Positions 1-46,275 of a stretch of 46,275 nt of DNA are shown here, one piece after another (position 1 is the first letter of the stretch; every line of letters begins with the position of its first letter). The notes beneath the pieces were generated by a model. It was not told the origin of the DNA and did no database searches. It saw only the letters and a program-made list of their open reading frames with translations. This stretch comes from an uncultured Verrucomicrobiae bacterium. Lineage in GTDB: Bacteria; Verrucomicrobiota; Verrucomicrobiia; Chthoniobacterales; JAATET01. The DNA is taken from assembly GCA_963719495.1 (NCBI GenBank), contig CAVRCI010000016.1:1-46275 (forward strand), given 5' to 3'. Made by a program: the position numbers and the translations under genes.

Positions 1-873
1 GTTTCAATCCGCGCGCCCGTGAGGGCGCGATCCCGGTGGGAGCGAGGCCGTCTCGTCGCTCACGTTTCAATCCGCGCGCCCGTGAGGGCGCGACCTCGAA
101 CGCCTCCCGGTCACCCAACAAGCCGCTGTTTCAATCCGCGCGCCCGTGAGGGCGCGACATCCGCTCGCGATCTTTCGCTTCACGTTGTCAAAGTTTCAAT
201 CCGCGCGCCCGTGAGGGCGCGACCTCTGATGGCCATCCCGGCGGCGTCGTTTTCCGAGTTTCAATCCGCGCGCCCGTGAGGGCGCGACCAATTTCCATGT
301 CCTGCACGATCGTTGGAGTAGGGTTTCAATCCGCGCGCCCGTGAGGGCGCGACCGCGCCAGTTACCATTCACCTGCTGCGACGTCAGGTTTCAATCCGCG
401 CGCCCGTGAGGGCGCGACTCCGAGCCTCTTGCGATCGGCATCAGCCGATAGTTGTTTCAATCCGCGCGCCCGTGAGGGCGCGACCTGTCGCTTGAACCCA
501 TGTCGAATCACGAGGTCAGCGTTTCAATCCGCGCGCCCGTGAGGGCGCGACCTACGGACAGACTACACGCAGACCCAAGATTGGTGTTTCAATCCGCGCG
601 CCCGTGAGGGCGCGACCACGCTGGCGAACAGCACGCCGCCGCTGGGACTGTTTCAATCCGCGCGCCCGTGAGGGCGCGACTGAGCGAACAGGAGGCTCGC
701 GGATTCTCGTTCGTGTTTCAATCCGCGCGCCCGTGAGGGCGCGACCAGAGATCGCAGAATCGACCGGCTGAACGACTCGTTTCAATCCGCGCGCCCGTGA
801 GGGCGCGACTTCGAGTTTGCGGCGATGGTCCAGGCGTGCCGCGTTTCAATCCGCGCGCCCGTGAGGGCGCGAC
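1..873 (-). CRISPR. Type I-C CRISPR array, 14 repeats / 13 spacers
   Basis: 31-bp repeat GTTTCAATCCGCGCGCCCGTGAGGGCGCGAC starts at 1, 64, 128, 193, 258, 323, 388, 454, 521, 586, 650, 715, 779 and 843, with unique 32-36 bp spacers. The minus-strand form GTCGCGCCCTCACGGGCGCGCGGATTGAAAC has the I-C hairpin and ATTGAAAC end. The first copy has C>T at position 31 (possible trailer repeat). The array may continue beyond the window edge. Confidence 0.99.
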
Positions 874-1053
874 TGTGGGGAGGGTAACTGGTTGGGTGTC
901 AGGCTCCAGTTTCGATTTTTGCGCGAACGTTCTTTAACCCGGTTGGTTACGGGAACGTTTGCACGATTCGACTGTCAGAGAGCGTTCGCTCGCAGGGCTT
1001 TGCGGGCGTTGCGAATCCGTGAAGCGGTCGGTGATCGCTTGGGGTTCGCGGGG
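874..1053 (-). promoter_or_regulatory. CRISPR leader
   Basis: Non-coding 180 bp between the cas2 stop and the leader-proximal repeat. Contains GCGAAC.../...GTTCGC motifs of the kind seen in type I-C leaders. Confidence 0.8.
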
Positions 1054-1344
1054 TCAGATGATGAGGGATCCTTTTGGGTCGTAGGACGGTTTGGTGCCGT
1101 GATGTTCGACGCGACGGTCCCAATCCGCGCCGAGATTGTAGAAGCGGAGCGAGTCGTGCTCAAGGTCGACGATGGCGAGGAGGCGGGATCTCATTTCGAC
1201 CAGTTGCGCGGGGTTGACTTCGCATTCGAACACGGAGTTTTGCACTCGCTGACCGTAGTCGAGGCAGACTTTGGCGACGCGACGGAGGCGGCGGGCACCG
1301 CCGTCGGTGGAGGTGGCGACGTCGTAGGTGAGGAGGGTTTGCAA
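1054..1344 (-). CDS. cas2: CRISPR-associated endonuclease Cas2
   Basis: 96 aa with LLTYDV...[24 protein letters not shown]; adjacent to cas1 and the array; TTG start. Confidence 0.97.
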
Positions 1345-1391
1345 GGTGGTGGTTCGTTGTTGGTTATTGGTTGTTGGTTTGACGAGGGGGA

Positions 1392-2411
1392 TCAGCGCCA
1401 GAGGAAGGCGGGGTAGGCGTCGAGGTCGCCGCGGAGGTGGCGGGAGAGGAGGCGGGCTTGGAGAAAGGGGAGGAGGCCGAGGGTGACTTTCTCGTCAAGG
1501 AAGGGGTGGGTGATTTCGTCGCGTTTGCGCTCCTGCCAAGTGGTGAGGGCGAGCTTGCGCGGGTCGTCCCGGAGTTCGACGGCGCCGGTCTCGAGGGTGC
1601 GGAAGTCTTTGGCGGTGAGCTGGCGGCGGTTGAGGAGGGTGAGGGCGGCGCGGTCGGCGAGGACGGGGCGGAATTCTTCCATGAGGTCGAGGGCGAGGGA
1701 CGGGCGTCCGGGGCGGTCGCGGTGGAGGAAGCCGACGGCGGCGTCGAGGCCGACGGATTCGAGGGCGGAGCGGCAATCGTGCGCGAGGAGGGAGTAGAAA
1801 AAGGAGAGGAGGGCGTTGACGGGGTCGGTGGGGGGTCGGCGGACGCGCCCGGGGAAGGTGATGCCGTCGGTCGTGAGGAGACTTGGGAAGGCTTCGAAGT
1901 AACGGGCAGCGGCGTCGCCTTCGATGCCGCGGAGGCTGTCGAGGTCGGGGGCGCGGAGGGCGCGCTCGGCGGCGCGGGCGAGGGTGGTGGCGGCGGTGGT
2001 GAGGGCGGCGGATTCGCCGTGATCGCGGAGGCCGCGCTGGAGGACGGTGCGGCCGTTGGCGAGTTTGGCAGCGATGATTGGGCGGGCGATCTGGAGGGAG
2101 AGGTCGGGGTCGTCGGAGGCTCGGTATTGGGCGCGGCGGAGGAGGACGTTGCCGGGGGTGAAGCCGCGGACGGCGGCGAGGAAGCGACCGTTGGGGGTGC
2201 AGAAGGAGAGGGTGACGCCGGCCTCGGCGCAGGCGGCCATGAGGGGAACGCTGGCTCCGATCTCGTAACCGAGGGCGACGATGCCGTCGAGGTTGTGGAG
2301 GGGAACGCGCAGGAGGGATTGGCCGGATTGGCGAACGTCGACGGCGGCTCCGTCCTTGGCGAGGTAGACGTCGTCGCGGGTGACGAAGAGGGTGTTGAGG
2401 TGGGTCTTCAT
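1392..2411 (-). CDS. cas1: Type I-C Cas1
   Basis: 339 aa; [63 protein letters not shown]. Confidence 0.98.
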
Positions 2412-2588
2412 GCGGGGGGAGTTGAGAGTTCTTGGTTGAGAGTGAATGCCTTGGGATGAACGATCGACTTATGCCTCGGGGATGGGGGTCGCGTTTGCAC
2501 CATCTAGACTGAACATCGGAGGCTGGGAAGCCTCGGGGTCGACACGGGTTCGGCGGTGCCCAAGGGCCAGAGGGCGGAAGCGACCGAG

Positions 2589-3224
2589 TCAATTGACAGG
2601 ATTGACGATTAAGAGGGAGGTGGTGAGTTGGCGTTCGAACCACTTGGAGGCGGTGGGGCGCTGAGTGAGCCGGGGGAGGCAGTCGTCGATGAGGGAGCAG
2701 GCGGCGCATTTTTTCTTTTCGTAAATGGCGGGCGGGGTTTCGCGGCTACGGATCATTTGGTGGAGACGATCCGCGAGGGTTTCGGTGAGGGTGCGGAGAT
2801 CGGCGTCGAGGGCGACGGTGGTGCGGCGGCGGGTCTTGCCGTAGTAGAGGTGACCTTCGGGGATGGTGACGGTGAGCATTTCCTCGAGGCAGAGGGCCTG
2901 GGCGCAGAGTTGAACTTCGTCGGCGCGGTGGGACTTGGGTTTGCCGCGCTTGTATTCGACGGGGATGACTCGGTCGTCGCGGTGGAATTCGATGACGTCG
3001 GCTTGCCCGTGAAGGGCGAGGCGCTCGCTCCAGAGGTCGAGGCCGCGGGTGGTGCGGAGGCCGGGGCGGGATTCGGTGGGACCTTCGTGGGCGCGTTCGT
3101 GGAGGACGCGACCGGCGGCGGTGAAGAAATTCTCGGTCCAGAGGCGTTCGACGTGGATGAGGGCGCACTGGCGCTCGCAGTAGAGGAGGTGCTGGAGCGC
3201 GGAGATGGGGAGGGATTCGGTCAT
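2589..3224 (-). CDS. cas4: CRISPR-associated exonuclease Cas4
   Basis: ISALQHLLYCERQCALIH, ADVIEF, PVEYKRGK, QLCAQALCLEEM and C-terminal CAACSLIDDC Fe-S motif. Start taken at ATG 3224. Confidence 0.96.
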   Translation of the reverse strand: MTESLPISALQHLLYCERQCALIHVERLWTENFFTAAGRVLHERAHEGPTESRPGLRTTRGLDLWSERLALHGQADVIEFHRDDRVIPVEYKRGKPKSHRADEVQLCAQALCLEEMLTVTIPEGHLYYGKTRRRTTVALDADLRTLTETLADRLHQMIRSRETPPAIYEKKKCAACSLIDDCLPRLTQRPTASKWFERQLTTSLLIVNPVN

Positions 3225-3322
3225 GGTTGTCGCGCGCAAACCGCAAATGGGGCGAGGGAAATGAGGATTGACCGCGGATCTCGCAGATTTACGCGGATTG
3301 GGAATGCGGGGGGATGGGGAAG

Positions 3323-4229
3323 TTAGTCCACGGTGTAAGGATCGGGTGGCCAGCCGGTTGGGAGGCGGTCGTAGACGGCGGTGTGGGCGCGGACGGTGGC
3401 GGGTGGCTCGGCGGCGCGGGCGGCGCGTTGGGCCGCGAGGGTGTCTCGGTCGAGGTCGGCGCGAAGTCGGTCGGTTTCTCCGCGTCGTTTCCGGCGGTCT
3501 TCTTCGCGTTGGATTGCCGCGGAGGGGTCGTAGTCGGGGGCGTCCTGGTCTTCCGGTCGATCACCGAAATCGACGATGTGGATGCGGGGGAAGGCGTATT
3601 GCCAATCGGCTCCGAGGGATCTGAAGTCGCCGGAAAATGAGGGCGTAGACCGGCGTGAGGTCGGCGCGACCGCTGATGAAGGCGGTGCCCATGTAAAAGC
3701 GCAGATAGTCGGAGCGATCCCAGGAAGACCACAAGTCATCGGGGTCGTCGGGAGGCGGAGGCGTCGGGCCATATTCGAGAAAATCAGCGAGGAATCCGCC
3801 GCTGCCCCGAAACGAGCCGAGCGAGACGATGCGGCCATCGGCGGCGATGACGTCGTGGTTGTCGGAGAAAACGTCCCAGAGGCACTGGCCGAGCAGGTCG
3901 GCGAATTCGTCTTCGTCGGTTGTTGGGGGGGCTGGCGTCGCGGGTTTCGCAAGTTGGTCGGCCTCTTCATCGCGGATGAATTGCTCGAAGGACGGGGTGG
4001 GTTCTTCGATTTCGGCAGGTGCCAACTTGGAGCGGAAACCTCGCATCCGCTCGGCGAGGCGGACGTGTTCGGCGTAGCGTTGCTCAGCGGTGGGATGAAG
4101 GGCGTGGTGGAGCGGAGAGGCGGACCAGCCGTCGGGGCAGAGTTCGGCCAGGAGCGCGGGGTCGCGGAGTCCGGCGGGGAAGAGGCGGGCGAAGAAGGCA
4201 AGGGCTTCGTCGTTGGATAGCTCTTCCAT
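3323..4229 (-). CDS. Uncharacterised protein inside the cas operon (~301 aa, one frameshift near 3624)
   Basis: ORF 3561..4229 (…CLWDVFSDNHDVIAADGR…YMGTAFISGRADLTPVYALIFRR) continues as SLGADWQYAFP…GWPPDPY in the frame ending at 3323. Removing one A at 3624-3625 fuses them. Either a pseudogene or a sequencing indel. Confidence 0.75.
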
Positions 4230-4250
4230 AATGCGGGGCGGGTGGACGAG

Positions 4251-4760
4251 TCAGTCGAGGGTGAACGGCTCGGGGTTGGGTGGTTGGCGATTGGGCGTTG
4301 TGAGCGGCGAGGAGTAGCGGGCGTTGTAGAGGTAGAGCAGTGCGGCCCATCCGCTTGGCATCATGCACGGCGCATGATCGAGTTCGCGAGCGGCTTGGAT
4401 GGCGAGTTCCAGCATGGCTCGGGCGTGGAAGAAGGCTTCGAGAATCGGGCGGGTCTCGGCCAGCCAGTTCTCGTTGGATTCCATGGTGAACTCGTTACCG
4501 GTGCCTTCCGTGATGATTTGTTGAAACCAGGGATTGAGATCGCCGTCAGGATTGAAGGTGCGGAGCAACGAGACGATTTGTTCGGTGCTACGCTGGAGGC
4601 CGAAGACTTTCCAACTCTGATGATAGAAGCGGTAGAAGCCGTCTGGAAACTGCCAGTGGCCGTTGACTTCATCGAGGAGTTCCTCGAGGTCGGGAAGGCG
4701 TTCTTTAATCCGCTGAAGGAGCGGCTCGGATTCCTTGTCGATGCGCTTGGCGAGGTCCAT
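4251..4760 (-). CDS. Uncharacterised protein inside the cas operon (169 aa)
   Basis: Protein-like composition (FYRFYHQSWKVF, TRPILEAFFHAR, PSGWAALLYLYN); 9 bp downstream of cas7, same strand. Confidence 0.85.
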   Translation of the reverse strand: MDLAKRIDKESEPLLQRIKERLPDLEELLDEVNGHWQFPDGFYRFYHQSWKVFGLQRSTEQIVSLLRTFNPDGDLNPWFQQIITEGTGNEFTMESNENWLAETRPILEAFFHARAMLELAIQAARELDHAPCMMPSGWAALLYLYNARYSSPLTTPNRQPPNPEPFTLD

Positions 4761-4769
4761 GGCGGTTCG

Positions 4770-5717
4770 TCAGATTCGGCGGATCAGGGTGATGCCGTTG
4801 CCGAGGTCCTTGGATTCGCCGGATTTGACGACTTCGTCGAGCGGTTGGCCGTCGAAGGTGACGCGGCTCGCGTAGGCGGAAAATTTTCGCGGCGGCTTGC
4901 CGTCCTCAGCGGGCGAGTCTTCAAAAGATTTGATTCGGAGGCGGTCGAAGAGGGTGTGGCTGGGCGCTTTGCCGAGCTGGTTTTCGTGTTTGAAGATCAG
5001 CAAGCCGCGAGGGGCCATGCTGCCGGCGGGGCGGGCGGCGGACTGATCGAACTGGAAGGCGTTTTCGAGGGCGGTGAAGAAGAGTTCGAGATCATCCTCC
5101 GAGAATCCGGTTTGCTCGGCGAGGAAGGGATTCACGAAGCCGTGGGTCTGGTAGAGCGCGTAGGGGACGGTGAATTTGCGGCCCATTGTGCGGTTATCGC
5201 CTTGCTGGGATTCCGCTTCTTTCTCCGTGGCGACGGCCATGCGGGTGATGGCGTGTTCGTTCACGACGATGGGATCGACCGAGCGGGAGAAGCCGAGTTG
5301 AATGGGGCCGCGGACCTGGCCGCAATTGACCGCGATACTCATGACCGCGCCGAAGGTGCGGACGTCGTAGAAATTCTGACACATCCACTGGCGAGCGGCG
5401 TCGACTTCTTCCCCGCTGCCTTTTCGCTTACCGACTTTGGTTTCGCTCGGTTCTTCGCCGTCTTTTTTGATGGCTTGGTAGGCTTTCTCGTGGGAGCGGA
5501 TGAGGACGGATTTTTCCTTCACGTAGATGTCGTAACCGGCAGCGTCCTTTTTAACGACTTCGACGAAGTTGCGCACCTTGCGTTTTAAACAGACGTCGGT
5601 GATGAGGCCCTGGCCGGATTCGGTGTCGACGCGGGGGAGGTTGCCGGCGTCGGGGTCGCCGTTCGGGTTGGCGTCCTGGGCGTCGAAGAGATAGATGAAG
5701 TCGTAGCGATTATTCAT
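4770..5717 (-). CDS. cas7c: Type I-C Cas7 (Csd2)
   Basis: [59 protein letters not shown]. Confidence 0.97.
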
Positions 5718-5753
5718 GGTTGGTGGTGGGTGTTTGGAAGTTGAATGACGAGG

Positions 5754-7544
5754 TTAGGCGGCGGCGGGTTGGGGTTTGGCTTCCTTCTTGGTGAAGAAAT
5801 CTTTGCGCTGGTGGTAGTAGCCGAGGGCGAACTGGGATTGGTCCTGAAGATTGAGGTGAGCGGGGAAATCGCTGAGCGTTGAGAGGATTTCCTGGGTTTG
5901 CTTTTCGCGGACGATTTTGGCTCCGGTGTCCAGTTTGCCGAGGTGGTGTTGGTAGGTGCGGAGGAGTCGACCGAAGACGGCTCGCGGGGTGGCGGAGGCG
6001 CTGGCGTAGAAGCGGTCGCGAATGGTGGCGTTGATGCCGGGTAGGGCGTCTTGTTGAGCCTTCTCGAGCACGGCGAAGAGGCGACCGAGGCGGTAGCCGG
6101 GGGTGATGTTCGTTTCGTCTAGCATGGTAGTGACGGGTTGGTGGTGGTTGCGGATGAGCCAGGCTTTGAGGATGGCGGCTTTGAAGTAGGTGACATCGCG
6201 CTCGGCACGGATGCGGTTGAGAACGGCGGTGACCAGGCTGGTGGGGTAGTTCGTGCCGAGGAGAATGGCCCGCATGAGCGCACCGCCGAGGAGGGGCGGG
6301 ATTCCATCGGCTTCGCGCGCGGTCTGGCGGAGAAGCTGGTAGGAGGTGGGGTGGATGGGTTCGGGCTTTTTGGAATTCCCCTCGTCCCACTGGCGGATCA
6401 GTTGGAGGTGATCGAGGTGGCGTTTGAGGTTGCCGATGAGTTCGCCGAGATGACCGGTGTGCCAGAAGCGGACGGAGAGGCGCGAAGCGTTCGGGGAGAG
6501 ACCGAGGATGTGGTAGGAGACGGCGGGATCGCCGAGGTCGTCGCGGGCGAGGGTGCCGCGGGAGATCTTCTCGAGGACGTCGTGGACGCGTTGTTTGGTG
6601 CATTCGTCCTCCGACTCCGGCACGCCGGACATCATCCACGGGAGGAGGGTCTCCGCTGGGGTGGGTTCGGCGGTCCAGAAGACGGCGGTCGCGTCTCCGA
6701 TGCGGAACCGGCGGTCGCGCCGGGCGAGGAGCCAGTTGAGCGCGTTGCAATACGCGAAAGCGGTCTCTTCGGAGACCGGTGAGTTGAGTCCCTGTTCTTT
6801 ACCGAGCGAAGTGAAGGCTCCGAGGTTGAACGAGACGAGCTTGGCACCCGAGCTTTGCGCCCCGGCGACGCCCTTGATGGCCGGATCATGGAGGAGGGCG
6901 AGTGGCGCGTGATCGCCGGTGACGAGGCAAAATCCCTGGTCGCCTTTGGGTGACTCGGAACTTTGCTCCCGCCACCAATTCGCGATGGCTGGAGCCTGAT
7001 GGACGTATTTGAGATTTCCCGAGATTTGGAAGACTCCGAAACCGGAGGTGATTTCCGAAAGAATGGGGTGCGCCTGGGCGTCGTCGGGTGACCAGCGTTC
7101 GAGGAATCGACAGACGCTGGAAAAATCGGGATCGGAGATCCTCGTCTCGCACTCGAGGTGGCGCGTTCTAAAGGCTTCGAACGAGGCGTGGACGCGGGTC
7201 TTTTCTTTGTGGCGTTCCGACTCCGATTTCTTTGGGTCATCGGGTTTGAAGCCGAGCAGGTAGCCGGTGTTGTCCCACAGAAAGCAGGGATTGAGGCCTT
7301 GGCCGGGAGGTTTGGCCTGCCCGGGAACCAGAAGTGAGAAAGGACGGGAACTTCTCTTTTCCTTGCCGTTCTTTCCGATCTCGACGGTTTCCGTGCGGCA
7401 GGGTTGGACTTCGACGGGGGTGCCGTCCGGTTGGATGACGACGCAGAAGCTGATATTTTGAAGACTATACCCAGAGGTTGGGAGGCCGTTTTCCGGATCC
7501 GAAGAAAGCCGCCGATAGAGGTGGTCGAGGGATTGGAGGATCAT
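5754..7544 (-). CDS. cas8c: Type I-C large subunit Cas8c (Csd1)
   Basis: MILQSL start, FLWDNTGY, CLVTG, KLVSFN, LGLSPNASRLSVRFW, YRLGRLFAVLE, FALGYYHQ. Confidence 0.96.
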   Translation of the reverse strand: MILQSLDHLYRRLSSDPENGLPTSGYSLQNISFCVVIQPDGTPVEVQPCRTETVEIGKNGKEKRSSRPFSLLVPGQAKPPGQGLNPCFLWDNTGYLLGFKPDDPKKSESERHKEKTRVHASFEAFRTRHLECETRISDPDFSSVCRFLERWSPDDAQAHPILSEITSGFGVFQISGNLKYVHQAPAIANWWREQSSESPKGDQGFCLVTGDHAPLALLHDPAIKGVAGAQSSGAKLVSFNLGAFTSLGKEQGLNSPVSEETAFAYCNALNWLLARRDRRFRIGDATAVFWTAEPTPAETLLPWMMSGVPESEDECTKQRVHDVLEKISRGTLARDDLGDPAVSYHILGLSPNASRLSVRFWHTGHLGELIGNLKRHLDHLQLIRQWDEGNSKKPEPIHPTSYQLLRQTAREADGIPPLLGGALMRAILLGTNYPTSLVTAVLNRIRAERDVTYFKAAILKAWLIRNHHQPVTTMLDETNITPGYRLGRLFAVLEKAQQDALPGINATIRDRFYASASATPRAVFGRLLRTYQHHLGKLDTGAKIVREKQTQEILSTLSDFPAHLNLQDQSQFALGYYHQRKDFFTKKEAKPQPAAA

Positions 7545-7550
7545 GGCGAC

Positions 7551-8300
7551 TCAGGCTGTGGTGGTCGCCAGAGGCGGAACGGTCAGGATGCCGTTTTCGA
7601 GCTGGGCCTTGAAGAAACGGGGTTCGGCGCGGACCCGCTTGCCTTGGCCGGTGAGGAAGCTGTCCTTCGTTTTTTTGTCAGCCGGAAGGTAGGCGATGTC
7701 GTGGAGCATCCAGCCGAGGTCCTTGTCGAGTTGCTCGGGCGGAAGGGCGCTTTCCGGAGTCGGGGCGTCGGACTCGAGGAGGGTGAATCGGGCGGGGAAC
7801 TCCCGGTTGCCGAGGCTGGGTTGGTGAAAGCATTGTCCGGTGCGGGCGCGACGGTTGAACATGTCGAGGTGCTTGCCGGCGCATTCGTTGGGCGGGATCT
7901 CGGGTCCCTTTTTCTCGAATCGAAAGTCGAGGATGTCAAAGTGCGCTTCGATGAGGTAGGCGACGTCGCGCAGGAGAGTGGCGGCTCGCTGCTGACGGGT
8001 CTTCGGGTCATCGGCCATGATCCCCATGAGCGACACCGTTTCGCCCTTCATCGCCGCCGCGGTGGGGGCGGAGGCTTTGGCGCCGACTTCGTTGCGGCGG
8101 ACGTTGGTGAAGCGGATGGGTTTGAGGACGTGGATGCGGTCGATGACCCAGCGGATCTGCGGCTTCCAGTAGATGGCCTCGATCAAGCCGCGGGCGGCGG
8201 ATGGCGTGATGACGTCATACGAGACGCGTTCGACCTTCATCTCGGGCCGGGTGAAGCAGGCGAGATCGCCGCTGACGTGGAGCTTGATGCCGTAGGACAT
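7551..8300 (-). CDS. cas5: Type I-C Cas5 (Cas5d, crRNA processing)
   Basis: GDLACFTRPEMKVERVSYDVITPSAARG, GQCFHQPSLGNREF, DLGWMLHD. Confidence 0.97.
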   Translation of the reverse strand: MSYGIKLHVSGDLACFTRPEMKVERVSYDVITPSAARGLIEAIYWKPQIRWVIDRIHVLKPIRFTNVRRNEVGAKASAPTAAAMKGETVSLMGIMADDPKTRQQRAATLLRDVAYLIEAHFDILDFRFEKKGPEIPPNECAGKHLDMFNRRARTGQCFHQPSLGNREFPARFTLLESDAPTPESALPPEQLDKDLGWMLHDIAYLPADKKTKDSFLTGQGKRVRAEPRFFKAQLENGILTVPPLATTTA

Positions 8301-8313
8301 TGCTAGAATAGCA
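8301..8313. promoter_or_regulatory. Palindrome TGCTA-GAA-TAGCA: candidate overlapping divergent extended -10 elements and RHH-antitoxin operator
   Basis: Plus strand reads TG-c-TAGAAT (8301-8309) toward the antitoxin. Minus strand reads TG-c-TATTCT (8313-8305) toward cas5, 4 nt before its ATG. Confidence 0.5.
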
Positions 8314-8348
8314 TTGAATTGATGGAGGAGTGGTTGCAGTTTGCAGTC

Positions 8349-8600
8349 ATGCCGACTCTGACCATTCGCGGTCTTCCTGATGAGACGTATGCGCGACTGA
8401 AGGTGGCTTCACTTCGGCACCGGCGAAGTTTGAACCAGGAGGTCATCGCGCGGTTGGCGGGTGAAGCTGCGCCTGATGACGGCGGGAAAAAAGCGAGGAT
8501 CGAGGAGAGGCTTCGCTTGGCGGCGTCTTTTCGAGAAGGTCTGAGCACGTTTTTGAGCGCCGAGGAAATTGATCGGGCGATCGAAGACGGGCGGCGGTGA
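8349..8600 (+). CDS. FitA/Arc-like ribbon-helix-helix antitoxin
   Basis: MPTLTIRGLPDETYARLKVASLRHRRSLNQEVIARL is an RHH signature; C-terminus IDRAIEDGRR; lies upstream of a PIN gene. Confidence 0.9.
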   Translation: MPTLTIRGLPDETYARLKVASLRHRRSLNQEVIARLAGEAAPDDGGKKARIEERLRLAASFREGLSTFLSAEEIDRAIEDGRR

Positions 8601-8673
8601 TGCGGGCGCTTCGGATTGGGGGATCGATTCATCTTCCTTGTATGTATTCGAAACCAAGGAACGAGTGTCAATC

Positions 8674-9084
8674 GTGATCGTAGCTGACGTGACCGCCTTG
8701 GCGGATTTGCTCATCGGAAAAGGGTGTGAAATGCAGGCCGCCGAAGCGTTGGTGCGGGAGGATCCGGATTGGATCTCCACCAGCCTGTGGTGCCATGAGT
8801 TCGGAAACGTGATGTTGAAGGTTCATCGACACGGGGATGTTCCGATCCAAAATCCGGAGGAACGTTTCGAGTTGGCGAGACGGTCGGTTCAAGAAACGGT
8901 CGAAATCGACGCGGCCGAGGTCTGGCGGGTGTCGGTATCGTCGGGTCTGTCGTTTTACGATGCGGGTTACGTGTGGTTGGCCCGCGTACGCAAATTGAAA
9001 TTGCGGACTCGAGACCGCAGAATTCTCCAGAACTGTCCGGATGTTGCGGAACCAATGCCGCGGATCGACGCGGAGGAGCCGTAG
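8674..9084 (+). CDS. vapC: PIN-domain VapC/FitB-type toxin (136 aa)
   Basis: GTG start gives MIVADVTALADLL…LWCHEFGNV…GLSFYDAGYVWLA…LRTRDRR, with the PIN acidic residues conserved. Confidence 0.9.
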   Translation: MIVADVTALADLLIGKGCEMQAAEALVREDPDWISTSLWCHEFGNVMLKVHRHGDVPIQNPEERFELARRSVQETVEIDAAEVWRVSVSSGLSFYDAGYVWLARVRKLKLRTRDRRILQNCPDVAEPMPRIDAEEP

Positions 9085-9092
9085 GGAAGAGT

Positions 9093-9196
9093 GTCGCTCC
9101 GGAGAACTCCGGCGTGCGGATTGAAACCTTGTGATGTAGTCGATGAGGTTCGCTAATCGGGGTCGGTCGGAATTTAACCGACCGACTCCTTTGAAC
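9093..9196 (+). CRISPR. Solitary CRISPR-like unit (divergent repeat + 34-nt spacer + hairpin); candidate crRNA-like regulatory RNA
   Basis: 9093-9127 GTCGCTCCGGAGAACTCCGGCGTGCGGATTGAAAC shares the 5' GTCGC and 3' GCGGATTGAAAC of the array repeat and forms its own stem (CCGGA/TCCGG). Spacer 9128-9161. Then 9162-9196 GTCGGTCGG-AATTTAA-CCGACCGAC-TCCTTTGAAC. Confidence 0.8.
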
Positions 9197-11562
9197 CTAC
9201 GGGATGAACGCGTGCGGATCATCGGGTGCGTCTCGAGGCTTGAGTCCGGTGAGGGGGTGGTAGTCATTTTCCGGGTGATCGAGGATGGCGAAGGCTTCCT
9301 CGCAGTGAAGGCTGAGGAGGGGGAGAAGTTGGTGCCATTCGCTTTCGTATACCTGGACGGTGAATTGCTGGGCGCGCCGATAATGTCCACGATTCGGGGC
9401 GCGGTTTTGTTTTTTCAGATCACGGATCTCCTGGGCGAGGCGCCGACCTTGGCAACCCCAGGGGATGAGGACGGAATGGGTCTCGCTGTCGATGAGGCGG
9501 AAGCGTTCAGCGGCGGTCTTGTAGCGGTAGGTTTGGAAGTCCGAGGAGTTGGGGGGGAAACAGGCATCCCCCGAAACGATGTGCGGTTTGTCCCATTGTT
9601 CGGTCTTGGGGCCGGCTTGCCAGATGGCGTGCTCGAAATATGTGCGGATGAGATCGGGGTGAAGGAGGTCGCGATTTTCGAGGTTTGGGAGGATGTGCGA
9701 GCGGGTGATGGCGGCGTTGGTTGTGAGATCGGTGAGGCCTTTCGGAATCGGGTGGTCGCTGGGGGAGAACAGAAAGACGCGGCCCCGGTCGGGGAGGAGT
9801 TCGCCGTGGCGGTTGCAGCGGCCCGCGGCCTGGGCAAACGAATCGAGTCCGCATTCGGCGCGATAGACGACGGGGAAGCTGATGTCGACGCCCGCTTCGA
9901 CGAGCTGGGTGGCGACGAGGACGATTGGATGGCCGTGTTTCCGGAGCCGCTTGGCTTGGGCGAGCACGAGCGTGACGTGCCGGGGGCACATGCGGGCGGA
10001 GAGATGAAGGGCGATGGTGTGGCGGCTCAGTTTTTCGTGGAGGGTCCGAGCGGCCTTCGTGGTGTTGACGATGAGGAGGCAGCCGTTGGAGGCGTTCTCG
10101 AGGATATGGGAGATGAGTGTTTCGTCATCGAGTGAACCGAGGGTCTCGGAGACCACGCGTTCGAGGGCCTGGAACAGTGACGCGCGATCTCTCACGATTT
10201 CGGTGATCTCCGCGGGCGGGATGCCGATTTTGAAATCGTCGCGGCGTTCGAGGGCGGGTTGGGTGGCTGTGCAGAGAACGGCGGTCGAGCCGAGGTCGTG
10301 GACGAGGCAACGGAGTCCGCGGAGGATGGGATGAAGCAGGGAGGCGGGAAGCGCCTGAACTTCGTCGAAGATGACAACGCTGCGAGCGATGCGATGGAGT
10401 TTGCGACAGGCGCTCGTACGGTTAGCGAAGAGCGATTCGAAGAAGCGGACGTTCGTGGTGACGATCAGCGGGGCGTCCCAGTTCTCGGCGGCGAGACGGT
10501 TAAATTCGGTCTCGTTTTTCGGATCGAATTTGGAGTGGTGTTCGAGCACGAGGTCGCGGCCGAGTTCTTTCGATAGCGGGGCGAAGACGGAGCGAAAGAC
10601 GTCGGCGTTCTGCTTGATGATGCTCGTGAAGGGGATGACCAGGATGATGCGGCGATGCCCGTTGTTCAGCGCATGACGAAGGGCGAAGAGCAGGGACGAG
10701 AGGTTTTGCCGCCGCCGGTTGGGACCGTCAGGGAAAAGAAGCCGGTTTCTCGGTCGGCGGCGGAAACGCAGTCGCGGCGGACGATTTCGCGGGCTTGATG
10801 GACGGGGTCGTCGCCGGGTGAGGAGAATTTCTCCGTGATGTGAGACTCGAGGGAACGAAGCATGCGCTCGAGGATATCGTCGGGCCACGGTTGGCGGAGT
10901 TCGGTTCGTTCTGGTTGCATGAAGGCCTCGGTCGCAAGGAAGTCGGCATCGACGAGGCACGAGAAGACGAAGCGGAGGAGGAAGGATAGGCCGTCATTGC
11001 CCGCGTCGGGGCGGGTGAGCGGGGGTGTGGGTAACCTGGCGTCGAACGGAACGCCGGCGGCTGTCGCGTGGGTGCGCCATTCGTTGATCGGTTTGCCCAG
11101 GCGTTCGTTGAAGAGATAGGAGGCATCGGCGAGGCCGGCATGATGGCCCGCGATAAGATAGCTGAGAAGCGGGCCGAATGGGGGTAATCCGTGGGCGAAG
11201 ACGGCCCCGGCTGTGGAGTGGTCTTCCTTCTTTGCCGGGGTGCCGGTGCTTTCGGCGGTGTGGGGGTCGGATTTGGCCTCGAGGTAGGACTGCCACTCGG
11301 AAGCGAATTTTCCGAGGTCGTGCCAGAGGCCGGTGAGATGGCCCCATTGGCGGGCGGCTTCGCGGTCGGGGCCGGGGGGGAACATTTCGGCGGAGAATTT
11401 GGCGGTCCACCAGGCGACTTTGTTGAGGTGGCCGTGGCGAGGGTCGAGGGATTCGCAGGCGGCGCAAGGGTCGCCGGTGAGTGCAGGGCAGTCGGGGGTG
11501 AAGAGGGGTTCCCAGTGGTCCTTGGTCTTTCCCTCGAGGGTGTGGGCGTGGAATTGGGTCAT
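9197..11562 (-). CDS. cas3: Cas3 HD nuclease-helicase (~788 aa) with a 1-nt frameshift at ~10702
   Basis: HDLGK, IAGHHAGL, SCLVDADFLATE and PTGGGKT lie in ORF 10666..11562. LSSLLFAL, FDEVQ, CTATQP, VATQLVEAGVDISF and QAAGRCNR lie in ORF 9197..10960. One extra G in GG at 10702-10703 restores the frame. Confidence 0.95.
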
Positions 11563-11758
11563 GGGTGGGGAGGGGTTTTAGCTTTACGTTTTACGTGAAT
11601 CAGGAAGCTTGGCGGCTTTTTCGCTAGTTGACCATGGGGGGACAGTGGCGGGGCGGAGTCCCCGGGTTTTTGGTGAGGGATTTGACGGCTTTGCCGGATT
11701 GGGTTGGGTCGGCGATTGCAAATCGCCGCTCCTTGATCGAGGCTTTCCGTTTGTCGTG

Positions 11759-14700
11759 ATGCAGACTTCGAACCATTCCGTGATCCGCATCAAGGGCGCG
11801 CGGCAGCACAACCTGCGGAATCTGGATCTGGAGATTCCGCGCAATCAACTCGTGGTCGTCACCGGGTTGAGCGGTTCGGGGAAGTCTTCGTTGGCGTTCG
11901 ATACGCTCTACGCGGAGGGGCAGCGGAAATACGTGGAAAGCCTCTCGGCTTACGCGCGGCAGTTTCTGGATCAGCTGAAGAAGCCGGACGTGGACTACAT
12001 CGAGGGGCTGAGTCCGGCCATTGCCATCGAGCAGCGGACGAGCGGGGCGAATCCGCGGTCGACCATCGCGACGACAACGGAGATCTACGATTACCTGCGG
12101 TTGCTCTTCGCGGCGGTCGGGTTGCCGCACGATCCGGTGACGGGCGCGCCGGTGGTGCGGCAGACGCCGCAGCAGATCGCCGACGTGGTCGCGGGGTGGC
12201 CGGAAGGGACGAAGTTCATGGTCCTGGCTCCGCTGATCGAGGGGGAGGTGGGGGAATTTCGCGACGTGATCGAGAAGGCGCGGCGGGAGGGCTTCGTGCG
12301 GCTGCGGATCGACGGGGAGATGGTGGAACTCGGAGCGCCGGATCCGATCAAGCTGGAAAAAACGAAGGCGCACGTGATCGAGGCGGTCGTCGACCGGCTG
12401 ACGGTGCGGGAGGAGATGAGTCAGCGGTTGGCGGATTCCATCGCGATGGCTTTGCGGTGGGGAACGAATCAGCTGACCGTGATCCGGCAGGATGCGGATT
12501 CGCGGGAGTGGGTGCCGGAGAGGTTTTCGACGGATTATTGCAATCCGGAGACGGGGTTCACGATGGCGAAGCTGACGCCGAAGCATTTCTCGTTTAACAG
12601 TCACTTCGGGGCGTGTCCGGCTTGTCACGGGATTGGGACTCAGCGGTTTTGCGATCCGGAGCTGATGGTGGATCCGGCGAAGTCGCTGAAACAGGGCGCG
12701 GTGAAGCCGTGGAAGTCGGTGAACAAGAAGATGCGGGCCTATTATGCGGCGCTGGAGGCTGGGATGATCGATGCTTACGGGGTGGATGCGGATCGGCCAT
12801 TTCGCGATCTGGCGGCGGACTTCACGGACGCACTGTTTTACGGGACCGGGAGTCGGAAGATTGCGATCAAGTCCGGCGCTAAGACGATCGAGAAGCCGTT
12901 CGAGGGTTTGGTGCCGATGCTCGGGCGGCTGCTGGAGCAGAGTGAGAGCGAGCTGACGAAGAATCGGCTGCGGGCGTTCACGGGATGGGAGAAATGCAAG
13001 GTCTGTCGGGGGGCTCGGTTGAAACCGGAGATTTTGGCGGTGACGGTGGCGGCTCGGGTGGCGGAACCATCCGATTCGGAGGGTGGGGTCTCTGTTGGGC
13101 CGGGTTCTTCGGGGAAGCGGGGGCGAAGGGTGAAAAATCACGGCTCGGCGGGAGCCTCGCCCTCCGGGGTTGGGTCGCTTCGCGAATACAATATCAACGA
13201 GCTTTGCTCTTTGAGTATCGAGCGGGCTCTGGATGTGGCTGGGCGGCTGGAACTGAAGCCGGCGGAGAAGGCGGTGATGGGGGACGTTTTTCGGGAGGTG
13301 ACTCAGAGGTTGGGATTTTTGACGGAGGTGGGTTTGGGTTACCTTAGTCTCAATCGGGAGAGTGGGACGTTGTCGGGTGGGGAGGCTCAGCGGATCCGGT
13401 TGGCGACGCAGATTGGAAGTGGGTTGGCGGGGGTGCTTTACGTTTTGGACGAGCCTTCGATTGGATTGCATCAGCGGGACAACGATCGGCTGATCGGGAC
13501 TTTGCGGAACCTGCGGGACTTGGGGAATTCGGTGATCGTGGTGGAGCACGACGAGGACACGATCCGGGCGGCGGATCACGTGATCGACATCGGGCCGGGG
13601 GCGGGGCCGCGGGGCGGGCGGCTCGTTGCGCAGGGGACGATCGACGAGGTGATGGCGGTGGAGGAATCGCTGACAGCGCAGTATTTGAGCGGGCGGCTGG
13701 GGATTTCCGTTCCGAAGAATCGGGCGCAGCCTCGGAAGGGGCGGGAGCTGGCGGGGGAGATCGGCGACGGGTGGCTGACCGTGATCGGGGCGCGGGAAAA
13801 TAATCTCAAGAACGTGCGGGCGGCGTTTCCGGCGGGGCTTTTTACCTGCGTGACGGGGGTGTCGGGGAGCGGGAAGTCGACGCTGGTGAACGACATTCTT
13901 TGGGCGGCGCTGGCGCGGGATCTCAATGGCGCGAAGGTGAAGCCGGGGGCGCACCGGGAAATCGTGGGGACGGAGCAATTCGACAAGGTGGTCGTGATCG
14001 ACCAAAGCCCGGTGGGGCGGACGCCACGGTCGAATCCGGCGACGTATTCCGGAGCGCTCGGGCCGATTCGCGAGCTATTCTGTCAGCTCCCGGCGGCCCG
14101 GGTGCGGGGATACGCCTCGGGGCGGTTCTCGTTCAATATGAAGGGGGGACGGTGCGAGCACTGTCAGGGTGACGGGCAGATCAAGATCGAGATGCATTTC
14201 CTGGCGGACGTTTACGTCGAGTGCGAGGTGTGCCACGGGCGGCGGTATAACCGGGAGACGCTGGAGATCACTTACAAGGGGAAGAACATCGCGGACGTGC
14301 TGGACATGACGATCGACGAGGCGGCGCGGTTTTTTCGGGCGGTGCCGGCGTTGTCGGATAAGTTGGAGACGATGCTGCAGGTTGGGCTCGGGTATCTGCG
14401 GCTCGGGCAGTCGGCGACGACGTTGTCGGGGGGTGAGGCGCAGCGGTTGAAGTTGGCGACGGAGCTGGCGCGGCGGGCGACGGGGCGGACGGTTTACATC
14501 CTGGATGAGCCGACGACGGGGTTGCACTTTGCGGACATTCATAAGCTGCTCGAGGTGCTGATGAAGCTGCGGGACGCGCGGAATACTCTTATTGTGATCG
14601 AGCACAATCTGGAGGTGATCAAGACGGCGGACTGGGTGATCGACCTGGGGCCGGAGGGCGGCGACGCGGGCGGGACGGTGGTGTGCGAGGGGACGCCGGA

Positions 14701-14761
14701 GACCGTGGCGGGGTGCGAGGGGAGCTATACGGGGCGGTATTTGCGGCGGATTTTGGGGTGA
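11759..14761 (+). CDS. uvrA: Excinuclease ABC subunit A
   Basis: IRIKGARQHNL, TGLSGSGKSSLAFDT, zinc fingers, two LSGGEAQR motifs, second Walker A GVSGSGKS. Confidence 0.98.
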   Translation: MQTSNHSVIRIKGARQHNLRNLDLEIPRNQLVVVTGLSGSGKSSLAFDTLYAEGQRKYVESLSAYARQFLDQLKKPDVDYIEGLSPAIAIEQRTSGANPRSTIATTTEIYDYLRLLFAAVGLPHDPVTGAPVVRQTPQQIADVVAGWPEGTKFMVLAPLIEGEVGEFRDVIEKARREGFVRLRIDGEMVELGAPDPIKLEKTKAHVIEAVVDRLTVREEMSQRLADSIAMALRWGTNQLTVIRQDADSREWVPERFSTDYCNPETGFTMAKLTPKHFSFNSHFGACPACHGIGTQRFCDPELMVDPAKSLKQGAVKPWKSVNKKMRAYYAALEAGMIDAYGVDADRPFRDLAADFTDALFYGTGSRKIAIKSGAKTIEKPFEGLVPMLGRLLEQSESELTKNRLRAFTGWEKCKVCRGARLKPEILAVTVAARVAEPSDSEGGVSVGPGSSGKRGRRVKNHGSAGASPSGVGSLREYNINELCSLSIERALDVAGRLELKPAEKAVMGDVFREVTQRLGFLTEVGLGYLSLNRESGTLSGGEAQRIRLATQIGSGLAGVLYVLDEPSIGLHQRDNDRLIGTLRNLRDLGNSVIVVEHDEDTIRAADHVIDIGPGAGPRGGRLVAQGTIDEVMAVEESLTAQYLSGRLGISVPKNRAQPRKGRELAGEIGDGWLTVIGARENNLKNVRAAFPAGLFTCVTGVSGSGKSTLVNDILWAALARDLNGAKVKPGAHREIVGTEQFDKVVVIDQSPVGRTPRSNPATYSGALGPIRELFCQLPAARVRGYASGRFSFNMKGGRCEHCQGDGQIKIEMHFLADVYVECEVCHGRRYNRETLEITYKGKNIADVLDMTIDEAARFFRAVPALSDKLETMLQVGLGYLRLGQSATTLSGGEAQRLKLATELARRATGRTVYILDEPTTGLHFADIHKLLEVLMKLRDARNTLIVIEHNLEVIKTADWVIDLGPEGGDAGGTVVCEGTPETVAGCEGSYTGRYLRRILG
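13078..13165. repeat. REP doublet inserted in frame in uvrA
   Basis: 13141-13165 is the reverse complement of GGAGGGCGAGGCTCCCGCCGAGCCG. 13078-13102 (GGAGGGTGGGGTCTCTGTTGGGCCG) is a transition-only degenerate copy in the opposite orientation. Confidence 0.7.
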
Positions 14762-14828
14762 GGCTTCCACGCGGAGGACGGGAAGAACGCTATGTGGATA
14801 CGGCCTGCGGCTTTTTTCAAAACTTGGA

Positions 14829-14987
14829 ATGTTGAGGCGGAGCGAAGCATCTCTGGCTTCTTAGACTAAGGGATGGAGCGGGGCGGCGCGGGGCGATGGC
14901 GTCTGTCCATGCCGAGCTTTTTCGCCGAACGCGGATTTTTCCGTTTTCGTGTCAGCCAGAGATTCTTCGCTTCGCTCAGAATGACAG
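14829..14987. repeat. Inverted pair of TGTCAT..TGAGCGAAGCGAA.ATCTCTGGCT-type repeats between convergent uvrA and chitosanase genes
   Basis: 14829-14858 and 14954-14987 are near reverse complements; a third copy lies at 26591-26624. Confidence 0.7.
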
Positions 14988-14998
14988 GTGGGGGATGG

Positions 14999-15757
14999 TC
15001 ACTTCAGAATCGTGAAGTGGTTGCCGTAGCAGTCGATTTCCATCGGGGGACGGAGGTGGACGTTGCGGTCTCTTTGCAGGCGTTGGTAGACGCGGATTCG
15101 GTCGGTGGCGAGGTTCCAGACCGGGTCGGCTCGGAGGGTTCGGAGGCGGGTTGATAGAAATGTTTTTAGCCAGGCGGATTCGTTGACACCTTCGGACGGG
15201 GTGCCGCCGGCTCGGCGTTTGGTGCGGCGGAGGAGGCGGTTGATGCCGTCTTCGCCGTGATTGACGTAGGCGTCGTAGAGTTGGCCGAGGGTGAGGTGGC
15301 GGCGGGCGCCGAGGCGTTTGGCGAGGCGGCGGGCCGGTCGCCAGGCGAGGCGGTCGACGAGGACGTGCTGGGCGTGGCGGAACTTCGGGTCGCTGCCGAG
15401 TGATTGGAAAACCAAGGGGAAATCTTCGAGGCCGGTCGTGTCGGGATTGCGGCCTTCGGAGTCGTGGGGTCCGGCGTCGATGCGGCGGAAGGCGGGGAGG
15501 AATTGGTTGAGCGGGTTGTCGCGGCGCTGGCGACGGTATTCTTCGAGGAAGAACGTCCCGGAGTAGGTGCCGCTGGTGAAACCGGGGAATCCGAAGGTCC
15601 AGCCGCGCTGGTCGCCGATGTTGGCGACGTAGGTGTAGTTCAGGTCGAGCGAGCTGTTTTCGAAGATCGAGGTGAGCTGCTGGATGGTGCGCTTGGGGGC
15701 GGCTGGGAGGGTGGGAATGGCTGCCAGGAGGACGATGATGGTGGTCCGGAGCAACAC
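14999..15757 (-). CDS. Secreted chitosanase, glycoside hydrolase family 46
   Basis: QLTSIFENSS…YVANIGDQRGWTFGFPGFTSGT, LYDAYVNHG; signal-peptide-like N-terminus from GTG 15757. Confidence 0.88.
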   Translation of the reverse strand: MLLRTTIIVLLAAIPTLPAAPKRTIQQLTSIFENSSLDLNYTYVANIGDQRGWTFGFPGFTSGTYSGTFFLEEYRRQRRDNPLNQFLPAFRRIDAGPHDSEGRNPDTTGLEDFPLVFQSLGSDPKFRHAQHVLVDRLAWRPARRLAKRLGARRHLTLGQLYDAYVNHGEDGINRLLRRTKRRAGGTPSEGVNESAWLKTFLSTRLRTLRADPVWNLATDRIRVYQRLQRDRNVHLRPPMEIDCYGNHFTILK

Positions 15758-15881
15758 GGGTTTAATTTGGGGCGTTTCCCCGGAGCGCGCAATGGGAGAG
15801 TTGATCTGCGGCTTCGCCGTGGGGTCGATGCGCCGGGCTGGAAGCCCGGCGCGACAGGTAGGATGCCTGTTTTTCACTCGT

Positions 15882-17267
15882 TTACGCGGTGTGGCGGACG
15901 GTGTCCGTCACCGTGAAGTCACCTTTGATTTGGACTTTGGCGTATTCGGTCAGGAGGACTTGGTTGAGCTTGATGCCGGCTTCGAAGTTGCGGACCGGGA
16001 AGTTTTCGTTGGGGCTGTGGGCGGCGCAGTCCGGGCTGGCCAACGCCGGGAGGTAACTTTCGACGCCGAGAATTTTCTTAAACGTTGTGAGGATTGGGAT
16101 GCTGCCGCCTTCGCGGAGGAGGGCGGGTTTTTCGCCGAAGACTTCCGCCAACGCTCGGAGGGTGGCCTCGCCGTCCGGGGTGGTCGGGTCGGTGAAGTAG
16201 GGTTCGCCGTGGTGGCCGCGCTCGATCTCGAGGGTGACGCCGGGTGGGCATTTGGCGCGGAGGTGGGCTTCGGCGAGGGCGCTGATCTTGGCGGGATCCT
16301 GGTTGGCGACGAGGCGGAAGGTGAGTTTGAAGAAGGCTTCGGCGGGAAGGACGGTCTTACTGCCCTGACCCTGATAGCCGCCGCCGATGCCGTTGACTTC
16401 GGCGGTGGGGCGGGCGCCAATTTGCTCGATGGCGGTGTAGCCCTTTTCGCCGAAGAGGGCGGGGCTGCCGGTTTGGTCGAGGAAATCGGCGTCGGAGGTC
16501 GGGAGATCGGCGGCGGCGGCGCGCTCCCAGTCGGCCATGGGCTGGACGTCGTCGTAAAAGCCGGGAATGAGGACGCGGCCTTCGTCGTCGTGGAGGCTGG
16601 CGACGAGGCGGGCGGTGGCGGTGGCAGGGTTCATGACCGCGCCGCCGTAAACGCCGGAATGAAGGTCGACGCTGGGGCCTTTGACCTTGGCCTCGAGGGC
16701 GGTGATGCCGCGGAGGGCGTAGGCGAGGGTGGGGTGGAAATCGGCGACCATGCCGTTGTCGGAGATGCAGACAAGGTCGCAGCGAAGGTCTTCGCGGTGG
16801 TCGGCGAGGAATTTTTCCAGGTTCGGGCTGCCGATTTCCTCTTCGCCTTCGATGAGGAAAATGACGTTGACCGGCAGCGTGCCGCCGCTGGCGAGAGCGT
16901 CGCGGACGCCGAGGACGTGGGCGAGAATTTGCCCTTTGTTATCGGTGGAGCCGCGGGCCCAGATGCGGCCGTCGATCACGGTCGGCTCGAAGGGCGGGGT
17001 GCGCCAGAGGTCGAGCGGATCGGGCGGCTGAACGTCGTAGTGACCGTAGATGAGGACGGTGCGCTTGGCGGGATCGGGCTCGGCGGTGCGGGCGAGGATG
17101 ACCGGGTGGCCGGGGGTGACGTGGATGGTGGATTGCAGGCCGCTGGTTTGGAGGAGGTTGCTGAGCCAATCGGCGCACTCGCGGAGGTCGGAGTCGTGCT
17201 CGGATTGGGTCGAAATCGTCGGAAAACGGAGAAATTTGAGGAGGAGGTCGAGGTGGTCGGTTGGCAT
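15882..17267 (-). CDS. M20/M25/M40 family metallo-dipeptidase
   Basis: YGHYDVQP, ARGSTDNKGQ, EGEEEIGS, DLHSG, GGSIPI, AHSPNE. Confidence 0.93.
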   Translation of the reverse strand: MPTDHLDLLLKFLRFPTISTQSEHDSDLRECADWLSNLLQTSGLQSTIHVTPGHPVILARTAEPDPAKRTVLIYGHYDVQPPDPLDLWRTPPFEPTVIDGRIWARGSTDNKGQILAHVLGVRDALASGGTLPVNVIFLIEGEEEIGSPNLEKFLADHREDLRCDLVCISDNGMVADFHPTLAYALRGITALEAKVKGPSVDLHSGVYGGAVMNPATATARLVASLHDDEGRVLIPGFYDDVQPMADWERAAAADLPTSDADFLDQTGSPALFGEKGYTAIEQIGARPTAEVNGIGGGYQGQGSKTVLPAEAFFKLTFRLVANQDPAKISALAEAHLRAKCPPGVTLEIERGHHGEPYFTDPTTPDGEATLRALAEVFGEKPALLREGGSIPILTTFKKILGVESYLPALASPDCAAHSPNENFPVRNFEAGIKLNQVLLTEYAKVQIKGDFTVTDTVRHTA

Positions 17268-17381
17268 GGCGGGCACTAGATGTTGTGGTTGGTGGGTAGA
17301 AATGAGGGCCAAATTGTGTTTTTCAATTGATCGAGCGGCGACCCGGTCCCTAATTTGCCCGGCAACCCTAGAGGACCCAAC

Positions 17382-20300
17382 ATGTATCTTCAATCTCTCG
17401 AAATGATCGGCTTCAAGTCGTTCGCGCCCAAGACGGTCCTCAATTTCAACCCGGGCGTCACGGCCGTGGTCGGACCCAATGGTTGCGGCAAATCGAACGT
17501 GCTGGACGCGCTGCGCTGGGTGCTCGGCGAGCAATCGGCGAAAGCGTTGCGCGGCGGCGAGATGTCGGACGTGATTTTCAGCGGAACGGACAGCCGCAAG
17601 CCGCTCGGGATGGCGGAGGTGTCGCTCACGTTCACGGATTGCGAGCAGCAGCTCGGCGTCGAGTGGAACGAGGTGCGGATCACGCGGCGGGTATTTCGCG
17701 ACGGCAAGAGTGAATATTTTCTCAACAAGTCACCGTGCCGGCTGCGCGACATTCACCAGCTCTTCATGGACACGGGGATCGGGCGCTCGGCGTATTCGAT
17801 CATGGAGCAGGGGAAGATCGACGCCATTCTGAGTAGTCGCCCGGAGGATCGGCGGGCCATTTTCGAGGAAGCGGCGGGGATCACCAAATACAAGGCGCAG
17901 AAGAAGGAAGCGCTCCGGAAGCTGGATTACACCGAGGCGAATCTCCTGCGAGTGACCGACATCATCAAGGAGGTGAAACGGCAGATCGGCTCGCTGCAGC
18001 GGCAGGCGGCGAAGGCGCGGCGGTATCAGAGCGTGATGACGGATCTGCGGGTGTTCGACACGCACCTGAGCTACCGGAATTTCAACGTCCTGCGGACCGA
18101 ACTGACGGAAGTGCGCGAGCGGCTCGGCGGGAGCGAGGACGAGCGGCTGCGGCTCGAGGGCGAGATCGAGTTGCGGGAGATCGAATTGAGCGAATACCGG
18201 GACCGGCTGGCGGAACTCGAGGGCCAGGCGACCGCGCTGCGGGACAACATTCAGAGTCAGCGCAACAAGATCTACTCGGCGGAAAACCGAATCTCGACGA
18301 ATGGCGAGCGGGCGACCGAAGCGCGGTCGTTGATCGAACGCTACCGGGGCGAGATCGAGTCGGGACGGGAGAAACTCCAGGACCAGGAATCGCAGATCGC
18401 GCGGACGGATGAGATGATCGCCGAGACGGTGGACCTGATGCGGACCGGCGAGGAGAAGCTCGACGCGGCGAACGCGAAGGCCGTGGCCGCGCGGGACGAA
18501 CGGGTGAACGTCGAGCGGCGGGCGAATCAGGTGCGCGGCGAGGTGGGGCAACTCGAGTCGCGCTTGAATCAATTGCGGGGCGAAATTGCCTCCGCCGGCG
18601 GTCGTCGCGAGGCGGGCGAGGCTCGGTTGGCGTTGTTGCAATCGGAGGAAGCTTCGGCGGGCGAGGCGCTCACGGAGGCCGGGGACTTGCTCGCGAAGGC
18701 GGGCGAGCGGCGGCGGATCGCCGAAGGGAACCTCTGGAGCGCGAAATCGGAGATGTCCGAGGCGCAGGTCGCGCAGGACGAAGCTCAGCGCGAGCGCCAG
18801 GCGGCCGAGTCGGAGGTCAACGTCGCGAACCGTCGGGTGGCGGAGGTGGACTCGAAGCTGGGTGTGCTCCGGCAGTTGAACGAGTCGGGCGAGGGGTTCG
18901 GCGAGGGGACGCAGGCGGTCCTTCGTGGACTGGACAATCCGGAGTTTTTCAAACCCGCGGTGCTGGGAGCGCTGGCTTCCTTGATCGAGGTGCCGTCGGA
19001 GCACGTCCCGGCGGTCGAGGCCGCGCTGGGGGCGAACCTGCAGGCGATCGTTTTCAAGGATCCTTCGGTCGCGGAAGCGGCGGTGCAGACTCTTTTCGCG
19101 AAGGAATTCGGCAAAGCGGCGGTGGTGCCGCGGGATTGGGTCGGGCTCGGCGGTGGCGAGGTGGCGCGGGGCGGGAATCTGCCGGAAGGGGCCGTCGCGT
19201 GGGCGCTCGATTGGGTGACCGCGAAGGACGACGTGGCTCCGTTGATCGAGCGTCTGCTGGGAAAAGTGGCCGTGGTGGAGTCGGTGGACAAGGCGTTCGC
19301 CCTCAAGCCGAGCCATCCGAACCTCGCGTTCGTGACGCGGGCCGGGGAATTTGTGACCGTCGAAGGCATCGTGCAGGGCGGGCGCGGCGGCGAGAAGGGG
19401 AGTTCGGCTTTGCTTCGCAAAAACGAGATCGCGGCTCTTGCGAAGGAGCTGACCGACCACCAGCGCGCGGCGGAGGAATTCGCCGCCCGTCGGGACGACG
19501 CCGTGGCGACGCTCGACGGCGCTCAGGACCGGGTGCGGGCGGCGCGCGACGCCGTGCAGGGTGCGCAGGTGGAATTTTCGACCGCGCAGAGCGAATGCGG
19601 GATGTGCGAGCGGCAGCAGCGCGACGCGGCGAATCGGCGGGCGAATTTCGAGCGTGAAGTGACGCAGATCGCGCAGACCGTGACGGTCGCTGGCGAGAAG
19701 GTCACCACGCTCGAGACCCAGATCAGCGAGGCCGGAGCCGCGGTCGAGGCCGCCCGCACGCGGCAGGCGGAAGTCGAGGGCGGGATCGAGGCGGCGCGCG
19801 ACCGCGAACGGGCGATGGGCGACGAATTGAGCGAGCTTCGCTTGCGCGTCGCGACCGAGCGGCAGCAGCAGGAGAGTCTGACGCGTCAGCGGGGGCCGAT
19901 GGCGGCTCGGGTGACCGAGTTGTCGGAATTGCTCGTTTCGCGCGAGCGCGACATCGCGGACGCCGAGCGGAAGATTCAGGCCTTCGACGTCGAGTCGAAC
20001 GAAATGCGCGGCAGCATGGTCACGTGGCAGGAGCTGCTCGAGAGCGGCGAGCAGCAGGTCGAGGGTCTCATGGCCGAGCGGGCGACCGCGCAGGAGGAGA
20101 CCGAAGCGGTCGAACAGCGCTTGCGCGAGGCGCGGCGGAACCTGACCGGATTGCAGGATTCCTTCGGCAAGCTCGAGGTGCGGGGAACGCAGCTCGAAAT
20201 GCGAACGGAGCACGTGCGCGAACACGTGACGCAACGGTATCAGGTCGATCTCGAGAATTTTCGGACGGATTCCTATGCGCTGATGAAGGCGCTCAGCGAG

Positions 20301-21218
20301 CGGGCCGGGAAGGATGCGGCGGCTGAGAACGGTGAAGGGAATGAGCTTTCGACCGCCGAGAACGCGGAGAGCGCGGAGAGCGCAAAGAATGAGGTGAACC
20401 CCCTCGACCAGACCAATGACCAAGAACCAATAACGACCAACAACGAAGCCGAAGGCGTCCCCTGGGACCGGGTCGAGGAGCTGGTCGTCGAGCTGACCGG
20501 GAAGATCGATCGGATGGGGCCGGTCAACATCGACGCCATCCAGGAGTTCGAGGAACTCGAGGAGCGCTACAATTTTCTCGAGAAGCAGAACGAGGATCTC
20601 ATCACTTCGAAAGCGGAACTGCTCGAGGTCATCACCAAGATCAACCTCACGACGAAAGTGCTCTTCGCCGAGACGTTCGAGAAGATTCGGACGAACTTTC
20701 AGGAGATGTTCACCGAGCTCTTCGGGGGCGGAAAGGCGAACCTCATCCTCACCGACGAGAGCGATCCGCTCGAGAGTGGCATCGACATCATCGCCAAGCC
20801 TCCGGGCAAGCAGCTCCAGAGCATCACGCTTCTCTCCGGCGGCGAGAAGACGATGACCGCCGTCGCGCTGCTCTTCTCGATCTACATGGTGAAGCCGAGT
20901 CCGTTCTGCGTGCTCGACGAAATGGACGCCCCGCTCGACGAATCGAACATCAATCGCTTCATCAAAATCCTCGACCGCTTCGAGAAGCAAAGTCAGTTCG
21001 TGGTCATCACCCACAACAAACGCACGATCGCCCGGGCCGACATGGTCTTCGGCGTCACGATGGAGGAGCACGGCGTGAGCAAGCTCGTGAGCGTGAAATT
21101 TGCCGGGAAGGACGACTCGAACGGCGCGAGTGGCGCAAACGACCACCCACGCAGCGTCGCCGAGACGTTTGGAAAATCCGGAAACCTCCACTCCGAGGAA
21201 GTCGCGCTGGCGAACTGA
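17382..21218 (+). CDS. smc: Chromosome segregation protein SMC
   Basis: GFKSF, VGPNGCGKSN, coiled coils with hinge, LSGGEK, LDEMDAPLD, ITHNK. Confidence 0.98.
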   Translation: MYLQSLEMIGFKSFAPKTVLNFNPGVTAVVGPNGCGKSNVLDALRWVLGEQSAKALRGGEMSDVIFSGTDSRKPLGMAEVSLTFTDCEQQLGVEWNEVRITRRVFRDGKSEYFLNKSPCRLRDIHQLFMDTGIGRSAYSIMEQGKIDAILSSRPEDRRAIFEEAAGITKYKAQKKEALRKLDYTEANLLRVTDIIKEVKRQIGSLQRQAAKARRYQSVMTDLRVFDTHLSYRNFNVLRTELTEVRERLGGSEDERLRLEGEIELREIELSEYRDRLAELEGQATALRDNIQSQRNKIYSAENRISTNGERATEARSLIERYRGEIESGREKLQDQESQIARTDEMIAETVDLMRTGEEKLDAANAKAVAARDERVNVERRANQVRGEVGQLESRLNQLRGEIASAGGRREAGEARLALLQSEEASAGEALTEAGDLLAKAGERRRIAEGNLWSAKSEMSEAQVAQDEAQRERQAAESEVNVANRRVAEVDSKLGVLRQLNESGEGFGEGTQAVLRGLDNPEFFKPAVLGALASLIEVPSEHVPAVEAALGANLQAIVFKDPSVAEAAVQTLFAKEFGKAAVVPRDWVGLGGGEVARGGNLPEGAVAWALDWVTAKDDVAPLIERLLGKVAVVESVDKAFALKPSHPNLAFVTRAGEFVTVEGIVQGGRGGEKGSSALLRKNEIAALAKELTDHQRAAEEFAARRDDAVATLDGAQDRVRAARDAVQGAQVEFSTAQSECGMCERQQRDAANRRANFEREVTQIAQTVTVAGEKVTTLETQISEAGAAVEAARTRQAEVEGGIEAARDRERAMGDELSELRLRVATERQQQESLTRQRGPMAARVTELSELLVSRERDIADAERKIQAFDVESNEMRGSMVTWQELLESGEQQVEGLMAERATAQEETEAVEQRLREARRNLTGLQDSFGKLEVRGTQLEMRTEHVREHVTQRYQVDLENFRTDSYALMKALSERAGKDAAAENGEGNELSTAENAESAESAKNEVNPLDQTNDQEPITTNNEAEGVPWDRVEELVVELTGKIDRMGPVNIDAIQEFEELEERYNFLEKQNEDLITSKAELLEVITKINLTTKVLFAETFEKIRTNFQEMFTELFGGGKANLILTDESDPLESGIDIIAKPPGKQLQSITLLSGGEKTMTAVALLFSIYMVKPSPFCVLDEMDAPLDESNINRFIKILDRFEKQSQFVVITHNKRTIARADMVFGVTMEEHGVSKLVSVKFAGKDDSNGASGANDHPRSVAETFGKSGNLHSEEVALAN

Positions 21219-21223
21219 CCCAC

Positions 21224-21466
21224 GTGAACGCCGATTTGCTCGAACTGCGCGAAGCCCTCCAGCGGCGGCTGAACGTCGTGGCGGATCGTGAGTTTTATGA
21301 TCGCGATCCGGCGGGCCATCTCGAGCAATTGAAATCGGCCTCCACCCGGGTCGACGAACTGGCCGAAAAAATCGCGCCCCACGCCGACCCGATGCTCCGG
21401 CACTATTTGGAGCGACAGAGCTACGTCAAGGCCCTCGATTTTCTGAACGGATTGGAAACTAAATAG
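21224..21466 (+). CDS. Small hypothetical protein (80 aa)
   Basis: Starts 5 bp after smc; ends LRHYLERQSYVKALDFL. Confidence 0.75.
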   Translation: MNADLLELREALQRRLNVVADREFYDRDPAGHLEQLKSASTRVDELAEKIAPHADPMLRHYLERQSYVKALDFLNGLETK

Positions 21467-21549
21467 CTGTCCGTTGTTTTCCCGCCGCATCGCACCGTGC
21501 CAGAAGCGCCGAGCAATGTCGAAGCAGCCGGGCGCAACGAGAGAAGGCG

Positions 21550-21949
21550 TCGGACCCTTCGGCGAAGGGTCCGAACCAGCAAGGGTAGGGGCGGCTCGAC
21601 GAGCTGCGCCACTTCTTCTCCGGCGACGCCCAAACTTCGCAGCGCCCCCCATTCCATTCAAATCGCTCGAGCTAAACGCGTCAGCGCCATCGTCGAAAAC
21701 GGTAGGGCAGCCGGGCCCCGGGTGCCGTCGCCTTCTCGCTGGATTCGCGGTTTTCGCAACGGGCTCCTCATGCACCCTAGTCTGAGCACATTGTTCGCTG
21801 TTCGTTTCCGACCGCAACCCCTAACCGAAGTGGGCACCCGGCGGCGCGGCTGCCCGACCTTGAATGCGGCTGACGGATGCCGCCCGCAACCAGCAAGGGT
21901 AGGGGCGGCTCGACGAGCTGCGCCACTTATTCTCCGGCGACGCCCGAAC
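21550..21949. repeat. BIME-like cluster of REP-type palindromes
   Basis: Perfect hairpin at 21550-21574. ~62-bp direct repeat at 21574-21635 and 21888-21949 containing GGTAGGGGCGGCTCGACGAGCTGCGCC. GTAG-footed elements at ~21701 and, inverted, ~21831-21863; a related copy at ~26988-27018. Confidence 0.8.
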
Positions 21950-22228
21950 AACCCAGCGCTCACCTCCCATTCAAAATGCTCCAGAGATCGGGCATTTAGA
22001 CCTTCAGCCGCTTGCCGCCAAGTTCATCGGTGATTCCATTGGGATGTTGAGAGTCGATCTTTGAGAACCGAATGCCTAATGGTCAACGGTTCGGGGGATT
22101 CGGAGCGGTCACCTGCTGGGCGAATTCGTAATCCGTCGCAAGTCGCTCATCCCGGACTTCCAACCGCCAACTCTCAACTACCAACTCTCAACTATTCACT
22201 TTCCGTTCCAAGGTGATACGTTTCCGCC

Positions 22229-23077
22229 ATGAGCGCGCAGGAACAGTTGGTCGGGATGTATGACAGGTTCGAAGGGTTGGTCGAAAAACTGCCGGGGGGA
22301 ATCCAGAAGCCAATCCTACGGGAATTGGCCCCGATCAAAGACGTCTTCCTGGAGCAACGCCCGGCCCGAATCGCAATCGTCGGCGGGGGCGAAGGTCTCA
22401 CCGTCCCGGATTGGCTGGCCAGCCTCGGGACCGGACTCGTCAAAACTGGTGCCGCGGTGAACGGCTGGCGGACCTATCGGGTGGAAGGGTTGGGATCTGT
22501 CGAGATTCTGGATGCCCGGGACGGTCGTGAAATCGACCAGACGGCTGACCTGCGCGTCGAGATCAACGGCTCCGCCAACGAAGCGGAAGACATCGCCGAG
22601 GCTTTGCCCTCGGCGGCGAAGCTGGACTTCGCCCGTTTGACCCACGCCCGGGAGGCGCAGCGCAAGCTCGCCGCGGCTTCGGTCAAGTCCTTCACCGCCG
22701 TGTGCGGAGTCATCGGCGTGCAGCCCATTCCGTTGGCGGATCTGCCGGTGTTGACGGCGCTGCAGAGCTTGATGGTTGGAATGATCGTCCACGTGAGCGG
22801 TCGAAGGTTTTCTCCCCGATTGGCGGCTGAGTTTGCCGGGACGCTCGGGATCAGTTTTGGGGTGGGTTTTGCTTTCCGGGCCGGAGCGCGCCAGCTTCTC
22901 AAATTCATCCCGCTCTGGGGCAACGCCATCTCTGGCGCCGTGGCGGGAGCGGGGACCTACGCCATCGGCCGGGCCGCGATCGCTTATTTCATCGACGGGG
23001 CGGCCGCCCGCGAAGCGAAGCTGGTCTTCCGCGAAGCGGCGAAAGAGCTGCAGGACGTCGGGCCAAGGCCGGAGTAG
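22229..23077 (+). CDS. DUF697/YcjF-like membrane-associated protein
   Basis: IGVQPIPLADLPVLTALQ…ARQLLKFIPLWGNAISGAVAGAGTYAIG. Confidence 0.75.
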   Translation: MSAQEQLVGMYDRFEGLVEKLPGGIQKPILRELAPIKDVFLEQRPARIAIVGGGEGLTVPDWLASLGTGLVKTGAAVNGWRTYRVEGLGSVEILDARDGREIDQTADLRVEINGSANEAEDIAEALPSAAKLDFARLTHAREAQRKLAAASVKSFTAVCGVIGVQPIPLADLPVLTALQSLMVGMIVHVSGRRFSPRLAAEFAGTLGISFGVGFAFRAGARQLLKFIPLWGNAISGAVAGAGTYAIGRAAIAYFIDGAAAREAKLVFREAAKELQDVGPRPE

Positions 23078-23150
23078 ACCGCCCGCAAACTTCCCGCTTT
23101 CCGGCCTGAAAAGGTCTTGTTCGCTCCGTGCCCCGTCAATAGCGTCGGGG

Positions 23151-26100
23151 ATGGCAAAGAAAGCATCCATCCCGGTCTCCAACCCGACCTGGTATAAAGA
23201 CGCCGTCATTTACGAGACGCACATCAAGGCGTTTCACGACAGCAATGGCGACGGGATCGGCGACTTCCGCGGACTCCTCCAAAAACTCGATTATCTCCAG
23301 AATCTCGGCGTCACCGCCATCTGGATTCTCCCGTTCTACCCGTCGCCGCTCCGGGACGACGGCTACGACATCGCGGATTACTACAACGTCAACCCGGCCT
23401 ACGGGACGCTCAAGGACTTCAAGGATTTCCTCAAGGAAGCCAAACGCCGCGGCATCCGGGTGATCACCGAGCTGGTGCTCAACCACACGTCCGACCAAAA
23501 CGCTTGGTTCCAAAAATCCCGCCGCGCCCCCGCCGGGTCGCCCGACCGCGAACTCTACGTCTGGAGCGACACGCCCGAGAAATACCAGGACGCCCGGATC
23601 ATCTTCAAAGACTTCGAAACGTCCAACTGGTCGTGGGACCCGGTCGCCAAAGCCTACTTCTGGCACCGTTTCTACCACCATCAGCCGGACCTCAACTTCG
23701 AGAATCCCGAAGTCCACAAGATGCTCCTCAAGGTCATCGACTTCTGGCTCGCCATGGGCGTCGACGGTCTCCGACTCGACGCCGTTCCCTACCTCTACGA
23801 GGAGGAGGGGACCAACTGCGAAAACCTGCCGAAGACTCACGCATTTCTTCGAAAACTGCGTAAACACATCGACAACAAGTTCGAAGACAAGATGTTGCTT
23901 GCGGAAGCCAATCAATGGCCGGAAGACGCCGCGGCCTACTTCGGCGAAGGCGACTCGTGCCACATGAACTTCCATTTCCCGCTCATGCCCCGCATGTTCA
24001 TGGGACTGCAGATGGAGGATCGGTTCCCGATCATGGACATTCTGGACCAGACCCCGGCCATCGCCGAGGGGTGTCAGTGGGCAACGTTTCTGCGCAACCA
24101 CGACGAGCTGACGCTCGAGATGGTCACCGACGAGGAGCGCGACTACATGTATCGCGTTTACGCCCAGGATCCCCGGGCGCGGATCAATCTCGGCATCCGT
24201 CGCCGCCTCGCGCCCCTGCTGCTCAACAATCGGCGCAAGATCGAGCTCATCAACGTCCTGCTTTTCTCGCTCCCCGGCACGCCAATCATCTACTACGGCG
24301 ACGAAATCGGCATGGGAGACAATATCTTCCTCGGCGACCGCGACGGCGTCCGCACCCCGATGCAGTGGAGCCCCGACCGGAACGCCGGCTTCTCCTCGGC
24401 GAATCCGCAGCAGCTCTTTTTGCCGATCACGATCGACCCGGAGTATCACTACGAGAGCATCAACGTGGAAAATCAGGAGCGCAACGTGTCGTCGCTGCTT
24501 TGGTGGATGCGCCGCGTGATCGCGATGCGCAAGAAATACAAAGCCTTTGGTAATGGGACACTTACGTTCCTTTATCCGGAAAACGCGAAGGTGCTCATGT
24601 TCGTTCGGGAATACGAGGAGCAGATCATTTTGTGCGTCATCAACCTCTCGCGCTTCTCCCAAGTCGTCGACGTCGACCTCTCGGATTACGCCGGCCGGAC
24701 GCCGAAGGAAGTTTTCAGCCAAAACAAGTTCCCGATCGTCAAAGACAGTCCCTACCTCTTCACCATGGGGCCGCACGACACCTATTGGCTGCTGCTCGAG
24801 CAGGAACACGAGGCGATCACGGTCACCGAAAGCCGCCGCGGCGGTGACTTCGGCGGGAAGCTGACTTGGAAAAATTTCTTTTCGGACGCCCGCCGCGAGG
24901 CCCTCGAACAGGAGCTTTTGCCGAATTACCTCGGAAAATGCCGCTGGTTCGGCGGCAAAAGTCGCCCGATTCGATCAATGGTGATCCGGGACACGATTCC
25001 GGTCGAAGACGGCAACTACGCGGCTCGTCTCCTCCTCATCGACGTGAACTACGTCGAAGGCAGTCCGGAGACCTACGTTCTTCCGTTCCAGTTCTCGACC
25101 GGTGACCAGGCGCACGCGTTGCGTCAGGAATTTCCGCAGGCCGTCATCGCGCAATTTGGCGAAGGCCCCGAGGAGCTCATTCTCTTCGACGCGATCTTCG
25201 AGCCGCAGTTCCGCGCTTCGCTACTCAGGACGATGACGCAGAAGAAGGCGGTCAAGGCGATGGGCGGAGAGCTCGTCGGCGATGCCACCAAGGCGCTGCG
25301 AACTCGCGTCTCCGACGGCGAGCCAATGTCGTCCAACGTCCTTCGGGCGGAGCAGAGCAACACGTCCGTCATCTACGGCGGCGAGTTGTTCCTCAAACTC
25401 TACCGCCGCATGGAGGAGGGGGTGAATCCCGACGTGGAATTGACCCGATTCCTGACCGAAAAGACCGATTTCGCCAACGTCCCGCCGTATTCCGGCGCGA
25501 TCGAATACCACCGGACGGGCAGCGAAGCCCGCGTCGTCTGCATGATGCAGTCGCTGGTGCAGAATCAGGGCGACGCCTGGACCCTGGCGCTGGACGTGGT
25601 CGGGCGTTACTTCGAACGGGTGCTCACGGAGCAGCCGGAGCTCGGCGAGTTCAAGCTGCCGAAAATTTCGGACATCGACGCGCCGCTCAACTTCCCGACC
25701 GAATTCATCCATATGATCGGTGGAGTCTTCCCGGAGCGCGCCCGCGTCTTGGGCCAGCGCACCGGTGAGATGCACCTGGCGTTGGCGTCGGACAGGACCG
25801 ATCCGACCTTTGCGCCCGAGCCATTTACGACGCTCTACCAGCGGTCGGTCTACCAATCCACGCGCAATTCGCTCCGGCGGACGTTCCAAGGGATCAATCG
25901 TCAGCTCAAAAAACTGCCGGAAAATCGGCGGGATGAAGCGTCCGCAATTCTGGGTCGCGAGAAGGAGATTCTCGACCGAGTTGGCCGTCTCATCGGCGAG
26001 AAAATTCTGACGGATAAGATCCGAATCCACGGAGACTATCACTTGGGTCAGGTCCTCTACACGGGACGCGATTTCATCATCATCGACTTCGAGGGCGAGC

Positions 26101-26471
26101 CCGCTCGGGCACTCAGCGAGCGCAAGCTCAAGCGGTCCGCGCTCCGCGACGTCGCGGGCATGCTCCGTTCATTCCACTACGCGGCTTACACGGCACTCTC
26201 GCAGCGCATCGCGGTGCGCGGCGTCGACATCCCGACCGTCTCGCCTTGGGCGGACATGTGGTATGAATACGTCAGCCGCGTGTTCCTACAGTCCTATCTC
26301 CAGACCGTGCAAGGCGCGACCTTCGTGCCGGAAGACCGGATGGGCTTCGAGATTCTCCTCGAGAGCTTCCTGCTCGATAAGGCGATCTACGAAGTTGGTT
26401 ACGAGGCGAACAATCGACCTGACTGGATCATGATCCCGCTGCGGGGGATCCGGCAGATTCTGGATTCGTGA
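23151..26471 (+). CDS. treS: Trehalose synthase fused to maltokinase (GH13 TreS + Mak/Pep2)
   Basis: WYKDAVIYE, LRLDAVPY, EANQWPE, FLRNHDELTLEMV; C-terminal AEQSNTS, IHGDYHLGQVL, IDFEGEP. Confidence 0.96.
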   Translation: MAKKASIPVSNPTWYKDAVIYETHIKAFHDSNGDGIGDFRGLLQKLDYLQNLGVTAIWILPFYPSPLRDDGYDIADYYNVNPAYGTLKDFKDFLKEAKRRGIRVITELVLNHTSDQNAWFQKSRRAPAGSPDRELYVWSDTPEKYQDARIIFKDFETSNWSWDPVAKAYFWHRFYHHQPDLNFENPEVHKMLLKVIDFWLAMGVDGLRLDAVPYLYEEEGTNCENLPKTHAFLRKLRKHIDNKFEDKMLLAEANQWPEDAAAYFGEGDSCHMNFHFPLMPRMFMGLQMEDRFPIMDILDQTPAIAEGCQWATFLRNHDELTLEMVTDEERDYMYRVYAQDPRARINLGIRRRLAPLLLNNRRKIELINVLLFSLPGTPIIYYGDEIGMGDNIFLGDRDGVRTPMQWSPDRNAGFSSANPQQLFLPITIDPEYHYESINVENQERNVSSLLWWMRRVIAMRKKYKAFGNGTLTFLYPENAKVLMFVREYEEQIILCVINLSRFSQVVDVDLSDYAGRTPKEVFSQNKFPIVKDSPYLFTMGPHDTYWLLLEQEHEAITVTESRRGGDFGGKLTWKNFFSDARREALEQELLPNYLGKCRWFGGKSRPIRSMVIRDTIPVEDGNYAARLLLIDVNYVEGSPETYVLPFQFSTGDQAHALRQEFPQAVIAQFGEGPEELILFDAIFEPQFRASLLRTMTQKKAVKAMGGELVGDATKALRTRVSDGEPMSSNVLRAEQSNTSVIYGGELFLKLYRRMEEGVNPDVELTRFLTEKTDFANVPPYSGAIEYHRTGSEARVVCMMQSLVQNQGDAWTLALDVVGRYFERVLTEQPELGEFKLPKISDIDAPLNFPTEFIHMIGGVFPERARVLGQRTGEMHLALASDRTDPTFAPEPFTTLYQRSVYQSTRNSLRRTFQGINRQLKKLPENRRDEASAILGREKEILDRVGRLIGEKILTDKIRIHGDYHLGQVLYTGRDFIIIDFEGEPARALSERKLKRSALRDVAGMLRSFHYAAYTALSQRIAVRGVDIPTVSPWADMWYEYVSRVFLQSYLQTVQGATFVPEDRMGFEILLESFLLDKAIYEVGYEANNRPDWIMIPLRGIRQILDS

Positions 26472-27036
26472 GGTCTCTGCAGCTTGGACTTACCGCCTTC
26501 TCTTAGGTCGCGGTGCCATTTTCGGCGTTGCGAAGAGCCTTCGAAAGTTCCGTATTTTAAAACGGGCGCTGGCTTGGAAATGCGGTGAAAAGCCAGAGAT
26601 GTTTCGCTTCGCTCAACATGACAGTTAAGGGGGGCTGGACTCCATCGGCTAAAAGCGCTGGGAGGATTTTTCGATACTTCAGAGCATTGCAGTGAATTCT
26701 GTAGCTGCGTTCGCTGTGCGAAGAGCACGCCGGACGTGGCAGTCTCGCAAGGGCCAGGTCGCCGATACGGCGATCACCGAAAATGATTCGAACTTCGGCG
26801 GCTGGAAGCCGCCGCTCCTTGAATTATCGCGGCGTGGTGGAAACGGTCAGCTTTCTTCCAAGATCAAGGAGGGACCGCCGGGCACGACCGGCCGCGCGCG
26901 GATACGTCTTTTAGTGCTGATTTCCGGGGCGCTTTTCGCGGGGTATCGGCGACGAGCTTGAAAACGGGTGCAACCTTTGACCGAAAATGGGAACCCGGCG
27001 GCGCGGCTTCCCTACCTTCCTCGGCGTTTTGCCTAG

Positions 27037-28637
27037 CAGCCCGTCGGACTTGGAGCTGCCAGTTTGGCGGCGGATTTTGTTGGTTAAGTTAGGATTGGCG
27101 GTTGGCGAGCGGTTCGGAGAGTCCGATGACTGCCGAGGAGTCTGCGTGAGGAGTTGAGACCGGCTGCCATCATCCATGAGGGCGGGATAGCGGGCTGCTT
27201 ACGCCCTTGCGATCCTCATTCCGAGTCCGAAGAGGCGTTTGAGGTTGTAGGAGGTAGTGACCAATGACCATTCCAAGGCAGCCTTCTCTTTGCCGCGTAG
27301 GAGCAGGCGTCGGAATCCCATGGCTTCTTTGATAATGCCGAAGGCGGGTTCGACGGTTTGTTTGCGCAGGGCGTAAAGTTTGCGCCCAGCCGCGGTGGTG
27401 AGTCGGTGGGCCATGATTTCGGTAGGCGGAGCATCGGGTGGCGGTGCGGGCGGGTCGGCTCGGAGTTCCAGATCAGCAATTGTGCGCCCGTGTGGCTGGC
27501 GCTTTTGCGCGGCGTAAACTTTCGGGTTCCCGTCTCGGGCTTCCACGCTCGCAACTGCTTCCTGGCTGTAGTAGCCACTGTCGACGAGGACTTGGCTGAC
27601 GTTGCCGACGGTCGGGCTCACGGACTCCACTCCGGGTTGGAGTTGTTGCTTGTCGTTGGGTGCGTCGGTGAGATGGGCTCCGACGATGAGCATGGTGTCG
27701 ACCTCCACGGCGGCCTGCGCGTTGTAGCACTGCGCGAAGCCGCTTTTGTCTTTCATAATCCGGCTCTCGGGATCGGTGAAATTATATTGGTCCTTGGGAC
27801 GAGGGCCTTCGGTGGGCGGATCCGGTGCTTTGCCACGTGCTTTGCGACCGGTGCTCTGCTCGCTTCGTGCGCGGGCGGCGAGCTTTTCGGTGTGGGCCGC
27901 GCTTTCCTGCTCGAAGCGGACTTTGGCGCGAGCTTCCAGAGCGGCCTTGGCTTGCGCAAGCTTGGCCAGTCGATCCTCGCGACGTTTGATTTCCTGCGGG
28001 ATCTCCAGCCCGTCGGCCAGTAGTGGGGTGCTGTCGACATTCTCGGCTTTAGCCAGCAACTCTTGGATTTGCTCGCTGGCCAGCGTCATCTGCTCTTCGA
28101 TTCGACCGTGACTCATCGCGCTGTGGCGACTTGCGTTGGCCAGAAGCTTGGTGCCGTCCAGCGAGATGGTCAAATCTCCCACCTTCAACACTCCTGATCC
28201 TGCCGCCAGTTCAAGAACCTGATGAAAGCAACTGCTCAGCAGTTCCGCGTTCTCTCGGCGGAATTTGCAGATCGAGTCGTGGTCAGGATGGTGTCCAGCA
28301 CACAGGTAGCGCACGGCCACATTCTCGTGCGTGAGCGTTTCGATGCGCCGACTCCCAAAGATCCCCGTCGCGTAGCTGTAAATCAGCAACCCAAGCATCA
28401 TCGACGGCGGATACTGCGCCGAGCCCGTCCCCCGTTCGTTCTTCTTCGCCGCCCCAAGATTCAACGCCCCTACCGCGTCCATCACGAAATGAACCATGTG
28501 CCCTGCCGGAACCCAGTCCCGAAGGTCCGGCGGTAACAGTAGCGGGGTCTCATGATCGACGTTGACGTTTCTCACTGCCATCTTCCCTGTCTGCCAGGTT
28601 TCTTGGGTTTTGTCGCGCGTCTAAGTCCGACAGGCTG
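27037..28637 (-). mobile_element. IS1182-family insertion sequence
   Basis: Terminal inverted repeats CAGCC(C/T)GTCGGACTT begin at 27037 and end at 28637; CTAG flanks both ends (27033-27036, 28638-28641). Confidence 0.9.
27199..28581 (-). CDS. IS1182-family DDE transposase
   Basis: LLPPDLRDWVP…HPDHDSICKFR…LDGTKL…NFTDPESRIM…YNAQAAV…VDSGY…RKQTVEPAFGIIK. Confidence 0.95.
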   Translation of the reverse strand: MAVRNVNVDHETPLLLPPDLRDWVPAGHMVHFVMDAVGALNLGAAKKNERGTGSAQYPPSMMLGLLIYSYATGIFGSRRIETLTHENVAVRYLCAGHHPDHDSICKFRRENAELLSSCFHQVLELAAGSGVLKVGDLTISLDGTKLLANASRHSAMSHGRIEEQMTLASEQIQELLAKAENVDSTPLLADGLEIPQEIKRREDRLAKLAQAKAALEARAKVRFEQESAAHTEKLAARARSEQSTGRKARGKAPDPPTEGPRPKDQYNFTDPESRIMKDKSGFAQCYNAQAAVEVDTMLIVGAHLTDAPNDKQQLQPGVESVSPTVGNVSQVLVDSGYYSQEAVASVEARDGNPKVYAAQKRQPHGRTIADLELRADPPAPPPDAPPTEIMAHRLTTAAGRKLYALRKQTVEPAFGIIKEAMGFRRLLLRGKEKAALEWSLVTTSYNLKRLFGLGMRIARA

Positions 28638-28649
28638 CTAGGTGGTGGC

Positions 28650-29483
28650 TTACCGCTTCGCGCCGTAAGCGTTGTTGCGGTCGGCGGTCATGAGGTCGTC
28701 GCCGCGTTTTTGGAGGACGAACGTGTTGTTGTCGCCATGCTTCGCCCAAGGGCCGGGGGGGACGTCTTTAAAATCGACGAATTTCCAGTCGCAGACGTCT
28801 TTTCCGCTCATTCCGAGGTAATCACGGACGGCGGGACTGACGTCGAGCCCCGCACCGCCGTTGAGATTCATTTTCGGCCGCTGGTTCCCGAACACGTATT
28901 CCCAATGGTCCGTGCGGAAGGGACCACAATCCTCCCACTGGGCGTAGGCGATGCGGTTGCCATGCCGGATTGCCAGCCAACGACCTTTGCAAACCGACTT
29001 ACCTTCGCGCTCGAAGGCCTCCCGAAACCACGGGATGGCTTTTCGGGATTCAGGCTTAGTCGTGCCGCGGGTCACGTCGTTGAAGGGAAGGGCGACGTAA
29101 AAAGGGTTTTGCCTTGGCGTGAATTTCTTGGGCAGGAAGTCTTTGCGAGCGGCGGGATCGGGATCGTCGTAACCGCCGAAGTTCGCCGTCCAGTTGGTGT
29201 CCCACGAGCTCTTGTAGTTCGAGACCGGGTTGTTCTGCGAGGGGTCCTCGCCGATCCAGAAGACGGTGGTGACGATGTTGCGCTTCCATTCGTAGCGGCT
29301 GAAGCCGAATCGGAACTTGCTCGTCGAGACGACTTGGGGTTCGACTTTGAGCAGGGCTTTTTCGCGGAGCTTCTCGGCGTATTTGTAGAAATCGGCGGAA
29401 GCGGAGACCGTGGACTCCGCGAAGAGCGCGGCGGGAGCGGCACCGAGGAGGAAAAGTGCCAGGAGGCTGTTTCTGAGCAGCAT
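28650..29483 (-). CDS. Exported hypothetical protein (277 aa)
   Basis: Signal peptide MLLRNSLLALFLLGAAPAALFA; TTVFWIGE, NPFYVALPFND, AQWEDCGP and GLDVSPAV resemble a double-psi beta-barrel/RlpA-like fold (inference). Confidence 0.8.
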   Translation of the reverse strand: MLLRNSLLALFLLGAAPAALFAESTVSASADFYKYAEKLREKALLKVEPQVVSTSKFRFGFSRYEWKRNIVTTVFWIGEDPSQNNPVSNYKSSWDTNWTANFGGYDDPDPAARKDFLPKKFTPRQNPFYVALPFNDVTRGTTKPESRKAIPWFREAFEREGKSVCKGRWLAIRHGNRIAYAQWEDCGPFRTDHWEYVFGNQRPKMNLNGGAGLDVSPAVRDYLGMSGKDVCDWKFVDFKDVPPGPWAKHGDNNTFVLQKRGDDLMTADRNNAYGAKR

Positions 29484-29536
29484 CGGTAACGTATCGGTAA
29501 GTTTCCTACGGATTGCAAGTTGAAAACCGTTCGCAC

Positions 29537-31129
29537 CTACGTGCGTCGCATCGTGGTGTCGTGACGGAATTTCGCGTCGTCGGTGTCGAGGTAATCGAGG
29601 GTGTAGTGGAGGCCGCGGCTTTCCTTGCGACTGATCGCGCAGTCGACGATGAGGGAGGCGACGGTCACGAGGTTGCGAAGCTCGAGGAGTTCGGTGGAGA
29701 TTTTGAAGTTCCAGTAGAATTCCTGGATCTCGGTGTGGAGATTGCGCAGCCGGGTGGCGGCGCGGGCGAGGCGTTTGTCGGTGCGGACAATGCCGACGTA
29801 ATCCCACATGAGGCGGCGAATTTCGTCCCAGTTGTGGTAGATGACCACGAGTTCGTCGACGTCCTGAACCTCGCCGGGCCGCCACTCCGGGAGGTCGAAG
29901 CGCGCGCGGGGTGGGCGGGGTCGAGTGGTCTTCTCGACCGCCCGGTGGGCGAGGACCATGCCTTCGAGCAGGGAATTGCTGGCGAGGCGGTTCGCTCCGT
30001 GGAGTCCCGTGCAGGCGGCTTCGCCGATGGCGTGAAGCCCGCGCAGGCTCGTCTCGCCGTTGAGGTCGGTCTTGATCCCGCCGCACTGGTAGTGGGCGGC
30101 GGGCACGACGGGAATGGGGTCTTTCGTGATGTCGATGCCGTAGCGCAGGCAGGTCTCGTAGATGGTGGGAAACCGGGATTTGACGAATTCCGGCGGCTTC
30201 ATCGAGATGTCGAGGTAGACGCACTTGCTGCCGGTCCGCTTCATCTCGGCGTCGATGGCTCGGGCGACGATGTCGCGGGGGGCGAGTTCCGCAAGGGGAT
30301 GGTGCCGGTCCATGAACCGCTGACCGCGCTCGTCGACGAGGATGCCGCCTTCGCCGCGGACGACCTCGGAGACGAGGAAGGATTTCGCCTCCGGCTGGAA
30401 GAGGCACGTTGGGTGGAATTGGATGAACTCCATGTTCGAGACGGCCGCTCCGGCCCGCCAGGCCATGGCCACCCCGTCGCCGGTGGCGATGTCGGGATTG
30501 GTCGAATAGAGGTAAACCTTCCCGCAGCCACCGGTCGCCACGATGGTGACGTCGGTGCGGATCGTTTCGACGTGACCGGTCTCTTCGTCGAGGACGTAAA
30601 GGCCGACGCAGGCGTTTTGCATGGCGTAGCCGAGCTTCCCGGTCGTGATGAAATCGACCGCCATGTGATTCTCGAGAATCGTGATGTTGGCGTGCTCGCG
30701 GGCGTGCCGAACGAGGGTCGTCTCGATCGCCAGCCCGGTGGAATCCTGGAAATGCAGGACCCGCCGTTTGGAATGACCGCCCTCCATGCCGAGATCGAGT
30801 TCGCTCTCGCCGTCCTCGTCCAAACGTTCGTCGAAGTGAACACCGAGTCCGATGAGTTCGCGAATTCGATCGGGGCCCTCCGTCACGACGGTTCGCACGG
30901 CGTCCTCGTCGCAGAGTCCGGCTCCGGCGGTGAGCGTGTCGGCAATGTGGAGTTCAAACGAGTCTTGCTCGCTGACCACGCAAGCCACGCCGCCTTGTGC
31001 CCAGGCGGTGTTCGAATCCGCGAGGCCCCGCTTGGTGACGATGGCGACGCTGCCGTGCTCGGCGGCCTGGAGGGCGAAGGTCAGGCCGGCGATACCGCTG
31101 CCGATGACGACGTAATCGAATTCTCTCAT
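29537..31129 (-). CDS. nadB: L-aspartate oxidase
   Basis: GSGIAG, WAQGG, EGGHS, EFIQFHPT, PAAHYQCGG, GLHGANRLASNSL, ESRGLH. Confidence 0.97.
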   Translation of the reverse strand: MREFDYVVIGSGIAGLTFALQAAEHGSVAIVTKRGLADSNTAWAQGGVACVVSEQDSFELHIADTLTAGAGLCDEDAVRTVVTEGPDRIRELIGLGVHFDERLDEDGESELDLGMEGGHSKRRVLHFQDSTGLAIETTLVRHAREHANITILENHMAVDFITTGKLGYAMQNACVGLYVLDEETGHVETIRTDVTIVATGGCGKVYLYSTNPDIATGDGVAMAWRAGAAVSNMEFIQFHPTCLFQPEAKSFLVSEVVRGEGGILVDERGQRFMDRHHPLAELAPRDIVARAIDAEMKRTGSKCVYLDISMKPPEFVKSRFPTIYETCLRYGIDITKDPIPVVPAAHYQCGGIKTDLNGETSLRGLHAIGEAACTGLHGANRLASNSLLEGMVLAHRAVEKTTRPRPPRARFDLPEWRPGEVQDVDELVVIYHNWDEIRRLMWDYVGIVRTDKRLARAATRLRNLHTEIQEFYWNFKISTELLELRNLVTVASLIVDCAISRKESRGLHYTLDYLDTDDAKFRHDTTMRRT

Positions 31130-31968
31130 GCTTCCGGAGACGGAACGGCGACGTTATCAATCAGCCGGGTGCTGCCGAGGAAAATAGCGGCGGCCAGACG
31201 GGCCGGGCGCGCCAGATGGCGAGCCGGCGCGAGGGTTTCGGCGTCGACGACCTCCGCGTAATCGAGCCGCGCGCCCGGGATCGTTTCGAGCCCGCGGATC
31301 GCGGCCCCGCGAATGGCCGCGGGGGCTTTGCGGGTCACCGCGTTGACGAGAGTGCGGTGAAAGTCGGGTGCGACCGAGCGCTCAGCGGGCGCCAGATGCC
31401 GATTGCGCGAACTCAGCGCCAACCCGTCGGGTTCGCGCACCGTCGGGTGACCATGAATCCGAACCGAAAGATCGAGGTCGCGAACGACGCGGCGGACGAT
31501 GGCGAGTTGCTGCCAATCCTTCTCTCCGAAGACCGCGTCGTCCGGCTGGATGATGCCGAAGAGCTTCGTCACGACCGTGCAGACGCCCCGAAAGTGCCCG
31601 GGGCGGGAAGATCCGCAGAGGTGTTGGGATAAAGCGGTTTCGTCCACGACGACGGAGGCATCGGGATGGTAAATCTCCGCCGCGTCCTTCGGGCGAAACA
31701 GCACGTCGACCCCGGCGTCCCGGCAAATCGTGGTATCGGCCCTTGCGGGGCGGGGATAACGAGCGAGGTCGTCGGCCCGGTCGAATTGCGTGGGGTTGAC
31801 GAAGATCGAGACGACGATCGTGCCGCCGCGTCCCGCGATCCGGCGGGCGCGACGAATGAGGGCAACGTGCCCCGCGTGGAGCGCGCCCATCGTCGGCACG
31901 AGGACAACTCTCGAATCGTTGCGGCGAAGGGCCGCACGCACGCTGGAGATCCGGCCCGCGATCTTCAC
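31126..31968 (-). CDS. panC: Pantoate-beta-alanine ligase
   Basis: VPTMGALHAGH, SIFVNPTQF, RPGHFRGV, FGEKDWQQ, LALSSRN, RLIDN; GTG start at 31968. Confidence 0.96.
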   Translation of the reverse strand: MKIAGRISSVRAALRRNDSRVVLVPTMGALHAGHVALIRRARRIAGRGGTIVVSIFVNPTQFDRADDLARYPRPARADTTICRDAGVDVLFRPKDAAEIYHPDASVVVDETALSQHLCGSSRPGHFRGVCTVVTKLFGIIQPDDAVFGEKDWQQLAIVRRVVRDLDLSVRIHGHPTVREPDGLALSSRNRHLAPAERSVAPDFHRTLVNAVTRKAPAAIRGAAIRGLETIPGARLDYAEVVDAETLAPARHLARPARLAAAIFLGSTRLIDNVAVPSPEA

Positions 31969-31981
31969 GAGCGAAAGGGAA

Positions 31982-32554
31982 TCACTCCGGGGTGGCGGCG
32001 GGGGCGGGTTCCGGAATGACGAGAGAGTTTGTGGGTTCCGCGGCGGCGGCAGGCTCGGGAGCGACCGCGGGGGCGGCCATGGCGTCGTCCGCTGGTTCGG
32101 AAAGGGCACCGGCTGGCGTGGCGGCAGGAGCTTCCGTTTCGGCTGCGAGCGTGGAAAGGGTCGATTCAGCGGCCGCTGGGTCAGCTGATTCCGTCGCGGG
32201 TGCGGGCGTGAGTGCGTCCGACGAGGCGGAGGATTCCGACGCAGCCGGCGCGGTTTCCGCGGCGGGCGCGGGCATGCTTTTGAGTTCCTTCTGAATTTGC
32301 GTTTCGGAGTTGGTCCCCTGGCGGGCGTAAAGCATCGCGAGAACGAGAGTGACGACGAAGAAGGCGCCCCCGAGCCAGGTCGTGGCCTTCGCGAGAACGT
32401 TCGTGGTCTGCGCACCGAAGATGTTGTCGGTCATGCCGCCACCGAAGGCCGCGCCAAGTCCCTCACTGCGCGGGCGCTGCATGAGGGTGACGAGAATCAT
32501 GAGCGCGCACATGATGACGTGAATCGCGAGGAGGAAGTAGATCAGGGCAGGCAT
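31982..32554 (-). CDS. secG: Preprotein translocase subunit SecG with long Ala/Pro-rich tail
   Basis: Two TM helices linked by LMQRPRSEGLGAAFGGG…FGAQTTNVLAKAT. Confidence 0.92.
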   Translation of the reverse strand: MPALIYFLLAIHVIMCALMILVTLMQRPRSEGLGAAFGGGMTDNIFGAQTTNVLAKATTWLGGAFFVVTLVLAMLYARQGTNSETQIQKELKSMPAPAAETAPAASESSASSDALTPAPATESADPAAAESTLSTLAAETEAPAATPAGALSEPADDAMAAPAVAPEPAAAAEPTNSLVIPEPAPAATPE

Positions 32555-32616
32555 CGGAAAAGTCGGACAGAGTGACAGAGAACGAACATTTGTAAAGACT
32601 GGCCGTTGGCACCGGA

Positions 32617-33150
32617 TCTCGCTGTGAGTGCGGTCTCCGTTGTGAACGATCGTCGCGCACCCCGCATCCTCAGCCGTATCGCTCCGGTTCTCAGAAGTCT
32701 CAGGACCCACGGCGGAAGGCCCTTGATGGATCCCACGTCAAAAAATGGTCTGAATGGAACGACCCGAGCGACGGCTGCCATTTCGTCCGCTCGGACCAAG
32801 CCGACGACCCAACACGCGATCCGTATCAGCCTACTGAATTCAAGATTTGACGCCTGACCCCATTTCCTCCATGACCCCATTTCCTCCATTTCCCCATTTC
32901 TTGACCCGAACGCGCTCTGGCAGAGGGTGGATTTTGCAGGACGGATATTGCCGGAAAGGTGAGGAAACGAGTTACGAAAGGCTAGCGTCGGCGCGACGGA
33001 TGCCGGGACCGGGGGGCAATTCGCATCTGGCGTGACGGCGCGGGCGAACGCGGCGGACCGCTGGGGGTGTTTGGGGGGACGTTTGCTGTTGGCAAGCGGG
33101 CGTCAGGAGGGGATTTCTGAACCAATGCACGGACTGACCCCTTCGACGGA
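32617..33150 (+). repeat. ~530-bp direct repeat, copy A
   Basis: Matches 34321-34853; the 3' ~340 bp is near-identical. Contains TGACCCCATTTC stutters. Sub-block 32940-33011 is duplicated at 33145-33216. Confidence 0.92.
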
Positions 33151-33389
33151 TATTGCCGGAAAGGTGAGGAAACGAGTTACGAAAGGCTAGCGTCGGCGCG
33201 ACGGATGCCGGGACCGTGGCCTCGCGACGCAGGCTGATTCCAAAGTCGAGGGGCTCTGGAAGGCGGAGAGGTAGGTGGTGGAGTCGTGGTCGCGCGGGGG
33301 CAACTTCGCATCTCTTTGGCGGGTGACGACGCAACCGGCGGACCATGGGGGTTTTGGTTGCGGGGACTTTGCTTTTCGGCAAGCGGGCC

Positions 33390-34319
33390 TCAGGCGCAGG
33401 GCACTTCGGTACCGTCCACGCTGATCGTAGAGGATCCTGACCTCGAAGGGATCGGGGGCAGATCTCGCTTGCCACGCCACGGCGCACTCGCCGTGCGGCC
33501 ACCCACACGCTGGATCCGTCGCTCGGAGACGGAGTCCGCCAGCTCCGCGAGGTGGAAACAGCGTGCCGGAGCTGCTTCATCCGCTCGCTCCAGGGTGATG
33601 AGCCGGGCCAGGGCGGGGGTGTAGGCCCCTTCCAGGAACAGAGGGCCGAATCGGCCGGGAAGTGGCCGCATTTTTTCCCGGGATGGTCATGGTGTGGGCG
33701 AGGCGGCGCGAAGGAGCCGAACATGCCCTGGACCATGAGAACCTCGCGCCTGGCTTCCTCGCCGGGCTTGGGGAGGTAGGCCGCGTCAATTCGCTCTGCG
33801 GCTTGCTGCATGAGCCTTCCCACCGTGCGTTGACTGGTTTGAAGATGGCGTGCGCTCGTGGACTTCCACTCGGCGACGGCACTTCCGGCTGGATCTTTGC
33901 TTCGGCGCGGCGATCAGGTCTTGGATGTCCGCTTTTGGGCGAGGCAGATGTTGGTCGGGCGCTTTTTTTTGGCCCCGGCCTTGCGATCTTGCCTGCTCTT
34001 CACGGTCTTCGAGTCCGCATACTCGCCGACAAGACGGAAGCGATGAGGGCACCAATGCTCTCCTGGGCTTGGGCCGCCGATCGGCCGTGGACGTATTCGG
34101 TCACGTATCGCCGCCTCCCTACGCTGGAGTTGAAGTAAGATCCGCTCTTGCCTTGACGGATCACCGAAACTTTCCTCGCTCCAGCGGTCGATGGCCGGAT
34201 TCGCTCAAGGATAGGTGCGGTATTTGGGTTCATCAATCAAACGTATATGTAAACGCATATACTTTGGCAGCAAACTTACCTCGCTGAAATGCTCTTTCAG
34301 AGATTTCTATCCTGCACCC
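33390..34319 (-). pseudogene. Decayed, truncated ISKra4/ISLre2-like (UPF0236-type) element
   Basis: Small-ORF remnant (SVIRQGKSGSYFN…VTEYV). Transposase fragments in shifting frames: QGMFGSF…HPGKKCGHFPADSAL, LEGAYTPALARL, SVDGTEVP. Candidate end GGGTGCAGGATAG starts at 34319 on the minus strand. Family assigned from remembered motifs only. Confidence 0.65.
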
Positions 34320-34320
34320 G

Positions 34321-34853
34321 TCTCGCGTGACTGCGGTCTCCGTAGGGAACGATCGTCACGCACCCTGCATCGTCACCCGTGTCGCTCGGTTCAGAAGTCT
34401 CAAGACCCACGGCGGAAGGCCCTTGATCGATCCGCGTCAAAAAATGGTCTGAATGGAACGACCCGAGCGACGGCTGCCTATGTCGCTCGGATCATACCGA
34501 CAACCCAACACGCGATCCGTATCAGCCTACTGAATTCAAGATTTGACGCCTGACCCCATTTCCCATTTCCTCCATGACCCCATTTCCTCCATTTCCCCAT
34601 TTCTTGACCCGAACTCGCTCTGGCAGAGGGTGGATTTTGCAGGACGGATATTGCCGGAAAGGTGAGAAACAAGTTACGAAAGGCTAGCGTCGGCGCGACG
34701 GATGCCGGGACCGGGGGGCAATTCGCATCTGGCGTGACGGCGCGGGCGAACGCGGCGGACCGCTGGGGGTGTTTGGGGGGACGTTTGCTGTTGGCAAGCG
34801 GGCGTCAAGGAGGGGATTTCTGAACCAATGCACGGACTGACCCCTTCGACGGA
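34321..34853 (+). repeat. ~530-bp direct repeat, copy B
   Basis: Matches 32617-33150; followed by a diverged sub-block copy at ~34875-35005. Confidence 0.92.
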
Positions 34854-35029
34854 CAGACCCCTTCGACGTGCGAGCGCTCTGGCGGAGGGAGGATGTTTGC
34901 AGGACGGACGCTGCCGGAAGGAAAAGGTTCGAGTTACCGAGAACCGAGCATCGGCGCGTCGGATGCCGGGTGGTAGGGGTATTAGCATCCGGCGTGACGG
35001 CGCGGTCGCTGCGGCGAAGGGCCGGTGAG

Positions 35030-36036
35030 TTATTTGACAGCCTTCGCTGGGTCAAACTAAGGTTGCGGTTTCCAGGCTTTGGATTGATATAACTTTCAAT
35101 CACAACAAAATTTCTTGCTCTCGGGTAGAAGCGAACAGAGAACCGCGCAAATTTTCCATCAGCAAGTTTCGCGAAGTAGTCGCCCTCGCCATCTATAGCC
35201 CAACGCTCTGCGGTCGAAGGCATGTTGATCTCAACGCTCAGTTTATATCCGTCTGTAGGCGCTTGAAAATCAAACCGATTTCTGCGCTCGATAATTACAC
35301 CGCTCGGCACGCTCAATTGATACCGCCAATCGAATTTTGGCTGAGTATAGTCACCAACCCAAGAGGAAATCTGTAATCCACTTTTTCCAACGCGTCCTGT
35401 TTGCAAATCAACGAAGATCGGCTGACCCGTTTTAGGAACATCTATTTGTCCAGTCTTTTCAAAAATCAACGGTTCCGTTTCCCCTTGCCTATGCAAAACA
35501 AGAACGATCGGCGCATCGGACGACGATGCTGGGGCGTCTTCCCTCGCGGGAGTAACGACATTTCTGTTCGCAGTTGACTCCTTCGTGGAATAAAAGCCAT
35601 CCTTAGAAGCCTTTCAGGCTGTAGGCTATGCCGTGAGAAGAAATAGAAAATCGGCCATCTGCACCCGTGGTTTTAACGTAGCTCGTGCCGCTTGCATTCG
35701 GGAGCGGCTATTATTAATACACCAATCTCAACTGCCGCCCCTTTTATCGGATTTCCGCTCTGATCAACAACCTTTCCATACAATGATATGGGAGTCAAAA
35801 ATGCAGCTGTCCACTGACGTTCTTTTGCTTGCGCTATCTCTTGCTGGCTCGGCGTTGCGCCAGCGAATGAATTGCTCAATTTAGCCTATTACTCCAACGA
35901 CAGACGATTGATCGGAACTGGTCTCTGTTCCAAATGAGGCTTGATTCGAGTTCTTTCGCAGCCAGAACAATGCCAGTAAAACCGCCCCGCAAACAATTGT
36001 TAGAGTAATAGCGAGGAGATATCTCAGAATTCTCAT
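35030..36036 (-). pseudogene. Membrane-anchored carboxypeptidase-regulatory-like domain protein (immunity-like), frameshifted
   Basis: ATG 36036 overlaps the upstream TGA (ATGA) and gives TM segment MRILRYLLAITLTIVCGAVLLALFWL. Later fragments TPISLYGKVVDQSGNPIKGA, FDFQAPTDGY and YINPKPGNRNL-(E)FDP lie in different frames. Confidence 0.65.
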
Positions 36037-39000
36037 TCTTGAATGCGCTGTATGTCCAACTCGTCCATGAGCCGGTCATAGAATGGCATAATTTTTTGAA
36101 TTGGAAACTCCCACGGTCCGCTATGAGTGTTTTCATACTCGAAGCTTGTCGATAGATCGATATTCTTCGCTATCGAACCGCTTGCGCTACCTTCGGCTCC
36201 AATTGCAAAAGTAGACGATTTCGATGCATATGCTAGAGACTCCTCCATTTGCGATAGAGGTCTGCCGGGACTCGAAACAAACTCCAGTCGAAGTTTATTC
36301 CCGCTAGCAGATCCCGGAGATACGAAAATATCCATGATACCCCTGAGGAGATTCATAAATCAGTTCCGGTTTGAATAAAGAATTGTTCAAAACCCACTTT
36401 TCAAGCGCATCATCAGACGTTAAATAGAAGTTGAAAAGCCTTCCGCTTACGGAAGATAGCTTGTCTTTGTAGGCAAGCGCTTTCGTTGGTGGATCAATGT
36501 CATTGTCTGGGCTGTTCCCGAACGACTGTTGCTGAATTCGGATCAGGATCATGAGCTCGCAGGAACGGCAGCATCAATGAGGGCGTAATTTGTAATGCTC
36601 GCTCCCTTCCTTAAGGCCGAACCCGCAACGATATTCCCCATGCTATGAGCAACTAGATTCTTTGTAAAATCTCCTGGAAGGGTTTCAATATACTGTTTCA
36701 GGCTTTCACAAAACCAGCACGGTATTCGCTCTCGTTGTAGGAATTCAAGCCAACGAGCGTTGGCCAATACAGAGCCGCAAACCGGCCTTTATACCCTCTC
36801 TGCCATAGGCGTTTGAACATGGTTTCCGCAAAAAAGGTTCTTGCGCTGTCATATGACGTCTTCCAGCCATGAACAAAAACGATGTATTCTTTTGATTCCG
36901 TCCAAGGGATTCAGGGGACTTCCCACTGGTTATTGAACGGGTCAAGCAAGGCCGACTCCCGGATCTGCCGGAGTAGTCGTTTTGCTGTGAGGAACTGGAA
37001 TGGCTCCTGTTGCCTTTGCTCTTTCATACATCTTCCTCACGTTTGCAATATGAGCCATACGCCAGGACTGGCCAATCTCCGATCCGTCAGGCTTGTGTAT
37101 CGTCATGACAAGCTGGCCCATCCCCTGCCGAGCTGCCTTCAAAAAGGAGATGCTCCAATGGGGTCGCTGATTCGCCTTGCGCTGCCGAATCGGGAAGGAT
37201 CAGGCGCTAGTTCCAGAGACGCTAACTAGCTTATTTGCGTAGCCGTTTTGAATCTGCTGTTGTCCTATTGTTTCGTCGGTCAAATATTCCGCCGATCCGT
37301 TAGAACTTGCTGACCTAAAGATATTTACCGCAGGAGTCGTTCCGTTGGTGTTCGTCCATTCGAAGCCAATTTTGAATTTCTTTTGTCGAACAAGCTCCTT
37401 CAATTCGCCGTAGTAGACATGAAGCCGCGTCAAGTCTTCCAGATCGCGAGTGCTGCTGATCGTTCCATCTTCGCAGTCTTTAATAGATGAGGGGACGCGT
37501 TCCCCCTCTGTGCCTGAATAGTTCTTGTCGTCGTCGTCGTTGATCCGAAAGCGAAATGGCTTCTCCTTCTGAAGTCCTGTCTTGGGGTTTGCCTGCGACT
37601 TCGCTTTCGCCAAAGTTTCCCGAAAATTTGATTACACCGTCTCTGTTGGCGTCGACTGCCATGTCAACAGGGATAAGGATATCAAGACTTCCTGAGTGGA
37701 AGTCGGATAATAGGACGGCTAACAGCAAGCCTTCATCGTTGTCGTCTACAACTACATTATCTCCCTCGCTATTAGTCAAGTCGGCCAAATAGAGAAAACG
37801 ACCGTTCCTCCAGAGAAGTCTACTAAACGTGAGATAATCGTCTAAATCGGCTATAGTTATGGCGCTTCCTTGCCTCGTGATTCTCCTCCAATTAAGATTC
37901 GATTCCGCATCGGACCAAATGGCCGGACGGTGCCGATACGAAGCCAATTCCCGTCAACAAGGATCTCTGAACCACCGATAACCGGCTGACGTAGGGGACT
38001 TTCGGTGAGTTGGTGGCCTGGCCAAGGTTCAAATTTCGGACCCGGCTCGAGTCGATTAACTTTCCGTGAAGACTATTAGGCGATGCATATGTTGATCCTG
38101 TTGGAAGCACGGATCCAGATGAGGTTGCGCTTATGATATTAAAGTCAATCCCAGATTCGGATTGGAGATACTGGGTCCATTACGAAAGTAAGCATTTCAT
38201 GCGAATCCCAAGTATTTACCTGTAGAACGGAACGCTGTATGAGAAGCGATCGCGCCATGCCTGACTTCGTAATTGGTGCTAGTTGTTTCCTGTGAATCGC
38301 GATACGTTGGGCGATTTTCACGGCTGGGATAAATTTGGCTCTTGAATGCGCTTGTGAAAACAAGATGCTCGCGGCGACAAATCCATTCGCAGAAGCGTGA
38401 CCCGACGTCTTGGTGCTATAATGGACTCGCTTCGTAGTAGGTGGGGCCAGATGGCACCGGAGCGAGGACTTTTGTATATACATGTCTGTCCACAATAGGA
38501 TGGGCGGGAGCCGGGGCGGTCTGGTGAACTATAGGTGGCAACGGTAAAACTGGTTCCAAATCATACTCGCCAAATTCATACTCGGATACAGATGCATCAT
38601 CGACCAGAATCCTCCCATCGTCGGCTAATACGGCAGAACGTATTCTCAGTTTTGACGACGTGAACTCAATATGACTATTTCCCTCAGGGGCGGTTGTTGT
38701 AGAGCCAAAGTCAACGGCAATGGTGTTATCAGAAACCTCGTTCCATCCAGAGACGGGGTCCCAGATTAGCAATTTGTTTTGAGGATTGTCACGGTGTCGA
38801 ACGCTCAGGACCCGACCGTCATTCCCTAGCGACAAAGGATAGTTCTCGTAAAATTCAATGTGGATCTGAAATCCGAATCGTTGCATATTTGGTCTCAGCT
38901 GTTCTGTTCCACTGGACTGCAGGATGGAAGGGTGCAGCTCGGCCATCCATTTTGCCATCCGCGTCCGTGTCACGAATGGTGGGATTTCCTCCTGAAATAT

Positions 39001-41402
39001 CTCATCCAACAAAACCAAATTATCTCCGATGCCTTCGTCATCGTCGCTGAAAGGGTCTGCCTCATTGGGGTCCAGGCCGTGATCCAGCCCCAACTGTCTG
39101 GTATGTTAATGTCCTTGGTAGATTTCTTGGTGGGATCGAGATTATAGGTGGCTTTTTCGCCATTGGTCATTCCGCCTGCAACGCTGAAGGAATTCCACCA
39201 GATTTTTCTTGCTGCAGGGTCGGTTGGGATTGCGTTGGCTGAGCCGGGGGGAAAGTAGCGGTTTTCCCAATCTGGGGGAATACCACCATTGGTCTGATGA
39301 GCGGTGAGCCTATTACTTTGGATTGCGTAGTTAGACGTGATTGTCGCGAGATTGAGTTCGTAGTTGAAAGTCTCGAGTTCGTCAATTTGGCCGGTGGCTC
39401 GCTCGCCGGTCCAGTAGTTGGTGCCGATGGTGAAGCCTTTTTCCCGGGCGGCTTTGGTCGGAAGGTAGGAGGGCGCTCCGGTCAATTTTAGATTTCCGTC
39501 AATGAAGAGTTTTGAAGCGGTCGGCGAGTAGGTGACGGTGATCTGATGCCATTCTCCCGCGGTCCACGTGAACGGGTTGGAGTATCCGCCGCCGGCGATG
39601 ATTGTGTTCGCTTCGTATCCGAAGACCGAAAACAGGATTTGGGAACCGGTTGGATCGTTCAGGTGAAGGCCCCAGAAACCGCCGTGGGCCTCGGGAGGCC
39701 AACCGCCGACCTCGAGAAGACGGGCCCAGGATAGCGGGCCTCCATCGGTCGCTCCTTCAGGCCGCGTTGTCCAATCGGGCCGATACCAGAATCGAATGGT
39801 TCCGCGGCGGAGGTTGATGTTGGCGGAGCCGTCGGCGTTGGTGTGGGCGAGGGTGAGGCGGGAGGCGACGCTGGGGAGGATGTCGAGGGCGCGGCCTTGG
39901 ATGCCGGGAACGGCGAGGGTGTTATTTTCGTTGAGGAGCGGGGGTTTGCCGGAATCGGAGAGGAAGCTCGAGGCGTTGAAGGTCCAGTGACCGAGCCGGA
40001 CAGGGTTGAAGACGGTCGAATCGAGTGGGTCGGGGTCGGCGTTGTCGGGGTTGCCGTCGTAGTCGGTGTCGGGGTCGTTGCGGTTGGTTCCGAGGGCGAG
40101 TTCCTGCTCGTTGGTGAGGCCGTCGTGATCGGGGTCGGCGTCGGCGACGATTTGGAGGGTGGCGATTTCCTCGGGGGACAGGGCGGCGTTGTAGATTCTA
40201 AGATCGTCGTATCCTGCGTGAATACCTTCGTAGAAGGCTTTGCCGATCGTGATTGGGCCGTTGTTGCCGACAATTGGCTCGGTGAAAACTTCGGACGAAT
40301 CGAACATCCCGTTGACGTAGAGTTCCAAACGATCGCTGCGCTTGACGTAGGCCACGTGGGACCATTCGCTGAAAGCGAGGTGGTTGGCGCTCTGCCAGAT
40401 TCCCAGGTTCGAGTTCGTGACCCCCGAGATTCGAGCGTGGATCTGGCTGGTATGAGGTGAAAGCCAAAGGGCGAACGTTCGTTGCCAGTCGCTGCCGCTT
40501 TTTCGGACCATCTCACGCCACAAACCTGTATTGTGTCCGAGGAGTTTGAACCAGAAGGTGACCGTGAAATCCGCACCGTCATCGCCGAGCACGAGGTCGG
40601 GGGCTTCGATCGTGGCACCGGCCTGGTTGTCGGAAAACTCGATGTATCGTCGCTCGTCTGGGTCCGTTCGCCATTGGTAGTTCCCGTGAAGCGTGCCCGG
40701 GTGCGGATTGGAAGCCTCGTCTTGAAACGTGTTGCCAAATCCTTCGTCGAACTGCCAGCGGCCGAGGAGGCGGAAATCGGGGCCGCCGTCGTAGTGGTTT
40801 GGGTCGGTGCTGTTGGTCCATTCCTCTTGGCTCGAATACTGGTCGAAATCGGGATTGCCGTTCGGGTCGATGCCGCGATCACCAAAGTGCTGGATTTCCC
40901 ACAGGTCCGGTAGACCGTTGCCGTCATAGTCGTAGGTGGTGACGTCGGGGACGATGAAGGCGTCGGGGGTGACAGATTCGAGGCGATCGGGGTTGCCGTC
41001 GGGCTTCAGGCCGTGGGTGGCGAAGGTGACGGTGAGGAGGTCGGTGGTGCCCGCGGCGGCGGTGAGGTCGCGCTGGATGGTGAAGTTGACTTTGCCGTCG
41101 GGGGTGGCGGGTGGGAGCGTGAGGGGGATGGGGTCGCCGTTTGGGGCGGGGGTGGTGGCGGAGTTGACGCGCCAGCCGTTGCCGGGGGTGGCCAGGATCG
41201 TGAAGGTGTGGGGAGTGGCGGAGAGGGTGGCGCGGCGATCCCAGATGAGGGCGGGGTTGGTGGTGGTGGCGCTGACGAAGCTGGGGTGGTAGGCGTTGGC
41301 GGTGCCTTTGGTGATGGTGGCGGCTTGGGTGGTGAGTGTGGTGGTGAAGATCGTTAGGATGAGGAGGGTGGCGAGGAAGGGTGGGCGGGTAGTGTATTGC
41401 GT
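36033..41402 (-). pseudogene. Large secreted protein: two LamG domains, TSP3-like DxDxDG repeats, C-terminal alpha/beta hydrolase; multiple frameshifts
   Basis: Open frame to 38970 with signal peptide (probable start reads ACG at 41402), LamG motifs (WSHVAYV…YDDLRIYN; WHQITVTY…IDELETFN) and DPDHDGLTNEQE. Downstream fragments: AVDANRDG, RINDDDD, FVHGW…FKRLWQRGYKGRF…YWPT, AHSMGN. Confidence 0.7.
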
Positions 41403-41638
41403 GGAGATTTGGTGGGAAAAATTTTGTTGGTTGGAGGCTTCGCGTTTGGGTTGATTCGGCAGCCGGAGCGAAGCGGAGACGGGCGAAGGCAATGGCAAAT
41501 CGCCGCTCCTTGAATGGATTCGGCTCTCTCGCTCCGCTCGACTTGCCTTTTGATGCGGCGGGACGCCGCATCTCGCACGCGGGGACGCGTGCGCTCCCCC
41601 GCTTCGGCGGCTGGAAGCCGCCGTTCCATGTATTAGCC

Positions 41639-43822
41639 TTACCATCTGGCTAGGTCCTCTTGGATGGTGGCTAGTTGGGTGGTCAGGACTTCATTTGGGT
41701 AGGAGGAGGTGGTCTTTCCGAGGTTTAGATTCGCGGCTAGGAGGTCGGCTCTGGCGGTGAGGTCGCGTTGCCAGCTTAGGCTGGGGCTTTCTCCCAGGGC
41801 CAAGTGGATGGCTTGGAGGTGGTGGGCGATGGGGCTGCCGGATTGGTGGTCGCGGAGGGCGAACCAGTAGTGGGCGTAGGCGCTGAGGGGGTGGGTGGGT
41901 GCCTGCGTGGCCAACCACTCTAAGTTTCGGAGGGCGGTGGGGAGGTCGCCGGCGTTGAGGGTGGCGAGGGCCTCGGGGACGCCGATGATGGCGAGGGCTT
42001 CGGGTGGGGTGGCGGGGTCGGTGAGGTGGCGGTCGACGAGCGTGGTGGCGGCGGTGGGGTCGCCCTGGACGCGGTAGGCGGTGGCGACGAGGGCGATGGC
42101 TTCCCAGAGGGCGGCTTGGGGGGACCAGAGCCAGAGTTTCTTTTTCTCCGGAATCGCCTCCCAGGCGGTGGTGATGGCGGCGAAACGACCAAAGTCACTC
42201 TGGCGGCGGAAGAGTTTGAAGGCGATGGTGGCGGCGTCGGCGGGGAGGGTGGCGGCTTGGAAGGCGCTGCGGGCGAGGCGTTCGCCGCGATTGAAGACCT
42301 CGTCGGCAGCGGTGGCGATCTCGGTGGGGGCCAGGGTCATCTGGCGGGCGAGGTCGAGGAGGAGTTCGTAGTCTTCGAGTTGGCGGGCGGCGTCGAGGAG
42401 GATCTGGCGCGTCCCCGCCAAGGCTTCGAGATTACCGGAGGCGACGACGGTGCGCAGCCATTCGAGTCGGGCGTAGAGTCGGAAGCGCTCGGGCACTTCG
42501 TTGCGGCGGGCGAGGCGATCGAAGAGTCGGGCGGCTTCGTCGGGATCCGCGTTCGCCTGCAAGGTGCGGGCGAGGGTCCAGGTGGCGCGGGACCAAGTGG
42601 CGTCGCCCGCGTTGTCGCGGACGATGCCCCGGAGGAGGGGGGTGGCGAGGTCGGGCTCCTTGGCCTCGATGCAGGCGGTGGCGAGGCCGAGGGCGAGTTC
42701 GTTCTGGGCCGCCGAGCCGTAGGTGGCGACGCCTTTGTCGAGGAGTCCGCGCAGCGCGGGACTTTTATTGTCGGCAAGTCGGGCGGCGACGATGGCCTTG
42801 GCGGCTCCGAGCCATTCCCGGGGGGCAAGATTGGGGACGTTGGCGAGATCGCTGGCGAGTCGGACGATCCGGCGGGTGGGTTCGCTGGCCTGGACGGCGG
42901 AGGCGAGCTTCATTTTAGCGAATTCGGCGGCGAGGATGTGTTGGGGATCTTCGCGGGGTCCGGGGTCCGTAAACTCTTTCCAATCGGGGTCTCCCGAATC
43001 GCGGAGGGCTCGGGCGATGACGAGGCGGGCGCGACCGCGCACGGTGGGGGTGGCTTGGGCAAGGCCACGGGCGAGTTGGCGGGAGATGTCCGCGATGCCG
43101 AGCGCGCGGGCGGCGGCAATGGCGATCGGCCAGGCGGAGAGGGTCTTGGCGCGGAAGTGTCCGATGGTGAGGGCTTCGCGGGAAAGATCGAGGGCGCGCT
43201 GGTGATCTTCGTTGATGAGGGAAATGCGGGCCAGCTCGATGCGGGCCCGGGTGGCGCCGTCGGGTTCGAGGCGAACGGATTCGATGTAGTAGAAAACGGC
43301 GGTGTCGGGTTCGCCTTCCTGCCAGAATTGTTGGCCGAGACGGAAGGCCACCACACTGGGGCGAGGTGGGCGGGCGTTGACGGTGACCGCGGAGCCGCGG
43401 CGGAGGGTGGCGGCGGCCTGGCCAGCGGCGGCTTCGTATTTCTTCCAACGCTGCTCGGCTTTCGCGAGGGTCTTGGTGGCGGCTGCCGTGGCCGAATCGA
43501 CTTCTACGGCTTGCAGGAGGGCGTGAACCTGGCCGAGGGCGGGGGAGAGCCAGGTGTCGCCGTCGGGGGGCGCGAGGTCCTCGGCTCGTTCGTAGGCGGT
43601 GGCGGCGGCGGCGAAGCGGCCTTGAGCGGATTCGGATTTGGCGGCGAGGGCGGCGACCTGGGAGCGGACTTCTGGTGAGCGGTCGGCGAGGGCGATGGCG
43701 TTGAGTTCGGCGAGGGCGGCCGCGGTGTCGTCGGTCGAGAGGGATTCGCTGGCCCGCCGAAGTCGGGCGGAAATCGACCGCCGGTCGGTGGGCGGCTCGC
43801 GGCGGGATTTGCGGTAGGTCAT
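41639..43822 (-). CDS. TPR/helical-repeat protein (727 aa)
   Basis: Ala/Leu-rich helical repeats (AFRLGQQFWQEGEPDTAVFYY, AYAHYWFAL); no catalytic motif recognised. Confidence 0.8.
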   Translation of the reverse strand: MTYRKSRREPPTDRRSISARLRRASESLSTDDTAAALAELNAIALADRSPEVRSQVAALAAKSESAQGRFAAAATAYERAEDLAPPDGDTWLSPALGQVHALLQAVEVDSATAAATKTLAKAEQRWKKYEAAAGQAAATLRRGSAVTVNARPPRPSVVAFRLGQQFWQEGEPDTAVFYYIESVRLEPDGATRARIELARISLINEDHQRALDLSREALTIGHFRAKTLSAWPIAIAAARALGIADISRQLARGLAQATPTVRGRARLVIARALRDSGDPDWKEFTDPGPREDPQHILAAEFAKMKLASAVQASEPTRRIVRLASDLANVPNLAPREWLGAAKAIVAARLADNKSPALRGLLDKGVATYGSAAQNELALGLATACIEAKEPDLATPLLRGIVRDNAGDATWSRATWTLARTLQANADPDEAARLFDRLARRNEVPERFRLYARLEWLRTVVASGNLEALAGTRQILLDAARQLEDYELLLDLARQMTLAPTEIATAADEVFNRGERLARSAFQAATLPADAATIAFKLFRRQSDFGRFAAITTAWEAIPEKKKLWLWSPQAALWEAIALVATAYRVQGDPTAATTLVDRHLTDPATPPEALAIIGVPEALATLNAGDLPTALRNLEWLATQAPTHPLSAYAHYWFALRDHQSGSPIAHHLQAIHLALGESPSLSWQRDLTARADLLAANLNLGKTTSSYPNEVLTTQLATIQEDLARW

Positions 43823-43925
43823 GGGGTGGGTCGGAAAGTGGACCCCGGGGCGCTTGCGCGCCCACGGGGAAGCCCGGCCCCCACTACCCTTTTTAGGGGT
43901 GTAAGCCAGGCAAAGGGGTGCGGAT

Positions 43926-44198
43926 CTACGTCATCGGGTCCTCGTAGATCTCGAAAGGGTGGCGGGTGCGGCTACTGGAAGCGTAGGCGGCTTCGGCGGA
44001 AGTGAAACGGGCTCGGCGACAGTAGTTAAGGAAGGCTGGGGAGCAGAGGTCCGGCGTCGTGGGGCGGATGCGGAATTGCCGGGAGGGAGCGGTCGCGGCG
44101 TCGGTGAAATCGTTGATTGGGAGGATGGGGACCGCGGCGAGTGGGGTGAGCAGGCCGAAGGCGGCAGCAGATCTCAGGAATTGCTTTCGCGTAACCAC
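43926..44198 (-). CDS. Small protein with Tat-like N-terminus (90 aa)
   Basis: TRKQFLRSAAAFGLL signal-like segment; Cys pair CSPAFLNYC; co-oriented upstream of the TPR gene. Confidence 0.65.
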   Translation of the reverse strand: MVTRKQFLRSAAAFGLLTPLAAVPILPINDFTDAATAPSRQFRIRPTTPDLCSPAFLNYCRRARFTSAEAAYASSSRTRHPFEIYEDPMT

Positions 44199-44370
44199 AA
44201 GTTGCGTTTTAGGCGTTTGTGGATGGGGGTCAATGGTTTTGGGATCAAGAAATGGAATCTCGGGGAATCCCCTAGTTTTGTTGATCGGCCTTGAACTTTG
44301 GCGTGTTTTTTTTGTTCATCTTTGTCCTTTCGCGAAGTTTTGGTTTGCCGCTTCGCGGTTCGGGTTGGTT

Positions 44371-44443
44371 CGGCGATTGCAAATCTCCGCTCCTTGATGT
44401 CGGTTTAATTGAATTCGGCGGCTGGAAGCCGCCGCTCCTTGAA
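44371..44443. repeat. GGAG-footed REP-like palindromes (hairpin + CTCCTTGA)
   Basis: CGGCGATTGCAAATCTCCGCTCCTTGA and CGGCGGCTGGAAGCCGCCGCTCCTTGAA. Related copies at 11710-11736, 26796-26823, 41488-41514, 41605-41623, 45343-45364, ~15831-15851 and 9162-9196. Confidence 0.8.
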
Positions 44444-44499
44444 ATGTCGCTTTTCTGAGGCTTGCGGGGGTTGACCGATTTGAGTTAGCTCGTTGGGTG

Positions 44500-45297
44500 A
44501 TGATTCGTAGGAGGATATTTTCCGGCGCTTTGACGATTTTGGGGCTCGCGGCGGGTGCGACGTCGGGTGACACGATTGGTTTTTTCTACGCGCTGGACGG
44601 GGACGTGGCGGCTCTACGGGCGGAGGCCGGGGGGAGCGGTGGGCGGACGGTGAAGGTCGGTGGCACTTCGGTGGAACTTCTCGACTTGGGCGATCATCGG
44701 GTGGTGGCGGCGAAGATGGGGGCGGGGGCCGTGACGACGGCGGTGACGGTGCAGGGGGTGCTGAGGAAGTATCCGTGCGATCTGGTGATTTCGGTCGGAC
44801 CCGTCGGGACCTTGGATGCGAAGGCGAAGGTGGGGGAGTGGTTTCGCGTGGAGCGGGTGGTGGCTTACCAGCGGGGGACGGAGGACGAAGGCGGTTTTTC
44901 GCTGGCGCGGGCGGCGACGTTCGAGCTGGCGGTGCCGGAGTGGGTGACTGGGCTGGGGGATTTGCCGCGGCTGGCGGTGGCAAGTGGGGAGATTTTCAGC
45001 GCTTCGGATTCGTTTCGCGATGCGTTGCGGGAGCGGACCGGGGCGGGGGCGATTGACATGAATCTCTTTGGCCTCGCCGTGGCGTGCGGCGCGAATGAGG
45101 TGCCGATGTTGGCTCTTCGGGTGGTGAGCGATCGGGCCGGGGATGACGCGGGGGCGGAGTTCGGGCGTTTCTCGCGCGACTACGACGGCGAAGGGGGGCG
45201 GTTGGCCGCGGGGGTGATTCGGGGGTTGGCGCGGAATCCCGAGCGGCCGGGGAGTTACGAAGGGTTGCGGGAGGTGCTGGGGGAAACGGAAGAGTGA
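44500..45297 (+). CDS. Exported MTA/SAH-nucleosidase-like (PNP_UDP_1 fold) protein
   Basis: AAKMGAGAV, LVISVGPVGTL, VASGEIF, AIDMN, LRVVSD; N-terminal signal-like MIRRRIFSGALTILGLAAGA. Confidence 0.78.
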   Translation: MIRRRIFSGALTILGLAAGATSGDTIGFFYALDGDVAALRAEAGGSGGRTVKVGGTSVELLDLGDHRVVAAKMGAGAVTTAVTVQGVLRKYPCDLVISVGPVGTLDAKAKVGEWFRVERVVAYQRGTEDEGGFSLARAATFELAVPEWVTGLGDLPRLAVASGEIFSASDSFRDALRERTGAGAIDMNLFGLAVACGANEVPMLALRVVSDRAGDDAGAEFGRFSRDYDGEGGRLAAGVIRGLARNPERPGSYEGLREVLGETEE

Positions 45298-45376
45298 CGC
45301 TTCGCGTTCGGGGTGGGGTTGCTAGGCAGGATGCCTTGCCCAACAGGCTGGAAGCCTGTGCTCCCCACTTGAAAGA

Positions 45377-46275
45377 TCAGAACAGAACGGGTTGGCCTTC
45401 GGTGAGGACGTGGACTTTTGGGAGGATGCCGAGCTTTTTGGCGGCTTCGCAGAGGCGTTCGGGGGGTTCGGTGGGGGGTTCGTAGCTGAGGCGAAACGTG
45501 CCGTAGTGCATGGGGATGAGGGTGCGGGCTCTCAGCTCCTGGAACGCTTGGACGGCCTGTTCGGGGTTCATGTGGACGTCGCGTTTGCTGGGGGCCTCGT
45601 AGGCTCCGATGGGGAGGAGGGCGATCTCGACGTTGTGGCGGTCGGCGATTTTTTCGAAAAATCCGGGGACGTAGGCGCTGTCGCCGGCGTGGAGGATGGA
45701 GCGGCCGCCGACTTCGATGAGGAAGCCGCCGAAGCCGCGGTGGACGTCGTGGAGGACGCGGGCGCCCCAGTGGTAGGCGGGGGTGAGGGTGACGCGGACG
45801 TCTTCGTGCTCGATGGATTCCCAGACGGGAAGCTCGTGGACGACGTGAAAGCCGAGGTTCTTGACGAGGCTGCCGACGTTTTCGGGGACGACGATGGGTT
45901 GTTGGTCGGCGACGGCGCGGAGGGTTTTTTTGTCGAGGTGGTCGAAGTGGGCGTGGGTGACGAGGACGAGGTCGATGTCGGGGAGGTCGTGGAGCTCGAG
46001 GCCGGGCTGCTTGATGCGCTTGATGACTTTGAGCCACTTGGCCCAGTTTGGGTCGATGAGGATGGACGTGCGGGCGGTCTGGATGAGGAAGGAGGCGTGG
46101 CCGGTCCAGGTGATGCAGATCTGATTTTCGCCGATCGGGGGGAAGTCGGGCTTGAGGTTCGATCCGTTGCGGCGGGTGAAGAGGGAGGGGATGAGGACCT
46201 CGGCGAGGAAGTTGCGTTTGTGCCAGCCGCTGCCGGGCTTCATCGTGATGTGGTGCTCGGGGCGGCGGCGCTCGC
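45377..46275 (-). CDS. Metallo-beta-lactamase-fold hydrolase (NAPE-PLD/UlaG-like), probably 5'-truncated by the window edge
   Basis: WTGHASFL, THAHFDH, HAGDSAY, LPIGAY, HMNPEQA, PMHYGTF; the frame stays open to the window end. Confidence 0.9.
   Translation of the reverse strand, partial: ERRRPEHHITMKPGSGWHKRNFLAEVLIPSLFTRRNGSNLKPDFPPIGENQICITWTGHASFLIQTARTSILIDPNWAKWLKVIKRIKQPGLELHDLPDIDLVLVTHAHFDHLDKKTLRAVADQQPIVVPENVGSLVKNLGFHVVHELPVWESIEHEDVRVTLTPAYHWGARVLHDVHRGFGGFLIEVGGRSILHAGDSAYVPGFFEKIADRHNVEIALLPIGAYEAPSKRDVHMNPEQAVQAFQELRARTLIPMHYGTFRLSYEPPTEPPERLCEAAKKLGILPKVHVLTEGQPVLF

Follow-up and report, generated by a model that had tools for sequence, protein, structure and literature searches.

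The window analysed here is a stretch of 46,275 nucleotides from an uncultured Verrucomicrobiae bacterium, the genome of which is a 16-contig draft. It was found to possess a type I-C CRISPR-cas locus in which a vapBC toxin-antitoxin pair and a solitary repeat unit lie between cas5d and cas3. The adaptation genes span positions 1,054 to 3,239 and the Cascade genes 4,770 to 8,300. The features are as follows (position, strand, feature and evidence):

1 to 874, minus: type I-C CRISPR array, 14 copies of GTCGCGCCCTCACGGGCGCGCGGATTGAAAC, running off the window start
1,054 to 1,344, minus: cas2 (Pfam)
1,392 to 2,411, minus: cas1 (Pfam)
2,589 to 3,239, minus: cas4 (Pfam)
4,770 to 5,717, minus: cas7 (full-length Pfam match)
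5,754 to 7,544, minus: cas8c/csd1 (full-length Pfam match)
7,551 to 8,300, minus: cas5d (full-length Pfam match)
8,349 to 8,600, plus: vapB, ribbon-helix-helix (FitA-like) antitoxin (Pfam PF22513, E 3e-11; tblastn in relatives)
8,601 to 8,673, plus: vapB-vapC spacer of 73 nt, containing the putative target (start-site comparison with relatives)
8,634 to 8,636, plus: TTC protospacer-adjacent motif (PAM; read in the window)
8,637 to 8,651, plus: partial protospacer CTTGT/ATGTA/T/TCGA (guide positions 1–5, 7–11 and 13–16 matched)
8,674 to 9,084, plus: vapC, PIN-domain toxin, start GTG (conserved acidic residues)
9,093 to 9,127, plus: degenerate repeat, with a stem-loop at 9,095–9,116 followed by the 11-nt handle CGGATTGAAAC at 9,117–9,127
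9,128 to 9,161, plus: 34-nt guide resembling a spacer, matching the target in its first 16 nt only
9,159 to 9,196, plus: 3' hairpin (9,159–9,189; stem of 12 bp, loop AATTTAA) and short T-containing tail
9,197 to 11,562, minus: cas3, HD domain and helicase, read in two frames (Pfam)

The cas3 gene is broken by a frameshift at about 10,695–10,702, right after the Walker A motif GGGKT, and the locus may therefore be decaying. A gene of unassigned family between cas7 and cas4 is also frameshifted here and is read in one frame in two relatives (L021 and L056; loci are numbered where they need to be told apart). The Cascade genes, vapB and vapC are all intact in the window. Since uvrA, smc, treS-mak and other long housekeeping genes of the same window are intact as well, the indels cluster in the cas locus. 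No model for VapB, VapC or the two unknown ORFs was found in NCBIfam or PADLOC.

The start of vapC had been placed by an earlier sequence-only reading at the TTG of a 171-aa ORF. Relatives begin with MIVVD at the GTG at 8,674, which gives a PIN protein of 136 amino acids, and the start of vapB was corrected to the ATG at 8,349. With vapC starting at 8,674, the target falls within the 73-nt spacer between the two genes. Four residues of VapC (D8, E45, D99, and D117) are invariant in an alignment of seven sequences. A search with the VapC profile hit the chain sequences of PAE2754 and PAE0151, two Pyrobaculum proteins of solved structure (E about 1e-15), which we take to be PIN-domain structures deposited under the name of hypothetical proteins. 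The VapC of the window alone stays below the Pfam threshold for PIN (18.8 bits versus 23.6; E 0.0025); PIN was the only Pfam domain seen, KilA-N not being found. The pair resembles type II VapBC systems in having a PIN toxin with conserved acidic residues. A ribbon-helix-helix antitoxin gene lies upstream of the toxin gene, at a distance of 73 nt.

The region between the end of vapC (9,084) and the cas3 stop codon (9,197–9,199, minus strand), both as reported earlier, is almost entirely filled by the solitary repeat unit (9,093–9,196), which is co-oriented with vapBC and lies on the strand opposite to the array. The stem of its repeat differs from that of the 14 array repeats, while the 3' motif GCGGATTGAAAC is the same and the 12-nt 3' end is identical. 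This motif occurs 15 times in the window (14 times in the array and once in the unit) against 0.48 occurrences expected. The predicted stem stops directly before the handle, exactly 11 nt ahead of the guide, so that this extra-array repeat retains both a 5'-handle and a hairpin placed for Cas5d cleavage. The 34 nt that follow read CTTGTGATGTAGTCGATGAGGTTCGCTAATCGGG and equal the modal length of the array spacers (32–36 nt, mode 34, from motif coordinates) when the array repeat is taken as 31 nt. The sequence-only reading was accurate on the parts of the unit, its orientation and its 34-nt spacer; the repeat length of 31 nt is a correction to it. Of its description of the 3' part, the strong hairpin stood, but a terminator-like reading suits it better than that of a second repeat. 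The tail of the hairpin abuts the cas3 stop codon, and at the same position relatives carry GC-rich hairpins, mostly with a T-rich tail after them.

The sequence TTC-CTTGT-ATGTA-T-TCGA had been noted at 8,634–8,651 as a partial match to the guide and reads exactly so, with the base opposite guide position 6 absent and position 12 mismatched. If the target is allowed to lack that base, the guide agrees with this TTC-flanked site at 14 of 15 base-pairing positions; no ungapped match to the guide exists anywhere in the window. The maximum gapped score in shuffled windows (n = 200) was 12 versus the 14 observed, and none of 20,000 local shuffles of the 73-nt gap reached 14. The locus thus holds PAM-proximal partial complementarity to a PAM-flanked site beside the neighboring gene. 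A further target elsewhere in the window, such as one close to cas promoters, was also considered and rejected, the next best gapped site scoring 11/15, needing an insertion and lying inside the shuffle range. A sigma-70 scan of the 73-nt spacer gave no convincing promoter (best score 6/12).

The vapBC genes were found between cas5 and cas3 in many type I-C loci of the Verrucomicrobiota. Twenty-two distinct loci show the full layout of cas5, vapB, target spacer, vapC, solitary repeat unit and cas3. The comparison covered 52 distinct vapC loci having 150 nt or more of downstream sequence: these 22 are embedded and carry the unit, 24 show neither property, three are embedded without the unit (L010, L011, and L133, which are outside the 23 usable loci described below) and three have the unit and were not scored as embedded. 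The gap between vapB and vapC measures 58–149 nt in loci with the unit (n = 24) versus −4 to 76 nt in those without it (n = 25), the commonest state in the latter being a 4-nt overlap (11 of 25). A VapC match (E ≤ 1e-8) was found in one of 16 other genomes of its family, in a member of the same genus (L132). At the level of the order, 72 of 401 genomes have a VapC-family match (a tally that takes in the unpublished genome G172, used for no other result), and among the 29 order-level loci retrieved, leaving aside the window's own (L129), only L132 has the repeat unit.

Covariation of guide and target was assessed in the 23 distinct vapC loci that carry the unit and are usable. This set is defined by the handle ATTGAAA[CT]. 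In 20 of the 23 units GCGGATTGAAAC stands before the handle; the stems are variable. An ungapped, TTC-flanked match of at least 11/15 no more than 200 nt upstream of vapC is present in 19 of the 23, and three have the unit without a target (L068, L078, and L088). Locus L018 has an extra upstream repeat-like unit, for which no target was found in the 12-kb locus. When no PAM was demanded and both strands were searched, 18 of 23 loci still had TTC on the vapC strand just before their best match. Guide and target in register agree in 248 of 285 cells, compared with 45–68 of 285 once they are slid by 1–3 nt. Cross-locus scores have a mode of about 6, and high ones occur only among related pairs. 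Thirteen distinct seeds are seen among the 19 loci, with changes on both the guide and the target side at all 15 pairing positions, and L132 from the same genus has a different seed and an ungapped match. Spacer and target therefore covary in homologous loci, a check that had been proposed from the sequence; the counts are not independent events, as related loci share ancestry.

The agreement is unevenly spread along the guide. Positions 1–5 agree in 18–19 of the 19 loci, positions 7–11 in 15–19 and positions 13–14 in 17–18, compared with six loci at position 6, four at position 12 and two at position 18; beyond position 17 agreement is at background. Guide and target thus co-evolve with positions 6 and 12 free to differ. 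Judged from this periodicity, the dips at 6, 12, and 18 are the footprint of Cascade. The 1-nt bulge about which the sequence-only reading had cautioned is peculiar to this genome; the only other gapped pair is that of L015, with its gap at position 12. The target keeps a fixed place relative to vapC in the relatives, and in several of them (L015, L023, L024, L081, and others) the vapC strand has TTGAC boxes resembling a −35 element, which start 23–27 nt past position 1 of the protospacer. These promoter calls are weak because −10-like boxes coincide with the ribosome-binding site in some relatives.

It is quite probable that 9,093–9,196 is a solitary repeat unit whose product, a crRNA-like RNA of the CreA/crlRNA kind, guides Cascade in repressing vapC. 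The earlier proposal that a CreA/CreR-type RNA would guide Cascade to the partial match ahead of vapC is strongly supported by the comparative evidence, namely the recurrent layout, the covariation, the TTC found without demand and the drops at positions 6, 12, and 18. From these features we infer the following course of processing, binding, repression, toxicity, and triggering. Cas5d would cut at the 3' base of the hairpin of the degenerate repeat, so that the 11-nt handle CGGAUUGAAAC (from 9,117) stays attached to the guide, whose 3' end forms a terminator-like hairpin. Cascade (Cas5, Cas8c, and Cas7) would take up this RNA and bind the TTC-flanked site between vapB and vapC through some 14–17 PAM-proximal base pairs, presumably too few to license Cas3 cleavage. 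The bound complex would stop transcription into vapC, while vapB, being upstream of the site, would still be expressed. With Cascade gone, or blocked by an inhibitor such as an anti-CRISPR, vapC would be derepressed, VapC would outrun VapB and its PIN nuclease would arrest the cell. The module may thus guard or addict the Cascade genes. VapB, being kept, could also neutralize VapC whatever Cascade does.

As the pair requires a 1-nt target deletion opposite position 6, repression may be weaker or lost in this genome, and its copy may be impaired by the gap together with the frameshifted cas3. In the fullest form of this alternative the circuit is real across the family while the copy here is impaired or dead: the deletion would break the register after a 5-bp seed, VapB alone would hold VapC and the CRISPR locus would be decaying. 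We consider this possible but somewhat doubtful. The ungapped pairs of 19 of 23 relatives, the two broken genes in a cas locus where the indels cluster amid intact housekeeping genes, and L068, which shows that such pairs do decay, all fit it. A dead pair would, however, be expected to drift, and the nine pairing positions after the gap (7–11 and 13–16) still match. The deletion in L015 opposite position 12 is likewise followed by nine more matches, through position 22, which suggests that deletions are tolerated at flipped-out positions, and the intact state of the Cascade genes, vapB and vapC also argues against a dead copy. No relevant report on tolerance of a 1-nt target gap by Cascade was found in the literature searched, including the portion consulted of a type I-C structure preprint.

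It has also to be considered whether CreR-like autoregulation of the Cascade genes is the main or a further function of the RNA. The cas5-cas8c-cas7 genes are downstream of the site on the opposite strand, and Cascade bound there would block transcription heading for cas5, whether it reads in from cas3 or arises at an antisense promoter. With cas5 starting at 8,300 and vapB at 8,349, the 48 nt between them offer cas5 little space for a promoter of its own. For cas transcription the minus strand, to which the guide pairs, is the non-template one; in type I-E CRISPR interference, pairing with the non-template strand is the more effective roadblock orientation. This alternative appears rather unlikely, given that the site is fixed in place relative to vapC with the −35-like boxes at their set distance, that the long vapB-vapC gap accompanies the repeat unit and that no cas promoter was identified. 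CreR-type autoregulation has nevertheless been described in several type I subtypes, I-C elements among them (10.1101/2023.03.10.532045).

A third alternative attributes the 1-nt gap to an error of assembly or consensus, the true pair having no bulge. A search for sequencing runs covering 8,300–9,300 gave none. Two other 1-nt frame breaks within 8 kb and the draft state of the genome would be in keeping with such an error, but about 15 kb of long conserved genes on the same contig are free of frame breaks and the target site is not a homopolymer, making this explanation unlikely. The last, which sees in the unit either an orphaned relic of a decayed array, with chance resemblance to the upstream site, or an ordinary spacer against a mobile element, draws on the open frame in the reverse complement of the spacer (remarked on earlier) and on two viral contigs carrying TTC and the 16-nt motif, and is highly improbable, being refuted as far as sequence can show by the shuffle controls, the unforced TTC and the covariation over 19 loci. 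Both viral matches diverge after position 16 and are judged to be chance, a 17-base pattern being expected by chance in such a collection by our estimate. The search for a full-length phage match, named earlier as a possible refutation, was run and gave only chance-level partial matches in phage records (E about 1) and no exact match in viral contigs. A phage-borne mimic, that is the handle with this seed, likewise had no match in viral contigs.

The principle of Cascade repression through a crRNA-like RNA is already known from CreTA, CrePA and the type I-C CRISIS. The layout is hence not unknown in kind. CRISIS are type I-C CRISPR-supervised immune systems in which, according to the preprint, solitary repeat units (crlRNAs) repress the promoters of cargo genes lodged between cas3 and cas5c. 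The targets have TTC PAMs and are mismatched at positions 6 and 12, and the RNAs terminate in a hairpin loop at the 3' side (bioRxiv 10.1101/2024.12.27.630466). The present locus shares with them a type I-C operon interrupted by non-cas genes between cas3 and cas5c, a conserved 11-nt handle and a 3' hairpin on a solitary repeat unit, a TTC-flanked partial target mismatched at 6, 12 and in the PAM-distal part, a target adjoining a −35-like box (here in several relatives), and a proposed role as a guard against Cascade loss or anti-CRISPRs. It differs from that account in its cargo, a classical two-gene VapBC pair, and the words 'VapC' and 'PIN' are absent from the main text of the preprint (10.1101/2024.12.27.630466). 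It differs further in that the module is inverted relative to the cas genes, with the unit abutting the 3' end of cas3 and not ahead of cas5c, and in that the target lies between the two cargo genes and not ahead of the first. The CRISIS arrangement described there, in which the unit directly follows the cargo and precedes cas5c with the target directly before the cargo, is therefore not found here. The hosts here are Verrucomicrobiota, compared with mainly Neisseria in that text.

CreTA are CRISPR-regulated RNA toxin-antitoxin systems described from Haloarcula (type I-B) and from Acinetobacter and Pseudomonas (type I-F) (PMC8501985, PMC9458426, PMC12737573). In these, as here, a degenerate mini-CRISPR with a degenerate repeat stem and a conserved handle yields a crRNA-like antitoxin, which guides Cascade onto the neighboring toxin and represses it through partial complementarity; for the present locus this is the predicted course. 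Unlike in those accounts, the toxin here is a protein, a PIN nuclease, where CreTA has a small RNA; the locus retains an antitoxin protein, belongs to subtype I-C and has a terminator-like hairpin in place of the second repeat. In CrePA, Cascade represses a protein toxin with a KilA-N domain by means of CreA (PMC12737573; 10.1101/2024.01.05.574328). Transcriptional repression of a protein toxin by Cascade and a crRNA-like RNA, and a proposed anti-anti-CRISPR role, would be common to both, whereas the toxin here is PIN and not KilA-N, VapB is an additional protein antitoxin and the subtype is I-C, a term absent from the main text of the CrePA preprint (10.1101/2024.01.05.574328). Free-standing VapBC loci (L012, L013, L016, L049, L053–L058, L130, L131, and others) have a homologous ribbon-helix-helix antitoxin and PIN toxin in the same gene order at 30–50% identity, but their genes overlap by 4 nt (3 nt in L056), the repeat unit is absent and they were not scored as lying between cas5 and cas3. 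No mention of VapBC control by crRNA-like RNAs was found in the parts of the literature searched; preprint supplements might list such loci. What is new is the VapBC cargo with its protein antitoxin retained, the placing of the target between antitoxin and toxin, the inverted orientation of the module and the phylum Verrucomicrobiota.

A wider reading can be put forward tentatively, in which VapB and an RNA-guided Cascade repressor act jointly on one PIN toxin, bulges are tolerated and the seeds are subject to an arms race. If true, this would be a three-part toxin control undescribed so far, working through a regulatory spacer dedicated to it between the gene of the antitoxin and that of the toxin. 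The window and L015 would then be examples from nature of a type I-C Cascade accepting targets without a base opposite the flipped-out guide positions 6 or 12, and the rules by which Cascade binding and off-target sites are predicted would become broader. An arms race with guide-mimicking phage RNAs would be reflected in the 13 seeds in 19 loci and in the divergence of VapC, much faster than that of the Cas proteins on either side.

VapBC is the most common toxin-antitoxin family, and the locus would extend CRISPR-repressed toxins from RNA toxins and KilA-N proteins to this family and to another phylum. The 19 natural guide-target pairs form a data set on the positions that type I-C Cascade needs for binding without cleavage, and the two gapped pairs raise the biochemical question of bulge tolerance at flipped-out positions. 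The layout suggests that a CRISPR locus can capture a ready-made two-gene module by placing a spacer under Cascade control between its genes. With the antitoxin outside and the toxin inside Cascade control, such a module would offer a design, open to testing, that guards Cascade against anti-CRISPRs or gene loss with a threshold and possibly in a reversible way.

The window, one entire contig of a 4.5-Mb genome in 16 contigs, was found to carry a type I-C CRISPR-Cas locus with an oppositely oriented insertion.

Features of the type I-C locus in the window
1-11562, - strand: type I-C CRISPR-Cas locus
within 1-11562, - strand: CRISPR array, 14 repeats GTCGCGCCCTCACGGGCGCGCGGATTGAAAC
between the array and two uncharacterised ORFs, - strand: cas2, cas1, cas4
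3323-4229 and 4251-4760, - strand, between cas7 and cas4: the two ORFs (~300 aa and 169 aa)
beyond the two ORFs, - strand: cas7, cas8c (csd1), cas5d
8349-8600, + strand: vapB, ribbon-helix-helix antitoxin gene (PF22513, E 3e-11)
73 nt, + strand: vapB-vapC spacer
8674-9084, + strand: vapC, PIN-domain gene with GTG start, placed from the homologue alignment
9093-9196, + strand: repeat unit of 104 nt, noted in the sequence-only reading
after the insertion, at the far end, - strand: cas3

The insertion between cas5d and cas3 runs vapB, spacer, vapC and repeat unit on the + strand. The ORFs of 3323-4760 (-) had no match in Pfam, NCBIfam or PADLOC. A second array with the identical repeat (about 30 copies) lies on another contig (C7 of G000, 3900-5870), and may continue the window's array, which is truncated by the contig start. 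Among the housekeeping genes, 27202-28620 (-) encodes an IS-type DDE transposase (DUF772 + DDE_Tnp_1).

The start of vapC is fixed by the MIVVD N-terminus in six aligned homologues, and the acidic residues D8, E45, D99 and D117 are invariant in the alignment. The window's VapC alone falls under the Pfam threshold for PIN (18.8 bits vs. 23.6); with a profile built from the alignment, E values of about 1e-15 were obtained against two chain sequences, PAE2754 and PAE0151. These we take to be Pyrobaculum PIN-domain structures, named hypothetical proteins by their depositors.

On recheck of the window, all sequence statements of the sequence-only reading on the unit and its target were correct. Of the array repeat, the degenerate copy retains the final 12 nt, and its predicted stem (9095-9116) stops exactly 11 nt before the guide, the geometry required by Cas5d for an 11-nt handle. 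A 12-bp hairpin (9159-9189) ends the unit, abutting the cas3 stop; it is better described as a 3′ hairpin, as in published type I-C units and in the relatives, than as a second repeat. No ungapped guide match exists anywhere in the window. Positions 8637-8651, after TTC, fit the guide at 14 of 15 pairing positions among 1-18, provided that the target has no base opposite position 6. Elsewhere in the window the best score was 11, the top score in 200 shuffled windows was 12, and none of 20000 shuffles of the vapB-vapC spacer gave 14.

Close VapC relatives are few (6 clusters at E up to 1e-3, top identity 59%). Relatives were taken from an alignment scan of species genomes (38 loci) and metagenome contigs (80 loci), and the window's family and order were also searched. 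In tblastn searches with Cas proteins, VapB and VapC of the window as queries, the order cas5 (-), vapB (+), vapC (+), cas3 (-) recurred in many Verrucomicrobiota loci (Opitutales, Haloferula, Rubritalea, Akkermansiaceae and Verrucomicrobiales). Among 54 distinct vapC genes, 52 had at least 150 nt downstream and were scored for layout.

Repeat handle after vapC in 52 loci (handle ATTGAAA[CT] within 300 nt after vapC; embedded, adjoining cas5 or cas3)
Embedded: 22 with handle; 3 without (L010, L011, L133)
Not scored as embedded: 3 with handle; 24 without

The vapB-vapC gap was 58-149 nt in loci with a handle (n = 24) and -4 to 76 nt in those without (n = 25), a 4-nt overlap being commonest in the latter; long spacer and repeat unit therefore co-occur. 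The three embedded loci without a unit have gaps of 25, 25 and -4 nt, respectively; vapBC can occupy a cas locus without RNA control. The nearest relative of the window differs between proteins: L019 and L081 share ~80% identity with the window in Cas5 and in the helicase part of Cas3 but only 34-39% in VapC, whereas the best VapC match, L009 (52%), has a Cas5 61% and a Cas3 helicase part 45% identical. The embedded module is either evolving faster or has been swapped.

Covariation of spacer and target in homologous loci, proposed as a check in the sequence-only reading, was examined in 23 distinct units, including L132 (same genus), once duplicates and the truncated L075 and L076 had been removed. 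In 19 of the 23, the 200 nt upstream of vapC contain a TTC-flanked site that the first 18 guide bases match, ungapped, with 11-15 of 15 pairing positions agreeing; the covariation is present across these 19 loci and 13 different 5-nt seeds. The window is the unit requiring a gap at position 6, and L068, L078 and L088 have no TTC-flanked guide site upstream of vapC. When the PAM was not demanded, both strands were searched and all positions counted, TTC still directly preceded the best match, on the vapC strand, in 18/23 loci. Guides compared with upstream regions of other loci mostly scored 4-7, high scores occurring only between visibly related pairs.

Guide-target agreement by guide position (19 loci)
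1-5: 18-19 loci
6: 6 loci
7-11: 15-19 loci
12: 4 loci
13-14: 17-18 loci
15: 13 loci
16-17: 10 loci
18: 2 loci
19 onward: 2-7 loci (background)

Blocks of five paired bases, each closed by a single free one, occur three times and then stop, as a type I effector imposes on a partial target. Changes on both sides occur at all 15 pairing positions, and 248/285 pairing cells agree in register vs. 45-68/285 with the target slid by 1-3 nt. Because the loci are related, they do not count as 19 independent events, but chance or a conserved motif is excluded by the number of different seeds together with the slide control. Compared with L014, L068 has a 4-nt AAAC duplication directly following the handle and its target is shifted by 1 nt; guide and site no longer fit, an example of a decayed pair. 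Upstream of vapC, L085 has a tandem duplicate of the target, one copy with a TTC PAM and the other after ATT. L018 (Rubritalea MAG) has an extra repeat-like unit at 6400-6510 (handle CGGACTAAAAC, 35-nt spacer) before the vapC-targeting unit, the two forming a mini-array; the extra spacer has no target in the 12-kb locus.

According to a preprint (10.1101/2024.12.27.630466), type I-C operons can have solitary repeat units situated between cas3 and cas5c; their RNAs have an 11-nt handle and a 3′ end in a hairpin loop, and their guides address TTC- or TTA-flanked sites, adjoining the -35 box of embedded genes, with mismatches at 6, 12 and the distal part. Measured repression was 5- to 60-fold. 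This description is matched by the Verrucomicrobiota units. Of 23 units compared, 20 have GCGGATTGAAAC before the set-defining handle; the stems vary, and some 30-35 nt past the handle begins a GC-rich hairpin, in most cases with a T-rich tail behind it. A TTGAC-like box begins 23-27 nt after protospacer position 1 in L015, L023, L024, L081 and others. The distance from site to vapC start is only 16-37 nt in the window, L009, L052, L059 and L132; a promoter scan found no convincing promoter in the window's 73-nt spacer, and in relatives the ribosome-binding site accounts for some of the -10-like calls by position.

The earlier proposal of an RNA that guides Cascade gains strong comparative backing, and a family-wide circuit is very probable. 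We infer that the unit transcript would be processed by Cas5d and loaded into Cascade, which would bind the vapB-vapC site and block vapC transcription; with no more than about 14-17 bp paired, Cas3 would not cleave. As the site is downstream of vapB, the antitoxin gene would lie outside this control and the toxin gene alone inside. If Cascade were lost or inhibited, VapC would exceed VapB, with growth arrest. The same logic has been described for CreTA and CrePA, Cascade-repressed toxins with a crRNA-like RNA, and for CRISIS, type I-C CRISPR-supervised immune systems (PMC12737573; 10.1101/2024.12.27.630466). Alternatively or in addition, the unit RNA may autoregulate cas5-cas8c-cas7: the cas5 and vapB starts are only 48 nt apart, and a complex in the vapB-vapC spacer would also obstruct any transcription arriving from cas3.

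For the control of vapC in the window itself, the state of the copy has to be weighed. The frame of cas3 changes right after Walker A (GGGKT) at 10690-10705 (-), leaving the HD domain and Walker A in one frame and the remaining helicase in another, while cas3 is a single ORF of 802-808 aa in L019 and L081. ORF 3323-4229 changes frame near 3620-3646 and is in one frame in L021 and L056. Since long housekeeping genes of the contig are intact, real breaks are more likely than assembly noise in general. The cas3 gene may be a pseudogene, with the Cascade genes intact. We lean towards a circuit that still works here. A 1-nt target deletion is needed in two loci, both times opposite a flipped-out guide position: at position 6 in the window, followed by 9 further matches, and at position 12 in L015 (Haloferula MAG), where every one of positions 13-17 and 19-22 matches. 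Tolerance of such deletions is hinted at, and nothing on it was found in print; the question is small yet testable.

By its predicted mechanism the unit falls among the crRNA-like regulatory RNAs. A protein toxin sets it apart from CreTA, and a PIN rather than a KilA-N toxin from CrePA. The stated CRISIS layout is departed from twice: the module is inverted, so that the unit abuts cas3, and the target lies between two cargo genes. No mention of VapC, VapBC or PIN with such RNAs was found in full-text literature searches and term searches of individual papers, although the preprints' supplementary tables may list such loci. The split-operon design, with the target between antitoxin and toxin genes, is new. 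VapBC is the commonest toxin-antitoxin family, and the locus would provide a clean, conserved natural example that carries a recently described principle over to it.
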